This document shows positions 1 to 64,000 of a DNA stretch of 64,000 nucleotides, piece by piece. Each line of letters opens with the position of its first letter. Within the stretch, counting starts at the first letter, position 1. The notes below the pieces were generated by a model. That model had not been told where the DNA came from and ran no database searches. It saw only the letters and a program-made list of their open reading frames with translations. Source of the DNA: Ignavibacteriales bacterium (GTDB taxonomy: Bacteria; Bacteroidota; Ignavibacteria; Ignavibacteriales; DAOSCP01); NCBI GenBank assembly GCA_035361425.1, contig DAOSCP010000016.1, positions 4,439 through 68,438 of the forward strand. Reading direction: 5' to 3'. The translations under genes were made by a program, and so were the position numbers.

Positions 1-531
1 TTATTCATATTTAATTTTATTAAGTTTCTTAAATAGGCAAGTAAATGTTTTACATATGTGTAATTAATTTTATCTTTTAGTTTTTCATCTTTTGATGCAG
101 TATTAATGAATTCATCAAATAATGTTTTCAGTTCTGATTTTTCATAGTTATTAAATCTGTTTGCAAGTATTTCTCTAAATTTTTTTGATTTTGTATTATA
201 TGCACTGATATGTTCCATAAATCTTTCATTCTGATTATTATAGAAATTTTCCAATTTATCTTTTGAGCGACCTTTAACTTTTCATCAACATTTTTTATAA
301 AACTATCAACATTTTCGGAACATAAAAGAATATTTGAAAGTCTTGATATCAAACTAGTTCCAATGTTTTCTTCTTTTAGATTAAAATATTGTAGATTTTC
401 AAGTGCTTCTTTTTTGATAAAATTAAATAACTCTTCTTTTATATGGTTAAAATAAATATTTTTATAAAGTTTAGGAAATTTTTGTGATGGTTTTATAGTT
501 TTATTTAATACACTTTCTTTGTATTCCTCAT
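1..531 (-). pseudogene. putative cas11-like small helical subunit of the type III-D-like operon (frameshifted; 3' end runs off the window)
   Basis: The ATG at 531-529 overlaps the csx10 TGA (ATGA). The K/E-rich ORF (..LENLQYFNLKEENIGTSLISRLSNILL.. then ..DKLENFYNNQNERFMEHISAYNTKSKKFREILANRF..YTYVKHLLAYLRNLIKL) is continuous only after a 1-nt shift right after the ATG and another at the T4 run 261-264. The assignment rests on size, composition and position after csx10; there is no diagnostic motif. Confidence 0.3.
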
Positions 532-1528
532 TGGTTTGTATAAAAAAATTTTACTTTACCAAAACCTTCGTTTAATCTTTCTCTTATACCTTTATCTTCC
601 AATTCTTTGTAATTTGCAGGTAATTTATTAAGTAATAAGCAACTACCTGCTTTTATTATAATTTCAGATGGCTTTTTCATTTTCCAGATAGCTATAGAAT
701 TAACAATTGTATCAGTGCGACAAAACATATTTTTTATTGTTATACAGTTTAAATATCTTTCTATCGTATTTTTATCAGTAGAAGATAATCCATTAGCATT
801 GTAAAAAATTGCATCACTGGTAAATGTGCAAATAATATATTCAGCATCATTAATGCTATCAGTTTGAGTTTTTATTTCTTCAACTTCATTATCATTAAGG
901 AATGTAACTTCAATTCGTCCATATTCTGTGTTGTTGGAACGACCTATTCTTATTACATTATTTTTTCAAAAAGCTCACAGAAAATATTTTTGGTTTCATC
1001 GTTCGAAATCGTAACAGGTCTAATAAATTCCTGATTAGCCTATAAAGCTTCATAGTTAAAAATTAATTTATTTTTATTGGGTTTATTTTCTTTTATAGGT
1101 TGGTTAGAATGATGAAAATGGATTTTCGACTCTGGTGAAAATTCATAAATATAACTTTCTTCGTCTTTATGATCAATAAATATATCATTTCTGTTGTATG
1201 ATGTAATTTTATCCTTTAATTGTTGAGTTAATATATCATATGCAATTTTATTATCCTTTTAGCCTTTTATTTTTTGAAATGAAAAAGGTTTAGGAATTGT
1301 TATTAAATATTTATTTTTATTACCAATAACTGTTATATATGCATTGGGAAAATAAACATTTTCAAGATGTTGTAAAGGTAGATTATTTTTAACTAATAAA
1401 TTTGCAAAAACACCATAAAGTGCAGTTGAGTTGATGTAATCTTTTGTATATGTGAGTAAATTACTACATTTTTTCTGTGTAACAATTACTGGGTCAAGAA
1501 GTTTTAGTTTTAAATATAACTTATCCAT
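528..1528 (-). pseudogene. csx10: Csx10-family RAMP (Cas5 group, type III-D), pseudogene
   Basis: Hand translation gives MDKLYLKLKLLDPVIV..TKDYINSTALYGVFANLL..VYFPNAY..IPKPFSFQK..LIFNYEAL*ANQEF..IRIGRSNNTEYGRIEV..KKPSEIIIKAGSCLLL..LEDKGIRERLNEGFGKVKF. This fits the Csx10 pattern: a YEALxxxQxF box, GRSxxxEYG, and a terminal G-x-x-E-R-x-N-E-G-F-G glycine loop. It is broken by TAA 1261-1259, TAG 1042-1040 and a 1-nt frameshift in the T6 run 961-966. Confidence 0.75.
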
Positions 1529-2230
1529 TTAAATTCTCCTCATAATATTTAATTGCATTTGAAACAATATTTTGATTATTTTCATCATACAATTCAATTT
1601 TAATGGTTCCAAAACCTCTGTTTTTGTTTGTGCCTAATTTATTTTTATAAGTACAGGTTAAAGCAAATTCATTAATATAATTAGGGTTGATGTTTAACTC
1701 TCCAATAAAAACATGAGCTTTTTTAAGTAATCTTAAAATCCTTAAAGGTTTATCCTTTGTTATTCGGTATTCTTCTTCCATTGAAGTTTGTTTTCTAATA
1801 GTAGTAAAATAATCCATAGTATAATGGAATGGTATAGCAAATTGATTTTGTTGTAACAGTTTAACAGTTTCATGATAACCTTGAATATAAAAATTACTTA
1901 AGGTTAAATTTCCGCTTTCCCAATTACCTTTATTGCCAATAGTTTCATTGAGATACATTTAAATGTTGGGTTTAAATTATTAGTACTAATAATATTATCT
2001 AATTCTTCAGCTGTTTCTCTTAAAATTCCTCTAATTCTTTTGGCGGGTAAGTAGGGTATTCCATATTCGTCAAAAACAATATCTACATCTACATAAGAAG
2101 TAAAGGATTCGCCAGATCCAGGTAAAGTATCACTAATTTTCCTGAATTCTTCAGCATAATCTAATTTTGATTTGATAGTTGAAGAAATGAATTCTAAATC
2201 TTCAGGTGAGTGGTATTCAACCTCTGCACT
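1521..2230 (-). pseudogene. cas7: Cas7-like RAMP (Csm3 group), frameshifted, with its 5' end fused to the cas10 stub
   Basis: It carries a RAMP N-terminal box (VDVDIVFDEYGIPYLPAKRIRGILRETAEEL), then ..GNLTLSNFY.., and a C-terminal glycine loop (LGTNKNRGFGTIKIEL). A 1-nt frameshift at 1958-1963 joins ORFs 1904-2314 and 1521-1958. The stop overlaps the csx10 start (ATGGATAA). No start codon of its own is recognisable, and the 5' boundary is approximate. Confidence 0.65.
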
Positions 2231-2671
2231 AAATTCTGATCTATCGCAAACCATCGAAAAGCCGTAAGATTGTAAAACAGTATTAGGTATATACATATTT
2301 TTAGATAAGTGCAACTAATAGAAAGTTTTTTGCATTGATTCTTTAAAGTTTTTCTTACTTGTATCAAAGTTTTCATTTATTCCGCCTGCAATTTTAACAC
2401 CTGGATATTTGTATAATGTTTCTAGAGTAAAATTTTGGATTGCTTTGAGAGCATTATCCTTAGTGTCAAAAAAAATAAGGCATTACCACCGCTAATAAAA
2501 TACTCTGGTAGTATCCCATCCAATTTCTTTAAATTATTATTTTCATCAAGAAAATAATTAAAAATGTTTTCGATGATATACGATGCAAGATTTTCTTTTA
2601 ATGAGTTAGAACTAAAAATATAATCCTAGATAGACACAGTATCAAATAATACTGCTACATAGATACCTCGA
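2231..2671 (-). pseudogene. cas10: cas10 remnant (Palm1-like segment only)
   Basis: The minus-strand translation is GIYVAVLFDTVSI*DYIFSSNSLKENLASYIIENIFNYFL..LPEYFISGGNALFF(F)DTKDNALKAIQNF..PGVKIAGGINENF..ESMQKTFY*LHLSKN. From memory this parallels the Csm1/Cas10 Palm1 stretch (FDLSGIQDFIY..LYVGGGHAYFVL..). It has no HD domain, no GGDD Palm2 and no start codon, and it begins 1 nt after the CARF gene stop. It is broken by TAG 2628-2626, a frameshift in the A8 run 2468-2475, and TAG 2317-2315. Confidence 0.45.
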
Positions 2672-4034
2672 TTAAATGTTAAGTAATTTTTTTATTTCTA
2701 ATTTGAAACTTTCTTTATCATCAAATATATTATGATTAAAATTTATGAAATAATTTATATTACTACCAAAATCTTTTTGAATTTCTTGTTCTATTTCTGT
2801 AATTTTTTCTTGTGCAATAAATGATTTAAGTATCACTTTTGCTTCATCCCCAGAAAATTGTTGAGTCCTATGTATAACTTCAGAGAATTTGGATTTTATA
2901 ACTGGTTTTTCATCACAAATTGTACAACTTAAACCAAATATATTAAAGTTGTGCTGTATTATAAAATCTAACTCAAAATTATTATTAGGATTACTTTCTG
3001 AAATAAATTTAATATTTCTATGTAAATTAATTTTGATTCCTTCTTGCTTTAATTTATCTGTTATCTTTTGTAAGTATTCAAATAAGTAATCTTCAAACCA
3101 AAATCCAGTTAGATATTTTAAGTTTTTAAATATCCTTTTTTTCTTATTTTTACTGATACATTTATCTAAATTATTTTCATTGATGAATTTTATATCATCA
3201 GGTAAAAATTTAAAAATTTCAATATGCTTGTCATCCAGTTTTTTTTCATTAAAAATATAGTTATAGAGTTTTTCAGTTTCAACACAGCTATTGTTTTGTG
3301 GTAGTGTAGATTGAATATTATTATTGTTTAGCCCGATATTTATAAAATCAATTAGCAAATCAATAATTTTTTCATCATCGAATTTTACTTTAAAGTAATT
3401 TGTATAATCAAGAAATTCTCTTAATTTTTCTATCTTTTCATAATTATTAGTGCAATCAATTTCATTTTTTTCTAATAATTTTTTTTTGCAAAAGAAAAAA
3501 CTTTTTCTGCAAAATTTTTGTCAACCTCAACATTTTCAAATTGTTGAATATTATAAAGGTGCAGATTGGCAATTTTTTCCAGTGTTATACTATCATTGTG
3601 ATAACTAATACTTTCTTTTTTACTATCATTTATATAGATACAGTTAGTTTTAGCATCATAATAAGAACTTTCAAAATTAATATTATTTTTTTTGCACAGA
3701 TTTTGTAAAGTTTTAAATGTATAAATAATTAAACTTTTTATTCCGCCGGTATAATTTAAGTGAATTGGTTCTGATTTATCAATTTATGTCATTAAATTTT
3801 CTAATTTAACTTCTATATCGTTTGCATACTGGATATTTTTAACTTGAATGATTTCAATATTATAGTTAAAAAAGTTTTGTAGCTTTTCAGCATATTTAAA
3901 TGTGCTCGAATGTGTATCAGAAGTATCACTACAAATAAGATAAATTTTTTTAGTGTTTTGAAATTAGAAATGAAATGAGAAAGGATAATGTAATTAGGGA
4001 GTGGACTTGTACCGATAATTTAAAATAAGTTCAT
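2672..4034 (-). pseudogene. CARF-domain / PD-(D/E)xK nuclease-fold effector, Card1/Can2-like (DUF1887-type), pseudogene
   Basis: The N-terminal half has a CARF-like signature (IIGTSPLPNY, KIYLICSDTS, PIHLNYTGGIKS). The C-terminal half has a restriction-endonuclease-like core (TGFWFEDYLFEYL..NFELDFIIQHN..GLSCT). The start is ATG 4034. It is broken by TAA 4022-4020, a frameshift in T7 3945-3951, TAA 3786-3784 and a frameshift in T9 3479-3487. The last 228 codons (ORF 2672-3358) are intact. Confidence 0.7.
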
Positions 4035-4209
4035 ACTATTACCTCATGGATTTTTAAAAACTCAATTTATTAAAAATAATTTTTAATATCAAGTTAAATT
4101 TATATAATTATATAAAATAACATAAATGCTAATAAATAAAATTTTATTTACATTATGAATTGTATTAAAATTTTCTTATTTTTATAAATAAATTATTTTA
4201 GGAGTTACA

Positions 4210-5532
4210 ATGTTAAAAATATTATCCTTATTACTTTTTAGTATGATTACCTTTTCTCAAAATTCAACTAAATTAACCATTTATAATCAATATGCTTTGG
4301 TTAATGAAAATTTTACAATATCTCTTAAAGATGGTGTTAATGAATATTTTTATTATAACATACCATCTAATTTTAACCTTGATTTTATTTATCTTTCACT
4401 TGATGCAAAAATATTAAATCAATCTATTGTTATACCTCCATTTCAGTTAAACAAAATATTAGAAAATCAAGAAGTTGACTTAATTCATAAGGATGGAAAT
4501 CTTATAAACGGTAAAATTGTCAAGTTCGAAAATAGTGCAGCTGTTTTATCAGATAAAAATAACAATTTAATGATAATTCCTAATATTAATGATTATCAAA
4601 TAAAAACTAATGTAAAATATAACGAAAAACAATTTAAACCTTACATTAAATGGGAAATTGAAGCAAAAAAAGGTGAATATCCAGCTAATTTAACTTATCG
4701 TGTTAATGGTATCAGCTGGAATGCAGATTACATTCTTATCATAAACAAAAATAAAGCCAATATCAAATCATTTTATACCATTAATAATAATACAGATATT
4801 GAATATAATAATATGGATGTAAAATTTGTATCCGGTGAGATTCAAAATGTGTTTAATCAACGTCGTATGACTAGAACTATGTCAAGGTCAAGTATCGAAA
4901 AAAGTGTTTCCGATGATGATGATATGGTTCAAGAAAATTTGAATGAGTATAAAATCTATACTTATAACAAAAAAGTGAATTTACCTTCAAATTCATCTAA
5001 ACAATATGAATACTTTTCTGCAGAAGATATTAATATTCAAAAAATATTGTATTTTGAAACATCACAATATAACGAGTTAAGAAATGAAAAACCATTTATT
5101 CAATATAAAATAAAAAATGATAAATCAAATAAACTTGGTTATGCTTTACCCACTGGAAAATTTATGACTTATGAAAATTTAAATGATGAATTAATCTTTA
5201 CAGGAGAAGATATTATTAAAGATATTCCAATAGGCGATGATATTAATATAAAGATTGGTAAGGCCTTTGATGTTTTAATATCGCAAAATATTATGTCAAA
5301 CAATGCTATTAGTGATAAAATCAGTGATATTGAGACGGCGATAAAAATAAAAAATACAGCAAGTGAAGAAAAATATCTGGAAATAGTTAATAATCTTTAT
5401 AGTAATTATGAAATATTAAAGACAACTGATGAATATGAAAAATTATCATCCAATAAAATAAAATTTTCTTTTAAAATGAAGCCAAATTCCGAAAAAACTA
5501 TTATATTAAAAGTTAGATTTAAAAATTTCTAA
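4210..5532 (+). CDS. DUF4139-family secreted protein (MuiA-like)
   Basis: 440-aa ORF with an RBS (aggag) 7 nt upstream and an N-terminal signal peptide. The pattern TIYNQ.ALV.E..L..G.N resembles DUF4139 proteins as I recall them. Confidence 0.55.
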   Translation: MLKILSLLLFSMITFSQNSTKLTIYNQYALVNENFTISLKDGVNEYFYYNIPSNFNLDFIYLSLDAKILNQSIVIPPFQLNKILENQEVDLIHKDGNLINGKIVKFENSAAVLSDKNNNLMIIPNINDYQIKTNVKYNEKQFKPYIKWEIEAKKGEYPANLTYRVNGISWNADYILIINKNKANIKSFYTINNNTDIEYNNMDVKFVSGEIQNVFNQRRMTRTMSRSSIEKSVSDDDDMVQENLNEYKIYTYNKKVNLPSNSSKQYEYFSAEDINIQKILYFETSQYNELRNEKPFIQYKIKNDKSNKLGYALPTGKFMTYENLNDELIFTGEDIIKDIPIGDDINIKIGKAFDVLISQNIMSNNAISDKISDIETAIKIKNTASEEKYLEIVNNLYSNYEILKTTDEYEKLSSNKIKFSFKMKPNSEKTIILKVRFKNF

Positions 5533-5543
5533 AGGGGTTATAA

Positions 5544-5873
5544 ATGCAAAAAAAAGATAATGTTCAACAAATTAATATTGAGATAAGCGAACCAGAAGCA
5601 CAAGGAATTTATTCTAATCTGGCTCTTATAACATTCAATTTACCAGATTTTATAATTGATTTTATAAAAATATTACCTGGAGTGCCAAAAACTAAGGTTG
5701 CATCAAGGATTATTATGTCACCTCAGCATGCAAAACTTTTGATGTATGCATTAAAAAATAATATTCAGCAATACGAAGAAATGTATGGGGAAATTAAAAT
5801 TCACGATCCACAAAATCCATTCCCAAATTTTGGTATTGTCCCAGAGCAAAAAGATGATGAAGTTATAAATTAA
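5544..5873 (+). CDS. DUF3467-family small protein
   Basis: 109-aa ORF, 11 nt after the previous gene, with RBS aagggg. GIYSNLALITFNLPDFIIDF resembles the conserved Y.N......EF.lDF core of DUF3467. Confidence 0.55.
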   Translation: MQKKDNVQQINIEISEPEAQGIYSNLALITFNLPDFIIDFIKILPGVPKTKVASRIIMSPQHAKLLMYALKNNIQQYEEMYGEIKIHDPQNPFPNFGIVPEQKDDEVIN

Positions 5874-6330
5874 TTCCAATCTGTAATTTTACCGATTTCA
5901 TTTTTGGGGAGTTTCTCCCCAAATTTTATATTTGTTATTTTTTTGTGTGCAGGAAATTTATTAATAAAATTTGTTATTTTTTGAAGTGTATTGGTTGTTA
6001 AATCAGTTGGTATTATAAAACTTTTCAATCGTGTGCCTGTGGTGGTTTCATAGGTTCTAACAATACAGTCTTTAACTAATTGATAGGATTTTATTTTTTC
6101 TTCGATTTCATTTAAGTAAGTATTAATTCCTCCTATTGATACAGAATTATCTTTTCTTTTCAATGGGATAAAGCAGGAAATTATAACATTCTTTCATTCT
6201 TTCGATTAACGGAAGATCAATTTCATCATAAAAGTTATTGTTAAGAAAAAGCTGTTCAATATCGCTAATACCATAATATTTATTTTCTATAACCAATGAG
6301 TTTTCGTTTTTATTATTATATCATTTATTA
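5870..6330 (-). pseudogene. 3' remnant of an adenylate-forming (AMP-binding / CoA-ligase-like) enzyme
   Basis: ORF 5870-6163 shows only the C-terminal subdomain pattern (KDNSVSIGGINTYLNEIEE..VKDCIV....KSFII..KFGEKLPKNEIGKI). The upstream ~55 codons are readable only in another frame. The ~400-aa N-terminal adenylation core is absent. Confidence 0.5.
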
Positions 6331-6488
6331 TAAAATAAAAGTTTCGTGAAAAATTTAGAAAAATGGTTATATTTACATATCGCAGCTTAATAATTTTTTA
6401 CAAATTGGTGGTAATACCTTTTTAATTGTCCAACGAATATATTAAAGCTAATAATATAAAATAATTCATTAAATATAATTTAGCCATT

Positions 6489-7397
6489 ATGATTGTATTA
6501 AATAATATTAAAAAAAAACATGATGTTGCTTTACTTACTATTTTTCACGATAAAATTTTACGCTTTTCAGGTGAATATTTTGAAGCAATAAAAAAACAAA
6601 GATTTCCCTATTATGATTTATTTATTATGCTAGATTCAGATAATAATTTTATAGTCGATGAAAGTTGTGGGAATATATTTATAGCTAGAGTTTATGGGAG
6701 TATTGCAAAAATTAGAGAAATTGGTATTAAGTATATAAAAGAATTGGGTTATAAATACTTGATTTTTTTAGATGGTGATGATTTAATGCCCAATAATCGT
6801 ATAGAAAAATTAGTTGAGTTGTTAAATAATTATAAAATTATTGTAAATGATCTTTCATTGTTTGGAGATTATTGTGCTGATTACTATATTTCGAGAAGAA
6901 ATTGTAATTTAAAGATAATTCTTAACAATGATATTAATGAAATTAATTTTTTAGGGCTTTCCAATACTGCAATCAATTTAAATATTATAGATGATGATTT
7001 TTTTCTCCCGGATGATATTTACGCTGTAGATTGGTATATTTTCACACTTTTATTAAAAAAAGGTTACAGTGCAGTTTTTACAAATGAGACACATACAAAA
7101 TATCGTATTTGGGGTGAAAATCTATTCTCTAAGTTTGATGAAAAACATTTTGAAAAAATTATCAAAATTAAATATCTACATTATAAATATCTTGTTGAAC
7201 GGGAAAATTTTGTTGAGTATTATTATTTATATCATTATTTTTGTAAGTTAAACGAATTGTTTGATAAAAATAGTGAAAATACTTTCAAAATCGAAATTTA
7301 TAACTACTTTAAAAACAAATACGAAAAAATTCAAAATCCATTGTGGCTGGAGGAGGTGACTTACGATGAATATATCAAAAATCAAATTGACAGATAA
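6489..7397 (+). CDS. glycosyltransferase (GT2-like, DxD type)
   Basis: 302-aa ORF with a YLIFLDGDDLMPNNRIEKLVELL motif typical of GT-A/GT2 enzymes. It overlaps the downstream neuB-like gene by 32 nt. Confidence 0.5.
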   Translation: MIVLNNIKKKHDVALLTIFHDKILRFSGEYFEAIKKQRFPYYDLFIMLDSDNNFIVDESCGNIFIARVYGSIAKIREIGIKYIKELGYKYLIFLDGDDLMPNNRIEKLVELLNNYKIIVNDLSLFGDYCADYYISRRNCNLKIILNNDINEINFLGLSNTAINLNIIDDDFFLPDDIYAVDWYIFTLLLKKGYSAVFTNETHTKYRIWGENLFSKFDEKHFEKIIKIKYLHYKYLVERENFVEYYYLYHYFCKLNELFDKNSENTFKIEIYNYFKNKYEKIQNPLWLEEVTYDEYIKNQIDR

Positions 7398-8436
7398 AAA
7401 GGAAGTTTATAACTTTTGCGAACCTTATATTATAGCTGAGTTGGGTTCTAATCATAACGGTGATATGGAATTGGCTAAGAAACTTATAATCAAAGCAAAA
7501 GAAGCAGGGGCAGATTGTGTAAAATTTCAAAGCTGGACTAAAGATACAATTTTTTCTAAAAGAAAATATGAAGAAAATTATTTTATAGCCGATGACTATA
7601 GAAATAGAATTGACTTTACACTTGAACAAATTGTTGAGAAATTTCAGATTACAGAAGATCAGCTTACAGAAATGAAAAAATTTGCAGATGAAGTTGGTAT
7701 TGATTGCATTTCTACTCCTTTTAGCAAACGGGAAGTAGATTTTCTGGTTGAAAAATTAGATGTACCGTTTATAAAAATTGCATCTATGGATGTTAATAAT
7801 TATCCATTTCTTGAATATGTTGCTAAAAAGGGAAAACCTATCGTTATATCTACAGGACTTTCCGAACTTTATGAACTGGATAAAGCTATTCGAACAATTG
7901 AGAATTGTGGTAATAAAAATATTGTAATATTGCATTGTGTTTCTATTTATCCTCCTAAAGATGAACAGGTAAACTTAAATAATATAACTACATTACAAAA
8001 TTTATATCCCGATTATCCAATTGGATTTTCTGACCACAGTTTAGGTACTTCTATTCCACTTGCTGCTGTTGCCAAAGGAGCTTGTATAATCGAAAAGCAT
8101 TTTACACTTGATAAAAATATGTTTGGCTGGGATCATAAAGTTTCTGCTGATCCTGATGAATTAAAAACCATTTGTAACGAAAGCAAAAGAGTTTATAAGG
8201 CACTTGGTTCTTTTAGAATCATGCAAGAGGAAGATTATAACCGAATTAGTGAATTTAGGAGAAGCATAGTAGTAACAAGAGATATGAAAAAAGGTGAAAT
8301 AATTACCGAAAATGATATCGATTACAAGAGACCAGGTAGAGGTATTCCGCCAGAGTATTATAAGTTTATTATTGGTAGAAAACTTAATAAAGATTTAAAA
8401 TATGACGATTTAATACAGCTTGAGGATCTGGAATGA
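7366..8436 (+). CDS. neuB: N-acetylneuraminate-synthase-family nonulosonic acid synthase (NeuB/SpsE/PseI/LegI family)
   Basis: PYIIAELGSNHNGDMELAKKLI..AGADCVKFQ matches the NeuB TIM-barrel signature. A C-terminal SAF-like domain is present (RRSIVVTRDMKKGEIITENDI). Confidence 0.9.
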   Translation: MNISKIKLTDKKEVYNFCEPYIIAELGSNHNGDMELAKKLIIKAKEAGADCVKFQSWTKDTIFSKRKYEENYFIADDYRNRIDFTLEQIVEKFQITEDQLTEMKKFADEVGIDCISTPFSKREVDFLVEKLDVPFIKIASMDVNNYPFLEYVAKKGKPIVISTGLSELYELDKAIRTIENCGNKNIVILHCVSIYPPKDEQVNLNNITTLQNLYPDYPIGFSDHSLGTSIPLAAVAKGACIIEKHFTLDKNMFGWDHKVSADPDELKTICNESKRVYKALGSFRIMQEEDYNRISEFRRSIVVTRDMKKGEIITENDIDYKRPGRGIPPEYYKFIIGRKLNKDLKYDDLIQLEDLE

Positions 8437-9302
8437 TTTCAATTGGTATGATTGGCGAAAGCGAAGGTAACGGGCATCCTTACTCTTTTTCGTGTATTAT
8501 TAATGGTTTTGATAAAGATAAATTTAATCGTAAAGATTGGCCCAATATATACAACTATCTTTTAGAAAATTCAGTGAAAGAAAAAATTGGTTTTGATGAT
8601 GCTAAAGTAACGCATGTTTGGTGTCCTGTTTATGATAATGCAGTAAAGATAGCTGAGGCTTGTAATATTGCGAATACAGTAAAAAATCTTGAGGAATTGC
8701 TTGTTTGTGATGCAATTATTATTGCTAGAGATGATTGGGAAACACACTTTCCAATTGCCAAAATTTTTTTGCTGAATGATAAATTTGTGTTTGTTGATAA
8801 ACCATTAACATTAAATAATGATGAACTTGAATTTTTTAAAAGTTATATTAACAATGGAAAATTATTTTCTTGTTCAGCTTTAAGATATGCTGACGAACTT
8901 AATACTAATATTCCTGATATAAATTTAGTAGATACTATTATTGGGACAACAATTAAGAATTGGGATAAGTATGCTATCCACATAATCGAGCCAATTCTTT
9001 CTAAATATGATTTGGAAATTTATCGTATTGAAAAATTATTCTCTAATGATTGCCTTGAAATTAGATTTTTGCACAATGATAAAAATATAACTTTTATTTT
9101 TTATGTAGTTAAAAAGTTTAAATTCCCATTTTTGAAGTTTGAAGTTTTGGCAGATAGGACTTATCATTATGAATTGAACAATCATTACAAAGCTTTTAAA
9201 AATACTTTAAGAATTTTCATCGATATGATTAAAAATAAAACCGTGCCTATTCAATTTGGAAATACAAAAAAAATATTATCTACAATAATTTTGGGAATGT
9301 GA
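8433..9302 (+). CDS. Gfo/Idh/MocA-like oxidoreductase-fold protein of the sugar cluster
   Basis: 289-aa ORF whose ATGA start overlaps the neuB stop. MISIGMIGESEGNGHPYSF.. and ..FVDKPL.. resemble the atypical oxidoreductases found beside neuB/spsF genes. Confidence 0.5.
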   Translation: MISIGMIGESEGNGHPYSFSCIINGFDKDKFNRKDWPNIYNYLLENSVKEKIGFDDAKVTHVWCPVYDNAVKIAEACNIANTVKNLEELLVCDAIIIARDDWETHFPIAKIFLLNDKFVFVDKPLTLNNDELEFFKSYINNGKLFSCSALRYADELNTNIPDINLVDTIIGTTIKNWDKYAIHIIEPILSKYDLEIYRIEKLFSNDCLEIRFLHNDKNITFIFYVVKKFKFPFLKFEVLADRTYHYELNNHYKAFKNTLRIFIDMIKNKTVPIQFGNTKKILSTIILGM

Positions 9303-9979
9303 TGAATTTATCTATAGTTCAAGCAAGGATGAGTTCAACAAGGTTGCCGGGCAAAGTATTAAAAAGTGTAAAAAATACTACAATGCTTGAATATCAACTA
9401 TCCAGAGTTAGTCTTTCAAAATTTATTGACAAAATAGTTGTTGCTACATCAACTGATAAATCTGATGATGTAATTGTAGATATTTGTAATAATATTGGAA
9501 TTGATGTTTTTAGGGGTTCGCTTTCAAATGTATTAGAAAGATTTTATCAATGTGCTAGTATGTATTTGCCTAAAAATGTTATTCGAATTACTGCCGATTG
9601 TCCTGTAATTGATCCTTTAATTATTGATAATGTGATACGATTACACGAAGAAACAAGTGCAGATTATACATCTAATGTTTTCCCACGCTCTTTCCCAGAT
9701 GGGCTTGATGTAGAAATTATGACTTATCAATTATTGGATTATGTTCATAAAAATGCAACTGAGCAGGAAGATACAGAACACGTGACAAAATATATTCACA
9801 AAAATCACACAAAATTTAAAATTTCTAATTTTGAAAATTCAAATAATTTATCTAAATTAAGATGGACTTTAGATACAGAAAGTGATTATATTTTTTTGAA
9901 AGAAATTATTGAAAGTTTTGAAAATAACACATACAATATGTATGATATTCTTGAAAAATTAAAATCAAAGGAAAAATAA
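9302..9979 (+). CDS. SpsF/FlmC-type cytidylyltransferase-fold protein
   Basis: MNLSIVQARMSSTRLPGKVLK is the characteristic N-terminus of the SpsF / acylneuraminate cytidylyltransferase family. The ATG at 9302 overlaps the upstream TGA. Confidence 0.8.
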   Translation: MNLSIVQARMSSTRLPGKVLKSVKNTTMLEYQLSRVSLSKFIDKIVVATSTDKSDDVIVDICNNIGIDVFRGSLSNVLERFYQCASMYLPKNVIRITADCPVIDPLIIDNVIRLHEETSADYTSNVFPRSFPDGLDVEIMTYQLLDYVHKNATEQEDTEHVTKYIHKNHTKFKISNFENSNNLSKLRWTLDTESDYIFLKEIIESFENNTYNMYDILEKLKSKEK

Positions 9980-11278
9980 ATGGATAACTACACAAAAAAA
10001 CTTTTAAATTTGATTCCTGGCGGGGCACATACTTATTCAAGGGGTTTTGACCAATTCCCTTCAAATTTTCCATCTATTCTTAAAAGAGGAAAAGGTGCCT
10101 ATGTTTACGATATTGATGATAATGAATATCTTGATTATGGCATGGCTCTAAGAGCTAATATTTTAGGTTATGCTCATCCAGAGGTTAATGAAGCTGCAAT
10201 TAAAGCAATAGAAGATGGTAATAATTTAACAAGGCCATCGTATTATGAATTACTAGCTGCTGAAACTTTTGTTGAATTAATTGATTCGGCAGATATGGTT
10301 AAATTTGCTAAAAACGGTTCCAATGCTACTTCTGCTGCAACTAAATTAGCAAGAGCTTATACAGGTAGAAAATATATTGCCAGATGTATCGATCATCCAT
10401 TTTTTAGTTTTGACGATTGGTTTATTGGTTCAACTGTAGTAACAAAGGGAATTCCAGAAGAAATTTCTAATTTAACTTTAACATTTAAATATAATGATAT
10501 AGAAGATTTGGAAAATCTTTTCAAAAAGTATCCTGAGCAGATTGCTTGCGTTATTATGGAACCAGCAATTCTGGAACATCCTAAAGATGGCTATTTGCAT
10601 CAAGTTAAAGAATTATGTCATAAAAATGGAACTGTTTTTATCCTTGATGAAATGATAACTGGCTTTAGATGGCATCTTAAAGGTGCACAAAAATATTATG
10701 ATGTTGAGCCTGATCTTTCAACTTTCGGTAAAGCTATGGCAAATACTTTTTCGTTAGCTGCGGTAAGCGGGAAAAGAGAAATTATGCAACTTGGCTCTAT
10801 TGAATTCCCCGGACAGGAAAGAGTATTTCTGCTTTCAACAACTCACGGCGGTGAGATGGCTCCACTTGCGGCGTTTGTTAAAACTGTTGATCTTATGAAA
10901 AAATATGATGTTATTGATCATATCTGGAATTATGGAAAACAAGTCATTGATATTTTTAATCAAATTGCAAAAAAATTTAATATTAATGAATTTATCTATG
11001 CCGCTGGAGTAGAGTGTTCTCCTTATTATGTTACTAAAAATAAAAATGGAGAAATATCTTTTGAATTTAGAACTTTATTTATACAAGAAATGGTAAAAAA
11101 TAAAGTTCTTATGCCCTGGCTGGCTTTTTGCTATTCCCACGGACAAAAGGAATTTGAGTTGACAAAGTTTGCACTCGAAAAATCTATGGAAGTTTATGCT
11201 AAAGCTTTAGAAGATGGTGTCGATAAATATTTTGAAAGTGATGTTATTATAAAACCTGTTTTTAGAAAATATAATTAA
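9980..11278 (+). CDS. class-III aminotransferase (glutamate-1-semialdehyde aminomutase-like)
   Basis: PGGAHTYSRG..G.GAYVYDIDDNEYLDYGMAL, FILDEMITGFR and STFGKAMAN (PLP lysine context) are typical of HemL-like aminotransferases associated with spsF. Confidence 0.8.
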   Translation: MDNYTKKLLNLIPGGAHTYSRGFDQFPSNFPSILKRGKGAYVYDIDDNEYLDYGMALRANILGYAHPEVNEAAIKAIEDGNNLTRPSYYELLAAETFVELIDSADMVKFAKNGSNATSAATKLARAYTGRKYIARCIDHPFFSFDDWFIGSTVVTKGIPEEISNLTLTFKYNDIEDLENLFKKYPEQIACVIMEPAILEHPKDGYLHQVKELCHKNGTVFILDEMITGFRWHLKGAQKYYDVEPDLSTFGKAMANTFSLAAVSGKREIMQLGSIEFPGQERVFLLSTTHGGEMAPLAAFVKTVDLMKKYDVIDHIWNYGKQVIDIFNQIAKKFNINEFIYAAGVECSPYYVTKNKNGEISFEFRTLFIQEMVKNKVLMPWLAFCYSHGQKEFELTKFALEKSMEVYAKALEDGVDKYFESDVIIKPVFRKYN

Positions 11279-11291
11279 ATGTATTGTTATG

Positions 11292-12020
11292 AACAATAAT
11301 GATTATGTATTATATATTAAAGGAAATAAAAAACATACTGATGAATATTATTGAAAAGCATTAATAAAACTGAACAACAAAAGTTTCTAGAAAATTATCC
11401 TCTTGATGAACTTAAACTTGATGTGAATAAAAAATATACTATGGCAGATATCGCTTGTGGATATGGAACATGCACTTGTAATTTGAACAATATATTTAAA
11501 GTTTCTAATTTTATTTGACTTAAACGATGATGCTAGTGAAAATGCGAAAAAATAATACTGATATAGATGCTCAATATTTTGTTGAAAGTTGTTATGATAT
11601 GAAATCTATTAGTGATAACTCGGGTTACCTGGCTTTTTGTTTGCAAACTTTGGCGTGGATAAATCAACCAGATTTGTGCATTAAAGAAATGGTTCGTATT
11701 ATAAAGCCTGGTGGGCATATTTTTATTACAAGTTTGTTTAATCTTGACTATGACTGTGATCTAATTGTAAAAGTTAGAGATTATACAAAAGATAAAGATT
11801 CTTCCATTAATTAAAATACATAATGCGAGTTTACCATAAAATCGCGGTTCGAAAATTTAAGCATTAAAAATTATAATTTGAAAAAATTTGAAATAGGAAT
11901 CGATTTACCTAAACAACTCGAGGATTAGGGACACACACTGTTAAAACAGAAAAAGGAGAACTTTTACAAATATCCGGTGGTTATTTGATGAATTGGGGAT
12001 TGCTTCATATTATCAAATAA
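11292..12020 (+). pseudogene. class I SAM-dependent methyltransferase, heavily disrupted
   Basis: The SAM-binding motif MADIACGYGTC, then FDLNDDASENAKK and RIIKPGGHIFITS, lie in three different frames. There are several stops (e.g. TGA after ..TDEYY, TGA after ..VSNFI) and a shift in an A-run. The tail ..GTHTVKTEKGELLQISGGYLMNWGLLHIIK ends at 12020. Confidence 0.65.
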
Positions 12021-12044
12021 AAGTTCAATAAATAAAATTAAGGA

Positions 12045-12923
12045 ATGAATATGGAATCATCCAGCGATTTATTAAAGAAAATTGAGTTAGTTCAAAAATA
12101 TGAAATTACAGAATATTATGTTTATAGGTATCTTGCAAAAATTACCAAAGATGAAAACAATTCAAAAATTTTAGAAAAAATTGCAAAAGATGAAGAAGCA
12201 CATTCAAGATATTGGAGTATGTTTACTAAAAAGGATATAAAAGCAAATCGAATTGTAGTTTTATTTTATGTATTTATCGCAAGATTCCTTGGGCTTACTT
12301 TTAGTATAAAACTTATGGAAAAAAATGAACAACGAGCAGAAAAATTTTATGAAGAAATAGCAGAAAATATTCCTGAAGCCAAAAAAATTATGCACGAAGA
12401 AGAAGAGCATGAACATGCTTTAATTAAAATGCTGGATGAAGAGAAACTTAAATATGCTGGTTCTATTGTCCTTGGACTAAATGATGCTCTAATTGAATTA
12501 ACAGGTGCATTAGCAGGGTTGACATTTGCTTTACAAAATACTCAAATTATCGCCTTAGCTGGTTTAATTACTGGTATTGCAGCATCTTTTTCTATGGCTG
12601 CATCTAATTATCTTTCGGAAAAAGCAGATGATGAAAATAAAAATTATATCAAATCAGCGGCTTATACTGGTATTGCTTATATTGTTACTGTAATCCTTTT
12701 AATTTTACCGTATCTTTTACTTACAAATCCTTTTATAGCATTACCTATAACAATCTTAACAGCAATTCTAATCATTTTTCTTTTCAATTACTATATATCT
12801 GTTGCCAAAAGTTTATCTTTTAAAGAAAGATTTTTGGAGATGGTTGTTATTAATTTAATAGTGACAGCATTATCTTTCGGTATAGGAATTTTAGCTAAAA
12901 TGGTCTTAGGCGTAGATATTTAA
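12045..12923 (+). CDS. VIT1/CCC1-family iron/manganese transporter with an N-terminal ferritin-like domain
   Basis: The N-terminal region is rubrerythrin/ferritin-like (EITEYYVYRYLA..DEEAHSRYW..EEEHEHAL). The VIT1 signature GLNDALIELTGALAG and C-terminal TM helices follow. The start may instead be ATG 12051. Confidence 0.8.
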   Translation: MNMESSSDLLKKIELVQKYEITEYYVYRYLAKITKDENNSKILEKIAKDEEAHSRYWSMFTKKDIKANRIVVLFYVFIARFLGLTFSIKLMEKNEQRAEKFYEEIAENIPEAKKIMHEEEEHEHALIKMLDEEKLKYAGSIVLGLNDALIELTGALAGLTFALQNTQIIALAGLITGIAASFSMAASNYLSEKADDENKNYIKSAAYTGIAYIVTVILLILPYLLLTNPFIALPITILTAILIIFLFNYYISVAKSLSFKERFLEMVVINLIVTALSFGIGILAKMVLGVDI

Positions 12924-13022
12924 ATAAAAATGTATTAGCAATCATTCGTTTGAAAACATTCTCTATTTTGTTTATTTATAATTATTTTGTTATATTCAAA
13001 AGATTAAATAGGTGTTTTTTGT

Positions 13023-14108
13023 ATGGATTTATTACAAAAATTAGAAGGTATAAAAGATAAATTTGATATTATAAATGAGCAACTTTCTGATCCAAATGTG
13101 ATAAGTGATCAGGATAAATATGTAAAGTTGACAAAATCTCGTAATCAATTAGAGCCGATTGTTAATGCATATTATGAGTATTCCAAATTGAAAAAACATT
13201 TAAGCGAAAATTTGGAAATAGTTGATTCAAATATTGATCCTGAACTTGTTCAGCTTGCAAAGGAAGAAATTCCATTTTTGAAAGAACAAATTGAAAAAAT
13301 GGAAGAAGAAATAAAAATATTATTATTGCCCAAAGATCCTGATGATGACAAAAATGCTATAGTTGAAATTCGTGCTGGCACGGGTGGTGAAGAGGCTGCA
13401 TTATTTGTCGCCGATCTTTTTAGAATGTATAGCAGATATGCTGAAAAAAGAGGCTGGGGTTTAGAAGTTTTAGATATTAATGAAACCGGCGGCTTAGGTG
13501 GAATAAAGGAAGTAGTGTTTTTACTTAAAGGTGAAAATGTATATGGCGATATGAAATTTGAAAGTGGTGTGCATCGTGTGCAAAGAGTGCCAGAGACAGA
13601 AGCTAGTGGTAGAGTTCATACATCTGCTGTTACAGTTGCAGTTCTACCAGAAGTTGACGATGTTGAAGTAAATATTGATCAAAAAGATCTGATAATTGAT
13701 GTTTACCGTGCAGGAGGACACGGCGGCCAGAATGTTAATAAAGTTGAAACGGCTATTCGTATTACTCATATCCCAACAGGGATTGTTGTTACATGTCAGG
13801 ATGAGAGATCGCAGCTTAAAAATCGTATGAAAGCTATGAAAGTTTTAGCAAGTAAACTTTACGATATGGCTCAACGTGAACAGAATAAGGAAATCTCTGA
13901 GCAAAGAAAAAGTATGGTTGGTAGTGGTGATAGAAGTGAAAAGATTAGAACTTACAACTTCCCACAAAATAGAATTACTGATCACAGGATAGGACTTTCT
14001 CTTTATAACTTAACTGACGCTATGGATGGTGAAATTGATGAAATTATTCAACAATTAAAATTAGCTGAAAGAACTGAAAAACTTAAAGAATTTGTCGATA
14101 ATGAATAA
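13023..14108 (+). CDS. prfA: peptide chain release factor 1
   Basis: GGQ motif ([24 protein letters not shown]) and an RF1-type P-x-T tripeptide (RVQRVPETEASGRVHTS). Confidence 0.97.
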   Translation: MDLLQKLEGIKDKFDIINEQLSDPNVISDQDKYVKLTKSRNQLEPIVNAYYEYSKLKKHLSENLEIVDSNIDPELVQLAKEEIPFLKEQIEKMEEEIKILLLPKDPDDDKNAIVEIRAGTGGEEAALFVADLFRMYSRYAEKRGWGLEVLDINETGGLGGIKEVVFLLKGENVYGDMKFESGVHRVQRVPETEASGRVHTSAVTVAVLPEVDDVEVNIDQKDLIIDVYRAGGHGGQNVNKVETAIRITHIPTGIVVTCQDERSQLKNRMKAMKVLASKLYDMAQREQNKEISEQRKSMVGSGDRSEKIRTYNFPQNRITDHRIGLSLYNLTDAMDGEIDEIIQQLKLAERTEKLKEFVDNE

Positions 14109-14116
14109 GGCTATCA

Positions 14117-14614
14117 ATGAGTAAACTAGATATTCTAAAAAATATAAAAATGGTTATTACAGATATTGATGGCGTGCTTACAGATGGAGGCCTTTATTAT
14201 ACTGCTGAAGGCTTGACTTTTAAAAGGTTTTATGTACGCGATGGTATGGGCGTTGTTCTTTTAAGAAAAGCTGGTATTGAAACTGCAATTATTAGTGGTG
14301 ATAATGCTGATTTGATTCAAACTCGTGCAAATAAATTAAAAATTGAATTGTGTTATCTTGGAATTGAAGATAAAACTATTGCACTTAATGAAATTATGCA
14401 ACAAAGAAATTTAAAAAAAGAAGAAATAGCTTTTATTGGGGATGATGTAAATGATTTAAATTTATTACCTTTAGTTGGGTTTAAAGCTGCTCCTGCAGAT
14501 GCCCATAAATCAATTTTAAGTAAAGTTGATTATGTTTGCCAGAATAAAGGCGGATATGGTGCTTTTAGGGAATTAGTTGATTTGATATTGGAAGCTAAAG
14601 GAATTATTTACTAA
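14117..14614 (+). CDS. kdsC: KDO 8-phosphate phosphatase (HAD superfamily, YrbI family)
   Basis: ITDIDGVLTDGGLYY, GDDVNDL and a length of ~165 aa are typical of KdsC. Confidence 0.85.
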   Translation: MSKLDILKNIKMVITDIDGVLTDGGLYYTAEGLTFKRFYVRDGMGVVLLRKAGIETAIISGDNADLIQTRANKLKIELCYLGIEDKTIALNEIMQQRNLKKEEIAFIGDDVNDLNLLPLVGFKAAPADAHKSILSKVDYVCQNKGGYGAFRELVDLILEAKGIIY

Positions 14615-14668
14615 GTCTAAGGAGGATGTTATCGATTATTCCTTACTGTTTAATAATTTTGAAGTGTA

Positions 14669-17600
14669 GTGAAAAGTATAAACAATTTATATAAACTTAC
14701 CACAAAATATTTATTATTTTTTCTTTTTTTTATTTTTGCTACTAATTTGTTTGCTACATATGTCAATTCTTTTGTTGTTTCTTTTCCTGCAGAGCAACAA
14801 AATCCAAATAAATCAAAACAACAAAAACCAAGAACAACCAAACAACCTAAAACTAAAACTCAGGAAATTTCAGAAGATTCACTGAAAAAACTTACATATA
14901 TTAAAGATTCTACTGCAAAACTACAATATTATAAATTTTATCGTGATTATTCGCCATTTATTACCTTTAAGGACCAATTTTTTAACATTCCGCTTACTTA
15001 TAAAAAAAATCCTTATAACAGGGAAATTTCATTAGATAGTACCGGTAAATTTGTTATAATAGAAGATAAAATAGGAGGAACTCTTTACCGTCCAGGTTTA
15101 GTGCTACCAATCGAAGATTACATTAATTACAATTTAGCTTTTAACAATCGTTTATTATGGGAACAATTGGTCCGAAGATATGAAGGTAAATTACTGGTTG
15201 AAGATGAATTGAAAAGTTTTATGAGTACTTTTACTAATATTGATATTCCTTTGCCAAATTTAGGGATTTTATCAATTTTTGGAAGACCAGGTATAAAATT
15301 AAGAATTAACGGAGCTGTAGATATACGAGCAGCTTTTAGAAACGAAGAAATGGGAGGTATTACTAATAACATTTATGGAAAATCACGCAATGAACCAGAT
15401 TTTAAACAACAAGTTCAAATTAATGTTGATGGAACTATCGGTGACAAACTAAAAATAAATGCTGATTGGAATACTGAAAGAACATTTGAATATGAAAATA
15501 GATTAAAAATTAAATATACCGGTTATGAAGACGAAATTGTTCAGAATGTAGAAGCTGGTAACGTTTCAATGGGTGGTTCTGGGCTAGTTTCTGGTTCTGA
15601 GGCGTTATTTGGTATCAAGGCTGATATGAAATTTGGTCCTCTTTCTCTTTCCACAATTGCATCTCAAAAGAAAGGAGAAACAAAAGAAAAATCAATTTCT
15701 GGTGGTGGGCAAGCACGAGATATTATTGTAAAACTTAATGAATATTCTACTAATCACTATTTTATTGATACGATATATGCATCTCAATTGCCAGAATTTA
15801 ATATGTTTAATAAATATTTTTCTAAACCAGTTGGTGAAATAGTTGATCCTTATGTTGTTGTTGAAATTGAAGTTTGGAAATCAACTACAAATTTCCTGAA
15901 TCCACAAAGACGAAAAGCTAACGCATATTATTTTCTACCTCCTAAAGTAGGGAATAATTACGATGAATTTAAATCACAAGCTGATCCTACTAGTTCATCT
16001 GATCCGGAAAAAAGGGGTATAACTGGTTATTTTTTAAAACTTGAGCCAGGTAAAGATTATATAATTCACAGAGAAACTGGCTTTATCTCTTTTAAAACAC
16101 AAATACAAGATAATGAAAAAATTGCTGTTGCTTATACAATTCAAGGTAACGATCCTACAGATCCCCGAGATGATATCCAGTATGGCGAATTTGCAAATGA
16201 TAATCCGGATACTACACTTATCTTAAAACTTATTAAACCAGAAAATTTAACTCCAGCTGATCCAATTGGTTGGAAGTTAATGCTTAAAAATATTTATCCT
16301 ACTAAAACATCAAATGTCAAGGAAGCAGGCTTCGAGTTTGATATTAAATATCAACCTTCCGGGAGCGAACCAGTTAATGAATTAACGGGTAAAGATGGGC
16401 AATCTAAAAAATTATTGGATGTTTTTGGATTGGATAAATATAGTGGTGATAATGAGGGGCCTGATGGTAAATTTGACTTTAAAGTTGGAAAAACTATCAT
16501 TACTCAAACAGGAGAAATTATATTCCCTGTATTAGAGCCTTTTGGTAAAAATTTTCCAAAAGAACTGAATGATACATTACGCTTTGATGAACTTTATGAA
16601 TTGCAAGCATATAGAGCTGCTGAAAAAAATGAGAAAAATAGATTTTTCTTTGCTATTAAAGCAACCGGCGATATATCGTCAACTATTCCGATTGGATTTA
16701 ATGTAGTTGAAAATTCCGTTAAAGTGTTTTTCAATGGGCAAGAATTAGTTCCAGGAAAAGATTACGAGGTTGATTATTACGCTGGGCAATTATATATTAA
16801 AAAACCAGAAGCGTTAGTTCCAGGTGCAGATTTAAAAATAAAATACGAAGAAAATGATTTGGCCGCACTTGCTTCAAAATCACTTGTGGGTATGCGTGGA
16901 ATTTTTGATTTTGATGAAAAGACAAAACTTGGTTTTACTGTGATGAATTATTCTCAACAGACTTTGAGTGATAAAGTAAAAATTGGCGATGAACCTATAA
17001 ACAACACAATGTTTGGTATTGATTTCCGTTGGGGCACTGATATTCCAATTTTAACTAAATACTTAAATAAGGTATTTGACGTTCGGGGAATGTCTTCTCT
17101 TAATGTAACTGCTGAATATGCAAGAATAAATCCGGATGGTAATACAATAAAAAGTACAATCGAAGGCGATAGGAAAAAAAGTATTGCCTATATTGATGAT
17201 TTTGAAGGTGGTAAGAGAACAATCAGTATAGGAATTACATCAACCACATGGAAAGATTTAAGTGTGCCTTATTTTGCTGCTCCTAACAAAATGGAATTAA
17301 TGAAATACAAAGCTAAAACTGTTTGGTTTAATTTAATTCCATCTCCTGTTGATGTAAGAGATATATGGCCAGAAAAAGAAACTGCACGTGAGGATAGAAA
17401 TGTTCCCGTTTTAGATTTGTGGTATATTCCTTATATGAAAGGGTTTTACAATTATACACCTTCCCCAGAGCTACCTAAGAAAAACTGGGGAGGTATTATG
17501 AAATATTTACCATTTCCTGCTAAACTCGAGCAAGAAAATGTCGAATATATTGAGTTTTGGTTCAAACCAATGAATTATCACTACAGAGATACAAATTTTG

Positions 17601-20600
17601 CTACTTCAAAAATCTATATAGATATTGGACAAGTCAGTGAAGATGTGATACCAAACGGTAAACTAGATACAGAAGATAAAAAAAGAAACGGAATTTTAGA
17701 CCCCAAATTTGATCTTGGTTTAGATGGACTTACAGATGAAGAGGAAAGAAAATTATACGGCAGCAATGAAAGCGACCCTGCTGGTGATAATTTCTTTTTT
17801 GATGGAAGAAATTATTTACAATATAATGCAACACAGGTAAATGGCAATTTAGCAGAATTATTAAATATTCCTGATACCGAAGATTTAAATGGTGATGGCG
17901 ATGTTAATTTAAGTGAAAATTTCTATAGATATGAAATTCCACTTGATACTAACCGTGCAAATAATCCTTATATTCAGGGCGGAGGGCAAGGTAATAAAAA
18001 TTGGTATTTAATTCGTGTACCAATTCGTGATAACAATAGAAAAGCCTTTGGTAATCCTGATTTACAAAATGTACAATATGTTAGAGTGTTTTTTGAAAAT
18101 GAAACAACCCCTATTGTTTTAAGAATTACAGATTTCAATTTTGTTGGTAGTCAATGGCAAAAAGTTGTCAAAAAAGATTCTACTTATTTTATTGGTGTTA
18201 TAAATCTTTATGATAATCCAGAATATACTATGCCACCTGGATTAAAACAAGAAATTGATTACACATCTACAAGCGAAAGAATTAGAAAGAACGAGCAATC
18301 ATTGCTTTTGAGAATTAAGGAAATATATGCAGGTCAGAAAAAAGAAACGATCAAATACTTATATCAACCGCTTGATATTTTTAATTATAGTGAAATGAAG
18401 TTATTCATTCACGGTGATTTATACAGGAGTACAGATCCAACTAGTTTAACTTATCCAAAAAATGCTTATGTTTATTTAAGATTTGGTACAGATACATTAA
18501 ATTATTATGAATATCGAATGCCAGTTGAAGAAAATTGGCATGATATGCAAATAAAATTAGATAAAATAAGAGCTATCAAGCAAGTTAAAGATTCTTTAAA
18601 TAAAAGTAATTTATATCCGGTTGATGGAAAACCTAATCATTTCTACTCATTTAAAGGAAATCCTAACTTAACAGGAATTAAATTTTTCCTTATAGGTGTA
18701 ATATCTCCAGCTGATAGTGCTGTTCAGGGAGTAAAAATAAATGGTGATATCTGGATAGATGAGTTAAGAGTAATAGATATCGATAATACTCCGGGGTGGT
18801 CTTATAGAACAAGTATTTCATTAAGGCTTTCTGATCTGATGGATGTTTCATTTAACTATAACAGAACAAATCCTAATTTTAGAGGATTAACATCGCGAGT
18901 TATGAATAGTGCATCAAGAAATGATATTAATAGTTGGAGTGTAAATACAAATATCGATATCCTTAAAGTTCTTCCAATAAATTTACCAGAAAGTAATTTA
19001 AAATTAGCATATTCACACTCTGAGTCAAAGGGCAATCCTATGTTTGTTCCTGGAACTGATATTAAAGTTGAAGATGCTATGCAGCAAACACAAAAAAATC
19101 TTATTCAACAGGGTTATTCACCAGAAGAGGCAAGGAAACAAGCAGAAATTATCAAAGAAAATGCTAAGAATATTAGTGTTAGTGATATGTATAATTTGAG
19201 CGGTATAAGATTTAAAATCCCTACAACATTTTGGTTGATAGATAGAACTATAAACGCTACAACTTTTAATTTTAATTATAATAAGAATTTTTCTCGTGGG
19301 CCAGTTGTTGAAAAATCAAATAGTTGGAACTGGGCTGCCTCTATTAATTATAATACAATATTTCCAGCATCAAATTATATTGCATTGAAAAATATATTTT
19401 TAATCGGAGAATTATTCAAAATATTTTCTGATTATCAAAATGTTCGTATTTACTATACACCTGTAAATTTCACTTTTCAAATTACTGCAAACAGAAATTA
19501 TTCATATTCAATAAATAGGAAAGTTAATAATACTAATCCTCAACCAACAGAATCTGCACAATTTGTAACAAGTAGAACCGCAAATTTCGATTGGAAATTA
19601 ACAGAATATGGATTTTTCAATTTAGGTTTTAGATACAATGTCTCCATTAATTCTACATTAAACCATTTAGTTGATCCGAGATTTGAAAGATTATCAGAAA
19701 ATGAGATTTGGAATAGAATTTTCAAAAAAGACTTTTTTGGAACAGATTTAAATTATACTCAATCTACAGATTTAAGGACAAATTTAAGATTGCCACAATT
19801 CTTAAATAAATATCTTACTACATCTTTCGGATACTCTGCAAATTATGCTTGGCAATATCAACCATTAAATAAAGAATTAGGTAGAAGTGCATCGGTATCT
19901 AGTAGAATATCTTCAAATATGTCAATAAGATATAAGCTTTTAATGAGTGATATTTTTGGCGATCCAACAAAAACATCAAATGTAAATCAAAATGATACTT
20001 CAAAATCTGCAATTATAGCTTTAAGAAATTTTTCTACTGGTTTAGGTAGTTTACTATTTAGTTTATTATGTAATTATGATAATATCTCTGCAAATTATTC
20101 TTTATCAAATACATTTACAGCCACTGGTTTACTGGGTAAAGGGCACGGATTTGAAAACTTTTGGGGAATAAAGCAAAATCCTGTTAATGGACCATCAAGA
20201 TCTTTTATGTTAGGTTTTAATTATGATTTAGGGAAAAGAGCACCCAATGGGGCTAATTTAACTGATAATTTTAGTCAAACTAATTCTTTAGATTTTAGAA
20301 CTAATCGAATGCTTTTTGAAAATGTGAACTTAGAATTAAATTGGAGAACAAGCTGGGCATTTAATAAAGTAACAACATTCAAAACAAATTCCAATTCTGA
20401 TGTTGCTATAACAAATATTTCAACTTCTGGAACTTTGCAAAGATCATTTTTAACCATACCACCCGTTGGACCATTTAAAATTTTCAAGAGTGGAATCGAT
20501 TATGTTAGAGAAGAATACAAAGAAAGTAGCGACTCACGCGAAAGTTTACAAAATTTAAGTGAAGCATTTGTAAAAGGTTTTGAAAGTTTTCCAATTTTAT

Positions 20601-21283
20601 CTAAATTTGGTTTAAAAGATATATCTAAATATTTACCACGAGCCAACTGGAGAATTTCGTGGAGTGGTTTAGAAAGGATATTCATTTTTAATTCTTTTGC
20701 ACAAAGAGTATCATTAAATCACGCGTATAATTCAAGTTACAATGAAGCATGGAGAATAACTCCACAAGACTTTAAGGAAATATCATCACAAAAAGTAAAC
20801 TATGGTTTCGCACCTTTGGCTGAGCTCGATATTACTTTCAATAAGCTCTGGAACGGTAACTTAAACGGAAGAGTTAGGTATAACACTAATACAAGCTATG
20901 ATTTGTCTGTAAACTCAAGAAATATAACAGAATCAAATTCACGTGAAGTTGGTGTAACTTTGAGTTACAATAAATCTGGTTTCAATTTACCATTTTTAGG
21001 ATTAAATTTAAGAAATGATCTCGATTTTAGCTTTTCTTTTTCAAGAGCAACAAATGAAGCAGTAGTTTATGATTTTGGACCAGGGAAAAAGAATTCGCCA
21101 GGTGTTCAGCAAGATGGTAGTATAAGAACTACATTAGAACCACGTGCAACTTATAAAGTTAGTACAATGGTTACAGTATCTATCTTTTATTCAAGAAGTA
21201 AAAATGAACCAAAAGGTTCCTCGAGAGTTCAACCTATTACAACAAATACAGCAGGTTTAGATATTCATATAGCAATACAATAA
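14669..21283 (+). CDS. sprA: type IX secretion system translocon SprA
   Basis: 2204-aa ORF with a GTG start and a signal peptide. NVEAGNVSMGG..ALFGIKADMKFGPLSLSTIASQKKGE matches the conserved SprA N-terminal block. The C-terminus is beta-barrel-like. Confidence 0.9.
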   Translation: MKSINNLYKLTTKYLLFFLFFIFATNLFATYVNSFVVSFPAEQQNPNKSKQQKPRTTKQPKTKTQEISEDSLKKLTYIKDSTAKLQYYKFYRDYSPFITFKDQFFNIPLTYKKNPYNREISLDSTGKFVIIEDKIGGTLYRPGLVLPIEDYINYNLAFNNRLLWEQLVRRYEGKLLVEDELKSFMSTFTNIDIPLPNLGILSIFGRPGIKLRINGAVDIRAAFRNEEMGGITNNIYGKSRNEPDFKQQVQINVDGTIGDKLKINADWNTERTFEYENRLKIKYTGYEDEIVQNVEAGNVSMGGSGLVSGSEALFGIKADMKFGPLSLSTIASQKKGETKEKSISGGGQARDIIVKLNEYSTNHYFIDTIYASQLPEFNMFNKYFSKPVGEIVDPYVVVEIEVWKSTTNFLNPQRRKANAYYFLPPKVGNNYDEFKSQADPTSSSDPEKRGITGYFLKLEPGKDYIIHRETGFISFKTQIQDNEKIAVAYTIQGNDPTDPRDDIQYGEFANDNPDTTLILKLIKPENLTPADPIGWKLMLKNIYPTKTSNVKEAGFEFDIKYQPSGSEPVNELTGKDGQSKKLLDVFGLDKYSGDNEGPDGKFDFKVGKTIITQTGEIIFPVLEPFGKNFPKELNDTLRFDELYELQAYRAAEKNEKNRFFFAIKATGDISSTIPIGFNVVENSVKVFFNGQELVPGKDYEVDYYAGQLYIKKPEALVPGADLKIKYEENDLAALASKSLVGMRGIFDFDEKTKLGFTVMNYSQQTLSDKVKIGDEPINNTMFGIDFRWGTDIPILTKYLNKVFDVRGMSSLNVTAEYARINPDGNTIKSTIEGDRKKSIAYIDDFEGGKRTISIGITSTTWKDLSVPYFAAPNKMELMKYKAKTVWFNLIPSPVDVRDIWPEKETAREDRNVPVLDLWYIPYMKGFYNYTPSPELPKKNWGGIMKYLPFPAKLEQENVEYIEFWFKPMNYHYRDTNFATSKIYIDIGQVSEDVIPNGKLDTEDKKRNGILDPKFDLGLDGLTDEEERKLYGSNESDPAGDNFFFDGRNYLQYNATQVNGNLAELLNIPDTEDLNGDGDVNLSENFYRYEIPLDTNRANNPYIQGGGQGNKNWYLIRVPIRDNNRKAFGNPDLQNVQYVRVFFENETTPIVLRITDFNFVGSQWQKVVKKDSTYFIGVINLYDNPEYTMPPGLKQEIDYTSTSERIRKNEQSLLLRIKEIYAGQKKETIKYLYQPLDIFNYSEMKLFIHGDLYRSTDPTSLTYPKNAYVYLRFGTDTLNYYEYRMPVEENWHDMQIKLDKIRAIKQVKDSLNKSNLYPVDGKPNHFYSFKGNPNLTGIKFFLIGVISPADSAVQGVKINGDIWIDELRVIDIDNTPGWSYRTSISLRLSDLMDVSFNYNRTNPNFRGLTSRVMNSASRNDINSWSVNTNIDILKVLPINLPESNLKLAYSHSESKGNPMFVPGTDIKVEDAMQQTQKNLIQQGYSPEEARKQAEIIKENAKNISVSDMYNLSGIRFKIPTTFWLIDRTINATTFNFNYNKNFSRGPVVEKSNSWNWAASINYNTIFPASNYIALKNIFLIGELFKIFSDYQNVRIYYTPVNFTFQITANRNYSYSINRKVNNTNPQPTESAQFVTSRTANFDWKLTEYGFFNLGFRYNVSINSTLNHLVDPRFERLSENEIWNRIFKKDFFGTDLNYTQSTDLRTNLRLPQFLNKYLTTSFGYSANYAWQYQPLNKELGRSASVSSRISSNMSIRYKLLMSDIFGDPTKTSNVNQNDTSKSAIIALRNFSTGLGSLLFSLLCNYDNISANYSLSNTFTATGLLGKGHGFENFWGIKQNPVNGPSRSFMLGFNYDLGKRAPNGANLTDNFSQTNSLDFRTNRMLFENVNLELNWRTSWAFNKVTTFKTNSNSDVAITNISTSGTLQRSFLTIPPVGPFKIFKSGIDYVREEYKESSDSRESLQNLSEAFVKGFESFPILSKFGLKDISKYLPRANWRISWSGLERIFIFNSFAQRVSLNHAYNSSYNEAWRITPQDFKEISSQKVNYGFAPLAELDITFNKLWNGNLNGRVRYNTNTSYDLSVNSRNITESNSREVGVTLSYNKSGFNLPFLGLNLRNDLDFSFSFSRATNEAVVYDFGPGKKNSPGVQQDGSIRTTLEPRATYKVSTMVTVSIFYSRSKNEPKGSSRVQPITTNTAGLDIHIAIQ

Positions 21284-21300
21284 AAAGGAGATTGCAAAAA

Positions 21301-22416
21301 ATGGAAGATATCAAAATAAAAAATGTGACTAAAGTTTTTGATGGTTATTTTAAAGCTGTTAATAATGTTTCGCTTGAAATTAAAGCTGGTGAACTTTTTA
21401 GTTTTCTTGGACCAAGTGGTTGCGGTAAAACTACATTGCTTAGAATGATTGCTGGTTTTGAAGTCCCAACAACAGGACAAATTTTAATTGGTAATGAGGA
21501 TATTACTTTTTTACCACCATACCACAGACCTGTAAATACTGTTTTTCAGAACTATTCACTTTTCCCACATATGACAGTTTTTGACAATGTTGCTTTTGGA
21601 TTGAAAATTAAAAAAATACCAAAAGATGAAATAAAAGATCGTGTAATAGAAATGTTGAAAATTGTTAAAATGGAAAGTGAAGTTAATAAATTCCCTAATC
21701 AATTAAGTGGTGGTCAGAAACAAAGAATTGCTATAGCTCGCGCACTTATTAATAAACCTAAAGTTCTTTTGTTGGATGAGCCTTTGGCAGCATTAGATTT
21801 GAAATTAAGACAACATATGTTGATAGAATTACAAAATATCCACGATGTTGTTGGTATTACATTTATATATGTTACACACGATCAAAGTGAAGCTATTTCT
21901 ATTTCCGATAGACTTGCTGTTATGAATGAAGGTAAGATTTTGCAGGTTGGCTCTCCTGATGAAATTTACGAAAAACCAAAGACTATTTTTGCTGCTAACT
22001 TTATTGGCGATACAAATTTAATTGATGCAGAAGTTATTGCTAAATATGATGATTATATAGAGTTAAAATGTGATTCCGGAGACGGTAACCATTTTGTTAT
22101 CGATAGCGCTGTTCCTTTCAATCCAGAAATTGGGCAAAAGTTAACTATTTCACTTAGGCCAGAAAAAATTGCTATATCCAGAACTCCACCCGAAATGCAA
22201 GATGACTTTAATCTTGTTGAAGGAATAGTTGAAGATATCTTATATTATGGTTCACATACACATTATATTGTAAGAGTAGGCAATTTAAGAATTAGAGTTT
22301 TTGATCAGCACAAACGAGTTTATGTTGACAAAACTGGTATAGATTGGGAAGAAAAAGTATTTCTATATTGGCATGATGAAGATACTCATTTAATTAATGA
22401 AGTTCGTGAAAGTTAA
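21301..22416 (+). CDS. potA: spermidine/putrescine ABC transporter ATP-binding protein
   Basis: Walker A GPSGCGKTT, signature LSGGQKQR, Walker B LLLDEP, and a PotA-type C-terminal domain. The ATG at 21301 lies 10 nt after aaggag; the TTG at 21292 in the ORF track is too close to the RBS. Confidence 0.9.
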   Translation: MEDIKIKNVTKVFDGYFKAVNNVSLEIKAGELFSFLGPSGCGKTTLLRMIAGFEVPTTGQILIGNEDITFLPPYHRPVNTVFQNYSLFPHMTVFDNVAFGLKIKKIPKDEIKDRVIEMLKIVKMESEVNKFPNQLSGGQKQRIAIARALINKPKVLLLDEPLAALDLKLRQHMLIELQNIHDVVGITFIYVTHDQSEAISISDRLAVMNEGKILQVGSPDEIYEKPKTIFAANFIGDTNLIDAEVIAKYDDYIELKCDSGDGNHFVIDSAVPFNPEIGQKLTISLRPEKIAISRTPPEMQDDFNLVEGIVEDILYYGSHTHYIVRVGNLRIRVFDQHKRVYVDKTGIDWEEKVFLYWHDEDTHLINEVRES

Positions 22417-22428
22417 CGAGGAGATACT

Positions 22429-23334
22429 ATGGATAATACAAAAATAGTTTTACAACAAAAAAATAAGCTAAGCTGGATATTAGCTTTCCCTGCTCTTTTC
22501 TGGCTGTTATTTTTCTTTTTTATACCTTATTTGATAGTTCTTATTTATAGCTTTTTAACACCTACAATATACGATATCAAATTCGAATTTACACTACAAG
22601 CTTATAGAGAAATTTTTGAATGGAGATACATTAAATCATTTTTGATTTCATTGCGATTAGCTACTATTACAACAGTTTTATGTCTGCTATTAGGTTACCC
22701 AGTAGCATACTTTATAGCTCGTTCTTCAGATAAATTGAAAAATGCATTGTTATTTTTGATTATTATTCCATTCTGGACAAATTTTATTATAAGAATCTTT
22801 TCATGGAGAATTTTCTTAGCTCCTGAAGGTACATTAAATAATATTCTTATATCACTTGGAATAATATCAGAACCATTAATGATTTTAAGAACAGATTTAG
22901 CAGTAATTTTAGTAATGGTTTATGTTTATCTTCCTTATATGATATTACCGCTATATGCTGGAATAGAAAAAATAGATTTTACTTTAATTAATGCTGCGAT
23001 GGATTTAGGTGCTAATAGATGGAAATCATTTTTAAAAGTTACATTACCTTTATCTAAAGAAGGTATTTATGCTGGTATAATTTTAGTATTTATTCCCTCG
23101 CTTGGAATGTATGTAGTGCCTCATTTGGTAGGTAGCCAGGAGTCTTTATATATTGGACAAATAATCGCATATAAAATAAAAGATATTCCAAGAAATTGGC
23201 CTTTAGCTTCAGCATTATCTTTTGTAATGTTATTATTTGTAACAATACTTATGGTTATAATTTACAAATTCCATAATAGAGCTTCAAAAATAAAGGTGGA
23301 TTTAAATGAAAATATTCAGAAAAAAGAATTTTGA
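22429..23334 (+). CDS. potB: spermidine/putrescine ABC transporter permease
   Basis: Six-TM permease with the EAA-like loop NAAMDLGANRWKSFLKVTLPLS. Confidence 0.85.
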   Translation: MDNTKIVLQQKNKLSWILAFPALFWLLFFFFIPYLIVLIYSFLTPTIYDIKFEFTLQAYREIFEWRYIKSFLISLRLATITTVLCLLLGYPVAYFIARSSDKLKNALLFLIIIPFWTNFIIRIFSWRIFLAPEGTLNNILISLGIISEPLMILRTDLAVILVMVYVYLPYMILPLYAGIEKIDFTLINAAMDLGANRWKSFLKVTLPLSKEGIYAGIILVFIPSLGMYVVPHLVGSQESLYIGQIIAYKIKDIPRNWPLASALSFVMLLFVTILMVIIYKFHNRASKIKVDLNENIQKKEF

Positions 23335-24118
23335 CATAAACAAAAGGGGATTCGCCTCAAAGCTTACTTTTTTTACTTTTGTATTGGTATTTATGTATAT
23401 CCCTTTGATAATACTTATTATTTATAGTTTTAATGATTCCAAATTTGTTTCTAATTGGCGTGGTTTTACATTAAAGTATTATGTTGATCTTTTTAATAAT
23501 GAAGAAATTCTTGAAGCTTTTTATAATACAATGATTTTAGCGGTTCTTTCAACATTTATTTCTACAATTATGGGTCTTCTTTCTGCTTTAGCACTTGAAA
23601 ATAAAAAATTTTCAGGTACAAAATTATTTTCAAGTATGATATATGTTCCATTAGTTATGCCCGATATACTAATGGGTGTCTCATTAGCACTGTTTTTTTA
23701 CTTTTTAAAGATTCCTACAGGATTTATCACAGTTTTAATAGCACATATAACTTTTTGTATATCTTATACAACAATTGTAATACAATCTCGTTTAGAAGGA
23801 TTTGATTATTCATTAGAAGAAGCTGCAATGGATTTGGGGGCAAACAGATGGCAAATTTTTGCAAAGATTAAATTGCCTATTATAATGCCTGGGGTTATTG
23901 CATCTGCCTTACTGGCATTTACATTATCAATAGATGATTTTATTATTACATTTTTTACAACTGGTAGAGGGTTTAATACTTTACCAATTTATGTAGAAGG
24001 AGCAATACGAAGGGGAACTATGACTACAATAAATGCTCTTTCAACAATAATGATAGGATTGACTATTTTAATTACTATTTCAGCTACAAGATTTAAGAAA
24101 ATCCTACTAAATAATTAG
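23306..24118 (+). CDS. potC: spermidine/putrescine ABC transporter permease
   Basis: Permease with the EAA loop EAAMDLGANRWQIFAKIKLPI. It overlaps potB by 29 nt. Confidence 0.85.
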   Translation: MKIFRKKNFDINKRGFASKLTFFTFVLVFMYIPLIILIIYSFNDSKFVSNWRGFTLKYYVDLFNNEEILEAFYNTMILAVLSTFISTIMGLLSALALENKKFSGTKLFSSMIYVPLVMPDILMGVSLALFFYFLKIPTGFITVLIAHITFCISYTTIVIQSRLEGFDYSLEEAAMDLGANRWQIFAKIKLPIIMPGVIASALLAFTLSIDDFIITFFTTGRGFNTLPIYVEGAIRRGTMTTINALSTIMIGLTILITISATRFKKILLNN

Positions 24119-24200
24119 ATAATATTTTTTACAACTTATTGAAAATTATTATATTTGTAATTGAAAATAATTTATCTTTGTTTTTTTTTAATATTTATAG

Positions 24201-25709
24201 ATGGGGTTCAATATGGGCTTAAAATTTATGACAGCTGAAGAAGCTGCTAGCTATGTACAAAATGGGGATATTTGTGCTTTTAGTGGATTTACTCCTGCAG
24301 GTGCTGCAAAAGTGGTTCCTAAGGCAATTGCACAAAAAGCAATAGCTGAACATGAAGCAGGAAGAGAATTTAAAATTGGTGTTATCACAGGTGCATCCAC
24401 AGGTCCTTCTTTAGATGGAGAACTTGCTAAAGCTAAAGCTATTAAATTCAGGACACCTTACCAATCTAATGCTGATTTGAGAGCTCTTATCAATTCTGGC
24501 GAAGTAGATTATTTTGATATGCACCTTTCTTCTGTTGCAAATGCTATGAGAGCAGGCGTATTTGGTAAAATTAAATTTGCTATTATTGAAGCTTGTGATG
24601 TTACTCCTCAAGGGCAAATTACTCCAACATCTTCTGTAGGTATTTCTCCTACTGCTTGTAGTCAGGCTGATTATATTATTGTCGAATTAAATAAATTCCA
24701 TCCTCAATGTCTAAGAGGTTTACATGATATCATGGAACCGCAAGATCCACCTCTTAGAAGTGAATTCCCAATTTACTATCCTAATGATAGAATTGGTTCT
24801 GATGTTATCAAGGTTGATCCGTCTAAAATATTGGGTGTTGTAGAAACTAATTTACCCGATGAAACATCCGGATTTGACACTGTTGATGAAGTAACCTCCA
24901 AAATTGGTGAAAATGTTGCTAATTTCTTATTAGATCAAATGAAAAAAGGAATTATTCCTCCTACATTTTTACCTTTACAATCTGGTGTTGGAAATATTGC
25001 TAATGCTGTATTATTTAGTTTAGGTAAAAACCCAGAAATTCCACAATTTACAATGTATACAGAAGTTATACAAGATGCTGTAATTTCTTTAATGAGAGAA
25101 GGTAGAGTTAAATTTGCAAGTGGATGTTCTTTAACTTTAAGTTTAGAAAAATTAAAAGAAGTTTATGAAAACTTAGATTTTTTCCGTCCAAAAATATTAT
25201 TAAGATCACAAGAAATTTCTAATAATCCTGAAATTGCAAGAAGATTAGGCTTAATTTCTATAAATACAGCATTAGAAGCTGATATTTTTGGTAATGTGAA
25301 CAGTACACATGTACTTGGGCAAAAAATGATGAATGGTATTGGCGGCTCTGGTGATTTTACAAGAAATGCTTATATTTCAATATTTACTTGTCCTTCTACT
25401 GCTAAGGGTGGAAAAATCTCTACTATTGTTCCTATGGTTTCACACCTTGATCATAATGAACACTCTGTTCAGATATTAATAACAGAGTGGGGAGTTGCTG
25501 ATCTAAGGGCTAAATCACCTATACAAAAAGCTCATGAAATTATCAATAATTGTGTTCACCCAGATTATAGAGAACAATTAAGAGATTATTTGAAACTTAA
25601 TACTAAAGCGCATACACCACACACACTTTCTGCTGCATTTGGTATGCACTTAAAATTTGAAAAAGAAGGTACTATGTTAGGAGTTAATTGGAATGATTAT
25701 ATTAGATAA
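24201..25709 (+). CDS. acetyl-CoA hydrolase/transferase family protein (succinate/propionate CoA-transferase, ScpC/AarC-like)
   Basis: Strong similarity, as I recall it, to E. coli ScpC along the whole length (MTAEEAA..FSGFTPAGAAK.., LQSGVGNIANAV, MNGIGGSGDF, EHSV..ITEWGVADLR). The start may be ATG 24213 or 24228. Confidence 0.85.
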   Translation: MGFNMGLKFMTAEEAASYVQNGDICAFSGFTPAGAAKVVPKAIAQKAIAEHEAGREFKIGVITGASTGPSLDGELAKAKAIKFRTPYQSNADLRALINSGEVDYFDMHLSSVANAMRAGVFGKIKFAIIEACDVTPQGQITPTSSVGISPTACSQADYIIVELNKFHPQCLRGLHDIMEPQDPPLRSEFPIYYPNDRIGSDVIKVDPSKILGVVETNLPDETSGFDTVDEVTSKIGENVANFLLDQMKKGIIPPTFLPLQSGVGNIANAVLFSLGKNPEIPQFTMYTEVIQDAVISLMREGRVKFASGCSLTLSLEKLKEVYENLDFFRPKILLRSQEISNNPEIARRLGLISINTALEADIFGNVNSTHVLGQKMMNGIGGSGDFTRNAYISIFTCPSTAKGGKISTIVPMVSHLDHNEHSVQILITEWGVADLRAKSPIQKAHEIINNCVHPDYREQLRDYLKLNTKAHTPHTLSAAFGMHLKFEKEGTMLGVNWNDYIR

Positions 25710-25715
25710 AATGAG

Positions 25716-25744
25716 AAAAGCGGGCTTTCGGGCTCGCTTTTTTT
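25716..25744. terminator. bidirectional intrinsic terminator between convergent genes
   Basis: AGCGGGC-tttcg-GGCTCGCT hairpin flanked by an A-run and a T-run. Confidence 0.7.
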
Positions 25745-25745
25745 A

Positions 25746-27944
25746 TTAAAAGTTAAATGTTACACCTAAAATAAATTCTCGTCCTTTGTCTAAAATTCCT
25801 TTATCAGCCCATGCACTAACCGAATTTGCTGCATATCGTATTTCTTGATCAAATATATTGTGAATACTAAAATTTATTGAAAAATATAAATTATCATTAT
25901 AAGTTAAATTTGAAGCTAAAAAGTTGACATTTGCAATCCAATAAGAAGGAACTGATTTCCCATATCTCCCTATCACTCCCAAATTTGGATTTGAAGGATC
26001 TTTTAAATTATTATCCCACTGAGCTTCCATTTTGTCAACATAATTTATCGAAAGATTAAAACTTAAGTTTTTATATGGCAATACATTTACTTTTATATAT
26101 GATAACCAATGGGGTGAATATTCCAATTCAATATTTTCCATTTCTTTATTTGCATATTTTGAGTTTTGATATGTAATTGCTATATCAGTTTTTAAGAAAT
26201 TTGTTATATCATATATTAAAATAAATTCACTTCCATATGTATTGATTTTGTTGCTATTATTGTAAAAAGATGTATAAGGTGGGTTCAAATTAATTGTTCT
26301 GGTAATAAGATTATCAAATTGATTTGAAAAAAGACTAATATTAATAGATAATTTTTTATTTATTAAACTGATATAATTTATTTCTTTTGTAGTGATTTTT
26401 TCGGGTTTTATATGTTTTTTAGTTATTATGTTATTCCTGTATTCCCATAATGATGGGAATCTTATAGCTTCTCCATACAAAAGTTTTAATGTATTATTAT
26501 TTGATAATTTATAGAGTATTGCTGCTCTGCTAAGTAAATAAAACTTATTATCATTAATGTGTTGTGTGAATTTTTGATGACCTTGTGTGTATGCCCCTTT
26601 GTGTAAAATTATGTCAAATGGGAAAATTCTTTCTGTTCTTAAACCACCAACAAAGGATAAATTATCAGTTATATTATAAGTTAATTGTGAATATAGCGCT
26701 AATCTTCTGTATAGTGAATTATCTAAACCTCCGGCTCTGTTTATTAAATTGTAACTGGTTGGATTAAATGGGGCATCTGTTTTGTCACCTGCTACTTTAG
26801 TATATATATATTCAATGCCAGTTTGTAAATTTAATTTTGGTGTAATACTATAAAAAATATCTGTTGAAAAAGCAATATCATCAGAGTAATATTCCCCATA
26901 AGAATATATATCGTTATCGTACATAAAACCATTTGTATCTTTCGAAAAATAATTATCTGCCATATACAAGAAGAATGAGTTGTAAGAAATTTTACTCATA
27001 AATGATAAATTTTCACTAATGGTATTCTTGTAAGTTAAACTTGAATTTATATTTGTTAATCTGTTAATTGCAGGATGGTAGAATAGTGTTGAAAATGTTT
27101 GTCCGAAATTACTACGATTTATCAAAAGGTCTATTTGAAAATTTTCATTACTTAAACTAAGATTAGAAAAAAAACTTCTATTATCAAAATAATTTTTAGA
27201 TTTTTTATCGGGATTAGTAATACCAAATTCTGGTGCTTTTTGTTCAAAATTTGTAACCATTTTATTAAAGGGTTTATCGATTCCATATACATCATTCAAA
27301 CCAGAAGAAAAGCTAAATTTATAATCACCAAAATTATCAAAAATTGATACAGAAAGTCTATTTACTTTTGGGTAACCAGCGGTTATTTTTATAGATTTAT
27401 TAGTAATAGGTGAATATTTTATATCATTCGTGATGATATTTATTACTCCAAAAAAAGAATTGGATCCATAAATAATAGACATTGGGCCACGAACAATTTC
27501 AATTCTATCGATAGTTTCAACAGGAATATTTAACGCATTAAAAGAAAAAGCATTATAGTGATTATTAGTAATCGGAACTCCATTAAGTAAAACCTTTATA
27601 TTGGTATTCAACTGTGTTAAATAACCTCTTACACCTATAGATGGTCCTATATAGCCTTTGTAATCAATGTAATATAGACCAGGAATTTGGGAAAGTAATT
27701 CTTCTAATGATGTATAACCTGCTCTTTTAATATCTGTTCGATTTATAATTATGAAGCTTGCAGGAATTTCAGATATAATTTGGACTTTTTTGGAAGCTGT
27801 TGTAACCTCAAGATTTAATAAATCTTCTAATGAAAAATCGATTTTGTTTAATGTGTCATTTTGTAGTTTAAATAATTCAACTGAGAAAATACTTTTTGTA
27901 AGTACAAAAATTAGAAAAATTATATAGTAAAATTTTTTATCCAT
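25746..27944 (-). CDS. TonB-dependent outer-membrane receptor
   Basis: Signal peptide, a plug domain (EVTTASKKVQIISEIPASFIIINRTDIKRAGYTSLEELLSQIPGL), a 22-strand-type barrel, and a terminal ..GVTFNF. Confidence 0.9.
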   Translation of the reverse strand: MDKKFYYIIFLIFVLTKSIFSVELFKLQNDTLNKIDFSLEDLLNLEVTTASKKVQIISEIPASFIIINRTDIKRAGYTSLEELLSQIPGLYYIDYKGYIGPSIGVRGYLTQLNTNIKVLLNGVPITNNHYNAFSFNALNIPVETIDRIEIVRGPMSIIYGSNSFFGVINIITNDIKYSPITNKSIKITAGYPKVNRLSVSIFDNFGDYKFSFSSGLNDVYGIDKPFNKMVTNFEQKAPEFGITNPDKKSKNYFDNRSFFSNLSLSNENFQIDLLINRSNFGQTFSTLFYHPAINRLTNINSSLTYKNTISENLSFMSKISYNSFFLYMADNYFSKDTNGFMYDNDIYSYGEYYSDDIAFSTDIFYSITPKLNLQTGIEYIYTKVAGDKTDAPFNPTSYNLINRAGGLDNSLYRRLALYSQLTYNITDNLSFVGGLRTERIFPFDIILHKGAYTQGHQKFTQHINDNKFYLLSRAAILYKLSNNNTLKLLYGEAIRFPSLWEYRNNIITKKHIKPEKITTKEINYISLINKKLSINISLFSNQFDNLITRTINLNPPYTSFYNNSNKINTYGSEFILIYDITNFLKTDIAITYQNSKYANKEMENIELEYSPHWLSYIKVNVLPYKNLSFNLSINYVDKMEAQWDNNLKDPSNPNLGVIGRYGKSVPSYWIANVNFLASNLTYNDNLYFSINFSIHNIFDQEIRYAANSVSAWADKGILDKGREFILGVTFNF

Positions 27945-28075
27945 TTACAACCTAAAATATTAATTTCTTATACTAAACTAAAAAATTTTTTGCAAAAAAA
28001 CAAATATATTTATAATCTAAGAATATTTCAGAAATTATAATTTATTTTTGTATATTTGTATACTAAAAAAAATAA

Positions 28076-29227
<1,152 letters not shown>

Positions 29228-29545
29228 ATGTTAGCTAATATTATTTTAATGGCACCACAACCTGGTCAAAATCCTACTGGTCAATTGATTTCAACCTTAA
29301 TTATGTTTGCTGCTATTTTTGGTATTTTCTATTTTATGATAATTAGACCACAACAGAAAAAAGCAAAAGAACTTCAGAATATGATTGATAGTGTGCAAAA
29401 AGGGGATAAAGTTATTTTGAGCAGTGGTATCCATGGAAAAATTTCTGCTGTTGAAGAAAAAGCTTTTATCGTTGAAATTGATACAAATGTAAAAATTAAA
29501 GTTGAAAAATCAGCAGTTATAGCAGTTATTAAAAATAAGGACTAA
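29228..29545 (+). CDS. yajC: preprotein translocase subunit YajC
   Basis: 105 aa, a single TM helix followed by RPQQKKAKE..L.KGDKV....GI.G.I. Confidence 0.9.
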   Translation: MLANIILMAPQPGQNPTGQLISTLIMFAAIFGIFYFMIIRPQQKKAKELQNMIDSVQKGDKVILSSGIHGKISAVEEKAFIVEIDTNVKIKVEKSAVIAVIKNKD

Positions 29546-29551
29546 TAATAA

Positions 29552-30757
29552 ATGTTTTCTAAAATCGAAGAAGCTATTGAAGATATTAAAAACGGTAAGA
29601 TTGTAATTGTTGTTGATGATGAAGATAGAGAAAACGAAGGCGATTTTATATTCGCTGCCGAAAGTGTAACACCCGAGAAAGTAAATTTTGTAGTCACCCA
29701 TGGTAGAGGGCTTGTGTGTGTTGCTTTGCCACCAGAAAGAATTGAAAAATTAGATTTAGATATGATGGTCAATGACAATACTGCACTTCACGGTACGCAA
29801 TTTACTGTAAGCGTTGATGCAATTGAGGGTACAACTACAGGAATTTCAGCTAGCGATAGAGCGATAACTATCAAAAAATTAGCAGATCCAAATTCTAAAC
29901 CGGAAGATTTTGGTAGACCAGGGCATATTTTCCCGCTCAAAGCAGTAAAAGAAGGTGTTTTAAGACGAGCCGGCCACACAGAGGCTACTGTTGATTTGTG
30001 CAAATTAGCGGGCTTGCAACCTGTTGGTGTTTTGTGTGAAATTCTTAAAGAAGATGGCTCAATGGCAAGAGTGCCAGATTTGCTTGAAATTGCTAAACAA
30101 TTTGACCTTAAAATCATAACTGTTGCTGATTTAATAAAATATCGCCTTCAGAAAGATAAAATTGTTATTCGTGAAGCAACTGCAAAACTCCCAACAGAAT
30201 TTGGTGATTTTAATATAACCGCCTATAAAAATTGTGTTGACAACAAAGAGCATGTGGCTATTTGGAAAGGTAGTTGGCAAAAAGATGAATCAGTTTTAGT
30301 CCGTGTGCATAGCGAATGTTTAACCGGAGATATTTTCCATTCCCTTAGATGTGATTGCCAAAAGCAATTGCAAAAAGCACTGGAAATGATCGAAAAAGAA
30401 GGTAAAGGTGTTCTTGTATATATGAGGCAAGAGGGCCGCGGTATAGGACTTACTAATAAAATTAAAGCTTACCATTTACAAGAAAAAGGATACGATACCG
30501 TCGAGGCTAACGTAAAACTTGGTTTCCAACCCGATTTACGCGATTACGGCATTGGTGCACAAATTTTAGTTGATTTGGGTATCTCAAAAATTCGTTTGAT
30601 GACAAATAATCCTAAAAAAATGATTAGCTTAAGTGGATACGGATTAGAAATTGTTGAAAGAGTTCCTATTATAATTGAGCCAAACCAATATAATTTGAAA
30701 TATCTTGAGACTAAAAAGGAAAAATTTGGCCATTTCCTTGATGAAATAGACGAATAA
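29552..30757 (+). CDS. ribBA: bifunctional 3,4-dihydroxy-2-butanone-4-phosphate synthase / GTP cyclohydrolase II
   Basis: RibB half ([18 protein letters not shown]) and RibA half ([24 protein letters not shown]). Confidence 0.97.
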
Positions 30758-30786
30758 ACATTTATTGAGTAATATTTAGTTTTTTT

Positions 30787-30822
30787 AAGCAGGTTTGAAA
30801 ATATTCAAGCCTGCTTTTTTTA
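30787..30822 (+). terminator. intrinsic terminator after ribBA
   Basis: AAGCAGGTTTGA-aaatat-TCAAGCCTGCTT hairpin followed by a T7 run. Confidence 0.8.
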
Positions 30823-30964
30823 TCTTTAAAATGATAGGTAAAAGTAATTTAAATTAGTTTGATATAGTGAATTATTTATATTTGTATATTCAATTCAAAA
30901 TAGGTAAATTTATTTGACAAAAATATTATAATTGTAATATAAATCATTATTGCGGGGGATGGGG

Positions 30965-32058
30965 ATGAAAAGTGCAATTATTTTTCTAGTTTTAAGTTTT
31001 ACTTTATTTTCAAAACCATATTATGGTGTTTGGATAAGACCAGCAGAAAAACCAGAGGAATTAATTAAACAAATTCAAAATATCAAAAAAGCTGGGTTTG
31101 ATGCTATTTTTCTCGAAACTTTTTATCATGGTTATGTGATTACTCCTAATTCAGTTTTCCCGCACAGGTCATATTTAAATGGAATTGATTTATTGGAAAT
31201 TGCTGCAAAAGAATGTAAAAAGCAAAAATTAGAATTGCATGTTTGGTTAGAAACATTTTACTGGCGTGTTGATACATCTCTTGCTAAAGGGTTTCCTTAC
31301 TCTCCACTACTAAATGATTCATCTATTGCTGCAAGATTGAAATCTGGTGAGCTTACCGGTAAATCCGAATTTGCACATGATTTTGTAAATCCGTTACACC
31401 CAAAAGTGAGATGTTTGTTAAATACTTATGTTCAACAAATAATTTCAAGATACAAAATTGATGGAATTCATTTCGATTACATTAGATATCACGCTGGTAA
31501 AGAACACTCTGGCTATGATTCTCTTACACTTTTCACTTTTTATAATGATACAAAAATTGATGCAAAAAGTATCAAAGAAGATAGTGATGAATGGCGTGTT
31601 TGGTGCTTATGGCGGGAAAATGTAGTTACAAGTTTTCTTAAAGAAATAAGTGATACTATAAGAAAAGTTAATCCTAAAATTAAAATCTCTGCTGCAGTTT
31701 TTGGAGATTATTATAAAGCAAGATATATAAATAGCAAGCTTCAAGATTGGGGACCTGGTGTAAGTTTAAATACATCGATTTCTTAACACCTATGATTTAT
31801 TCAAGTGATATTGAAACTATAAAAAATGATTATAAATTTATAAAAGATACCGCAAATAATTTACCTGTTTACGCTGGTATCGCATCTCCTAAAAAAACAG
31901 AGGATATTTATGGCTCGGCAAAACATCCATCTTTGGAAAAGCAAATTATAGAACTTAAAAAATTAAAAGTTGATGGAATTGTAATTTTTTGCTGGAATTG
32001 GATGGAAGAGTTTTACGATAAAAAAGAATTAATTAAAATTCGAAAAATTTTGAAATAG
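30965..32058 (+). pseudogene. glycoside-hydrolase-like GHL10 (DUF187/YngK) lipoprotein-type gene split by one frameshift
   Basis: YGVWIRP..AGFDAIFLETFYHGY..HFDYIRY is typical of GHL10. ORFs 30950-31786 and 31747-32058 are two halves of one gene (..LQDW | GTWCKFKYIDFLTPMIYS..). The frame changes at the G4 run 31749-31752. Confidence 0.7.
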
Positions 32059-32153
32059 AAATGGAAATTAAATTTTTACAATTTAACAGGACATATTTAC
32101 AATATTTACAAAGTTAATACAAGTAAATATAGGGTTTTGGTATTAATATTACT

Positions 32154-32963
32154 TCACATTTTTTCTATTATTTTATTGATTAGTAAACATCCAGGTGCAA
32201 CCATATCGCCGTGGTCAAAACCTTGAAGTTCATATAAATAAGAATTTTCATTCCCATTAAACTTTAACATTTTTATGAAATATTGAGATTCTTCAAACCT
32301 TCCGAAAAGTTCCATTTCTTTATCGCCACAAATTAGATGTATTGGAGGATGTTTTCTATTTACATAATACATAGGGGCCAGAGAGTCAACAATAATCTGT
32401 CCTTCTGGGATGCCCTTAAATTTTCTGATTGTAAAATGTGTAATTGTTTGAGGGCTTAAAGGAATGAGCATCTTTAAATTTTGGGGAGTAAGATTATATC
32501 TGGATAAATAAGAGCTATCCATTCCAATCATTAATGTAATATATCCACCAGCTGAATGGCCTGAAAGTATAATTTTGTTTTTATTTCCGCCATATTTATT
32601 AATATTATCATGAATATATTTAACAGCAGCGGCAGCATCGTCCAATATTTCATTTATATTGGCGTTTGGATATAATCTGTATCCTACAGAGACAATACAA
32701 TTTTTCCCGTTTAGCAATTCTTTTTCGTAATACTTTTCCCCACCAGTTAATCCACCGCCTTGGAACCAAATAATAGTTTGGAAATTTTTAATTAATTTTG
32801 GTAATGCTATATCCAAAACACATTTTTGCTCTTTGTATTGGCTATCGTAAAAACTTTTGTCTTTGTACTTTATGTTGTTTTTAAAGTAATATAAACTATC
32901 TAATTCTTTTGCGATTATGATATTATAGCAAAAAAATATAATTAATAAAAAATTAATTTTCAT
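32154..32963 (-). CDS. alpha/beta-hydrolase esterase (HGGG-box / GxSxG lipase-like)
   Basis: Signal peptide, WFQGGGLTGG oxyanion box, nucleophile elbow SGHSAGG, and C-terminal D/H residues. Confidence 0.75.
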   Translation of the reverse strand: MKINFLLIIFFCYNIIIAKELDSLYYFKNNIKYKDKSFYDSQYKEQKCVLDIALPKLIKNFQTIIWFQGGGLTGGEKYYEKELLNGKNCIVSVGYRLYPNANINEILDDAAAAVKYIHDNINKYGGNKNKIILSGHSAGGYITLMIGMDSSYLSRYNLTPQNLKMLIPLSPQTITHFTIRKFKGIPEGQIIVDSLAPMYYVNRKHPPIHLICGDKEMELFGRFEESQYFIKMLKFNGNENSYLYELQGFDHGDMVAPGCLLINKIIEKM

Positions 32964-33033
32964 AATTAGTTTTTTTTTGTTATTATAAATATAAGAAAAA
33001 ATATTGTTTTTCCAAACTAATTGCGAGGGTTAT

Positions 33034-35883
33034 ATGCTAAAACGGATATTTTTTACATTTGCTTTAATTACAAATTTTGTGCTGGCAAATATTTATTCAT
33101 CTGGAATAAAAATTTCAGATGATACTGTAAGCCAATACAAAAACGCAAACAACACCTGGAGCGGAGATTTTACAAAAACCAAATTGAAAATATGGTTTAT
33201 TCTTAACGAGTCTGGCTCTAATCAGGCTTTTGTAAAAGTATTTATAATGGATGGGGACGATACTATTGCAACAATTACTAAAAATCAATTAAATGCAGGT
33301 GAAAATTTTGTAGTTTGGGATGGCAAAGACAAGAATGGTAAATATGTTGCAACTAAATCTTATAAATTTATCATTCTTGCAAAAGATCCAGTAGGTCATA
33401 ATGTTGTTGATAGTTTATGGGTAACAGGGGCAAATCGCAATGGACAATTAGATTTTGATGGTTTAACAACATTCCCTTACCGTGGCACAGCAGCATATCA
33501 TAATCAAGATATTCCGCAATTTGGGAATATTTTAGTTGCAAGAGGGACTAATTCTGGTGTTAATGGTGCATGGAGATTAAGAGCTGATGGTGAATATTTA
33601 GATAAAATTATTCAAGTACCTTATCAGACTTCTCTTACAAATAGATATTTTGAACTTGGTATATTAAATAATAATGTGTTTTTATTCCCTGGACATTCTT
33701 ATTCCTCAATAGGGAGAAATTATCAGCCAGATGGCACTTTAAAAGATACTTTTAACTTTAAATACAAGAATGCACGTGGTTTTTCAGTTATGGTTGATGG
33801 CGCAGATACTAATATTATCTTTGGGTGCATGGAAAATGCAAGATTTGGGTTATTAAAATTCAAATATCGTGGTACAGATACAGCACTTTTTATTGATATG
33901 AGACCACTTAATCCATCAGGTGGTGGATATATAATAGCTACGGCTATTGATGATGAAAATAATATTTATGTTGCATATGCTAAAACATCTGAAGCTAGAA
34001 AAAGATTAGCTAAATATGATAAAAATGGAAATTTAATCTGGAATAAAGCACTTGATACAGATTGGGGGCTTGCTGCTTCTGGTCTTACTTATCCTTTATT
34101 TAGCAGTTTAGCTTTATATTCTGGGAAAAATAAAAATAGTGCCAGTGATGATAAACTTTATGCTTATATATTTGGCGCTACAGGTGAAAGTGGTATTTAT
34201 GAAATTAATTTAGATGGAAGTAGCATTACAAAGTTAATAACACCAAGTGGTTTTAGTAATTCTACGCAAGCACAAAAGTTAGGTGTTGATCCAGCTGGTA
34301 ATATCATTTATTCCAATGGTTCAGCTCAAGAAAGAATTATTTTATTAACACCAGCGGATGGACCTAATGAATTTATAACACAAAACCCAGTTGGAACTGA
34401 TATTATAGTTACAAAAGTTCCTGTGCAAGTTGATTTTCTGATAAACGAACCATTTAACTATCCAGCAGGAGATAAATTAACAGATCATGGCTATATTGCA
34501 CATAGTGCTGCCGGACAAGGACCTATTCTTGTAGCAGATACAAATTTAATTTATCCAGGTAATATTTTACCAACCAGTGGAAATGCTATAAAAACAATTA
34601 GTCCTACTGGAAAAGAAGATGTTAGAAAGTTTTTTGTTGATAATAAAACTGTAAATTCTGGTAAATTATATGTTAGCTTTTTATTTAATGTTGAAACTTT
34701 TGCAGATGGTTTAGCCGATTATAATTTCCATTTATCTGATAATACAAATAATTCAACTACATTTAAGGGAAGATTTTTTGTTAAAAAAGATGCTACAACA
34801 AAGAAACTATCCTTTGCAATAAGTGAGTCACAAAAAAGTGATAATGTAAATTTTACTAATGCTGTGTATGATACAGCTACAACCTATTTAGCTTTGATGA
34901 TGATAGACCTTGACAAACCATATAAACCAAATTATTTATGGATAAACCCTGATCTTTCTGAACATCCAGATACTAATCTTGCAGATTCTAAAATATTAGC
35001 TACATCCAATTATAACTGGAATTATGGTTCAATTTGTTTTAGACAGGGTAGTGCACAAGGCACAGTTCTTTTTGATGAAATTAAAGTTGGAACAGATTTT
35101 GAATTATTCAAAGTAGAAAAAGATACTACCACTCCACCACCTGCTGATATTGTATTAGATGAATTAAACGAAAACTTTGATGGACTTATTACACAAGATT
35201 TACCACAATACTGGAATGGTGAAAAAGTTAAAGTATTTTTAGATAATTACGGCAATAATAATTCCAAAGGTTATGCTGGTTGGGATATGGTTAATAAAAC
35301 AACACACTGGATAGCTACACCAAGAGTTAAAAATCCAAAATTTGTTTCTTTTTATATAGCTGGTTTTAGTAATAGTGATGAATTTAAAGTATATTTCCAA
35401 AAATCAAGCGATAAAACGAACTGGATTAACATAGATTCAATTTTTGCGCCACCACTTGGTTTTCAATTTACAAATAAGGTTTATAATTTAACCGGAGATG
35501 ATACATTATCTACTTTATATTTCAGATGGTATTGTCCAGATCCTGTTAAAAATGGTTTCTTTATTGATGATGTTGTAATAGGAGAACCACCTGTATCAAA
35601 CGAAAATCCAAAAGTAAACTTGACTTATAATTTACAACAAAACTATCCAAACCCATTTAACCCAACAACTGTTATAAGATTTTCAATACCAAAAGAAGTA
35701 AAGGTTGAATTGAAAGTTTATAACATTTTAGGTCAGGAAGTTGCAACACTTGTAAATAATGTATTAAAAGCAGGTCATTACAATGTTGATTTTAATGCTT
35801 CTAATTTATCAAGTGGCGTCTATATTTGCAGAATTAATACAAAAGATTATACTAAATCTATTAAGATGCTACTGATAAAATAA
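33034..35883 (+). CDS. large secreted protein of unknown function with a T9SS C-terminal sorting domain
   Basis: The ATG at 33034 follows gaggg, and MLKRIFFTFALITNFVLA is a signal peptide. An FlgD-Ig-like segment is present (NAGENFVVWDGKDKNGKYVATKSYKF). The C-terminus QNYPNPFNPTTVIRFSIP..VYNILGQEVATLV..GVYICRI is a type-A T9SS CTD. Confidence 0.8.
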   Translation: MLKRIFFTFALITNFVLANIYSSGIKISDDTVSQYKNANNTWSGDFTKTKLKIWFILNESGSNQAFVKVFIMDGDDTIATITKNQLNAGENFVVWDGKDKNGKYVATKSYKFIILAKDPVGHNVVDSLWVTGANRNGQLDFDGLTTFPYRGTAAYHNQDIPQFGNILVARGTNSGVNGAWRLRADGEYLDKIIQVPYQTSLTNRYFELGILNNNVFLFPGHSYSSIGRNYQPDGTLKDTFNFKYKNARGFSVMVDGADTNIIFGCMENARFGLLKFKYRGTDTALFIDMRPLNPSGGGYIIATAIDDENNIYVAYAKTSEARKRLAKYDKNGNLIWNKALDTDWGLAASGLTYPLFSSLALYSGKNKNSASDDKLYAYIFGATGESGIYEINLDGSSITKLITPSGFSNSTQAQKLGVDPAGNIIYSNGSAQERIILLTPADGPNEFITQNPVGTDIIVTKVPVQVDFLINEPFNYPAGDKLTDHGYIAHSAAGQGPILVADTNLIYPGNILPTSGNAIKTISPTGKEDVRKFFVDNKTVNSGKLYVSFLFNVETFADGLADYNFHLSDNTNNSTTFKGRFFVKKDATTKKLSFAISESQKSDNVNFTNAVYDTATTYLALMMIDLDKPYKPNYLWINPDLSEHPDTNLADSKILATSNYNWNYGSICFRQGSAQGTVLFDEIKVGTDFELFKVEKDTTTPPPADIVLDELNENFDGLITQDLPQYWNGEKVKVFLDNYGNNNSKGYAGWDMVNKTTHWIATPRVKNPKFVSFYIAGFSNSDEFKVYFQKSSDKTNWINIDSIFAPPLGFQFTNKVYNLTGDDTLSTLYFRWYCPDPVKNGFFIDDVVIGEPPVSNENPKVNLTYNLQQNYPNPFNPTTVIRFSIPKEVKVELKVYNILGQEVATLVNNVLKAGHYNVDFNASNLSSGVYICRINTKDYTKSIKMLLIK

Positions 35884-35904
35884 AAATATAATAGAATTAT
35901 AATA

Positions 35905-35946
35905 AAATCGGTCGTTGAGAAATATCGAGACGGCCGATTTTTTTTG
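35905..35946 (+). terminator. intrinsic terminator
   Basis: AAATCGGTCGT-loop-ACGGCCGATTT hairpin followed by a T-run. Confidence 0.75.
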
Positions 35947-36025
35947 CAACAGCTGATTTTTGAACAGTCATATAAAACTTTTATTTTTGACCTTATTTTC
36001 ATACTTTTGCAATTATAATTATTAA

Positions 36026-36640
36026 ATGAGGCATTTAATGAGTGAAATCATTGTATCTGTTCTTTATACTGCGGCACAAATTTTTTCGGATATCGGTTCA
36101 TTGAGAATTGTAAATTTTTTTGGCTTTTCTATCGATGCTGGAACATTTATTTATCCTATCACTTATACATTGAGGGATTTAGTTCATAAAAAAGCTGGAA
36201 AAAAAGTTGCACAAACACTAATATTTGTTGTTGCAGGATTAAATCTTTTTATGGCATTTTTCTTTTGGTTTGTTTCAATTCTTCCGGCCGATATCGTAGT
36301 CGGTCCACAAAGAGAGTTTGGAGCTGTTTTATCACCTGTATGGCGAATTGTAATTGCATCTATAATATCAGAAGTAATAAGCGAGCTTGTGGATACGGAA
36401 ATTTATCATTTTTGGGTTACTAAAGTTACAACTAAATATCAATGGTTAAGAGTATTGGTAAGCAATGCATTTAGTGTGCCGGTAGATAGTGTTATATTCT
36501 CTTTTTTAGCATTTCTTGGTTCTTTCCCTTTCGAAGTTGTAGTTTCAATAATACTTAGTAACATTATAATTAAATATGCTACAACGCTTATAAGTTTGCC
36601 CCTAATTTATACAGTAAATGAAAAAAATTTGAAAGAATAA
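36026..36640 (+). CDS. yhhQ: queuosine-precursor transporter (YhhQ/DUF165, VUT family)
   Basis: Multi-TM protein with FIYPITYTLRDLVHK and ..SNAFSVPVDSVIF.., as in YhhQ. The alternative start ATG 36038 is preceded by an AGG. Confidence 0.8.
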   Translation: MRHLMSEIIVSVLYTAAQIFSDIGSLRIVNFFGFSIDAGTFIYPITYTLRDLVHKKAGKKVAQTLIFVVAGLNLFMAFFFWFVSILPADIVVGPQREFGAVLSPVWRIVIASIISEVISELVDTEIYHFWVTKVTTKYQWLRVLVSNAFSVPVDSVIFSFLAFLGSFPFEVVVSIILSNIIIKYATTLISLPLIYTVNEKNLKE

Positions 36641-36688
36641 AAAAAAATTGTAATTTTCAAGTAACAAAAAAACAACTTAGAGGTTACA

Positions 36689-38776
36689 ATGAAAAAATTA
36701 TTATTACTGCTAACAATTATTGGTATTATTATGGCGCAAAAAGTTGATAAAAACAATCCATTAATTAATGATTTTAAAACACCTTTCAATGTTCCCCCAT
36801 TTGAAAAAATAAAAGTTGAACATTATGTCCCAGCATTTAAATATGCTATAAATGAACAGAAAAAAGTTATCAAAAAAATTGTTGATAATAAGGAAGAACC
36901 AACTTTTGAAAATACTATTCTTGCATTAGAAGAAAGCGGCGAAAGATTATCTATTATATCAAATATTTTTTACAATATCCTATCTGCAAATACAAATGAT
37001 AATTTACAAAAAGCTGCTCAAGAAATTTCTCCAATGCTTTCAAGAGCATCTGATGAAATTTATTTAAATGATAAATTATTTGAAAAAGTAGAAAAAGTTT
37101 ATCAAAACAGAGAAAAATTAGGAGCGGAAGAAAAAAGATTAACTGAAGTTTATTATGATGCGTTTATTAAAAGTGGTGCTAAGTTAACACTAGAACAAAA
37201 GGAAAGAATTAAAAAAATAAATGAAAAACTTTCTCTTTTGAATTTAAAATTTGGGGATAATTTACTTGCAGAAACTAACAACTTTATGCTTGTGATTGAT
37301 AAAAAAGAAGATTTGGAAGGATTACCAGAAGGAGTTATCCAGGCTGCTGCTGAAACCGCTAAAAGAAAAGGGCATGATGGGAAATGGGTATTTACTCTTC
37401 ACAATCCCTCAATAATGCCATTTTTGCAATATTCCAAAAATAGAGAATTAAGATATAAAATCTGGTATGCATGGTCTAACCGTGGCAATAACAATAATGA
37501 ATACGATAACAAAGAAATTATCAAAGAAATGACAAATTTAAGATTAGAAAAAGCTAAAATGTTTGGTTATGATAATTGGGCCGATTATGTATTATCAGAT
37601 GCGATGGCAAAAAATCATAAAGAAGTCTATAAATTACTTGATCAGCTCTGGCAACCTGCTTTAAATAAAGCTAAAGAAGAAGCAGCAGATTTCCAAAAAA
37701 TGATAAACGATGAAGGCGGTAATTTTGATTTACAACCATGGGATTGGAGATTTTATGCAGAAAAAGTTCGTGCAGCTAAATATAATTTTGATGAAGAAGA
37801 AATGAAGCCTTATTTTGTTTTAGAAAATGTTAGAGATGGTATTTTTTATGTGATGAATAAATTGTATGGTGTATCTTTCAAAAAAATTGAAAAAATTCCA
37901 GTTTATCATAAAGATGTAACTGCGTATGAAGTGTTAGATGAAAAAGGTAATCATTTAGCAGTGCTTTATATGGATTTCTTCCCACGAGAAAGCAAACGTG
38001 GCGGTGCCTGGATGACAAATTACATTGAACAATATCATAAAAATGGAAAAGATATCAGACCTGTAATAGCAATTTGTGGTAACTTTACGAAACCAACAGC
38101 AGATAAACCTGCTTTATTAACTGCTGATGAAGTTGAAACTTTCTTCCATGAGTTTGGACATGCTATTCACGGAATTCTTTCAAACTGTAAATACAGAACA
38201 ATTAGCGGAACAAATGTACCACGCGATTTTGTTGAATTACCATCACAGTTTCACGAAAACTGGGCTTTCCAACCTGAAGTTCTTAAAGTATATGCTAAAC
38301 ACTATAAAACAGGTGAAGTTATTCCGCAAGTGTTAGTCGATAAGATGAAAAATGCAGGCACATTTAACCAGGGATTTGCAACAGTGGAATATTTGGCTGC
38401 ATCTTATCTTGATATGGCTTATCATACAGTTTCAACGTCTTTTGATAAAGATCCTAATGAATTTGAAAAAGAAACATTGGATAGAATTGGTTTGATTCCA
38501 CAAATAATTTCAAGATACAAATCTACTTACTTTAATCATATTTGGGGCGGTGGTTACTCTGCTGGTTATTATAGTTACATTTGGAGCGAAGTATTGGATC
38601 AAGATGCATTTTCTGTATTTAAACAAAAAGGAATTTTTGATAAAAATACTGCTGAGGCATTCAAAACAAATATTTTGATGAGAGGTTATACCGAAGATCC
38701 TAAAGAATTATATATAAAATTCCGTGGGCAAGAGCCGGATATTAAACCATTACTAGAAAAGAGAGGATTAAATTAA
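36689..38776 (+). CDS. dcp: M3-family peptidyl-dipeptidase
   Basis: Signal peptide, the zinc motif FHEFGHAIHG with a downstream E, and overall length and organisation like Dcp. Confidence 0.9.
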   Translation: MKKLLLLLTIIGIIMAQKVDKNNPLINDFKTPFNVPPFEKIKVEHYVPAFKYAINEQKKVIKKIVDNKEEPTFENTILALEESGERLSIISNIFYNILSANTNDNLQKAAQEISPMLSRASDEIYLNDKLFEKVEKVYQNREKLGAEEKRLTEVYYDAFIKSGAKLTLEQKERIKKINEKLSLLNLKFGDNLLAETNNFMLVIDKKEDLEGLPEGVIQAAAETAKRKGHDGKWVFTLHNPSIMPFLQYSKNRELRYKIWYAWSNRGNNNNEYDNKEIIKEMTNLRLEKAKMFGYDNWADYVLSDAMAKNHKEVYKLLDQLWQPALNKAKEEAADFQKMINDEGGNFDLQPWDWRFYAEKVRAAKYNFDEEEMKPYFVLENVRDGIFYVMNKLYGVSFKKIEKIPVYHKDVTAYEVLDEKGNHLAVLYMDFFPRESKRGGAWMTNYIEQYHKNGKDIRPVIAICGNFTKPTADKPALLTADEVETFFHEFGHAIHGILSNCKYRTISGTNVPRDFVELPSQFHENWAFQPEVLKVYAKHYKTGEVIPQVLVDKMKNAGTFNQGFATVEYLAASYLDMAYHTVSTSFDKDPNEFEKETLDRIGLIPQIISRYKSTYFNHIWGGGYSAGYYSYIWSEVLDQDAFSVFKQKGIFDKNTAEAFKTNILMRGYTEDPKELYIKFRGQEPDIKPLLEKRGLN

Positions 38777-38880
38777 ATTTTCGAGTAAGATTTCCATATT
38801 TTACGATAGGAAATCAAAATAAAAATAATAAATTGACAAAATTTGAAAAATTAATATATCAATAAATTGTAGAATTGAAT

Positions 38881-38934
38881 AAAAGGTCGTCTAATGTTCC
38901 AAAGTCAATGAGGAATTATTAAGACGACCTTTTT
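38881..38934. terminator. bidirectional terminator hairpin between dcp and ispG
   Basis: AAAAGGTCGTCT..(29-nt loop)..AGACGACCTTTT, with an A-run before and a T-run after. Confidence 0.6.
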
Positions 38935-38971
38935 ATATGGTAAACGGAAAAGGCAACGGTAAAATTAGGTT

Positions 38972-40885
38972 CTAAGGTTCAATCCATTTGCCGTCTTCTT
39001 TAATAATATTTATAAGTTCTTCAACGGCTACATTTTCGTTAACATTCTTTTTAACTGCTTCTTTGCCACGAAAGAGAGTGATTTTCCCAATTCCAGCGCC
39101 GACATATCCGTAATCGGCGTCAGCCATTTCGCCAAGGCCATTTACAATACATCCCATAACGGCAATTTTTACGCCTTTTAGGTGTTCTGTTTTACTACGA
39201 ATTTTGGCAGTGACTTCCTGTAGATTAAATAAAGTTCTTCCGCAACTTGGGCAAGCAATATATTCTGTTTTGGTTATTCTTCGTCGTGTTGCTTGTAAGA
39301 TTGAAAAAGTAACTGTTAAATTTTCTGCGATTGAGTGAGTTAAATTTTTTATCCATAATCCGTCACCAAAGCCATCGATAAAATGTATACCGCAATAGAT
39401 TGAATAATTTACTGTGAATTCTTCAAAGTCGCTAAAGGAATTTGTGTATTTCATCACAACAGGATTTTTAATATTGTATTTTGAAATTTCAATAAATACT
39501 CTTCTCATTTCAAGATAGTTTTGCACTTCAAATATCAAAACGCAATTATTAAAATTATCGCTGTTTAATTTTGGTATGTTATCAAAATGAACTTGTAAAA
39601 AGTTAACTTTATTAGATTTTATTGTAGAGTTTTCAAATTCATTTAGGCTTGCGTAAAATGGGAAAAGATTATTATCTTTTAAGCTTTTCCATTCATCAAA
39701 AGGCAAAATAACTTTTAAATTTCCCGGTAATTCAACTGAAGAATTAAATTTATCAAGATAGACAAAATCTGTGGCTGTTGAAAGGATGTTAAATTTATCA
39801 TCGGATTCGTTATAAATATAACCAAGTTGTTCTAGAGTTTTATAATCTATTGTTTTTGAGTGACTTAAATCGTAAATTACTTGAGGGGGATAAATTCCGC
39901 CAAATTGATGAACATTTTTAGTTTGATATTTATTGTATGAAATACTGTATTCAAAATCTCCAGCATCATAAGTTTCAAATTTTTTGTCAACGGGATAAAG
40001 TTTTGCAATTTTTTGTGCGACAGGAATTTCAAATTCTGGTTCTTCTGTTAATGATACTCTAATAGTATCTCCAATTCCATCTTCTAACAATGCACCAATG
40101 CCAATAGCGGATTTTACTCTTGCGTCAATTCCGTCTCCTGCTTCTGTTACACCTAAATGTAATGGATAATTCATATTTTCGGATTTCATTTTCATTATCA
40201 AAAGCCTGTAAGCTTCAATCATCACCTGTGGATTGCTTGCTTTCATCGATAAGACGATGTTATGATATCCTAAATCTTCGCAAATTCTAACAAATTCCAT
40301 TGCGGATTCAACCATTCCTAAAGGAGTATCTCCGTATCTGTTCATAATTCTATCTGAAAGAGAGCCATGATTAGAACCGATACGCATTGCTGTTCCATAT
40401 TCTTTGCATATTTTTACCAGAGGCGAAAAACTTTCGTAAATTTTTTCCAATTCTTCTTGATATTCCTGTTCAGTGTATTCAATTTGCTGAAATTTCTTTT
40501 TATCAACATAGTTGCCGGGATTGATTCTTACTTTTTCAACAATTCTTGCAGCGATTTCAGCAGCATTAGGTGTAAAATGGATATCTGCAACTAATGGAAT
40601 GTTGTAGCCACGTTTTTTTAATTCTTGCTTGATATTAGCGAGATTTTCTGCATCTTTGATGCTTGGAGCTGTTATTCTAACAATTTCACAACCTGCGTTT
40701 ACCAGTCTTATTGTCTGTTCGACTGTTGCAATTGTATCCATTGTGTTTGTTGTTGTCATTGATTGCAGGCGTATTGGATTATTTCCGCCTATTCCAATAT
40801 CGCCAACTTTTACTTCTCGTGTTTTAAATCTATTGTATTGATGTAATTTATCATAAAATTTTATTCCTGGCTTGATATATTCCAT
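38972..40885 (-). CDS. ispG: 4-hydroxy-3-methylbut-2-en-1-yl diphosphate synthase, long form with an inserted domain
   Basis: N-terminal TIM barrel (IGGNNPIRLQSMTTT), a ~270-aa insert, and a C-terminal 4Fe-4S domain (CPSCGRT..GC.VNG.GE). Confidence 0.95.
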   Translation of the reverse strand: MEYIKPGIKFYDKLHQYNRFKTREVKVGDIGIGGNNPIRLQSMTTTNTMDTIATVEQTIRLVNAGCEIVRITAPSIKDAENLANIKQELKKRGYNIPLVADIHFTPNAAEIAARIVEKVRINPGNYVDKKKFQQIEYTEQEYQEELEKIYESFSPLVKICKEYGTAMRIGSNHGSLSDRIMNRYGDTPLGMVESAMEFVRICEDLGYHNIVLSMKASNPQVMIEAYRLLIMKMKSENMNYPLHLGVTEAGDGIDARVKSAIGIGALLEDGIGDTIRVSLTEEPEFEIPVAQKIAKLYPVDKKFETYDAGDFEYSISYNKYQTKNVHQFGGIYPPQVIYDLSHSKTIDYKTLEQLGYIYNESDDKFNILSTATDFVYLDKFNSSVELPGNLKVILPFDEWKSLKDNNLFPFYASLNEFENSTIKSNKVNFLQVHFDNIPKLNSDNFNNCVLIFEVQNYLEMRRVFIEISKYNIKNPVVMKYTNSFSDFEEFTVNYSIYCGIHFIDGFGDGLWIKNLTHSIAENLTVTFSILQATRRRITKTEYIACPSCGRTLFNLQEVTAKIRSKTEHLKGVKIAVMGCIVNGLGEMADADYGYVGAGIGKITLFRGKEAVKKNVNENVAVEELINIIKEDGKWIEP

Positions 40886-40887
40886 AT

Positions 40888-41400
40888 TTAGTTACCTTTA
40901 ATTTTGTTGATAATTGTTTTTATAAATTCAAGTGATAGCGAGCTATCTTTCGCAGTTATGATATTTCCATTTATTATGATATTTTCTTCCGAATAATTGT
41001 TGTGTTGTAAAAGATGTTTGTTTTGTGAATAACAATTTAATTTTTTATTTATTAAAATTTGATAACTATCAAGTAAAACGGGAGCATTACAAATTGCGCC
41101 AATGATTTTGTTATTATAGTTAAAATTCATAACAATATTTTTTAAGAAATCATTCAACTTATATTCCAGAATTCCCGTGCCGCCTAATATTATCAGAGCA
41201 GTAAAGTTTGATGTATGAAGATTGTAAAATTTGATATCAGGAACTAATCTAATATTTTTATCGCTAATACAATAATTAGCAGTATCAGATATAATTGAGA
41301 ATTTAATTTTTCTTGATATTAAAAAATTTTTGATGATATCTAATTCAATCTGGCTAAATTTTTCTTTTGCAACAAAAATAAGTAAATGATTGTTTTGCAT
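40888..41400 (-). CDS. DJ-1/PfpI-family protein
   Basis: 170 aa; ALIILGGTG.. and GAICNAPVLL (nucleophile-elbow Cys) are typical of the family. It lies 2 nt upstream of ispG. Confidence 0.6.
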   Translation of the reverse strand: MQNNHLLIFVAKEKFSQIELDIIKNFLISRKIKFSIISDTANYCISDKNIRLVPDIKFYNLHTSNFTALIILGGTGILEYKLNDFLKNIVMNFNYNNKIIGAICNAPVLLDSYQILINKKLNCYSQNKHLLQHNNYSEENIIINGNIITAKDSSLSLEFIKTIINKIKGN

Positions 41401-41466
41401 TATTATTGGAAATAATTAATTTTGTGATTTACAAACAAAAATAATAAAAAAAAATAGGATATAAAA

Positions 41467-42186
41467 ATGAAATTAAAAGTAATCGATAGTGGTTTCCAAG
41501 CAGGCAAATATAATATGGATTATGATATGCATTTGGTAGAAAATGTAACACCGGATGAATTTATACTAAGATTTTATCGCTGGCAACCGTATTGCATTTC
41601 TCTTGGAGCTAATCAAAAAGAGGAAGATATCAACACAAATAAATTATATTCTGATGGTTTTGAACTTGTAAGAAGACCAACTGGAGGGCGTGCTGTTTTT
41701 CATGCAGAAGAACTTACATATTCTTTTGTTTGTTATATCAACAATTACTCTCCTATGAGCCTTTACGCAAAAATTAATTCTGCTTTATTAGCTGGCCTTT
41801 CGTTATATGATAACCGATGCACAGGACTTGAGCTTGAACGCATTCAACCTGATTTAAATCAACATTATAAAACTCCGGAAGGAGTTGCTTGTTTTTCTAC
41901 TCCTGCTAAAAGTGAAGTAAAATTTGGTGGTAAAAAAGTTATAGGAAGTGCACAGAAAAAAATCGGTGATAAGATACTCCAGCATGGATCTATACTTACC
42001 GGCGATTTTCATAAAAAAATTGTCGATTATTTGAATTTACCAGAGGTTAAAAAATTGCAAGTAGAGAAAATTATCCAAAGTCAAACTCTTACAATTAAAG
42101 ATATTACAGGCGAAGAAGTAGATTTTGATAAGCTAAAAAAATCTATTATCGAAGGCTTCAAAAAAGAGTTTGCAATAAATGAATAA
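41467..42186 (+). CDS. lipoate-protein ligase / octanoyltransferase family protein (BPL_LplA_LipB domain)
   Basis: RFYRWQPYCISLGANQ..LVRRPTGGRAVFHAEELTYS..KVIGSAQK are the conserved LplA/LipM catalytic-domain motifs. Confidence 0.8.
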   Translation: MKLKVIDSGFQAGKYNMDYDMHLVENVTPDEFILRFYRWQPYCISLGANQKEEDINTNKLYSDGFELVRRPTGGRAVFHAEELTYSFVCYINNYSPMSLYAKINSALLAGLSLYDNRCTGLELERIQPDLNQHYKTPEGVACFSTPAKSEVKFGGKKVIGSAQKKIGDKILQHGSILTGDFHKKIVDYLNLPEVKKLQVEKIIQSQTLTIKDITGEEVDFDKLKKSIIEGFKKEFAINE

Positions 42187-42243
42187 TTTACTAGTTGAAT
42201 TTATATTCAGTATTTTATTGAAATTTTCTACCATTATATATTA

Positions 42244-42808
42244 GTTCTTTAAAACTGGTTTTAAAGAACGCAAAAGGTATTTGTGTTTTGTTTAAAGAAC
42301 TCAAAGGCCTTTGTGTTCTGTTTAAAGAACACAAAGGTGGTTTATGTTCTGTTTAAAGAACGCAAATTAAATAATATTTATTAAAGCAAAATTTATTAAA
42401 AAAAATTAGTTATTGAGTTCATTCTGGTTTATACATAATTAAGTATTGTTTTTTAAAGAATTGTTTTAAAAACACAAAAATTTATCATAATTTTTCAAAA
42501 AGCCAATTATTTATTGCTCTTTAATCCATAATTTAAAGTATAAATAACTTCTTCTTATTATAATGCATTTCGGATTGTATTATTCGTTTTATAAATTTAT
42601 AGTATAGATATTACTCCTTACTATTTTAGAAAATTCAATAAAATCTATATTAAAGTTAGGATAAGATAATGGGAATTATGTTCTATTTAAAGAACACAAT
42701 AAACTTAGTGTTCTTTAAAAAGCCAAATTAAGAACAAAAAAAATTGCAACATAATAAAAATTTATTATATTGTTTTGTGTTCTTAAAATGGTTATTTAAA
42801 GAACATAA
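42244..42808. repeat. left array of degenerate palindromic repeats (half-sites TGTTCT / AGAACA, spacing 6 or 16 bp)
   Basis: N16 copies start at 42244 and 42778. N6 copies start at 42284, 42314 and 42345. A 61-bp composite module (N6 copy, 12-nt gap, N16 copy) spans 42676-42736. Degenerate traces lie around 42445-42480. Confidence 0.85.
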
Positions 42809-42895
42809 AATATTGTTAGATAAATATGTGATAATATTGAATTATAACAATTAAAATATTATTATAACTTTATTGTAATTATATACGGTGCAATT

Positions 42896-44004
42896 ATGAA
42901 TGTAAAACCTTTTATCCCACATGATTTGAATAAAAGTAGATTGGCAACAATTATTCCCTATTATAATAGAAGCCAATAAATCTTTAGCAAGATACGATGC
43001 CTTTTTGCAAAATCTTATAAATCCTGAGTTATTAATAGCACCTTTATTAACGAGATAAGCAGTATATTCAAGTAGAATAGAAGGAACTCAGGTAACAGTT
43101 GAAGATATTATGCTGCATGAAGGTGGAGCTTATGTAAGGGAGAAACAGCTCGAATACAATGCTGATATTAATGAAACAGTAAATTAAAAAAAAAGCCTTA
43201 TTGTATGGTGCTGAAATGGTAACCATTAGAGAATTATCATTAACACTTATAAAAGAATTACAAAGAATGCTGTTAAGCGATGTAAGAGGAAGTAAAGTTT
43301 TAGTAGGAGAATTCAGAAAAAGGTAGGTGTGGATTGGAAATGCTGGAACACCTATTGAAAAAGCAAGATTTATTCCACCTGATTCAGTTATTGTTCGTGA
43401 ACATCTTGAAAAATTTGAAAAGTTCATAAAAGCAGAATATAAAGATACTCTTGTGCAACTTGCTATTATGCACGCACAATTTGAAATTATACATCCATTT
43501 GAAGACGATAACGGTAGAGTTGGAAGATTGCTAATTCCATTATTTTTGAAGTGGAAAAAAATCTTACATTCGCCAAGCTTTTATCTAAGTGAGTATCTTG
43601 AAGAAAATCGTTCAGAATATTATGATAAGTTGTTAGCTGTTTCTGCAAAAAATGATTGGAATGGCTGGATTAAATATATGCTGTAAGCCATAATTATGCA
43701 AGCTAGCACTAATACTTATAAAGCTAAACAAATTATCGAACTTTATAATAGATCCAAAACGGAATTTTGGGAAATTACAAGATCCCAATATGCTGTTCCT
43801 ATACTTGATGCATTTTTAAAAAGCCTGTAATGAAAGGACCAGAGCTCTTTGAGAGTATAAAAAATTACATCAAAAGGGAATTTTTCATCTATTATTAAAA
43901 ATCTTGTTGATAATAAAATAATTACAATTGTTGAAAAGGGGAAAGGTAGATTTCCTACTATTTACAGATATGATAAACTTTATAATTTAGTTTCATCTCT
44001 TTAA
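42896..44004 (+). pseudogene. Fic/DOC-family protein with a C-terminal winged-helix-like tail, heavily disrupted
   Basis: MNVKPFIPHDL | IKVDWQQLFPIIIEANKSLARYDAFL..LLTR*AVYSSRIEGTQ..NETVN* | ALLYGAEMV..GEFRKR*VWIGNAG..HPFEDDNGRVGRLLIPLFL..WIKYML*AII..LDAF | KKPVMKG.. | NFSSIIKNLVDNKIITIVEKGKGRF. Stops are at 43056-58 (TAA), 43185-87 (TAA), 43324-26 (TAG) and 43684-86 (TAA), with at least 4 frameshifts, one of them in the A9 run 43186-43194. Confidence 0.8.
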
Positions 44005-44009
44005 TAAAG

Positions 44010-44068
44010 CCTTGTGGGAAGTTATTATTAGTTTTACTATAAAATAACTTAGCAAAACTTCCCACAGG
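44010..44068 (+). terminator. long-stem hairpin immediately after the Fic pseudogene (possible terminator)
   Basis: CCTTGTGGGAAGTT..(32-nt loop)..AACTTCCCACAGG: a 13-bp stem with one bulge, followed by gtgcatttt. Confidence 0.45.
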
Positions 44069-44198
44069 TGCATTTTGATATTTTGTAATATGATAATTTT
44101 AAATAATTTTTTAAGTGAAAAATTTAATTATAAATTTCTTATCATTTTATTTTTTTATCATTGAATCTTTGCAAATTATTGTCAAGTAGGGTAAAAAA

Positions 44199-44506
44199 TG
44201 TTCTTTAAAGTTGAGTTTAAAGAATATAACCTAGTTTATGTTCTTTTTAAAGAACACAAATTCAATAATGTTCTTTAAAACACGATTTAAAGAACAAAAT
44301 AGGCTTTTAAGTTAATTAAAAGAACTCAAAATCAAAGTTTAGTTTATGTTCTTTTTAAAGAACACAAAGGCAGCTTATGTTCTCTTTAAAGAACGCAAAT
44401 TATTTAGCGTTCTTTAAATCTCGATTTAAAGAACAAAATAAAGTATTATGTTCTATTTGAGGAACACAAATTACATAGTGTTCCTTGAAAAACGATTATT
44501 AGAACA
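44199..44506. repeat. right array of the same palindromic repeat family
   Basis: 61-bp composite modules span 44236-44296, 44375-44435 and 44446-44506. Extra copies start at 44199 (N16), ~44301 (degenerate) and 44345 (N6). They have the same orientation as the left-array module. Confidence 0.85.
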
Positions 44507-44687
44507 TTATAAGTTATTTTGAGTAATTATTAATTGGTTGCAAATAGTGATTAATAAATATAAAAAATTACGATATTTTATCATTCATTATTTTATAAGA
44601 GAATTTAATTAAATACAATATTCTTAAAGCTGCTTTTTGGCTAAGTCTTTAAAAATTAGTATATTTAAATGCTAAATTGGAGTTAAT

Positions 44688-45941
44688 ATGAATATATTAG
44701 TTATAGGAGAAGGCGGAAGAGAACACGCTATAATTAAAACAATCAAAAAATCAAAAAAATGTGAAAAATTATTTGCTCTACCGGGAAATGCTGGAATATC
44801 ATCAGATGCTGAGTGTGTAAATATTAACACTAATGATTTTGAAAAAATATTAGAATTTGTCAAAAACAATAATATTAACTTAGTAGTTGTTGGACCAGAA
44901 GTTCCGCTCGCAAATGGTATAACAGATTATTTAAATAATCATAATGTTAGAGTATTTGGTCCTGTACAAAAAGCAGCAGAAATAGAAGCAAGCAAAGTAT
45001 TTGCTAAAAATTTGATGAAAAAGTATAACATTCCAACAGCTACATTTGAAGTATTTGAAAATTATGATGAGGCAATAAATTATATCAAAAATAATAATAA
45101 ATATCCTGTTGTAATAAAAGCGGATGGTCTTGCAGCTGGAAAAGGAGTTTTAATTCCTAAAAATTACGATGAGGCAGAAAGTGCACTAAAAGAAATTATG
45201 CTAGATAAAACTTTTGGAGATGCAGGAAATAGAGTTGTGATTGAAAAATTTCTCAAAGGGATTGAAATGTCTATACTTGCCTTTACTGATGGTAAAACGG
45301 TTGTTCCTATGGTTTCCGCTAAAGATTATAAAAAGGTTGGCGAAGGCGATACCGGATTAAATACTGGCGGTATGGGCGCAATTTCTCCTAATCCTATTTA
45401 TACCGATGAAGTGGCAGATTATTGTTATAAAAATATATTTCTCCCTACAATTGAGGCGCTTACAAAAGAAAATAGAAAATTCAAAGGTGTTTTATATTTT
45501 GGAATGATTAAAACAGATGACGGTATTTATGTGATAGAATATAATTGTAGATTTGGTGATCCAGAAACGCAGGTAATCTTACCAAGATTAAAAACAGATA
45601 TAGTTGATATCTTTGAAGCCGTTATTGATGAAAGATTAAATGAAATAAAAATCGAGTGGTTGGATGATGTAGCGATGACAATTGTTTTAGCATCGGGTGG
45701 ATATCCTAAAGAGTATAAAAAAGGTTATGAAATTAAAAATCTTGATAAAATTGAAAAAGATATTATTGTATTTCACGCAGGGACGAAAATTAAAGATGGG
45801 AAAATTGTTACCAATGGTGGTAGAGTTCTTAATGTTACATACTTAGGAAAATCATTTGATGAAGTAAAGGGGAAAATACTAAAAGCTTGTCAAGTAATTG
45901 ATTTTGAAAATAAATATTTTAGAAAAGATATTGGAATATAA
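44688..45941 (+). CDS. purD: phosphoribosylamine-glycine ligase
   Basis: [14 protein letters not shown].., an ATP-grasp core, and [12 protein letters not shown]. Confidence 0.97.
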
Positions 45942-45945
45942 AAAT

Positions 45946-47046
45946 ATGTATGATACACAATTAAAAGAATTGCAAGAATTAAAAGAAAAAGTTGGTAGTT
46001 TGTACAATTATTTAAAAATTGAAGAAAAAGAAATAAAATTTGCAAATCTTGAAGAGATATCTCATAAACCTGATTTTTGGGATGACCAACAAAATGCACA
46101 GAAAATCTTAAAAGAAATGAATTCTGTAAAATGGTGGATAGATGAATATAGAAATTTAAACAAAAAAATTGAAGATACGCAAGCACTTATAGAATTAGCT
46201 AGTGCCGAAGAAGATACATCATTAGAAGAAGAGATAAATAGTGAAATAATATCATTAAAAAATAAAATCGATGATATTGAATTTAAAAATATGTTGAGTG
46301 ATGAAAATGACAAACTAAATTGTATTCTAACAATACACTCAGGCGCTGGTGGAACAGAGGCACAAGATTGGGCAGAAATGTTATTAAGAATGTATCTTCG
46401 TTTTGGTGAACAGAATGGTTTTAAAATGTCTGTAGTAGATATCCTTGATGGTGATGGTGCAGGAATTAAAAGTGCAACTGTTGAAGTTGAAGGAGAATAT
46501 AGTTATGGATATTTAAAAGCAGAAAATGGAGTTCATCGTTTAGTTAGAATTTCTCCATTTGATGTCAATAAAAGAAGACATACATCTTTTGCATCTGTAT
46601 CTGTTATTCCGGAAATAGAGGACGATATTAATATTGAGATAAATCCTGCAGATTTAAGGATTGATACATATAGATCCGGTGGTAAAGGCGGGCAGAACGT
46701 CAATAAAGTTGAAACTGCTGTGAGAATAACTCACATTCCAACAGGTGTGGTTGCTGCATGTCAAGTAGAAAGATCTCAATTGCAAAATAAAGAAAGAGCA
46801 ATGAAAATGCTTAAAGCTAAGCTTTATCAATTAGAACTAGAGAAAAAAATGGAAGAGAAGCAGCAGCTTGAAAGCAGTAAATTAAAAATTGAGTGGGGTA
46901 GTCAGATAAGATCCTATGTAATGCATCCTTATAATTTGGTAAAAGATCATCGAACTAATGCAGAAACATCAAATGTTGAAGCGGTTATGGATGGTGATAT
47001 TTTAATGTTTATTAAAGAATATTTAATGTTAAATTCACAAAAATAA
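45946..47046 (+). CDS. prfB: peptide chain release factor 2 (single uninterrupted frame, no programmed frameshift)
   Basis: SPF tripeptide ([18 protein letters not shown]) and GGQ ([24 protein letters not shown]). The ATG at 45946 lies 4 nt after the purD stop. The 16 extra codons in the ORF track overlap purD and are not credible. Confidence 0.95.
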
Positions 47047-47057
47047 GTGAAACTTTT

Positions 47058-47642
47058 ATGGAAAATCAAAATCAAATCAATGATGATATGCTTCTTGTTG
47101 AGAAAGCTAAAAGTGGAGATCAACAGGCATTAACTGAATTAGTTAAAAAGTATCAAGATACTATCTATAATTTTGCATTTAAAATGTGCAGGAATAAAGA
47201 GCGTGCTGAAAATGCAATGCAAGATACTTTTTATAATATGTTAAAATCACTTCATCAGTTTGATGGAAAATCTAAATTTTCCACATGGTTATATAAAATT
47301 GTAGCCAATAATTGTTTTATGCAACACAGAGTTGAAAATAAGCATAAAATAGATGACATAGATGATCAAGAAGAAATTTTTGAAAATATCGCACACTATG
47401 ATGTGATGATGTTTCCTGATGTTAATGCAGAAAATGAAGAATTAAAAAGAATATTAGATGAAGCTATAAAAAAATTACCAGAAGATTATAGAATAGTTTT
47501 TGTGTTGAGAGATTTGCAAGGACTTTCAGTTGAGGAGACAGCAGAAATTACAAAGTTATCTATTCCAACTGTTAAAACTCGATTACATCGTGCTAGAAGG
47601 TTTTTGCAAAAAGAATTAACAAAAGCGCTGGAGTTAAAATGA
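47058..47642 (+). CDS. ECF-type RNA polymerase sigma factor (sigma-70 family, group 4)
   Basis: Region 2 (YQDTIYNFAFKMCRNKERAENAMQDTF) and region 4 HTH (LQGLSVEETAEITKLSIPTVKTRLHRAR). Confidence 0.9.
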   Translation: MENQNQINDDMLLVEKAKSGDQQALTELVKKYQDTIYNFAFKMCRNKERAENAMQDTFYNMLKSLHQFDGKSKFSTWLYKIVANNCFMQHRVENKHKIDDIDDQEEIFENIAHYDVMMFPDVNAENEELKRILDEAIKKLPEDYRIVFVLRDLQGLSVEETAEITKLSIPTVKTRLHRARRFLQKELTKALELK

Positions 47643-47872
47643 AAAGTCAATGTTCTAAAATTCGCGAAATGATATGTGATGAATATGATTTTAATGACAG
47701 TTCTCAAAATAGATTACAAGAAATTGAAGAGCATTTGAAAATTTGTGAGGATTGCAGAAATTATGTAGAAAATTTGAGAAAAGTTGTTGTCTATTATCAA
47801 AAATATGAAATTCATGTTGATGAAGAATGTAGCATTAGGATATTGAAAAAATTAGGATTATATAAAGGATAA
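47639..47872 (+). CDS. putative zf-HC2 anti-sigma factor (short, cytoplasmic)
   Basis: The ATGA start overlaps the sigma gene stop. The H-x3-C-x2-C motif (EEHLKICEDCRNY) is typical of anti-sigma zinc fingers. Confidence 0.65.
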   Translation: MKSQCSKIREMICDEYDFNDSSQNRLQEIEEHLKICEDCRNYVENLRKVVVYYQKYEIHVDEECSIRILKKLGLYKG

Positions 47873-47876
47873 TAAA

Positions 47877-48308
47877 ATGAGTGACGTTCACTATTACAAA
47901 ACAGTAGTAAAATGGGAAAAAGACCGAATAGGCATTTTAAGTGCTCCCGAATTAGAAAGTTTTAGGGTTGCAACTCCGCCAGAATTTCCAAAAGGCGTAC
48001 CAGGGATATGGTCTCCTGAACATTTATTTGTTTCATCTGTTAATGTTTGTTATATGACAACTTTTTTGGCAATTGCAGAAAATTCTAAATTAAATTTTGA
48101 TTCATTTGAGTGTGAAGCGGTTGGTAAATTAGAAAAAGTAGATGGAAAATTTATGATATCTGAAATTGAACTTTATCCAAAACTAAAAATTTCAAATGAA
48201 GATCAGAAAGAAAGAGCCGAAAGGATATTGCAAAAATCCGAAGAATATTGTTTGATTTCAAATTCAATTAAAACAAAAGTATCTTTAAAACCGGAGATTG
48301 TTGTTTAA
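47877..48308 (+). CDS. OsmC/Ohr-family peroxiredoxin-like protein
   Basis: 143 aa; PEHLFVSSVNVCYMTTF and ..SEEYCLISNS carry the two conserved Cys contexts of OsmC. Confidence 0.8.
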   Translation: MSDVHYYKTVVKWEKDRIGILSAPELESFRVATPPEFPKGVPGIWSPEHLFVSSVNVCYMTTFLAIAENSKLNFDSFECEAVGKLEKVDGKFMISEIELYPKLKISNEDQKERAERILQKSEEYCLISNSIKTKVSLKPEIVV

Positions 48309-48325
48309 ATAAATTGGAGGTACTT

Positions 48326-48571
48326 ATGCCTATATATGAATATAGATGTAGTAAATGTAATACAAAATTTGAAATATTTTTAAAATCTATAAATGAAGAA
48401 GTAAAGCCTATCTGCCCAAATTGCAATTCTGAAGAGGTATCAAAATTATTATCAAAAGTTAACTCTAAAGTTTCTGGTGTAGGTGTTTATGCAAAAGAGT
48501 ATGTAGATAGTTCTTATAGTTGTGATAGCGGTAGTTGTTGTAGCGGTGGTAGTTGTGGTTGCGGTAATTGA
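48326..48571 (+). CDS. FmdB-family zinc-ribbon protein with a Cys/Gly/Ser-rich tail
   Basis: MPIYEYRCSKCNTKFE..CPNCNS (CxxC..CxxC). The ATG at 48326 follows ggagg. The tail is SCDSGSCCSGGSCGCGN. Confidence 0.85.
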   Translation: MPIYEYRCSKCNTKFEIFLKSINEEVKPICPNCNSEEVSKLLSKVNSKVSGVGVYAKEYVDSSYSCDSGSCCSGGSCGCGN

Positions 48572-48620
48572 TATAATCATTTGTTATAAAAAATGATAAA
48601 AATTTGAATAATAAAATATT

Positions 48621-48678
48621 AAAAAACGATCGTCTAAATGGAAAAATAGTTAAAATTTCCAGACGATCGTTTTTTTTA
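48621..48678 (+). terminator. intrinsic terminator
   Basis: AAAAAACGATCGTCT..TGGAAA..TTTCCAGACGATCG extended hairpin followed by a T8 run. Confidence 0.75.
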
Positions 48679-48794
48679 TCTATGAGAATAATTAATTAAC
48701 TTTATAAAAAAACGATGTTTTTTATATAAAATTTAATTGTGAATTTTATATAAATATTCATATATTTAAATTTTATATTTCTTAAGGTGTGATA

Positions 48795-49703
48795 ATGAGA
48801 ATTTTTATTATTGGTGCTACCGGGCTAATCGGACGACATTTAGTTGAAAATTTAAAAGAAAAGCATCAAATATTTGTAGTTACAAGAGATACTAACAAGG
48901 CAAAAGAAATATTTGGGGAATCGATATCAGTAATTCATTGGGATTATAAAAGTTTATGTCCGACATTTACTAGTAGTTTAGCATTTGCTGATGGAATTAT
49001 TAATTTGGCAGGTGCAAATATTGGAAAAAGGTGGACAAAACATTATAAAAAAGTAATTCTTGAAAGCAGAGCAGAAACAACAAAATACCTTGTAGAAAAT
49101 ATGCTTAATAGTGGTAAGAAATTTGAATTTTTTATAAACACGTCTGCAGTTGGATATTATGGGTCAAGTTTATCCGATAAAATTTATGATGAAAATAGTA
49201 TGCCAGGTGATGATTTCCTTGCAAAAGTTTGTATAGAGTGGGAAAACTATGCAAATATGGCAAAAGAAATTACAAATAAATTCGTTATTACCAGATTTGG
49301 AGTAGTTTTTGCAAAAAAAGGTAGTGCTTTACAAAAAATGTTACTACCTTTCAAATTATTTATGGGAGGCGAAATAGCTACAGGTAAACAATGGCTTTCA
49401 TGGATACATATAGATGATTTATTAAATATTTTTGATTTAATCATTGATACAGGCAAATTAAATAGTGTTGTAAATTTAGTTTCTCCAAATCCAGTTCAGA
49501 ATAATGAGTTTACAAGTATAGTTTCAAAAGTACTAAATAGGCCATCCTTTATAAGAATGCCGGAATTTGCATTAAAGCTCCTTTTGGGAGATGGTGCAAT
49601 GATTCTGACAAAAGGACAGAGAGTATATCCAAAATGTCTTACCGAAATTAACTATGAGTATAAGTATAGCGATATTTCGCAAGTTATTAAATCTGTAAGT
49701 TAA
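48795..49703 (+). CDS. TIGR01777/YfcH-type NAD-dependent epimerase-family protein (with a DUF1731 C-terminus)
   Basis: MRIFIIGATGLIGRHL Rossmann motif; ..NLAGANIGKRWT.. and the C-terminal ..LLGDGAMILTKGQRVYP are typical of this family. Confidence 0.8.
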   Translation: MRIFIIGATGLIGRHLVENLKEKHQIFVVTRDTNKAKEIFGESISVIHWDYKSLCPTFTSSLAFADGIINLAGANIGKRWTKHYKKVILESRAETTKYLVENMLNSGKKFEFFINTSAVGYYGSSLSDKIYDENSMPGDDFLAKVCIEWENYANMAKEITNKFVITRFGVVFAKKGSALQKMLLPFKLFMGGEIATGKQWLSWIHIDDLLNIFDLIIDTGKLNSVVNLVSPNPVQNNEFTSIVSKVLNRPSFIRMPEFALKLLLGDGAMILTKGQRVYPKCLTEINYEYKYSDISQVIKSVS

Positions 49704-49728
49704 ATTAATATTAAAATTAGGTAAAATC

Positions 49729-49757
49729 TTGACTTATTGAGTTTTTATTATTATTTT
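49729..49757 (+). promoter_or_regulatory. sigma-70-type groESL promoter (TTGACT-N17-TATTTT)
   Basis: The -35 TTGACT is at 49729-49734 and the -10 TATTTT at 49752-49757, with the CIRCE operator immediately overlapping or downstream. Confidence 0.5.
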
Positions 49758-49782
49758 AGCACTCGCAAATTAAGAGTGCTAA
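49756..49782 (+). promoter_or_regulatory. CIRCE operator (HrcA binding site)
   Basis: TTAGCACTC-gcaaattaa-GAGTGCTAA is a perfect match to the CIRCE consensus TTAGCACTC-N9-GAGTGCTAA. It lies 47 nt upstream of groES. Confidence 0.95.
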
Positions 49783-49829
49783 TAAAAAACACAAAGTTTA
49801 TTAACAAACAAAATATATGGAGGTTAACA

Positions 49830-50123
49830 ATGGCTGAATTAAAAATCAGACCCCTCGGTGATCGTGTTATTGTAGAACCAAAAGAAGCAGAAGAAAAAAC
49901 AGCTTCTGGTATCATTCTTCCTGATACTGCAAAAGAAAAACCTGTTGAAGGAACAGTAGTAGCTGTATCACAAGGAAAAAGAAATGATAAAGGCGAATTA
50001 ATACCATTAGAAGTAAAAGTTGGTGATAGAGTACTTTATGGTAAATACGCTGGTAACGAAATTAAAATTGATGGCAAAGAATATTTGATTATGAGAGAAT
50101 CAGATATCTATGCAATTTTATAA
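49830..50123 (+). CDS. groES: co-chaperonin GroES
   Basis: [31 protein letters not shown]; the ATG follows ggagg. The upstream extension in the ORF track covers the CIRCE element and is not coding. Confidence 0.97.
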
Positions 50124-50133
50124 TTAATGGTAA

Positions 50134-51792
<1,659 letters not shown>

Positions 51793-51810
51793 AATAATGT
51801 TAAATTACAG

Positions 51811-51848
51811 AAAAGCGGGTTATCGAAAGATAGCCCGCTTTTTTTTTC
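51811..51848 (+). terminator. intrinsic terminator after groEL
   Basis: AAAAGCGGGTTATC-gaaa-GATAGCCCGCTT hairpin followed by a T9 run. Confidence 0.85.
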
Positions 51849-52047
51849 AACTTTAATTTTGCGGATTAATTATATTTCGTGAATGTAATTAAAAGTAATT
51901 TGAAAATTCAATTATTTATAATATTTTAGTGATTGTATTTTATTAGGTTTTAACTACATCTATTTTTTGTAGAAAAATATGTTATGAGATTTAAATATGA
52001 TGTTATAATTTAGAATTATTTTATTGTTGTTTTATCCGAGGTTACAA

Positions 52048-55000
52048 TTGAAAAATATCTTACTATTAATGTTGATAGCATCTATTAGTTTTGCTAAACC
52101 TTTTATAAGTCAAAGGCTTAAATATTATCTGGATAGATATAATTCAGATGAAATAATTTCCACAATTGTATATTTTCACGACCAGGTTGATTTAGATGAA
52201 CTTGAAGAATTTTTCAAACAAAATAATGTTAATGCAGCACAAAGAGCGTATCTAACAATAACTAAATTACAGGAAAAATCAAAACAATATAATTATTTTG
52301 AAGAGGCATTTATAAAACAAATAGTGATAGAGAATAGCGAGTATTTTAATATTCAAAAATTCTGGATATTTAATGGATATCAAATTGAAACAAAAAAGAA
52401 AAATATTGAAAAATTACTTAATTTTAATGAAATAGCATATATAGATTTAGATGCACCAATATTTAGGGATGATCCAGATGTTGGTAGTAAAGTAGCTGAA
52501 GGTTATTCGATATCTGTAGCAATAGATAATTTGAAAGTTGTCAAAGCACATAAACTATGGCAAAAAGGAATAACAGGCAAAGGTAGATTAGTATTAGGGC
52601 TAGATAGCGGTGTAGATGGAAATCATCCTGCATTAAATTACAAATGGAGAGGTAAAACAGTACCTTTAAATCAGGCGTGGTTTGATCCAAATAATTCAAA
52701 TTTTCCATCTGATTGTGAAGAACATGGAACTCATACTATGGGGACAATGGTAGGCTTAGGAAAAATGACAGGAGATACAGTTGGTGTTGCTATAGATGCT
52801 GAGTGGATAGCTGCAAAAGTAACGTGTAATGACGGAATAATTACTAGCACAATTCTCTCAGCTTTTCAATGGGCTATGGATCCTGATAATAATCCAAATA
52901 CTACAAGTGATATGCCCGATGCTATAAATTGCAGCTGGTATGACCCGGATGTTAGTGATGAATGTAACGGAGTTTATGTGCAAACATTAACTGCGTTAGA
53001 AACTGTTGGAATTGCTGTTGTGTTTTCAGCAGGAAATTCTGGGCCTTATGCTTCAACAATAACTAAACCTAAAAATATAAATAAAACAGTTGTTAATTCA
53101 TTTTGTGTTGGTGCTATAAATCATACATATTACATACAAGGTAATAATAATCCAATAGTAAGTTTTTCTAGTAGAGGTCCTTCTAAATGTGGGGGCACTG
53201 GTTCATTGTTGATAAAACCAGAGGTAGCTGCTCCCGGAGTTAATATAAAATCTACTGTACCAGGTGGTGGATATGCTCAAACAAATTGGAATGGAACCTC
53301 TATGGCTTCTCCACATGTTGCAGGAGCAGTTGCGTTGTTAAAAGAAGCCTATCCAGATTTGCCAGGTTATATCATTAAAGAAGCTTTATATCACACTGCA
53401 ATTGATTTAGGGCAAGTTGGTGAAGATAATGACTATGGTAAAGGATTGATTGATATTGAAGCAGCTTATAACTATCTTGAGCAATATAATGACAAAATCC
53501 CGCCCGAGAAGGTTACTATACTAAGTGTTGTAGATACTTTTTCAAATGGTGCTAAAATACAATGGAAAACTCCAAAAGATAATAAAGGAGTAACAAATTT
53601 CGATATTAGAATTTCAGAAAATCCTATCGATACATTAAATTTCCATTTGGCTCAAAAAATTCAGTATATAGGCGAACCTGATACAGTAAAATTAAATACT
53701 TTGACAATAAAAAACTTAATGTCTAAAACAAAGTATTATGTTGCTATTAAAGCAATGGATAACGTAAAAAATTATTCAAAAATTTCTGATAATTTGATGT
53801 TTACTACTTTGGATAAACCAATATTGTATATAGATAAAGATACTATGTATTTGAGTGCAGCAGGGAATTTTGAAAAGATAAAAGATTCGTTGTTAATAAA
53901 AAATAATCAAACAACAAAATCAACATTAGAATTCAAAATAAATATTAAGAATAAATCAGTTGAATATGATAATATTATGGCTAAATTGGTACCAAATCAA
54001 TCAGTTCTTGAAAGAGGTAGTGCAATTTATGGTGCCGGTGGGTCAGATAAATATGGCTACATCTGGATTGATAATGATTTTTCTAAAAATGTAAAATTTG
54101 TATGGAATGATATCAAGAATGATGGTGACAAAATAGATTTTTGGGATGGTTATAGTAATGTTTTAGGTAATCAAAATGAAGGTTTTTATGGACCTATTGA
54201 TTTAGGTTTTAATTTTAATTTTTATAATAGTTTGAGAAATCAAATTTATGTTAGTACTAATGGAATAATTGCTTTTTCTCCTTTCGATGAAGGTTATGGA
54301 AAAAATTTAACAATCCCAAATAAAACTTTACCTAACGGAATAATAGCTCCATTATGGGATGAATTAGATGGTAAAGATTCTGGAGCTGTATATTATAAAG
54401 TTGAGAACGATAAATGCATTATTCAATTTGAAAATTGGAATAGATATTCAATTACAAATAAAGGTACTTATACATTTCAGGTTGTATTAAATAAAGATAA
54501 CACAATCAATTTATATTATAAGAAAATTGATGGAGTAAGTAATGACTGTACTATTGGAATTGAAAATTTTGATGGAACAGATGGTTTACAAATTGTATAT
54601 AATGCACCTTATTTAAAAGATAGTTTGGCGGTAGTAATAAGAAAAATTCCTGTTTGGTATAAGGCTGATACACTTTCTGCGATTTTATACAACGGTAATT
54701 CTGTTTACTATTATGTTGAAATTGATGATACCACATTAGATTATGGCCGTTATATTGCTGATGTTATAATTCAATCAAATGATGATAATAATAAGCTTAA
54801 AGTAATACCTTTAATTTTTAAGTTCAATAAGCAGCCATTAGGGAATGAAAAACAAATTATAAAGAATTTTGCACTATATCAAAATTTCCCAAATCCTTTT
54901 AATCCAGGTACAAATATTAAATTTGATATCGCAAGGAAGTCACATGTTGTAATTAATATATATGATGTTTTAGGAAGAAAAGTTAAAGAAATTGTTAATG

Positions 55001-55125
55001 GCTATTTTAACGAAGGTAAATATTCAATATATTTTGATGCATCCGATATGCCGACAGGAATATATTTTTATGAACTTTCAGCTGATAATTTCAAGGCAAC
55101 AAAGAAGATGATGTTGTTAAAATAG
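52048..55125 (+). CDS. S8-family subtilisin-like serine peptidase with a T9SS C-terminal sorting domain
   Basis: Catalytic triad contexts GLDSGVDGNHP, HGTHTMGTM and GTSMASPHVAG. An FN3-like segment is present. The C-terminus is QNFPNPFNPGTNIKFDI..IYDVLGRKV..GIYFYEL. The TTG at 52048 follows gagg and gives the signal peptide MKNILLLMLIASISFA; the ORF-track start at 52024 is also TTG. Confidence 0.9.
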   Translation: MKNILLLMLIASISFAKPFISQRLKYYLDRYNSDEIISTIVYFHDQVDLDELEEFFKQNNVNAAQRAYLTITKLQEKSKQYNYFEEAFIKQIVIENSEYFNIQKFWIFNGYQIETKKKNIEKLLNFNEIAYIDLDAPIFRDDPDVGSKVAEGYSISVAIDNLKVVKAHKLWQKGITGKGRLVLGLDSGVDGNHPALNYKWRGKTVPLNQAWFDPNNSNFPSDCEEHGTHTMGTMVGLGKMTGDTVGVAIDAEWIAAKVTCNDGIITSTILSAFQWAMDPDNNPNTTSDMPDAINCSWYDPDVSDECNGVYVQTLTALETVGIAVVFSAGNSGPYASTITKPKNINKTVVNSFCVGAINHTYYIQGNNNPIVSFSSRGPSKCGGTGSLLIKPEVAAPGVNIKSTVPGGGYAQTNWNGTSMASPHVAGAVALLKEAYPDLPGYIIKEALYHTAIDLGQVGEDNDYGKGLIDIEAAYNYLEQYNDKIPPEKVTILSVVDTFSNGAKIQWKTPKDNKGVTNFDIRISENPIDTLNFHLAQKIQYIGEPDTVKLNTLTIKNLMSKTKYYVAIKAMDNVKNYSKISDNLMFTTLDKPILYIDKDTMYLSAAGNFEKIKDSLLIKNNQTTKSTLEFKINIKNKSVEYDNIMAKLVPNQSVLERGSAIYGAGGSDKYGYIWIDNDFSKNVKFVWNDIKNDGDKIDFWDGYSNVLGNQNEGFYGPIDLGFNFNFYNSLRNQIYVSTNGIIAFSPFDEGYGKNLTIPNKTLPNGIIAPLWDELDGKDSGAVYYKVENDKCIIQFENWNRYSITNKGTYTFQVVLNKDNTINLYYKKIDGVSNDCTIGIENFDGTDGLQIVYNAPYLKDSLAVVIRKIPVWYKADTLSAILYNGNSVYYYVEIDDTTLDYGRYIADVIIQSNDDNNKLKVIPLIFKFNKQPLGNEKQIIKNFALYQNFPNPFNPGTNIKFDIARKSHVVINIYDVLGRKVKEIVNGYFNEGKYSIYFDASDMPTGIYFYELSADNFKATKKMMLLK

Positions 55126-55133
55126 GATATAAT

Positions 55134-55157
55134 AAAAGCTGCCGTTAGGCAGCTTTT
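55134..55157. terminator. bidirectional terminator between the peptidase and thiolase genes
   Basis: AAAAGCTGCC-gtta-GGCAGCTTTT perfect hairpin with A/T runs on both sides. Confidence 0.8.
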
Positions 55158-55163
55158 ATTATA

Positions 55164-56345
55164 TTATAGTTTTTCAATACAAATTGCAATTCCCATTCCG
55201 CCACCAATACAAAGCGTAGCAAGACCTTTTTTAACATTTCTTTTTTGCATTTCATACATTAAAGTAACAAGAATTCTTGTTCCGCTTGCCCCGATGGGAT
55301 GTCCAAGTGCAATAGCGCCCCCGTTTACATTTGTAATTTCTTGATTTAATCCAAGTTCTTTTATAACAGCAAGTGATTGTGCAGCGAATGCTTCGTTAGC
55401 TTCAATAAGTTCAACATCTTCTAATTTCCAGTTTGCTTTTCTTAGGGCTAATCTAACTGCTTCAACAGGACCAATTCCCATAATAGAAGGATCTGTTCCG
55501 TGATATCCATAGGAAACAATTCTAAATTTAGGAGTAAGTGAATATTTTTTAATAGCTTCTTCATCTGCAATAACAACAGCAGCAGCACCATCATTTATAC
55601 CGGATGAATTACCAGCGGTAACTTTTCCATCCTTTTTGAAAGCTGGTGGTAATTTGGATAATGTTTCAACTGTTGTTCCAAAGCGTGGATATTCATCTTG
55701 TGCAAAGATAATTGGATCTTTTTTCTTTTGTGGAATTTCAACAGGTACAATTTCATCTATAAATTTACCAGATTTGATAGCAGCTTCAGCTTTTTGTTGA
55801 GATTTAGCTGAGAATTCGTCTAATTCTTCTCTTGATAATTGATATTTATCAACTAAATTTTCAGCTGTTATTCCCATGTGATAATTATTGAAAATATCTG
55901 TAAGCCCATCGAAAACCATACCGTCAACAACTTCTTGATTTCCCATCTTGGCGCCCCAACGCAGAGATTTTAAGTAGTAGGGAGCATTTGACATACTTTC
56001 CGTTCCGCCTGCAATAATTAAATTCGCATCATTTGATTTGATAATTTGTGTAGCGGTAACAATAGATCTAATTCCAGAGCCGCAAACCATATTAACTGTC
56101 ATGGCTGTTTTTTCAACTGGTATACCACTTTTTACAGCGATTTGTCTTGCAACATTTTGTCCAATTCCAGCTTGTAAAACACAGCCAAAAACAACTTCGT
56201 CTATAGCATCTGTTGCTAAATTATTTCTTTGTAAAAGTGATTTTGTTACAACTTCGCCAAGATCAACAGCACTTTTACTTGCTAAAGTACCATTAAAAGA
56301 GCCGATGGCAGTTCTTATACCATCAACAATATAAACTTCTTTCAT
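55164..56345 (-). CDS. acetyl-CoA C-acetyltransferase (thiolase II)
   Basis: MKEVYIVDGIRTAIGSF, NMVCGSGIRS (active Cys), NGGAIALGHPIGASG and CIGGGMG. An alternative ATG at 56357 overlaps the kamE stop. Confidence 0.95.
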   Translation of the reverse strand: MKEVYIVDGIRTAIGSFNGTLASKSAVDLGEVVTKSLLQRNNLATDAIDEVVFGCVLQAGIGQNVARQIAVKSGIPVEKTAMTVNMVCGSGIRSIVTATQIIKSNDANLIIAGGTESMSNAPYYLKSLRWGAKMGNQEVVDGMVFDGLTDIFNNYHMGITAENLVDKYQLSREELDEFSAKSQQKAEAAIKSGKFIDEIVPVEIPQKKKDPIIFAQDEYPRFGTTVETLSKLPPAFKKDGKVTAGNSSGINDGAAAVVIADEEAIKKYSLTPKFRIVSYGYHGTDPSIMGIGPVEAVRLALRKANWKLEDVELIEANEAFAAQSLAVIKELGLNQEITNVNGGAIALGHPIGASGTRILVTLMYEMQKRNVKKGLATLCIGGGMGIAICIEKL

Positions 56346-56356
56346 TTTAAGCCTCA

Positions 56357-57100
56357 TTATTTGATTAGAGATTGTTTTTGTATTTTTTCGTATAATTTTT
56401 TGGCAATAAATTCGCCAACATTTTCTGCATATGTGCCACGTCCAAAACCGGCATCAAAACCTAATTCGAGAGCTAATTTATTGGAAATTCGTGGCCCTCC
56501 AACTACCAGGATAAATCTATCTCTTAAGTTTTCGGCTTCAATTAGTTCGATAAAATTTGTTAAATTATGAATATGTACATCTTTTTGAGTTACAACTTGA
56601 GAAATGATAATAGCATCAGCATTTTTTTCTTTAGCAAATTCTATAAGTTTTTCATTAGGTATTTGGGCACCTAGATTATAAGCTTCGAAATATTTATACC
56701 TTTCAAGACCGTAGTGACCATCATAACCTTTCATATTCATAATAGCATCAATTCCAACAGTATGTGCATCTGTGCCGGTGCAAGCTCCAACTACAATAAT
56801 TTTTCTTCCAATATTTTTTTCGATATAATCGTTAATTTCATAATAATCCATAGATGGTTCAACTTCTTCAACTTCAATGTTATCGTAATCTATGCCAACT
56901 TGTGTGCGTCCATAAGCTACATAAAAAGTAAAGTTTTCTGAAAGTGGTGCACTATAAACAATTTGTGCTTCTTCAAAACCAAGTTTTTTGACAAACTGAA
57001 ATGCTGCTTCTGTAGATTTAGCACAATCTGGTACTGGCAGTGTAAAAGATAATTGCACAGCACCATCGTTAGATGTATCACCATATGGTTTAATAATCAT
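56357..57100 (-). CDS. kamE: lysine 5,6-aminomutase beta subunit (B12-binding)
   Basis: MIIKPYGDTSNDGAVQLSFTLPVP N-terminus and the DxHxxG cobalamin motif (GTDAHTVGIDAI). Confidence 0.9.
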   Translation of the reverse strand: MIIKPYGDTSNDGAVQLSFTLPVPDCAKSTEAAFQFVKKLGFEEAQIVYSAPLSENFTFYVAYGRTQVGIDYDNIEVEEVEPSMDYYEINDYIEKNIGRKIIVVGACTGTDAHTVGIDAIMNMKGYDGHYGLERYKYFEAYNLGAQIPNEKLIEFAKEKNADAIIISQVVTQKDVHIHNLTNFIELIEAENLRDRFILVVGGPRISNKLALELGFDAGFGRGTYAENVGEFIAKKLYEKIQKQSLIK

Positions 57101-57127
57101 TTTTCATCTCCCCTAATAGATTACAGA

Positions 57128-58684
57128 TTATAAATCAATATTTAATTCTCTATAGAAAAATTCCATTGTTGGATTATAATAATCTTTATCTTTTTCAAAA
57201 ACTCCTTCTAATCCTTTGCCGCCGTTTTTAGGTCTTGCAATTTCTGCGAACATTTTTTGTTCAATCGCATCGAATAATCCAATTTTTTCAACATTTTCTA
57301 AAAATTCAATTGTTTGATCTAACACTTGTTTTGCACGAGTTACCATAATACCATCTGGTTTAAATTCGATATCATTGCCAAAATCATAAATGTTGTTAAG
57401 GACATATTTTGCATTATCAATGGCTAAATATCTATCCTGTAAAAATGGAGTATGAATTGCTTCTGTAAGCATACCTAATAAAATAATTCCCTGGTCAGCA
57501 GCTCTTGCGATGAAATTAAATAAAGTATTCATTGCATATCCCATAAAAATATTGCCAGTCATATGTTTAGTTGGTGGCATATATTTTAGTGGTGCATCCT
57601 GGAAAATTTCTCTTGCCATTTGAGCTTGTGCTAATTCATATAGGAAACCATTTTTAATTTTTGGATTCATTTCGAAAGCGTGTCCCAATCCCATAAGTCT
57701 TGTTGGCATTTTTGCTCTTAAAGCAAAGTTTTCGTTAATTAGTTGAGATGCCAACACCGTATAAGCTTTTTCGTAAGCATCTGATGTTGTAAGATAATTA
57801 TCCTCACCTGTATTAATTATAATATCTGCATAAGTAAGTATCATACGAGAGAAAAATTGATCAACAAAAGTTCTATACATATTAATATCGCGGAAAAGAA
57901 TTCCATACATACTGTCGTTTAACATCATATCGAGTCTTTCAATAGCTCCCATAGCTGCAATTTCTGGCATGCAAAGACCAGATGAATAATTTGTTAATCT
58001 TACATATTTGCCTATTTTTTCGCCAACTTCATCCAATGCAGCACGCATAATTTTGAAATTTTCCTGAGTAGCATAAGTTCCTCCGAAACCTTCTGTTGTG
58101 GCGCCATAGGGTACATAATCAAGCAGACTTTGTGCTGTAGTTCTTATTACTGCAATAACATCTGCTCCTTGTTGTGCTGCTGCTTGTGCTTGTTTGACAT
58201 CTTCGTAAATATTTCCGGTTGCAACTATGACATAAATTAATGGAGAATTATTTTTTCCTTTGTACTGTTCCAATTTTTGATTTCGATATTCAACATTTGA
58301 TTTAATTTTTTGTCCGATTTTTGTTAATAATTCATTACCTTTTTGTTTGATAAGATCAAAATCAACTAAATCTAATTTTTTGATATCCAATCCGTTAGCA
58401 ATATCTTTGTTTAATTCTTCTGGAGTTTTACCAGTTTTTAGTATCGCATTGATATAAAATTTTGCGGCGCCATAGGGAAGATTTTTCCCAATTTGGTCAA
58501 CAATGATATTTGGAACAGGTACGCCATCAACATTGACATCATCCGCTCCTAGCAGTCTTAAAGTAGCTCGTTCAACGGTAACGGTTGTGTGATTTAAGAT
58601 GTAATTTTGCACAGGATCGACAATTTTTTTTGCCAATTGACGTGCATAATCAATTTTTTCTTTTGATAGATTAAGTTTATTCAT
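57128..58684 (-). CDS. kamD: lysine 5,6-aminomutase alpha subunit
   Basis: 518 aa; ..HTTVTVERATLRLLGADDVNVDGVP.. and the TIM-barrel body are as in KamD. It sits directly upstream of kamE. Confidence 0.9.
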   Translation of the reverse strand: MNKLNLSKEKIDYARQLAKKIVDPVQNYILNHTTVTVERATLRLLGADDVNVDGVPVPNIIVDQIGKNLPYGAAKFYINAILKTGKTPEELNKDIANGLDIKKLDLVDFDLIKQKGNELLTKIGQKIKSNVEYRNQKLEQYKGKNNSPLIYVIVATGNIYEDVKQAQAAAQQGADVIAVIRTTAQSLLDYVPYGATTEGFGGTYATQENFKIMRAALDEVGEKIGKYVRLTNYSSGLCMPEIAAMGAIERLDMMLNDSMYGILFRDINMYRTFVDQFFSRMILTYADIIINTGEDNYLTTSDAYEKAYTVLASQLINENFALRAKMPTRLMGLGHAFEMNPKIKNGFLYELAQAQMAREIFQDAPLKYMPPTKHMTGNIFMGYAMNTLFNFIARAADQGIILLGMLTEAIHTPFLQDRYLAIDNAKYVLNNIYDFGNDIEFKPDGIMVTRAKQVLDQTIEFLENVEKIGLFDAIEQKMFAEIARPKNGGKGLEGVFEKDKDYYNPTMEFFYRELNIDL

Positions 58685-60260
58685 CTCCCCTCTCTATATA
58701 TTTATTTGTTAATTCTAATATTTTTTTATTGATACCTAATATTGATGAAATTTTTAATGCATCTAAAATGGGCTTTTGATCATCATTTTTCAATACTTCA
58801 TATTGCATAAATGCATTTAAAAGTTTAATTCTTTCGTTTAAAGTAAGATTTTCCGATATATAACTTTTTTGATATTCTTCGTAATTAAGTCCTTTCATTC
58901 TGTAATATCCAACATTTTCAAACCGATGAAGATCCATAAAATGAGTTGATATAAAAGCATAGCAATTTGGGTTATTGGTAATATATTCAATAATTGAATT
59001 CAAGATAGCTTTAGCTTCAATAGAGTTGGTCGTTCTGGCAAATTCATCAATAATAAGTAAATTGATTTTGTTGAAGTGTTTTTCATTTTCATTAAAAGAT
59101 GTAATTTCTATACCAAAACTGCTTAAGCCTTCGTAATTTCGGTTTTCCGTTTCTCCAATGTAGCCTAAATGTTCAAATAAAACTGTTTCGAAAATATCAC
59201 AGGGGACGAAAAATCCCAACTGGGCAAGAATTTGCAGGAATAGAATAGTTTTAAGAAGTATTGTTTTCCCGCCCATGTTCGAGCCGTTTATAATATTAAC
59301 CTTATGGTTAAACTCTACGGTTAAATGTGTGTATACAGTATTATTTTTTTTGCATCTTTCTTTTAATGGTATAAAATAACCGTTCTTGATACTAATTTTT
59401 GAATTATTTTTAAGTAGTGTTGGTCGAATTAAATTAAATTCGAGTGCTAATTTAGCTTTTGCCAAAAGAATATCAAAATTTGTAATTGCTTTGATGTAAT
59501 GAATTAGATTATCGTTTTCAGATTTAATTTTATCTGATATTTCTCTAATTATCTGGTTGACAATGTTTTGCTCTTTCTCTGTTAAGTTTTCGCGTGTCTG
59601 GAGTAAATCAAAAAATTCTTTTGGATAATTAATTTTTGCTATAAGATGTTCATTATCATATGGTTCAAAATGGAACTGTGTAGTTGTTAAATCTTTAACT
59701 TTGCTGGTAGGAATTACAACAAAATCTTGATATATAAAATTCAAATTGTAATTTTGATTAATATCCTCAATTACTTTATTCTTATGTTGTGCAATCTGTA
59801 TATCAATTTCTGCAATTTGATTTCTTATATTAGCAAGCTCATCCGAAAAAGCTACGGATATATAAAATGTTTCGTTTTGCGAGTTATCTTTTAGTAATAA
59901 ATCTAATAATTCGTGACTATTAAATTTTAGTTGGAAAATATCTTTAATATCATCTGGAAGTTTATCCAGAATTTTTGTATAATTTATCAATAATTTTTTT
60001 ATAAGAAAGATATCAGAAAAATTATATTCATTGCCAATGTCAATTATCTGAATTTTCTTTAAATAGTTCTCAATATGGGTAACTAATTGTGGGTTGGAAG
60101 AGCAGAAATCTTTCAGAATATCAATTAAATTATAAATATCATTTAGTTTATTTAAATCAAAATAAAGTTTTCTTTTATTGAAATTTGTTTTTCCATATTG
60201 AGATAAAGGTTTAAAGTAAATTAAAAACTTATCTATTTCTGCAAATTGAAAAATATCCAC
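58677..60260 (-). CDS. MutS-domain-V-like ATPase embedded in the lysine aminomutase operon
   Basis: The Walker A context IINGSNMGGKTILLKTILFLQILAQLGFFVPCD and the Walker B LLIIDEFARTTN are the MutS ABC-ATPase core. No mismatch-binding N-terminal domain is evident. The stop overlaps the kamD start (ATGAATAA). Confidence 0.7.
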   Translation of the reverse strand: MDIFQFAEIDKFLIYFKPLSQYGKTNFNKRKLYFDLNKLNDIYNLIDILKDFCSSNPQLVTHIENYLKKIQIIDIGNEYNFSDIFLIKKLLINYTKILDKLPDDIKDIFQLKFNSHELLDLLLKDNSQNETFYISVAFSDELANIRNQIAEIDIQIAQHKNKVIEDINQNYNLNFIYQDFVVIPTSKVKDLTTTQFHFEPYDNEHLIAKINYPKEFFDLLQTRENLTEKEQNIVNQIIREISDKIKSENDNLIHYIKAITNFDILLAKAKLALEFNLIRPTLLKNNSKISIKNGYFIPLKERCKKNNTVYTHLTVEFNHKVNIINGSNMGGKTILLKTILFLQILAQLGFFVPCDIFETVLFEHLGYIGETENRNYEGLSSFGIEITSFNENEKHFNKINLLIIDEFARTTNSIEAKAILNSIIEYITNNPNCYAFISTHFMDLHRFENVGYYRMKGLNYEEYQKSYISENLTLNERIKLLNAFMQYEVLKNDDQKPILDALKISSILGINKKILELTNKYIERGDE

Positions 60261-60269
60261 TAATCCACC

Positions 60270-61142
60270 TTAATTTAACATCATAAAAGGATTTATTATA
60301 AAATTAAAATTATTTTCTAAAGCTGCAATATCCTGTTGTAATTTTTGGATATTTATATCCTTAATGTTGAGTGTAAAGCCAAGTAAATTATGTTTATGCT
60401 TTAAGAAAAAATTAAATTTATTTTTTATTTTAGAAATATCACTGTAAGAAAGAAAAAGTTTTGTTATATCTTCTAATACAATTGTTTCTGTATCAGGAGA
60501 AATTTGAGAAATTTTACTTGTTGTAAGTGCTCCATCAACAAAAAAAGTTTTATCTGTTGATTGTTTTATATCCCATTTATTTAAAGCACTTGCCCAGCAT
60601 AGTAATTTTATCTTGTCAATTGAAGTAAGATAATTCTTAGGTGTAAGATTAAAAACTGCAATAAACTGAGAGCCTTCCAACGCATTAAGCTGTGTCAATC
60701 TATTTACCGCCCCATCAATAAAGATTGTATTGATATTAAATTGATTTTTTAGTGTTTCAAGAATATGTTTCAATTGTGAATTACTTTCTGGACCTATTAA
60801 TTCTACAAAACAATTGCGTTTATTTTTTGCAAGAACTATTTTACCAAAAACATTATTAAATGGAAAGATATGAATTATTTCAAAATTTGCTGGTGTAATT
60901 TGAGAATCTGTTGTGATAACAAAATCATTTACTTTTGCTTCAATTCTTGGTTTTAAGTTACCATAAACAGCATCAGTTTTTTCACCATCGATGCCGATTG
61001 ATAAATAAGCAGGCGCAACTACTTCTCTTGTATGATTAAGTAAAAGATTTAAGAGTGTAGTTTTACCTGCATTTTTCTCATTTCCAATGATAAATGTTGT
61101 GCTACAAATTAATTTTTTTTTTATTTCCTCAATGGTTACCAT
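60270..61142 (-). CDS. P-loop NTPase of unknown function in the lysine aminomutase operon
   Basis: The N-terminal Walker A-like motif is FIIGNEKNAGKTTLLNLLL. The start overlaps the kamA 3' end by 14 nt, and the gene ends 9 nt before the MutS-like gene. Confidence 0.5.
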   Translation of the reverse strand: MVTIEEIKKKLICSTTFIIGNEKNAGKTTLLNLLLNHTREVVAPAYLSIGIDGEKTDAVYGNLKPRIEAKVNDFVITTDSQITPANFEIIHIFPFNNVFGKIVLAKNKRNCFVELIGPESNSQLKHILETLKNQFNINTIFIDGAVNRLTQLNALEGSQFIAVFNLTPKNYLTSIDKIKLLCWASALNKWDIKQSTDKTFFVDGALTTSKISQISPDTETIVLEDITKLFLSYSDISKIKNKFNFFLKHKHNLLGFTLNIKDINIQKLQQDIAALENNFNFIINPFMMLN

Positions 61143-62409
61143 TGTGAGATCTTCTTCTTCTAACTAAGTTTTCAGGTTGAAGATAAAGTTTTTCGCCATT
61201 AAGAAGTTTAGCAATACCATCCATAGGTTTCAAATGTTCATCATTGCAATATTCACAGTGACATTTTTCATTATGGTCAGTTGCTGGATAAGTATAAGTT
61301 GTGATAACTCCTTCATAATTACGAAGAATTGCACGTGTATCACTTTGACTAATAAGATAGTTAGGCATAACAGGAATTTTACCACCGCCGCCAGGAGCAT
61401 CAACAACAAAAGTAGGAACAGCAAAGCCAGTAGTATGACCTCTTAAATTCTCTATAATTTCTATCCCTTTAGAAATTGATGTTCTAAAGTGAGAAATTCC
61501 TTTAGATAAATCGCATTGGTAGATATAATAAGGTTTAACACGTATCATAAGTAATTCGTGAACGAGTCTTTTCATTAAATTAGGACAATCATTTAAACCT
61601 CTAAGTAGAACTGTTTGATTCCCTAAACTTATTCCAGCATTGGCAAGTTTTTCGCAAGCTTCTTTTGCTTCTAAGGTAATTTCTTTAGGATGATTAAAAT
61701 GTGTATTAACATAAATTGGGTGATATTTTTTTAGCATATTACACAAATCATCAGTAATTCTTTGTGGTAAAACCACAGGCATACGAGTTCCAATGCGGAT
61801 AATTTCGACGTGGTCAATTTCTCGTAGTTTGGATATAACATATTCTAATTTATTATCAGTTAATACGAGTGGATCACCTCCAGAGATTAGTACATCTCTT
61901 ACTTCTTCGTGTTTTTTAATATACTCAAGACATAAATCGATATTTCTTTGAGAAAAATCAGCATCTTCGTGCCCGACAACTCTTCTTCTGGTGCAATGAC
62001 GGCAATACATAGAACAAACATTTGTAACAAGAAAAAGAACTCTATCAGGATACCTGTGTGTGAGCCCTGGAGCAGGGGAATCAACATCTTCGTGAAGTGG
62101 ATCGTCGAGATCGGATTCGTCATCATTTAACTCACTAAATGTAGGGACAGCAAGCATTCTTACCGGGCATTTGGGGTCTTTTTTATCCATCAAGGCTGCG
62201 TAGTATGGTGTAATTGCCATTTTGAATCTGCCAAGAACTTTACTTAAAGCATCTTTTTCTTCAGGTGTTAATTCCATAACTTTTTCAAGTGTAGGAATAT
62301 CACGAATAGAATTTCTAAGCTGCCACTTCCAGTCATTCCATTGTTCAGGTGTTACATCTTTAAATAATGGTATATCGTTATATGGGACGGATTTAAAATC
62401 CTTTTTCAT
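61129..62409 (-). CDS. kamA: L-lysine 2,3-aminomutase (radical SAM)
   Basis: CSMYCRHCTRR CxxxCxxC cluster, ..WQLRNSI.. N-terminal motif, and GGGGK near the C-terminal part. Confidence 0.95.
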   Translation of the reverse strand: MKKDFKSVPYNDIPLFKDVTPEQWNDWKWQLRNSIRDIPTLEKVMELTPEEKDALSKVLGRFKMAITPYYAALMDKKDPKCPVRMLAVPTFSELNDDESDLDDPLHEDVDSPAPGLTHRYPDRVLFLVTNVCSMYCRHCTRRRVVGHEDADFSQRNIDLCLEYIKKHEEVRDVLISGGDPLVLTDNKLEYVISKLREIDHVEIIRIGTRMPVVLPQRITDDLCNMLKKYHPIYVNTHFNHPKEITLEAKEACEKLANAGISLGNQTVLLRGLNDCPNLMKRLVHELLMIRVKPYYIYQCDLSKGISHFRTSISKGIEIIENLRGHTTGFAVPTFVVDAPGGGGKIPVMPNYLISQSDTRAILRNYEGVITTYTYPATDHNEKCHCEYCNDEHLKPMDGIAKLLNGEKLYLQPENLVRRRRSHNGNH

Positions 62410-62552
62410 TTTTAAATTCCCTTTCCAATTTATTGATTTTGAATATCAAATTATAAAAAATTTAGTAAAAATCAAAGTTTTGTAAAAAGTTAGAGCTGTA
62501 AAAGTATTTTACTTAAAATTTGTAAAAAGTTTTTTGCAGCTCCTTAAAAATT

Positions 62553-63599
62553 TTATTTATTTACATATTTTGTTTCGTAGAATTTTCTTAATTCTGGCGA
62601 TTCTCTAAGTAAATTAATAGTAATTTCAGCGTGATCTTTAGCATATCCGTTACCGATTAACATTGTAACATCTTTGCCAACGCCTTCTGCACCTAAAGCG
62701 GCTTTTGTGAAAGATGTTGCCATAGAGAAGAAATAAACAGTTCCACCATCTCTACACATTAAAATAGATGCCATTTCGGTATTTTCGATATTAACACAAT
62801 TAATAACAAGATCTGCAAGTTTTCCATTTGTAGATTTTAATATTGCATCATAGCAGGATAAAGCATCAGTACAATCTAATTTAAGAATTTCATCACATAA
62901 ATTAAGGGATTTTAAATCTTCAATTTTTTTAGGATTTGTACCAATACCGATAACTTTACCAGTTATACCAGCACGTTTTTTGGCTTCATATGCACACAAT
63001 ACTCCAGATTTTCCTGTTGCGCCAATAATTACAACTGTATCGCCAGGTTTAACTAATCTAGCTGTTTGAGCAGGGGCTCCAGCAACATCTAAAACAGCAA
63101 GTGATAATTCTTCGGGTATATCAGTAGGTAATTTAGCGTAGATGCCAGATTCAAATAATATTGCTTGGCCTTTTATTCTAACTTGATCTATATCTTTTTT
63201 AACTTCGATAATTTCATCTATTCTAAGTGGAGTAAGTGAAAGAGAAACCAAAGATGCAATTTTGTCGCCAACTTTTAAATCTCTGTGAGCTAATTTTTCG
63301 CCAATTTTAGCAACTCTTCCGATAAACATTCCACCAGATCCAGTAACAGGATTTTTGTGTTTTCCGAATCTTGCAACAATATCTAACATAATTTTTTTTA
63401 TTTCTTCTACATCGCCATTAGCTTGTTGTTTTATCTGAGTAAAACTAGCAGAATCGATATTTAAAATATCAACATCTACTAAAATTTCGTTATCATAAAT
63501 TTCAGACATATCATTATCAACTTTGATAGCTGGTTGTGGTAATACGCCTTTAGGTTCAATTACTCTGTGAGCACCGAATGGATTTCCTGGTTTTGCCAT
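62553..63599 (-). CDS. kdd: L-erythro-3,5-diaminohexanoate dehydrogenase
   Basis: GAHRVIEPKGVLPQPA..NIDSASFTQI..NPVTGSGGM..LDVAGAPAQTA..TVYFFSMATSFTKAALGAEGVGKDV matches Kdd as I recall it from Fusobacterium and Clostridium. The operon context also fits. Confidence 0.85.
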   Translation of the reverse strand: MAKPGNPFGAHRVIEPKGVLPQPAIKVDNDMSEIYDNEILVDVDILNIDSASFTQIKQQANGDVEEIKKIMLDIVARFGKHKNPVTGSGGMFIGRVAKIGEKLAHRDLKVGDKIASLVSLSLTPLRIDEIIEVKKDIDQVRIKGQAILFESGIYAKLPTDIPEELSLAVLDVAGAPAQTARLVKPGDTVVIIGATGKSGVLCAYEAKKRAGITGKVIGIGTNPKKIEDLKSLNLCDEILKLDCTDALSCYDAILKSTNGKLADLVINCVNIENTEMASILMCRDGGTVYFFSMATSFTKAALGAEGVGKDVTMLIGNGYAKDHAEITINLLRESPELRKFYETKYVNK

Positions 63600-63628
63600 A
63601 AAATTATCTCCCCATTTATAAATTGTGA

Positions 63629-64000
63629 TTAAATATTTCTTAAATTGAATAATTTTCTTACATCAGCAGGTTTAGCTATTTCCAGTCCTGCATCTCTTGA
63701 TATTTTTACAGCTCTTTCAACAAGTTCAGCATTAGATTTAGCAAGAACACCTTTTGACATAAAAATGTTATCTTCAAAACCAACTCTAATAAAACAATTG
63801 TTTGCAATTGCACCATAATGCATTGGTAGGCAAGATCTTCCAATTCCCATAAGAGTGCAATAACTTTCTTTTGGCAATTTACTGAGAAAGAAAGTAACTA
63901 CATCAGGTTCATATTTTACACCACCAGGAACATTTAATACGAATCCATAATGATATGGTGGTTTAATAAGCCCTTCTTTGATTAAAATGTGTGATGCATA
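63629..64000 (-). CDS. kce: 3-keto-5-aminohexanoate cleavage enzyme (BKACE/DUF849), 5' end outside the window
   Basis: The reading frame is open to the window edge. The C-terminal part, ..GIGRSCLPMHYGAIANNCFIRVGFEDNIFMSKGVLAKSNAELVERAV.., is typical of BKACE enzymes. It sits upstream of kdd. Confidence 0.8.
   Translation of the reverse strand, partial: YASHILIKEGLIKPPYHYGFVLNVPGGVKYEPDVVTFFLSKLPKESYCTLMGIGRSCLPMHYGAIANNCFIRVGFEDNIFMSKGVLAKSNAELVERAVKISRDAGLEIAKPADVRKLFNLRNI

Follow-up and report, generated by a model that had tools for sequence, protein, structure and literature searches.

The type III-Dv effector of Synechocystis sp. PCC 6803 is composed of Cas10, a Cas7-Cas5-Cas11 fusion, Cas7-2x, Csx19 and Cas7-insertion (PDB 8S9T-8S9X; PMC11026444). 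TbrCan2 from Thermoanaerobacter brockii (PDB 8Q3Y) has been described as an ancillary nuclease of type III-D systems, and the active-site motif of clade-1 Can2 proteins is E-ExD-SxTTS-K (PMC10783487). The III-D2 system contains Cas7x3 and Cas7-5, makes SAM-AMP and is partnered with CorA; together with III-D1 it is seen as a step toward the single-protein III-E effector (PMC13294483).

The stretch of DNA analysed here (64,000 nucleotides, referred to as the window) originates from an uncultured Ignavibacteriales bacterium. Positions 1-4034, minus strand, can be assigned with high confidence to a fossil CRISPR-Cas effector operon of type III-D (III-Dv-like) that measures 8.3 kb, and make up its promoter-proximal half. 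The order of the whole operon is can2, truncated cas10, cas7, a csx10-cas11 fusion, cas7-2x, csx19 and cas7-insertion, and all seven genes are broken (Table 1). The sequence-only reading had described a heavily decayed, CARF-led interference operon resembling type III-D, and this description is borne out by profile HMMs, by matches to solved structures, by intact relatives whose genes are ordered alike, and by the recurrence of the same lesions in independent assemblies. The identical order is found intact in the related loci L019 and L007 as well as in eight GTDB genomes, and can2 lies directly upstream of cas10 in L019, L011, L015 and L016. The operon is unable to work at present: its cyclase palm is deleted, and nonsense and frameshift mutations are found in every gene. 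As judged from characterised relatives, the ancestral crRNA-loaded complex (Cas7-family subunits, Csx10-Cas11, Csx19 and Cas10) would have bound complementary RNA, upon which the GGDD palm of Cas10 would have made cyclic tetra-adenylate. Binding of this messenger to the CARF domain of Can2 would then have switched on the PD-(D/E)xK nuclease, as suggested by cA4 signalling and Can2 in homologous systems.

Table 1. Genes, lesions and flanking features of the decayed operon. Positions refer to the window unless given on contig L001.
Feature	Position	Strand	Remark
can2 pseudogene (CARF and PD-(D/E)xK nuclease; Card1/DUF1887 family)	2672..4034	-	two in-frame TAA stops, two frameshifts
can2, in-frame TAA at codon 5	4020..4022	-	Ile or Leu in aligned relatives
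can2, frameshift in A7 run (coding strand; T7 on plus)	3945..3951	-	homology switches frame
can2, in-frame TAA	3784..3786	-	Gln in aligned L019
can2, frameshift in A9 run (coding strand; T9 on plus)	3479..3487	-	homology switches frame
cas10 remnant (HD-less Cas10, residues about 1-178 of roughly 490 aa)	2138..2659	-	GGNALFF kept
cas10, start codon followed by 1-nt deletion	2655..2659 (about 2656)	-	ATGGTA in L019, ATGTA here
cas10, in-frame TAG in SIQ motif	2626..2628	-	Gln invariant, 10/10 relatives
cas10, missing codon	2586..2587	-	invariant Gly of ENLGAS absent
cas10, frameshift in T8 run (coding strand)	2468..2475	-	LFFFD or LFLFD in relatives
cas10, in-frame TAG, polymorphic	2315..2317	-	CAG in L010; Gln in L019
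Deletion junction, roughly 0.98 kb lost	2135..2143 (near 2138/2137)	-	cas10 residue ~178 in frame with cas7 residue ~10
cas7 (Csm3-like RAMP) pseudogene	1521..2137	-	N-terminus lost, one frameshift
cas7, frameshift	about 1958-1963	-	homology to intact relatives switches frame
csx10(cas5)-cas11 fusion pseudogene	1..1528, about 6 nt past window start	-	two in-frame stops, three frameshifts
csx10, in-frame TAA	1259..1261	-	inside fused gene
csx10, in-frame TAG	1040..1042	-	variable column in relatives: S, D, A, E, M
csx10, frameshift in A6 run (coding strand)	961..966	-	homology switches frame
Frameshift in T7 run between Cas5 and Cas11 domains	542..548	-	inside fused gene
Cas11 domain, 1-nt deletion	280..281	-	absent from strain L010
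cas7-2x, interrupted	L001 4528-3094		outside window
csx19	L001 3017-2556		outside window; one in-frame stop
cas7-insertion, interrupted	L001 2363-258		outside window
AT-rich spacer, can2 to divergent gene at 4210	4035..4209	.	no repeats, no cas genes

Scans with Pfam and NCBIfam gave weak results, in which only RAMPs passed the threshold and Csx10 stayed under its cut-off; the Pfam Card1 models were not significant on this can2, albeit significant on its homologues. The identity of the genes was decided by PADLOC models and PDB searches. With the frame-corrected translations, Cas matches were obtained at PADLOC E-values from 5e-56 to 3e-17, far beyond chance, and the solved structures retrieved were TbrCan2 and subunits of the Synechocystis III-Dv complex. 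The can2 product matches CARF4--CARF_PDDEXK over residues 3-437 (E = 5.4e-56) and TbrCan2 over its full length (8Q3Y; 3-436 against 8-424, E = 8.6e-32), the layout of N-terminal CARF and C-terminal PD-(D/E)xK domain being collinear with characterised members. It is 43-66% identical to the Can2 of L019, the closest intact relative. The nuclease residues E (WFEDY), ExD (as ELD) and K (IKSK) are kept, and the SxTTS position reads SCTIC here and SATTA in L019. The cas7 product matches PADLOC Cas7_IIId (1.3e-30) and Pfam RAMPs (3e-9), with 55-60% identity to L019 Cas7, and the proposed coupling overlap ATGGATAA at 1528-1521 (minus strand) is intact.

The downstream part of positions 1-4034 was originally read as csx10 followed by a separate gene for a small helical protein. 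Multiple alignment and comparison with L019 identify the latter as the Cas11 domain of a single csx10-cas11 gene, so no gene boundary exists at the ATGA that had been taken for a second coupling overlap. The counterpart in L019 is a single 514-aa ORF, 40-65% identical to all csx10-cas11 pieces, and relatives range from 480 to 545 aa. The fusion matches PADLOC Cas5_IIId (4.7e-30) and NCBIfam TIGR02674 Csx10 (2.7e-11; 43 bits, under the 177-bit cut-off), and a profile of its family aligns with residues 248-773 of the Cas7-Cas5-Cas11 chain of Synechocystis (8S9T_A, E = 1.8e-32). When the small helical protein was compared by BLASTP with the C-terminus of L007 Csx10, nothing emerged (E = 0.41); it took the multiple alignment and the closer relative L019 to reveal the homology of the Cas11 domain. 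The L019 protein itself was missed by a word-indexed protein search and reached only through the Can2 search. At the T7 run between the two domains, the pseudogene reads GFGKVKFF/IQTNEEY (the slash marking the break) and the single ORF of L019 reads GFGKVKFLIQGRDKY. This run is the true site of a frameshift that had been placed just after ATG 531. Likewise, the frameshift assigned to T4 261-264 lies at 280/281, where one nucleotide has been lost and both L010 and L019 read through; with its extra base, L010 reads NVDEQVKGRSKDK, as does L019.

The cas10 gene had been recognised as a stub, which is correct, and its truncation can now be attributed to the loss of about 1 kb, by which the GGDD cyclase palm disappeared and cas10 became joined to cas7. 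The alignments of Cas10 and Cas7 abut in one frame at the junction, beyond which the Cas10 proteins of relatives continue with HIDGN...GGDD. The second palm with GGDD is present in L007, L011-L016 and L019. PADLOC Cas10 models match at profile positions 2-110 only (E = 2.6e-17), and tblastn with L007 and L019 Cas10 gives 57-73% identity over residues 2-180. In an alignment that took in nine relatives, GGNALFF is a normal conserved feature of the HD-less Cas10 family of about 490 aa, and not a decayed GGDD. The remnant is without an in-frame start codon: L019 Cas10 starts MVAVLFDT, whereas (Y)VAVLFDT lies one frame off the ATG here.

In total, 16 lesions were identified in the window, i.e. six stops, eight frameshifts, one lost codon and the deletion of about 1 kb. 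The six in-frame stops listed in Table 1 lie exactly where the sequence-only reading had put them. Seven frameshifts had been proposed; five are supported at their original positions by frame jumps against intact relatives (3945-3951, 3479-3487, 2468-2475, 1958-1963 and 961-966), while the remaining two, relocated above, are real but had been misplaced. Three lesions are additional to that reading: the 1-nt deletion after the cas10 start codon, the lost Gly codon and the deletion at the cas10-cas7 junction. An origin from CAG had been suggested for two TAG codons. This holds for 2628-2626 in cas10 and not for 1042-1040 in csx10, where the relatives' residues vary; a CAG origin is directly supported by L010 at a further site, 2317-2315, for which none had been suggested.

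Independent assemblies were used for comparison, all of them from short-read metagenomes. Window positions 1-4300 are 100% identical in six assemblies, including ENA MEGAHIT, JGI and two NCBI MAGs, from different samples and pipelines. A seventh assembly, strain L010, is 0.4% divergent and carries at least 13 of the 16 in-window lesions; the TAG at 2317-2315 and the deletion at 280/281 are absent from it. Lesions are still turning over between strains, with TAG against CAG at 2317 (A here and G in L010 on the plus strand) and indels at 280 and 48. Among the between-strain changes, 18 were non-synonymous and four synonymous in the pseudogenes, compared to 14 and 17 in the flanking intact genes (Fisher p = 0.01; small sample), which indicates relaxed selection on the cas region relative to its neighbours. 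Apart from a few that are still polymorphic, the lesions have become fixed in the population, and purifying selection no longer acts on the cas region. A metagenome contig search with L019 Cas10 found nothing, and a profile search of genome contigs with a four-sequence alignment returned only relatives at 25-31% identity, the source species not among them. The inactivation had been called fairly recent. The surviving codon-position GC gradient and the polymorphism of some lesions agree with this; the sharing of 13/16 lesions at 0.4% divergence and the breakage of all seven genes do not.

Three other explanations were weighed against that of a decaying operon. The best placed of them, albeit very improbable, holds that the locus is mostly dead and that a surviving fragment has been co-opted and kept by selection. 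The strongest candidate is a 228-aa ORF that covers the Can2 nuclease domain without the CARF domain (2672-3358, minus strand), the Csx19 ORF and the Cas10N-Cas7 junction being weaker ones; if true, such a fragment might serve as a stand-alone factor, e.g. an unregulated nuclease or a decoy. The 228-aa ORF retains the catalytic E, ExD and K, gene calls in many assemblies include it, and the locus is still undeleted despite its heavy decay. Yet this ORF shows four non-synonymous changes against one synonymous change between strains, its SxTTS motif is degraded, and it lacks a CARF domain, through which the nuclease of TbrCan2 is activated (PMC10783487). Csx19 has a stop within its reading frame, and a stop and frameshifts lie upstream in the Cas10N-Cas7 stretch.

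Still less probable, and already close to refuted, is that sequencing or assembly errors account for the stops and frameshifts and that the type III-D system is intact. Of the eight frameshifts, five do fall in A/T homopolymers 6 nt or more in length, and the source is a metagenome-assembled genome. Such errors, however, would have to recur identically in six independent assemblies and for the most part in the divergent seventh strain. Moreover, six of the lesions are base substitutions to stop codons, another removes roughly 1 kb with the cyclase palm, and the 18:4 ratio of non-synonymous to synonymous changes reflects relaxed constraint. Long homopolymers are error-free in the neighbouring intact ORFs, where 57 A/T runs of 7 nt or longer stay in frame within the window (one of these ORFs spans 2204 aa). 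Expression by recoding, be it stop-codon reassignment, readthrough or programmed frameshifting, has nothing specific in its favour except the position of frameshifts in slippery homopolymers and can practically be dismissed, as it would require at least 14 separate events and could not recover the deleted palm, the sister strain lacks one of the frameshifts and one of the stops, and the 38 neighbouring intact ORFs follow the standard code (TAA 29, TGA 6, TAG 3).

The reading as a decaying operon extends to the DNA outside the window. The operon runs 4.3 kb past the window start, up to a 5S rRNA gene, and the three genes of this part, cas7-2x, csx19 and cas7-insertion, are all broken. Csx19 is identified by a precomputed PF27799 match on the called ORF and by tblastn against seven relatives (E down to 1e-17). 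This remainder contains at least five frame changes and about a dozen stops, and the operon as a whole more than 30 lesions, yet its seven genes are recognisable rather than deleted. Further cas7 genes, which the sequence-only reading had proposed to look for beyond the window start, are present there as cas7-2x and cas7-insertion; an array was not found in these 4.4 kb. As noted initially, CRISPR repeats, cas6, cas1 and cas2 are absent from 4035-4209, and a search for an array and these three genes throughout the 64-kb window and 4.4 kb beyond its start found none. Two array candidates were rejected: the shared contig ends consist of the 5S rRNA gene, and at 42.2-44.5 kb the tandem repeats are short, irregularly spaced palindromes flanking a Fic pseudogene. 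The same 64 kb also holds a methyltransferase pseudogene, and the Fic and methyltransferase pseudogenes hint at generally relaxed selection on accessory genes in this AT-rich lineage.

In summary, the decay of this III-Dv-like system is real and ongoing, and the locus is an ordinary genomic fossil of low novelty that reveals no new mechanism. Its main value lies in annotation and in understanding the loss of CRISPR immunity. An automated typing tool might call the locus a partial type III-D system, where the proper record is seven pseudogenes. In this environmentally widespread Ignavibacteriales population, loss has proceeded by slow mutational erosion and not by clean deletion, and the lesions that are polymorphic between strains provide a small natural time series of decay.

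Compared to the Synechocystis III-Dv system, the subunit set and order are the same, Csx19 included. Cas10, Cas7-2x and Cas7-insertion of the intact relative L007 match its chains C, D and E, and the Cas10 of intact relatives likewise carries GGDD. Conversely, fusion is limited to Cas5 and Cas11, the first Cas7 having a gene of its own (about 220 aa); the operon family is thereby less fused and stands between III-D1 and III-Dv. Its Cas10 is also smaller (about 490 aa), and the present locus differs in being a pseudogene cluster without cyclase palm, cas6 or array. With TbrCan2, can2 shares the CARF motifs GTSPLPNY and HLNYTGG and the nuclease E, ExD and K, and differs by two TAA stops, two frameshifts and SCTIC in place of the substrate-binding motif SxTTS. 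A Csx10-type Cas5 and multiple Cas7 paralogues are shared with III-D1 and III-D2; unlike in III-D2, the partner here is Can2 and the Cas7 fusions follow the III-Dv type. Degenerate or orphan CRISPR-Cas loci carry cas genes inactivated by nonsense mutation, frameshift or deletion, with no adjacent array or adaptation module. From these the locus differs in nothing essential; what is unusual is that an entire seven-gene operon can still be recognised.

In gene set and order, window positions 1–4034 match a III-Dv-like effector accompanied by Can2 (a CARF protein with a PD-(D/E)xK nuclease), and the set is now non-functional. A long ORF is absent from this interval on both strands, and in this AT-rich window GC content is 24% over 1–4000 as compared to about 30% in intact ORFs. 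Following the minus strand and switching frame at each handover between open frames gave five continuous translations (A, can2; B, cas10 remnant; C, cas7; D, csx10; E, a proposed small helical protein), in which stops were masked before the PADLOC model search. The Cas identity proposed by the sequence-only reading was borne out by strong profile-HMM matches for A–D, with no PADLOC model matched by E. The six in-frame stops listed in that reading were each found exactly where it had placed them, and the lesion tally in the window comprises 6 stops, 8 frameshifts, 1 lost codon and 1 large deletion. Translation A is collinear with Thermoanaerobacter brockii Can2 (PDB 8Q3Y, 8.6e-32), a cA4-activated single-strand DNase/RNase and ancillary nuclease of type III-D (PMC10783487). 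Compared to the E-ExD-SxTTS-K motif of that enzyme (PMC10783487), the can2 pseudogene has E, ELD and K, whereas SCTIC occupies the SxTTS position.

Features of the decayed operon and its flank (L001, contig of the same region reaching past the window start)
Feature	Coordinates	Strand	Evidence or state
A, can2	window 4034-2672	minus	PADLOC CARF4--CARF_PDDEXK 5.4e-56, residues 3-437
B, cas10 remnant	window 2670-2315	minus	PADLOC Cas10 models 2.6e-17, only profile positions 2-110 of 370-462
C, cas7		minus	PADLOC Cas7_IIId 1.3e-30; Pfam RAMPs 3e-9
D, csx10		minus	PADLOC Cas5_IIId (Csx10) 4.7e-30; NCBIfam Csx10 2.7e-11, below cut-off
cas7-2x	L001 4528-3094		scattered over three frames
csx19	L001 3017-2556		one in-frame stop
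cas7-insertion	L001 2363-258		several frames and stops
5S rRNA gene	L001 10-126, about 4.4 kb before window start		Rfam 94 bits

With the neighbouring intact gene at 4210–5532 as query, the same region was retrieved from many assemblies. Window position 1 lies at L001 position 4525, and on this contig the operon runs on past the window start with three more genes. Every contig carrying the region ends at the 5S rRNA gene, which lies immediately next to the terminus of the defunct cas operon; the contig ends are an assembly break at the ribosomal operon repeat, and a CRISPR array at this position was rejected as the 5S rRNA gene was found there. In agreement with the sequence-only reading, no cas6, cas1, cas2 or CRISPR array is present in the L001 stretch before the window start or in the 64-kb window. 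A separate observation concerns the start of the cas7-2x pseudogene, where 8 substitutions and 1 indel in 35 nt (L001 4453–4487, window −71 to −37) set one assembly (L006, GCA_035449785.1, about 4366–4400) apart from the rest, a pattern suggestive of either a short recombination tract or a locally hypervariable patch.

The Can2 search led to L019 (GC 25%), an intact and much closer relative. Its genes are ordered can2, cas10 (491 aa), cas7 (217 aa), csx10-cas11 (514 aa) and cas7-2x, with identities to the corrected translations of 43–66% for Can2, 57–73% for Cas10, 55–60% for Cas7 and 40–65% for Csx10-Cas11. The proposed cas10 "stub" is indeed a cas10 remnant, more precisely residues about 1–178 of a roughly 490-aa Cas10 truncated by deletion. 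Near 2138/2137 (FRK/ISD) Cas10 homology stops and Cas7 homology starts at residue ~10 in the same frame, and about 0.98 kb, including the HIDGN...GGDD cyclase palm, is lost at this junction. GGNALFF in the remnant was rejected as a decayed GGDD, the motif being kept in all relatives. Two extra lesions are a 1-nt deletion directly past the cas10 start (ATGGTA to ATGTA) and the missing codon for the invariant Gly of ENLGAS. A CAG origin had been suggested for two of the TAG stops. This holds for 2628–2626, which aligns to a Gln invariant in 10 of 10 relatives, but is unsupported for 1042–1040, as relatives show S, D, A, E or M in this column. TAG 2317–2315 is CAG in strain L010 (below) and Gln in L019.

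Contrary to the earlier assumption, translation E does not represent a small gene of its own; its counterpart in every relative is the C-terminal Cas11 domain, fused to Csx10, with which it aligns. Among the top 150 relatives from an exhaustive HMMER search, almost all measured 480–545 aa, and the query segment stopped about 170–190 residues short of their C-termini. The frameshift placed just after ATG 531 is real but lies in the T7 run 542–548, where the locus reads GFGKVKFF/IQTNEEY versus GFGKVKFLIQGRDKY in L019. Consequently, the ATGA overlap at 531–528 is no gene junction but falls inside the csx10-cas11 fusion. Similarly, the frameshift assigned to 261–264 exists, but its true site is a single-base loss at 280/281; L010 retains this base, reading NVDEQVKGRSKDK, and so does L019. 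No intact protein >50% identical to the tested Csx10 segment occurs among 1.84 billion cluster representatives; its family is large (333 representatives), and existing models and structures already cover it. With corrected Csx10 as query, the word-indexed protein search missed the L019 csx10-cas11, found only through the neighbouring Can2, and thus such a search without close matches is no proof of absence.

The lesions are real. Six assemblies, drawn from different samples and pipelines, show 100% identity over window 1–4300, and any two of them differ at ≤9 positions over 8.7 kb; 57 A/T runs of ≥7 nt remain in frame within intact ORFs of the window (one of 2204 aa), and the stop codons of neighbouring ORFs are ordinary. 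Moreover, a seventh assembly about 0.4% divergent (L010, GCA_020049655.1) has 13 of the 16 in-window lesions in common, in a comparison that covered all of them but the cas7 frameshift 1958–1963. L010 has CAG where TAG stands at 2317, keeps the base at 280 and carries a 1-nt deletion of its own at window 48. Substitutions between the locus and L010 amount to 18 non-synonymous and 4 synonymous in the reconstructed frames, as compared to 14 and 17 in flanking intact genes (Fisher p=0.01), and selection on the reconstructed frames thus looks relaxed. Together, these data establish genuine decay that has become fixed in the population and is still in progress.

The earlier impression of a fairly recent inactivation agrees with codon-position GC in the pseudogenes (0.33/0.24/0.16), a coding-type gradient like that of intact AT-rich neighbours such as 4210–5532, but most lesions are older than the strain split. 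As about 1 in 9 inter-strain differences alters lesion state and lesions are shared, neutral divergence since inactivation is roughly estimated at 3%, several times the strain divergence, and a fairly recent date thus has only partial support.

Decay is also seen elsewhere in the window. A Fic/DOC-family pseudogene (about 42897–43990, plus strand, motif HPFEDDNGRVGR) is disrupted by several in-frame stops and one or more frameshifts. A palindrome of roughly 14 nt (TGTTCTTTAAAGAACA) occurs in clusters on both sides of it (42240–44520, spacing 30–71 nt), and these were rejected as a CRISPR array. At 11279–12044, a class I SAM-dependent methyltransferase remnant (PF08241, precomputed calls) interrupted by stops represents a third decayed accessory gene within the same 64 kb.

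Source names such as HOJ38399.1 point to an uncultured Ignavibacteriales bacterium as the host, and the locus is an ordinary pseudogenised CRISPR-Cas locus of a well-documented sort. By analogy with homologues (PMC11026444, PMC10783487), the ancestral crRNA-guided complex would have recognised RNA, its Cas10 palm would have made cA4, and Can2 would have degraded nucleic acids. The gene order is common to eight GTDB genomes of diverse phyla, three of which carry a Can2-like gene directly upstream of cas10, same as in the locus. Homologues of D measure 438–527 aa, and their operons are intact on their contigs. The intact relative L007 encodes cas10 (495 aa), cas7 (223), csx10 (524), a 465-aa RAMP, csx19 (197) and a 738-aa RAMP, followed by card1, cas6, cas2, RT-cas1 and a 37-nt repeat array. 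At L007 11960–15344, its cas2 and RT-Cas1 fusion (754 aa) are adjoined by at least two copies of the 37-nt repeat (ATTTAGAATCACTTCCTTGAATTGAAAGGACAGAGAC), which indicates reverse-transcriptase-linked adaptation in some members of this III-D family. Upstream of the cas genes in a relative from Zhuqueibacterota (L016 1997–3260), several families of 30–73-nt direct repeats are spaced about 100–120 nt apart, an appearance that does not fit a regular CRISPR array. In two relatives, an Acidaminococcaceae MAG (L017 3802–5997, 731 aa) and Holdemanella biformis (L018 9383–11413, 676 aa), cas7 is fused to csx10-cas11. A simple motif scan of their Cas10 proteins showed a GGNAL-type motif and no GGDD, and the two may represent a cyclase-inactive sub-branch. 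Their fusion resembles that of Synechocystis III-Dv (PMC11026444), and the D-family profile aligns to residues 248–773 of the III-Dv Cas7-Cas5-Cas11 fusion (1.8e-32).

What the first reader, a model, noticed from the sequence alone, without database searches (positions are those of the whole stretch)
2140..2675. cas10 reduced to a ~140-codon Palm1 stub joined to the CARF gene stop and to a cas7 body
The only Cas10-like sequence is the Palm1 stretch (FDTVSI*DYIF..YFISGGNALFFFDTKDNALKAIQNF..GVKIAGGI..), followed by a trace of the region that normally leads into the zinc finger (..FSMVCDRSEF). It begins 1 nt after the TAA of the CARF gene, with no start codon and no HD or N-terminal region. It runs in frame through TAG 2317-2315 into a RAMP whose own N-terminus and start codon are missing. 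The cyclase Palm2 (GGDD) and the C-terminal domain are absent entirely. This looks like two deletions, one 5' and one internal, that created a cas10-cas7 chimera. The locus therefore could not make cyclic oligoadenylate even before the point mutations accumulated, yet it keeps a CARF sensor gene next door.
Basis: partly seen in the sequence, partly recalled or inferred. Interest (0 to 1): 0.6.

Follow-up and report, generated by a model that had tools for sequence, protein, structure and literature searches.

The report
Dead cas10–cas7 deletion fusion pseudogene
This is a dead remnant of a type III-D CRISPR defence locus in an uncultured Ignavibacteriales bacterium, in which a deletion of about 1 kb removed the catalytic half of cas10 and welded the rest to cas7; it is ordinary gene decay, not a new kind of effector.

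Summary

**What is there**
- Window 2660-2135 (minus strand) is the first ~178 codons of a compact ~490-aa Cas10 that has no HD domain.
- The closest intact relative is P0002, at 63-65% identity. A profile of that family aligns end to end with the Synechocystis type III-Dv Cas10 (PDB 8S9T, E=1e-52).
- A ~0.98-0.99 kb deletion removed Palm2/GGDD, the C-terminal domain, the intergenic spacer and about 10 cas7 codons. It joined the two genes in frame at about 2140-2134.

- There is no 5' deletion. The family natively starts here.
- The GAGG ribosome-binding site and the ATG (2660-2658) survive, followed by a 1-nt deletion.

**Evidence of decay**
- The stub also carries two TAG stops, loss of an invariant Gly codon and a T-run frameshift.
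- Every neighbouring cas gene is broken, including the Can2/Card1-type CARF nuclease.
- The stretch is 100% identical in 10 independent assemblies.
- A sister strain shares the junction but has CAG where the window has TAG 2317-2315.
- A search of 1.84 billion proteins found no conserved Palm-Cas7 fusion.

This is ordinary pseudogenisation, of low interest.

The parts
2672..4034 (-). Pseudogene of a Can2/Card1-family CARF nuclease. ATG 4034-4032; in-frame TAA at 4022-4020 and 3786-3784; two frameshifts (near 3945 and 3450-3510); terminal TAA 2674-2672.
   Evidence: Three-frame translation. tblastn of the 520-aa L001 orthologue is split over three frames. Homologues carry PF23400 CARF_Card1 and PF09002. 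The L001 orthologue matches Can2 structures 8Q3Y/8Q44 with E=1e-36.
2658..2669 (-). Native translation start of cas10: GAGG (2669-2666), then ATG (2660-2658), immediately followed by a 1-nt deletion (ATG GTA -> ATG TA).
   Evidence: DNA alignment with L001 2783 onward. Family N-termini.
2135..2660 (-). cas10 remnant, codons 1 to ~178 of ~490: Palm1 plus the linker with the single conserved Cys. Lesions: TAG 2628-2626 (Gln12 position), 3-nt deletion near 2587 (invariant Gly26), Gly61->Ser, 1-nt loss in the T8 run 2475-2468, TAG 2317-2315 (Gln position).
   Evidence: The P0002 model shows a beta-alpha-beta-beta-alpha-beta fold for residues 1-126. Its best fold matches are III-Dv Cas10 8S9T/8S9X.
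2134..2140 (-). Deletion junction: ...GAA TTC AGG AAA | ATT AGT GAT ACT... It joins cas10 codon ~177-178 to cas7 codon ~10-12, with ~980-990 bp missing relative to L001. Both parental sites in L001 read AAA-(C/T)TA, so microhomology is possible.
   Evidence: (P0002 matches query 2-62, P0001 matches query 57-126).
1521..2134 (-). cas7 (RAMP) remnant lacking its first ~10 codons and start codon. One frameshift near 1960-1945; stop at 1523-1521.
   Evidence: Pfam RAMPs E=2e-9, profile positions 6-189 of 189. 61% identity to the 217-aa Cas7 P0001. Split over two frames.
1..1528 (-). Pseudogene of csx10 (cas5) with a helical C-terminal extension (514 aa in L001). ATG 1528-1526; TAA 1261-1259; TAG 1042-1040; at least three frameshifts. 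It runs to the window edge.
   Evidence: NCBIfam TIGR02674 Csx10, E=2.7e-11, below cut-off. tblastn is split over four segments. The L001 orthologue matches the Cas5 part of III-Dv Cas7-Cas5-Cas11, 8S9T_A, E=2.5e-6.

Best explanation
Window ~4034-1 (minus strand) is part of a dead type III-D-like CRISPR-Cas effector operon in an Ignavibacteriales MAG lineage. The operon continues 4.4 kb beyond the window edge.

**Ancestral state (inferred from intact relatives).** The gene order was can2/card1, cas10 (~490 aa, no HD, Palm1-linker-Palm2 GGDD-helical domain), cas7, csx10(cas5)+helical domain, cas7-2x, csx19, cas7-insertion. It would have worked as a type III system does. The crRNA-guided complex binds target RNA. 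Cas10 Palm2 then makes a cyclic oligoadenylate, probably cA4, which activates the Can2 nuclease.

**What happened in this lineage.**
- A single ~0.98-0.99 kb deletion removed cas10 codons ~179-491, the stop codon, the 14-nt spacer and cas7 codons 1 to ~10. It may have occurred between short AAA-YTA repeats. It joined the two genes codon to codon.
- Separately, the stub acquired a 1-nt deletion right after its ATG, two CAG/CAA->TAG stops, loss of an invariant Gly codon and a homopolymer frameshift.
- All other cas genes acquired stops and frameshifts.

No functional Cas10, Cas7 or Can2 can be made. The fusion is a by-product of decay, not an effector.

**Shown:** homology, the junction, the lesions, their presence in independent assemblies, and the order of the deletion relative to TAG 2317-2315.
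**Inferred:** the ancestral signalling chemistry, the microhomology mechanism, and non-expression.
For: - Homology of the stub and Cas7 to separate genes on one intact contig (P0002 491 aa and P0001 217 aa on L001).
- Codon-level DNA alignment showing the junction and each lesion.
- P0002 is a Cas10. Pfam Cas10-Cmr2_palm2 E=1e-13 at residues 210-352. phmmer to 8S9T_C gives E=4e-28. The family profile against 8S9T_C gives E=1e-52, end to end. The AF2 model has pTM 0.75 and its best Foldseek hits are 8S9X/8S9T, TM 0.68-0.71.
- The same gene order, with full-length cas10 and a separate cas7, occurs in Desulfobacterales, UASB270, Haliscomenobacter and Chitinophagales loci.
- An exhaustive search with the junction ORF found only the window's own product spanning the junction. 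All Cas7 hits begin at their own N-terminus.
- The 6 kb is 100% identical in 10 independent assemblies.
- Sister strain L019 (99.6% identity) shares the junction and the other stub lesions but has CAG at 2317-2315.
- The rest of the window holds 34 intact ORFs of at least 200 aa that use TAA, TGA and TAG as stops.
- No CRISPR array was found in the window or in the extension.
Against: - The stub alone gives no significant Cas10 HMM or PDB hit, so its identity is transitive through P0002.
- The nearest intact relative is only ~70% identical in DNA. The exact breakpoints (+/- 2 codons) and the microhomology therefore cannot be fixed.
- The order of the deletion relative to the other four stub lesions is unknown.
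- The fusion is in frame. That has a 1-in-3 chance, but it leaves room for a transiently expressed chimera.
- No expression data are available.
- Substitution density between the two strains is not higher in the cas remnant (35 differences in 8749 columns) than in the flanking genes (52 in 8303). That comparison gives no independent sign of relaxed constraint.
Confidence: 0.93

Rival explanations
1. One reading: two deletions, one 5' (removing the HD/N-terminal region and the start codon) and one internal.
For: The stub frame opens right after the CARF stop, and the ATG is out of frame with it. Many Cas10 proteins of other subtypes have an N-terminal HD domain; for example, Sso III-D Cas10 aligns only from residue 316.
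Against: All seven full-length family members start at the same MxxVLxDTVSIQDYIF. The profile aligns from residue 21 of the HD-less III-Dv Cas10. The GAGG and ATG are conserved in position with L001, and only one nucleotide is missing.
Confidence: 0.03
2. A conserved or newly functional Palm-only/Cas7 fusion effector. This would need TAG read as Gln and frameshifting during translation.
For: The junction is in frame. Both TAGs sit at positions where relatives have Gln.
Against: No protein among 1.84 billion representatives spans the junction except the window's own ORF. There is a 1-nt deletion after the ATG, a homopolymer frameshift and a further frameshift inside cas7. TAG ends intact genes in the window. 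The sister strain simply has CAG at one site. Every other gene of the operon is broken, also with TAA stops.
Confidence: 0.01
3. A sequencing or assembly artefact: homopolymer errors, or a collapsed assembly producing an apparent deletion.
For: One lesion lies in a T8 run. The source is a metagenome-assembled genome.
Against: Ten assemblies from ENA, JGI, NCBI and Logan samples are 100% identical over window 1-6000. A diverged sister strain carries the same junction and frameshifts. Flanking genes are intact.
Confidence: 0.01
4. The stub is a stand-alone minimal palm-domain protein (mCpol-like) that was never a full Cas10.
For: It is small and has only the Palm domain, and it sits next to a CARF gene.
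Against: It is 63-65% identical to residues 1-178 of a full-length Cas10 in a syntenic locus. The similarity continues up to the junction, past the Palm1 domain into the linker.
Confidence: 0.01

Closest known systems
Cas10 of the Synechocystis sp. PCC 6803 type III-Dv effector complex (PDB 8S9T-8S9X; PMC11026444)
   Same: The intact relatives of the stub are compact Cas10 proteins without an HD domain. They align end to end with this protein (E=1e-52; Foldseek TM 0.68-0.71) and keep GGDD. The locus also has csx10/cas5, a cas7-2x, csx19 and a cas7 with an insertion.
   Different: The window copy keeps only codons 1 to ~178 and is a pseudogene fused to cas7. In the intact relatives the first cas7 is a separate gene, not fused to cas5-cas11 as in III-Dv. 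The family is shorter (464-522 aa against 575 aa). It is associated with a Can2/Card1 nuclease.
Type III-D1 Cas10 (Saccharolobus SsoCsm, PDB 8BMW chain K)
   Same: The Palm1-Palm2 core is homologous (profile E=2e-10).
   Different: The Sso protein has ~315 extra N-terminal residues and is far more distant.
Can2/Card1 cA4-activated CARF nucleases (PDB 8Q3Y-8Q44; bioRxiv 10.1101/2023.09.18.558242)
   Same: The gene upstream of cas10 belongs to this family. Its L001 orthologue matches with E=1e-36, and homologues carry PF23400 and PF09002.
   Different: The window copy is a pseudogene. The L001 orthologue is longer (520 aa) than typical members (~410-440 aa).
Type III-D2 (Cas7x3, Cas7-5, Cas10, CorA; makes SAM-AMP; PMC13294483)
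   Same: It is another reduced type III-D derivative with a compact Cas10.
   Different: Here there is no Cas7x3, Cas7-5 or CorA. The ancillary gene is a CARF nuclease, which points to cyclic oligoadenylate rather than SAM-AMP signalling. This is an inference.

Membership tests
Cas10 (type III large subunit), HD-less III-D/III-Dv-like clade | N-terminal Palm1 domain homologous to Cas10 Palm1 | tested here: met
   The stub is 63-65% identical to P0002 residues 1-178. The P0002 family profile aligns from its start with 8S9T Cas10. The model shows a beta-alpha-beta-beta-alpha-beta fold. The stub alone is not significant against Pfam, NCBIfam or PDB.
Cas10 (type III large subunit), HD-less III-D/III-Dv-like clade | Palm2 cyclase domain with the GGDD motif | tested here: not met
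   Deleted in the window. Present in P0002-P0008: PF22335, with GDD invariant and the first G of GGDD present in six of seven.
Cas10 (type III large subunit), HD-less III-D/III-Dv-like clade | C-terminal helical (Cas11-like) domain | tested here: not met
   Deleted. The tblastn match of P0002 stops at residue 180.
Cas10 (type III large subunit), HD-less III-D/III-Dv-like clade | Uninterrupted reading frame | tested here: not met
   A 1-nt deletion after the ATG, two TAG stops and one homopolymer frameshift.
Cas7 / RAMP (Csm3-Cmr4 like) | RAMP domain | tested here: met
   Pfam PF03787 E=2e-9, profile positions 6-189 of 189 on the stitched sequence. 61% identity to P0001.
Cas7 / RAMP (Csm3-Cmr4 like) | Own start codon and intact frame | tested here: not met
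   The first ~10 codons are deleted and there is a frameshift near 1960-1945.
Type III-D / III-Dv CRISPR-Cas locus | Signature genes csx10 and csx19 with multiple or fused cas7 genes | tested here: met
   Csx10 TIGR02674 E=2.7e-11, below the curated cut-off. The csx19 PF27799 assignment is precomputed, on the extension outside the window, and was not reproduced with the local Pfam copy. The cas7-2x has two RAMP stretches in L001. All copies in this lineage are fragmented except possibly csx19.
Type III-D / III-Dv CRISPR-Cas locus | Associated CRISPR array and crRNA processing gene | tested here: not met
   No array was found in the 64-kb window or in the 5.8-kb extension, which ends in 5S/23S rRNA. 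The rest of the genome could not be searched.
Can2/Card1 CARF nuclease | CARF_Card1 domain plus Card1/DUF1887 nuclease domain, in an intact frame | tested here: not met
   Family assignment is by homologues and PDB. The window copy has two stops and two frameshifts.
Conserved Palm-Cas7 fusion (hypothetical new effector) | The same fusion architecture, intact, in other genomes | tested here: not met
   Only the window's own ORF (P0121) spans the junction among 1.84 billion representatives. None was found among 5.8 billion clusters. Seven genome loci have separate genes.

The most novel reading that the evidence does not exclude
The most novel reading not excluded has two parts.
- The in-frame cas10(Palm1)-cas7 chimera was expressed for a time after the deletion. 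It could have acted, for example, as a dominant-negative subunit that hastened loss of the system, or as a cyclase-less RNA-binding backbone.
- The intact relatives (L001, L003, L005) may represent an uncharacterised III-D sub-variant lying between III-D1 and III-Dv. It would have a ~490-aa HD-less Cas10, a free Cas7, a Cas5+helical-domain fusion, Cas7-2x, Csx19 and Can2.

The window itself only documents its corpse.
Probability: 0.04. Interest if true: 0.45.

Novelty: new member of a known kind. Interest (0 to 1): 0.13.

Why it matters
It matters little beyond annotation.
- Automated pipelines call fragments of this locus as 'hypothetical proteins'. One example is the 130-aa junction ORF HOJ38397.1.
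- The locus is a clean, datable example of a type III-D locus being discarded by a lineage. The catalytic half of cas10 was lost in one deletion. At least one nonsense mutation is demonstrably younger than that deletion.
- The case is a caution for naive sequence reading. Without comparison to relatives, a natively HD-less compact Cas10 looks 5'-truncated.
- The intact relatives point to a compact III-D variant coupled to Can2. That variant could be worth characterising, but it lies outside this window.

Tried and rejected
- **Domain scans of the stitched stub.** Pfam and NCBIfam found only the RAMP domain and no Cas10 hit. phmmer of the stub against PDB gave a spurious nucleoporin hit at E=0.008 and Cas10 at only E=0.23. 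Direct HMM detection therefore fails, and identity had to come through the close full-length relative.
- **Stitched chimera for the exhaustive search.** The exact junction ORF 2314-1907 was used instead.
- **Genome-contig scan with the Cas10 family.** It did not return the window's own genome. The organism was identified through exact-protein look-ups instead.
- **CRISPR array search.** Rfam, tRNA and TRF scans of the window found no array. A direct-repeat search of the extended locus and of L001 found none either. TRF on the relatives L002, L004 and L005 found no array within 10 kb.
- **Repeats at 42.2-44.5 kb.** These are short palindromic motif clusters, not CRISPR repeats.
- **Promoter and terminator scan.** It was uninformative in this AT-rich DNA: 42 sites found against 37 expected.
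- **Strain-to-strain substitution density.** The cas remnant and the flanking genes show no excess either way.
- **TAG-to-Gln recoding.** Considered and rejected.
- **mCpol-like stand-alone palm protein.** Considered and rejected.
Full report
**1. What is in the sequence**

On the minus strand, window ~4034 down to 1 shows no long open frame. It holds a chain of short ORFs in shifting frames. The rest of the window (4.2-64 kb) is packed with 34 intact ORFs of at least 200 aa, ending in TAA (26), TGA (5) or TAG (3). The genome is AT-rich, at 29% GC overall and 24% in this stretch.

I stitched the frames by eye. The result was:
- a CARF-like protein (4034-2672);
- the reported 'Cas10 stub' running into a RAMP (2660-1521);
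- a Csx10-like protein (1528-1).

Pfam recognises only the RAMP part of the stub-RAMP chimera (E=2e-9, profile positions 6-189 of 189). NCBIfam gives a sub-threshold Csx10 hit.

**2. Identity of the stub**

A search of 5.8 billion protein clusters with the stitched chimera returned two proteins from one 7.5-kb contig (L001, Logan SRR30574052):
- P0002, 491 aa, 63% identical to the first half of the query (E=1e-61);
- P0001, 217 aa, 61% identical to the second half (E=1e-80).

It also returned six more proteins of 464-522 aa, all carrying Pfam Cas10-Cmr2_palm2.

On L001 the genes are intact and separate. Their order is a 520-aa CARF protein, cas10 (2783-4258), cas7 (4273-4926), a 514-aa csx10-like gene, then a double-RAMP gene.

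P0002 is a genuine Cas10:
- phmmer against the Synechocystis III-Dv Cas10 (8S9T_C) gives E=4e-28.
- The family profile aligns end to end with it (positions 7-508 against residues 21-568, E=1e-52).
- An AlphaFold model (pLDDT 70.7, pTM 0.75) finds 8S9X/8S9T as its best structural matches, with TM 0.68-0.71.
- In the model, residues 1-126 form a beta-alpha-beta-beta-alpha-beta fold (Palm1). Residues 127-169 are a low-confidence linker around the one invariant Cys. Palm2 with GGDD spans ~192-370, and a helical domain follows.

PMC11026444 states that the III-Dv Cas10, like most III-D Cas10 proteins, lacks a functional HD domain and retains GGDD.

**3. The N-terminus is native**

All seven full-length family members begin M(0-4 residues)(A/T/G)V(L/I)xDT(V/M/I)SIQxYIF.

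The DNA alignment shows L001 'GAGGTTTTTATGGTAGCAGTG' against the window 'GAGGTATCTAT-GTAGCAGTA'. The ribosome-binding site (2669-2666) and ATG (2660-2658) are in place, and one G has been lost right after the ATG. There is therefore no 5' deletion and no missing HD region.

**4. The internal deletion is real**

- blastn aligns window 2986-2163 to L001 2456-3288, and window 2134-536 to L001 4306-5899.
- At codon level, the window's ...KSKLDYAEEFRK matches P0002 ...KSKLLQADKFREK (to residue ~178). ISDTLPGSGESFTSY matches P0001 (K)LLSDTLPGSGDTFTSY (from residue ~10-12).
- Relative to L001, about 980-990 bp are missing. That covers cas10 codons ~179-491 (all of Palm2/GGDD and the helical domain), the stop codon, the 14-nt spacer and about 10 cas7 codons.
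- The junction lies at window ~2140-2134 (AGG AAA | ATT AGT GAT) and joins codons in frame. ORF 2314-1904 spans it.
- Both parental sites in L001 read AAA-(C/T)TA. A microhomology-mediated deletion is therefore plausible, but it is unproven at ~70% DNA identity.

**5. Other lesions in the stub**

- TAG 2628-2626, at the invariant Gln12 of SIQDYIF.
- A 3-nt deletion near 2587, removing the invariant Gly26 of LGASY.
- Gly61 to Ser, in the invariant GGGN motif.
- Loss of one T in the run 2475-2468, which shifts the frame.
- TAG 2317-2315, where the relative has CAG.

The cas7 part has a further frameshift near 1960-1945.

**6. The whole operon is dead, not just cas10**

tblastn of the L001 proteins splits the window's genes as follows:
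- the CARF gene over three frames, with TAA stops at 4022-4020 and 3786-3784;
- cas10 over two frames;
- cas7 over two frames;
- csx10 over four segments, with TAA 1261-1259 and TAG 1042-1040.

The CARF gene belongs to the Can2/Card1 family. Its homologues carry PF23400 and PF09002 and are named 'DUF1887 family CARF protein' or 'Card1 endonuclease'. The L001 orthologue matches Can2 structures 8Q3Y-8Q44 with E=1e-36. So the 'retained CARF sensor' is also a pseudogene.

**7. The lesions are real and fixed in the population**

An exact-protein look-up of the neighbouring 440-aa gene found this locus in more than 20 contigs. Ten assemblies from ENA, JGI, NCBI MAGs and Logan are 100% identical to window 1-6000. 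NCBI names the organism 'Ignavibacteriales bacterium'.

Locus L017 extends 5.8 kb beyond window position 1. It holds a fragmented cas7-2x, a 154-aa csx19 ORF, a fragmented cas7 with an insertion, then 5S and 23S rRNA. No CRISPR array is present.

A sister strain (GCA_020049655.1, L019) is 99.6% identical. It shares the junction, the post-ATG deletion, TAG 2628-2626 and the T-run frameshift. It reads CAG (Gln) at 2317-2315, and its ORF there is 143 aa, 'MQKTFYQLHLSK...'.

**8. Is a Palm-Cas7 fusion a conserved architecture?**

No.
- The exact junction ORF was scored by phmmer against 1.84 billion representative proteins. Only the window's own product (P0121) spans the junction.
- P0002 matches query 2-62 only. 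Of the 150 best hits, all but those two match only the Cas7 part, and apart from one 4,318-aa multi-RAMP protein (P0122) each match begins within the first ~20 residues of the target.
- Seven loci from GTDB genomes (Haliscomenobacter, Chitinophagales, Desulfobacterales, Desulfobulbaceae, UASB270) show cas10 followed by a separate cas7. In four of them (L002-L005) cas10 is matched at full length; L006 has an internal gap, L007 is truncated and frameshifted, and L008 is cut by the contig end. A Can2-like gene often lies upstream.

**9. Rivals**

- Sequencing artefact: excluded by section 7.
- TAG-to-Gln recoding with frameshifting: excluded by the TAA stops and frameshifts throughout the operon, by TAG serving as a terminator of intact genes, and by the CAG/TAG polymorphism.
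- A stand-alone mCpol-like palm protein: excluded by the colinear 63-65% identity to a full-length Cas10, which continues beyond Palm1 to the junction.

**10. Comparison with known systems**

The ancestral system is a type III-D relative, closest to III-Dv. It shares the HD-less compact Cas10, Csx10/Cas5, Cas7-2x, Csx19 and a Cas7 with an insertion. It differs in that its first Cas7 is a free gene rather than fused to Cas5-Cas11. It is coupled to a Can2-type nuclease.

By analogy with characterised type III systems and Can2 (bioRxiv 10.1101/2023.09.18.558242), it would have signalled with cA4. This is an inference and was not tested. III-D2 systems make SAM-AMP for CorA (PMC13294483), but neither CorA nor Cas7x3 is present here.

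**11. Verdict**

There was one internal deletion that fused cas10 to cas7, and no 5' deletion. The feature is an ordinary, well-documented case of CRISPR-Cas pseudogenisation in an uncultured lineage. Interest is low.

Noticed in passing
window 42260-42806 and 44198-44436: Two intergenic clusters of a palindromic motif (TGTTCTTTAAAGAACA-like). TTTAAAGAACAC occurs 16 times at up to 1 mismatch, against 1.25 expected. The spacing is about 31 nt with no spacers, so this is not a CRISPR array. The motifs may be arrays of operator sites.
   Followed up: partly
window 5870-6163 (-): A 97-aa ORF that consists only of an AMP-binding_C domain (PF13193, E=6e-5). No adenylation domain lies upstream. It is probably another gene remnant, two genes beyond the dead cas operon.
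   Followed up: partly
window 11351-11518 and 11527-11814 (+): A SAM-dependent methyltransferase appears split into two ORFs. The second matches Methyltransf_11 positions 35-95 only, and the first carries a DIACGYG motif-I-like sequence. Gene calls differ between assemblies.
   Followed up: partly
L017 1-1393 (4.4-5.8 kb beyond window position 1): The cas remnant ends next to the 3' end of an rRNA operon: 23S positions 1764-2925, then 5S. Nearly all assemblies break there.
   Followed up: yes
L017 3889-4353 (outside the window): The csx19 ORF (154 aa) is the only gene of the operon that still looks uninterrupted. Its Pfam PF27799 assignment is precomputed and was not reproduced with the local Pfam copy.
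   Followed up: partly
L007 10001-11259 (Haliscomenobacter sp. MAG JADJPL010000008.1): The cas10 homologue of the same family is split over two frames and lacks residues 1-58. This suggests an independent decay of this system in another lineage.
   Followed up: no
L001 4919-6463 and window 1-1528: In this family, Csx10 (Cas5) carries a helical C-terminal extension of about 190 aa. It may be a fused Cas11, as in the III-Dv Cas7-Cas5-Cas11 protein. Only the Cas5 part matched 8S9T_A.
   Followed up: partly

Follow-up and report, generated by a model that had tools for sequence, protein, structure and literature searches.

The DNA analysed here (the window) is a 64-kb stretch from an Ignavibacteriales bacterium in which a Fic pseudogene, bracketed by arrays of a palindromic repeat, lies among the housekeeping genes ispG, DJ-1, lplA, purD and prfB. 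Direct reading of the letters bore out the sequences and positions that an earlier note on this locus had reported. The features, all on the + strand, are as follows.

42244–42366 (+): array A, beginning 58 bp past the lplA stop codon; one N16 unit, then three N6 units
42244–42269 (+): N16 palindrome of array A
42260, 42291, 42321 and 42352 (+): forward half-sites of array A, in steps of 31, 30 and 31 bp
42307–42338 (+): terminator-like unit of array A with arms of 12–13 bp, matching a terminator pattern
42438–42545 (+): decayed older units, at 42441–42472 and 42492–42544
42438–42479 and 42512–42541 (+): weak matches in the decayed units, from the module profile search
42676–42736 (+): module 1, with N6 at 42679–42696 and N16 at 42709–42736, separated by a linker of 12 nt
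42778–42805 (+): promoter-nearest N16 palindrome, TGTTCTTAAAATGGTTATTTAAAGAACA, its end 92 bp 5' of the Fic start codon
42897–44005 (+): Fic pseudogene, interrupted by three in-frame stop codons and by four or more frameshifts
44010–44068 (+): hairpin past the Fic stop codon, CCTTGTGGGAAGTT...AACTTCCCACAGG
44199–44506 (+): array B, its last base 182 bp before the purD start codon
44199–44226, 44236–44296 and 44310–44330 (+): array B, first part, in order an N16 unit, module 2 and a degenerate N6 unit
44343–44368, 44375–44435 and 44446–44506 (+): array B, second part, in order an N6 unit, module 3 and module 4
44200–44331 (+): 133-bp block of four units (N16-N6-N16-N6), present again at a second locus with 81% identity

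The repeat unit, its copy number and its spacing

The earlier note had described at least 16 palindromes with the half-sites TGTTCT and AGAACA, separated by either 6 bp (N6) or 16 bp (N16). When degenerate copies were allowed, we counted nine N6 units (starting at 42284, 42314, 42345, 42679, 44239, 44310, 44347, 44378 and 44449) and seven N16 units (starting at 42244, 42709, 42778, 44199, 44269, 44409 and 44479). The idea that the two spacings differ by one helical turn proved to be an artefact of how the half-site had been defined. The basic unit is instead a single 11-bp half-site, TGTTCTTTAAA (TTTAAAGAACA on the reverse strand), of which about two dozen copies are distributed on either side of the Fic pseudogene. 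Two TGTTCTTTAAA half-sites arranged as a full palindrome (11-6-11) make up the N16 unit, while the N6 unit uses TGTTCTTTAAA once, the apparent 'N6 spacer' being the TTTAAA portion of the lone full half-site. The palindrome (N16) alternates with the single, shorter unit (N6), and successive forward half-sites follow at steps of 30/31 or 40 bp, so that the module measures 70 bp; this spacing was strict in nearly all of the approximately 30 intervals. The four 61-bp modules were found at the places reported earlier, all on the + strand, with modules 2–4 showing 74–78% identity to the first, and one orientation was common to all units in every array. Tandem Repeats Finder returned a 31-bp array of 3.5 copies at 42260–42366 and a 71-bp array of 3.7 copies at 44236–44497, the tandem periods detected being 31, 70/71 and 140 bp. 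The 70-bp modules were 65–85% identical to one another, and comparison of the units revealed that the half-sites were conserved while the linkers and loops diverged.

For exact counting, the 10-mer core TTTAAAGAAC was used. This core and its counterpart GTTCTTTAAA occurred 16 times in the window (both strands), all 16 within 42244–44434, against a chance expectation of 0.84. Exact matches to TGTTCT-N(6-16)-AGAACA numbered seven, every one within 42314–44364, as compared with 0.05 predicted by shuffles; when up to one mismatch was accepted, the 2.3-kb region held 22 of the 38 matches in the window. The approximately 40 other intergenic regions of the window contained no repeat copy. A profile HMM of the module gave no further match in the window or in ~125 kb of additional DNA, taken from this lineage and from more distantly related Ignavibacteria (~190 kb in all, mostly from this lineage and its sister lineage), apart from the second locus and the arrays of relatives described below. 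These searches uphold the earlier observation that the window has no comparable cluster elsewhere. Rfam and tRNA scans of the window returned nothing, and a sigma-70 promoter scan was uninformative in DNA of 18% GC.

Several known kinds of repeat were considered and rejected. The exclusion of a CRISPR array, already made in the earlier note, was sustained, since the loops inside the 'repeat' vary and the 'spacers' hold a conserved half-site, and no cas-like ORF was present among the annotated window genes. An integron attC site was set aside because the half-sites AAAGAAC / GTTCTTT do not fit the R''/R' consensus RYYYAAC / GTTRRRY, and no intI was found among the annotated window genes. A replication origin was discarded on the absence of a DnaA-box cluster and of a skew switch at the arrays, and a plasmid iteron or centromere array on the housekeeping neighbours, the lack of plasmid similarity and the same lack of a DnaA-box cluster. 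To our knowledge, the half-site and spacing do not fit parS, LexA or CRP/Rex boxes, or hix-, res- or dif-like sites. One N16 copy resembles the left half of hixL, but the bases near the centre differ between copies.

The Fic gene, its relatives and a second locus

The gene between the arrays encodes a SoFic-type class II Fic protein, in which Pfam finds the Fic_N and Fic domains and which carries the inhibitory motif SSRIEG. The best PDB match of its intact ortholog was SoFic itself, and the alignment reached residue 359 of 370, thus running through the C-terminal winged-helix domain, which agrees with the winged-helix-like tail read from the sequence before. The proposed pseudogene is real. 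In the window, a stop at codon 265 removed the winged helix from the protein and further damage came after it, and a stop at 43684–43686 is common to the window and strain L039. Inactivation of Fic in the window is recent.

Two Ignavibacteria contigs of one sister lineage (L040 and L041) carry an intact Fic gene and the same arrays between lplA and Fic. The sister-lineage Fic is ~65% identical to the reconstructed window protein, the corresponding value for housekeeping proteins being 76–78%. In all three loci, the last N16 palindrome (11-6-11) ends ~90 bp ahead of the ATG and is the sole palindrome shared there; the last 130 bp before Fic held no shared alternative operator, an ATTGTTA-N26-TAACAAT pair being confined to the window. 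The N6 unit of these relatives consists of one half-site by itself, for which a hairpin is impossible, and a hairpin built on the repeat motif and followed by a T-run lies 3' of Fic. In L056, the one relative at a similar distance in which no Fic gene comes after lplA, no repeats occur at that place. Between L040 and L041 the lplA–Fic spacer was unalignable, repeat-to-repeat matches aside, with flanks 86–89% identical and other intergenic DNA 78–100% identical; the non-repeat parts of the spacer showed no similarity across lineages. In four lineages synteny breaks at the 3' end of lplA, and array copy number was not polymorphic among 10 near-identical assemblies. The Fic homologs closest in sequence (~50% identical) lie within type I restriction-modification operons that have no upstream spacer and no array, and we therefore rejected the arrays as a general trait of these closest homologs.

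The 133-bp block, which begins and ends with motif hairpins, was also present in the same organism in the spacer of hutI and coaE, a convergent gene pair with neither a Fic gene nor a promoter between them. Mismatches between the copies affected 11 of 77 half-site positions as compared with 20 of 51 linker positions (p=0.0016). The orthologous hutI–coaE spacer of a relative is 25 bp long and lacks the repeat, and a profile search of 21 kb around the locus detected no other copy. A block copied to an unrelated locus that is empty in a relative looks like mobility, and this copy is the main evidence against reading the repeats as a Fic operator. The overall copy number is low, the hutI–coaE site being the only further locus from a metagenome scan. 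Generic spread of the motif, which the earlier note had named as the finding that would speak against a role at this locus, was thus observed to the extent of the extra hutI–coaE site, which is far from a uniform distribution.

Fic as the candidate reader of the arrays

To place the arrays among known systems, we compared them with the Fic operators already described. CccR, a Fic effector of Yersinia pseudotuberculosis, represses its own gene; the dimer uses its C-terminal HTH to bind AGATAATCAT-N26-ATGATAATCT in the promoter (PMC9755527). The locus studied here resembles that system in having a class II Fic protein with a C-terminal HTH that would act as a dimer, and inverted half-sites of ~10 bp in the presumed promoter region of the gene, in what would likewise be autorepression of a toxic AMPylase. 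The CccR operator is one palindrome whose spacer measures 26 bp, whereas here there are more than 20 half-sites, all of them predicted sites, in 70-bp modules with a 6-bp palindrome spacer, and the arrays flank the gene on both sides and have a copy at another locus. Dimeric SoFic of Shewanella oneidensis likewise binds its own promoter, best within 100 bp before the ATG, and its authors left the recognized DNA motif undefined (bioRxiv 10.64898/2026.07.09.737422). In that published promoter, we found five exact copies and one near copy of the 8-mer ATGTCGAT, at −148, −137, −107, −68, −57 and −28. A palindrome comes first, then a single site, and this pair recurs once; the steps between same-strand sites are 41, 39 and 40 bp. 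Since the preprint leaves the motif undefined, the role we assign to ATGTCGAT in SoFic is itself inferred. The alternation of palindrome and single copy of one 8-mer and the same-strand steps of ~40 bp parallel the N16/N6 module, while the extent differs: five to six sites in 150 bp with an 80-bp period in S. oneidensis, as compared with 0.7–1 kb and a 70-bp period (30 + 40 bp) here. The palindrome spacer also differs, being 6 bp here, 26 bp for CccR and 1–3 bp for SoFic.

A wider survey of solitary SoFic-type Fic loci gave a related pattern. Seven of the 10 loci had three to five copies of a locus-specific 9-mer in the 200 bp upstream, a number that shuffles reached in 0–16 of 100 trials and that did not occur in 10 coding and 13 non-coding control windows, and 16 of the 21 spacings fell at 24–31 or 39–44 bp. 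The survey was small and its statistic was devised post hoc, and it lacks power in DNA of 17% GC such as the present one.

The reading that we favour, tentatively and at somewhat less than even chance, is that the arrays are an expanded multi-operator set for the adjacent SoFic-type Fic, read by its C-terminal winged helix as a dimer. It starts from the anatomy of the arrays, their conservation beside the intact gene, the precedent in the family and the analogous architecture of the SoFic promoter; that Fic is the protein bound, and that binding has a regulatory effect, would follow by analogy. Fic dimers would dock on the promoter-proximal N16 palindrome and on the phased palindrome/single modules upstream, and by analogy with CccR and SoFic this docking may repress and buffer transcription of a potentially toxic AMPylase. 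The arrays are organized in tandem, and the operator may have reached 0.7–1 kb through tandem duplication of the 70-bp module. In the window lineage, copies are present in the downstream spacer and once at an unrelated locus, to which the operator would have been copied. As Fic in the window has only just decayed, the arrays would be freshly orphaned there. The earlier proposal of an operator array bound by a dimeric HTH protein, perhaps Fic, thus gains from the CccR and SoFic precedents and from the arrays upstream of the intact ortholog in L040 and L041, with binding itself still at the level of prediction.

Recognition of double-stranded DNA appears likelier than hairpin formation. Conservation covers the half-sites but neither the linkers nor the loops, and the N16 hairpin had no covariation support, with an uncompensated A.A mismatch in 11 of the 24 copies; together with the lone half-sites of the relatives, these results point to sequence recognition in duplex DNA. 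A conserved RNA or single-stranded DNA hairpin was accordingly rejected, the N16 unit having no covariation support and the N6 unit modest support in the window lineage only. Some features sit less easily with an operator dedicated to Fic. The sites are not confined to the Fic promoter, with array B downstream of Fic and the 133-bp block at hutI–coaE, and with more than 20 half-sites the arrays are far larger than any Fic operator described. The palindrome spacer, unlike that of CccR or of SoFic, and the array-free loci of the closest Fic homologs also weigh against this reading. We also considered, as an unlikely variant, that the arrays might be an expandable DNA scaffold that titrates Fic and sets its oligomeric and catalytic state, half-site number and decoys tuning the amount of active toxin. 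This suggestion comes from the related CbFic2, in which (de)AMPylation is under the control of DNA binding (PMC10628234).

Alternative origins and significance of the arrays

Among the explanations that do not involve Fic, the one that retains most weight, although we judge it improbable, is a lineage-specific hairpin repeat of the REP/BIME or MITE type, amplified locally and sometimes moved in trans (e.g. by a Y1/RAYT-type enzyme), for which the Fic spacer would be merely a permissive nest. Such a repeat would account for the 133-bp block with hairpin ends between convergent genes, at a site that is empty in the relative, and for the fast turnover of the lplA–Fic spacer between L040 and L041. 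Decayed older copies are interspersed among fresh ones, the hairpin past Fic in the relatives is a motif-based terminator, and in the window lineage some of the variation among N6 units is symmetric and compensatory (five pairs, with a covariation score reached by eight of 500 shuffles). As in the REP/BIME elements of enterobacteria and pseudomonads and in MITEs, the repeats are short imperfect palindromes in mosaic intergenic clusters, often at gene 3' ends, with a composite block at more than one locus. Terminal inverted repeats and target-site duplications, however, were not established here. REP/BIME elements occur in hundreds of copies with alternating orientation and are linked to RAYT, whereas here the units are direct and never alternate, and only two loci are known, the remaining intergenic regions of the window being empty and the metagenome scan adding just the second locus. 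A RAYT (Y1 transposase) gene was absent from the annotated window DNA and from the other loci examined. As the earlier note had indicated, there was no transposase, nor any integrase, among the annotated window ORFs (20 ORFs examined by Pfam in 1–32 kb and a table for ~33–56 kb, leaving 14669–21283, 32154–32963 and the DNA beyond ~56.4 kb outside the annotation). Its view that the modules are direct and do not look like transposon ends also held, all of them sharing one orientation, and they matched no known mobile-element end in plasmids or phages. In blastn searches array B had no plasmid match, and its phage matches of ~39–58 bp (summed over up to two pieces) were chance similarities in T5-like tail genes. 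Exact-pattern scans gave seven singletons in the GTDB representative genomes and, in viral contigs, none with one pattern and 14 singletons with another, with no cluster in either collection. A hairpin-dependent mechanism, moreover, does not predict the fixed mismatch and missing covariation of the N16 unit, nor the conserved lone half-sites. Were the mobile-repeat reading true, the arrays would simply add another family to the lineage-specific repeats, and their interest would be modest.

It is less probable still that the sites serve another DNA-binding protein encoded elsewhere, in an iteron- or centromere-like, nucleoid-protein or recombinase cluster that is perhaps the relic of an integrated element bearing Fic. 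The direct repeats at multiples of ~10 bp together with inverted copies recall Rep iterons with their inverted-repeat operator, the 11-6-11 geometry is like that of tyrosine-recombinase core sites, the lplA 3' end is the synteny breakpoint mentioned above, and Fic and the arrays are co-present or co-absent. In plasmid iterons with an inverted-repeat operator (the RepA, pi and RepE winged-helix initiators), one half-site is likewise used as phased direct and inverted repeats, in an array upstream of the gene for a dimerizing winged-helix protein; here the neighbouring gene encodes an AMPylase, and there is no replication initiator, DnaA box or plasmid context. Neither the annotated window DNA nor the loci of the relatives contained a rep, par, integrase or recombinase gene, the arrays have no DnaA-box cluster, and no plasmid or phage similarity was detected. 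In addition, the central 6 bp of the N16 unit differ from copy to copy, which makes them ill-suited to strand exchange of the Xer or Cre type.

We consider a neutral, functionless minisatellite, with the 70-bp unit spread in tandem by slippage or unequal crossing-over, to be quite unlikely. The tandem organization with its periods of 31, 70/71 and 140 bp and the rapid turnover between relatives are what it would produce, but within the arrays the half-sites are essentially invariant beside diverged linkers, the 30/40-bp spacing is free of indels despite the AT-rich DNA, and the motif is kept across lineages whose housekeeping proteins are only 76–78% identical. Nor does this reading predict the uniform copy number in the 10 near-identical assemblies.

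An element acting as RNA is more doubtful again, whether as transcribed hairpins that terminate, insulate or stabilize lplA, Fic and coaE transcripts or as a repetitive antidote of the ToxI kind. The arrays are sense-oriented 3' of a gene, and 5' of Fic and co-oriented with it; they are predicted to fold strongly (z = −10 for the + strand, −11 for the − strand), one unit fits the terminator pattern, and the Fic terminators of the relatives are built from the motif. Against this, the N16 unit lacks covariation, a T-run is missing from most units, the lone half-sites that make up N6 in the relatives are unable to form a hairpin, Rfam gave no match and copies are located away from Fic. A ToxI-like RNA antidote for the Fic toxin would be the least credible of all the readings, and less likely than the scaffold. 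Type III toxin–antitoxin systems (ToxIN, AbiQ/antiQ) do have tandem direct repeats just upstream of, and co-oriented with, the toxin gene, but their units are near-identical, 34–40 nt long and processed by an endoRNase toxin, whereas the 70-bp modules here are 65–85% identical, lie beside Fic and have no support for a conserved RNA structure, and we rejected this identity. The toxin is not a ToxN-like RNase, and class II Fic proteins have their own inhibitory helix, the SSRIEG of which was found here.

The favoured reading as an expanded Fic operator bears on a property of the family that has come to light only recently, winged-helix Fic enzymes having been shown to be both toxin and transcription factor in CccR (2022) and SoFic (2026 preprint). 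Taken with nine plasmid loci and with the pattern that we read in the SoFic promoter, this locus suggests a family rule, in which solitary SoFic-type genes would carry several lineage-specific half-sites of ~9–11 bp, as palindromes and singles ~30 or 40 bp apart. The extreme case of that rule would be the Ignavibacteria arrays, with their 70-bp module and more than 20 sites. They offer a clean, synthesizable substrate for EMSA or structural work, as well as a natural series that runs from the sister lineage, where Fic is intact, to the window, where Fic has just been lost.

Repeat units between lplA and purD

The interval between lplA and purD contains a Fic pseudogene with repeats on both sides, as the earlier note described, and has the following features:

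41467-42186, lplA-type lipoate ligase gene
42260-42366, 31-bp tandem array, 3.5 copies (Tandem Repeats Finder)
42676-42736, 44236-44296, 44375-44435 and 44446-44506, + strand, the four 61-bp modules, at the positions first reported
44236-44497, 71-bp tandem array, 3.7 copies (Tandem Repeats Finder)
44688-45941, purD

The cluster is real: the core TTTAAAGAAC occurs 16 times in the window, every copy within 42244-44434, while 0.84 copies were expected. All seven exact matches to TGTTCT-N(6-16)-AGAACA in the window lie in the lplA-purD region (expected 0.05), as do 22 of the 38 found with at most one mismatch. Elsewhere in the window, several T9SS (Por_Secre_tail) proteins are encoded, and a 450-bp stretch at 11218-11662 holds four near-consensus DnaA boxes, each on the - strand and with one mismatch, most of them in a 770-bp intergenic region between an aminotransferase gene and a VIT1-family gene.

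We anchored all copies on the forward half-site; an alignment of 24 modules, taken from four sequences, gave the consensus TTTAAAGAACAnAAAtt...TAgtGTnCTTTAAA-n5/6-aTTTAAAGAACAnAA. The N6 and N16 copies proposed earlier are present, but the spacings do not define the unit; the true repeat unit is a single 11-bp half-site, TGTTCTTTAAA. N16 is a complete palindrome (11-6-11). N6 comprises a single full half-site, to which the window lineage alone adds a short, partial left arm. The distance between successive forward half-sites is 30/31 or 40 bp in almost every one of ~30 intervals, the exceptions being one of 38 bp and three of 69-70 bp in which a site is skipped, and this rhythm results in a 70-71 bp module. 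Information content is high in the half-sites and close to none in the loops and most linker positions, and degenerate older units are interspersed among fresh ones.

The adjacent Fic gene and its family

Two sister-lineage contigs, L040 and L041, share the gene order ispG, DJ-1, lplA, ~1 kb of arrays, intact Fic, a hairpin and an ABC transporter. Their Fic proteins share 64-65% identity with the protein reconstructed from the window (76-78% for ispG and lplA), and their arrays have the same half-site and 30/40 rhythm as the window. The hairpin, directly 3' of the Fic stop codon, is an N16-like unit that carries both a GC clamp and a T-run. The window and the two sister contigs agree in that the final palindrome stops ~90 bp short of the Fic start; no other palindrome in that stretch is common to all three. 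Repeat copies were absent from a third lineage (L056), in which lplA is followed by valS without Fic, and from more distant relatives. The 3' end of lplA (42186/42187) is a synteny breakpoint, followed by Fic-purD in the window, Fic and the ABC transporter in the sister lineage, convergent valS in L056 and, in a further lineage (L057), an ECF sigma factor. Two GC-rich palindromes of unrelated sequence, ATCCCACTTGG..CCAAGTGGGAT and CCCGCGCGCATGCGCGGG, occur in the lplA-valS spacer of L056 (1120-1185). GATAA follows each of them, and they may represent another small repeat family.

The organism is placed in Ignavibacteria/Ignavibacteriales by named homologs. Its purD protein is identical on at least 21 anaerobic-digester metagenome contigs with the same locus, and in ten of those assemblies five positions differ from the window across the 2.5-kb spacer. 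L039, a strain with 99% identity, has an open Fic reading frame for the first 264 codons, yet shares with the window a TAA stop at 43684, which removes the C-terminal winged-helix domain; decay of the gene was therefore recent and multi-hit. Within those 264 codons, as compared with that strain (10001-10795), the window gene (42897-44005) shows one 5-bp deletion, one 1-bp insertion and two additional stops. The two also differ at eight positions in the promoter-proximal 175 bp (42676-42850) and at two in the preceding 525 bp; in L039, two of the eight alter the conserved C of the GTTC within left arms of N16 units. This cluster may reflect gene conversion, selection or a relaxation of constraint.

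The intact ortholog has Fic_N and Fic domains and a class II inhibitory motif, and aligns to Shewanella oneidensis SoFic over the Fic and C-terminal winged-helix domains. CccR, a SoFic-like Fic, represses its own promoter, where its dimer uses the C-terminal HTH to bind AGATAATCAT-N26-ATGATAATCT (PMC9755527). An ATTGTTA-N26-TAACAAT sequence, with a spacer equal to that of the CccR operator, is present a short way 5' of the Fic start (42812-42851) in the window lineage only; it could be chance in AT-rich DNA. The SoFic dimer binds its own promoter, most strongly within the last 100 bp, with the motif left undefined (bioRxiv 10.64898/2026.07.09.737422). In that promoter (Table S2 of the same work) we found ATGTCGAT/ATCGACAT at -148 (1 mismatch), -137, -107, -68, -57 and -28, so that the 300-bp fragment shown to bind SoFic holds six copies, five of them exact and one near, ordered palindrome, single, palindrome, single, with same-strand spacings of 41, 39 and 40 bp. 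The majority fall in the best-bound fragment. Farther upstream, the fragment also carries four copies of TGTATAGA/TCTATACA. The main text, searched by term, mentions neither a palindrome nor an inverted repeat, and the authors therefore seemingly describe neither motif.

An exploratory survey covered ten solitary SoFic-type genes (SoFic, one viral contig and eight of nine plasmid loci, Thermus L071 being left out with its 52-bp upstream spacer). A locus-specific 9-mer occurred three to five times within 200 bp upstream in 7/10 loci, its count being matched in 0, 0, 0, 4, 9, 10 and 16 of 100 shuffles, respectively; ten coding and 13 non-coding control windows fell short of this clustering. Neighbour spacings were 24-31 or 39-44 bp in 16 of 21 cases. 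The survey was post hoc and is without power in the 17% GC Ignavibacteria DNA. The Fic homologs closest in sequence lie within type I restriction-modification operons and have no spacer; arrays therefore track solitary genes and not the protein as such. Upstream of solitary SoFic-type genes on plasmids (L070, L072, L075, L077, L078), the intergenic region tends to be unusually long, at 420-660 bp, and several of these loci adjoin toxin-antitoxin genes (PIN, HicB, HigB). A GTGCTG hexanucleotide is repeated seven times in tandem just downstream of a viral-contig Fic homolog (L068, 4156-4200).

Our leading, still tentative, reading is that the arrays form a multi-operator, modular and expanded, on which the adjacent SoFic-type Fic would act, and that the recent loss of the DNA-binding tail from this gene has left them orphaned.

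A second locus and repeat turnover

A metagenome match (L019), whose sample also yielded a window-type contig, carries an N16-N6-N16-N6 block between convergent hutI and coaE. In assembly ERZ795051, this locus (L063) and the window-type contig agree in coverage (11.3x and 11.7x), GC content and homolog-identity ladder, indicating that it belongs to the window organism. Over its 133 bp, the block matches window 44200-44331 at 81% identity, with similarity ending at the block ends, and mismatches affect 11/77 half-site and 20/51 linker positions (p = 0.0016), so the half-sites are better conserved. The orthologous sister-lineage spacer is 25 bp long and lacks the repeat. A module profile HMM found no further copy over ~190 kb of mostly window-lineage and sister-lineage DNA; the family is therefore low-copy and has moved at least once. 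The motif is not restricted to the Fic locus.

Between L040 and L041, flanking genes are 86-89% and four other intergenic regions 78-100% identical, while the lplA-Fic spacer is unalignable save for repeat-to-repeat matches (non-repeat parts, z ~0). Together with the degenerate units among fresh ones, this indicates that the spacer was remodelled quickly, with half-site and spacing kept. Such fast turnover, the hutI-coaE copy and the array downstream of Fic fit less well with a Fic multi-operator and sustain a REP/BIME/MITE-like repeat, an explanation that we consider unlikely though the strongest of the rivals.

Probable double-stranded recognition and remaining alternatives

The N16 hairpin was formed in 79% of cells, but 436 of 500 partner shuffles did as well, and N16 covariation was below the shuffle mean. 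The window-lineage N6 units showed modest symmetric variation, with a score reached in 8/500 shuffles. Sister-lineage N6 units lack a left arm, and the N16 left arm there, GTACTTTAAA, creates an A.A mismatch that is never compensated. Taken together, the fold tests and these lone conserved half-sites favour protein recognition of double-stranded sequence over a selected hairpin. Binding of the arrays by a protein other than Fic is rather improbable. A neutral satellite is quite improbable, and an RNA role even more so. Both strands fold strongly, which is inevitable for a palindromic array, and Rfam and tRNA scans gave no match. CRISPR, integron, origin of replication and known mobile ends were all rejected, in agreement with the earlier view that the repeats are too irregular for CRISPR and do not look like transposon ends; no transposase, integrase or cas gene was present among the annotated window ORFs (all but a few, including a 2204-aa ORF at 14669-21283 and those beyond ~56.4 kb).

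The arrays are of moderate interest, mainly as a defined candidate target on DNA for a family of proteins in which DNA recognition has only begun to be understood.
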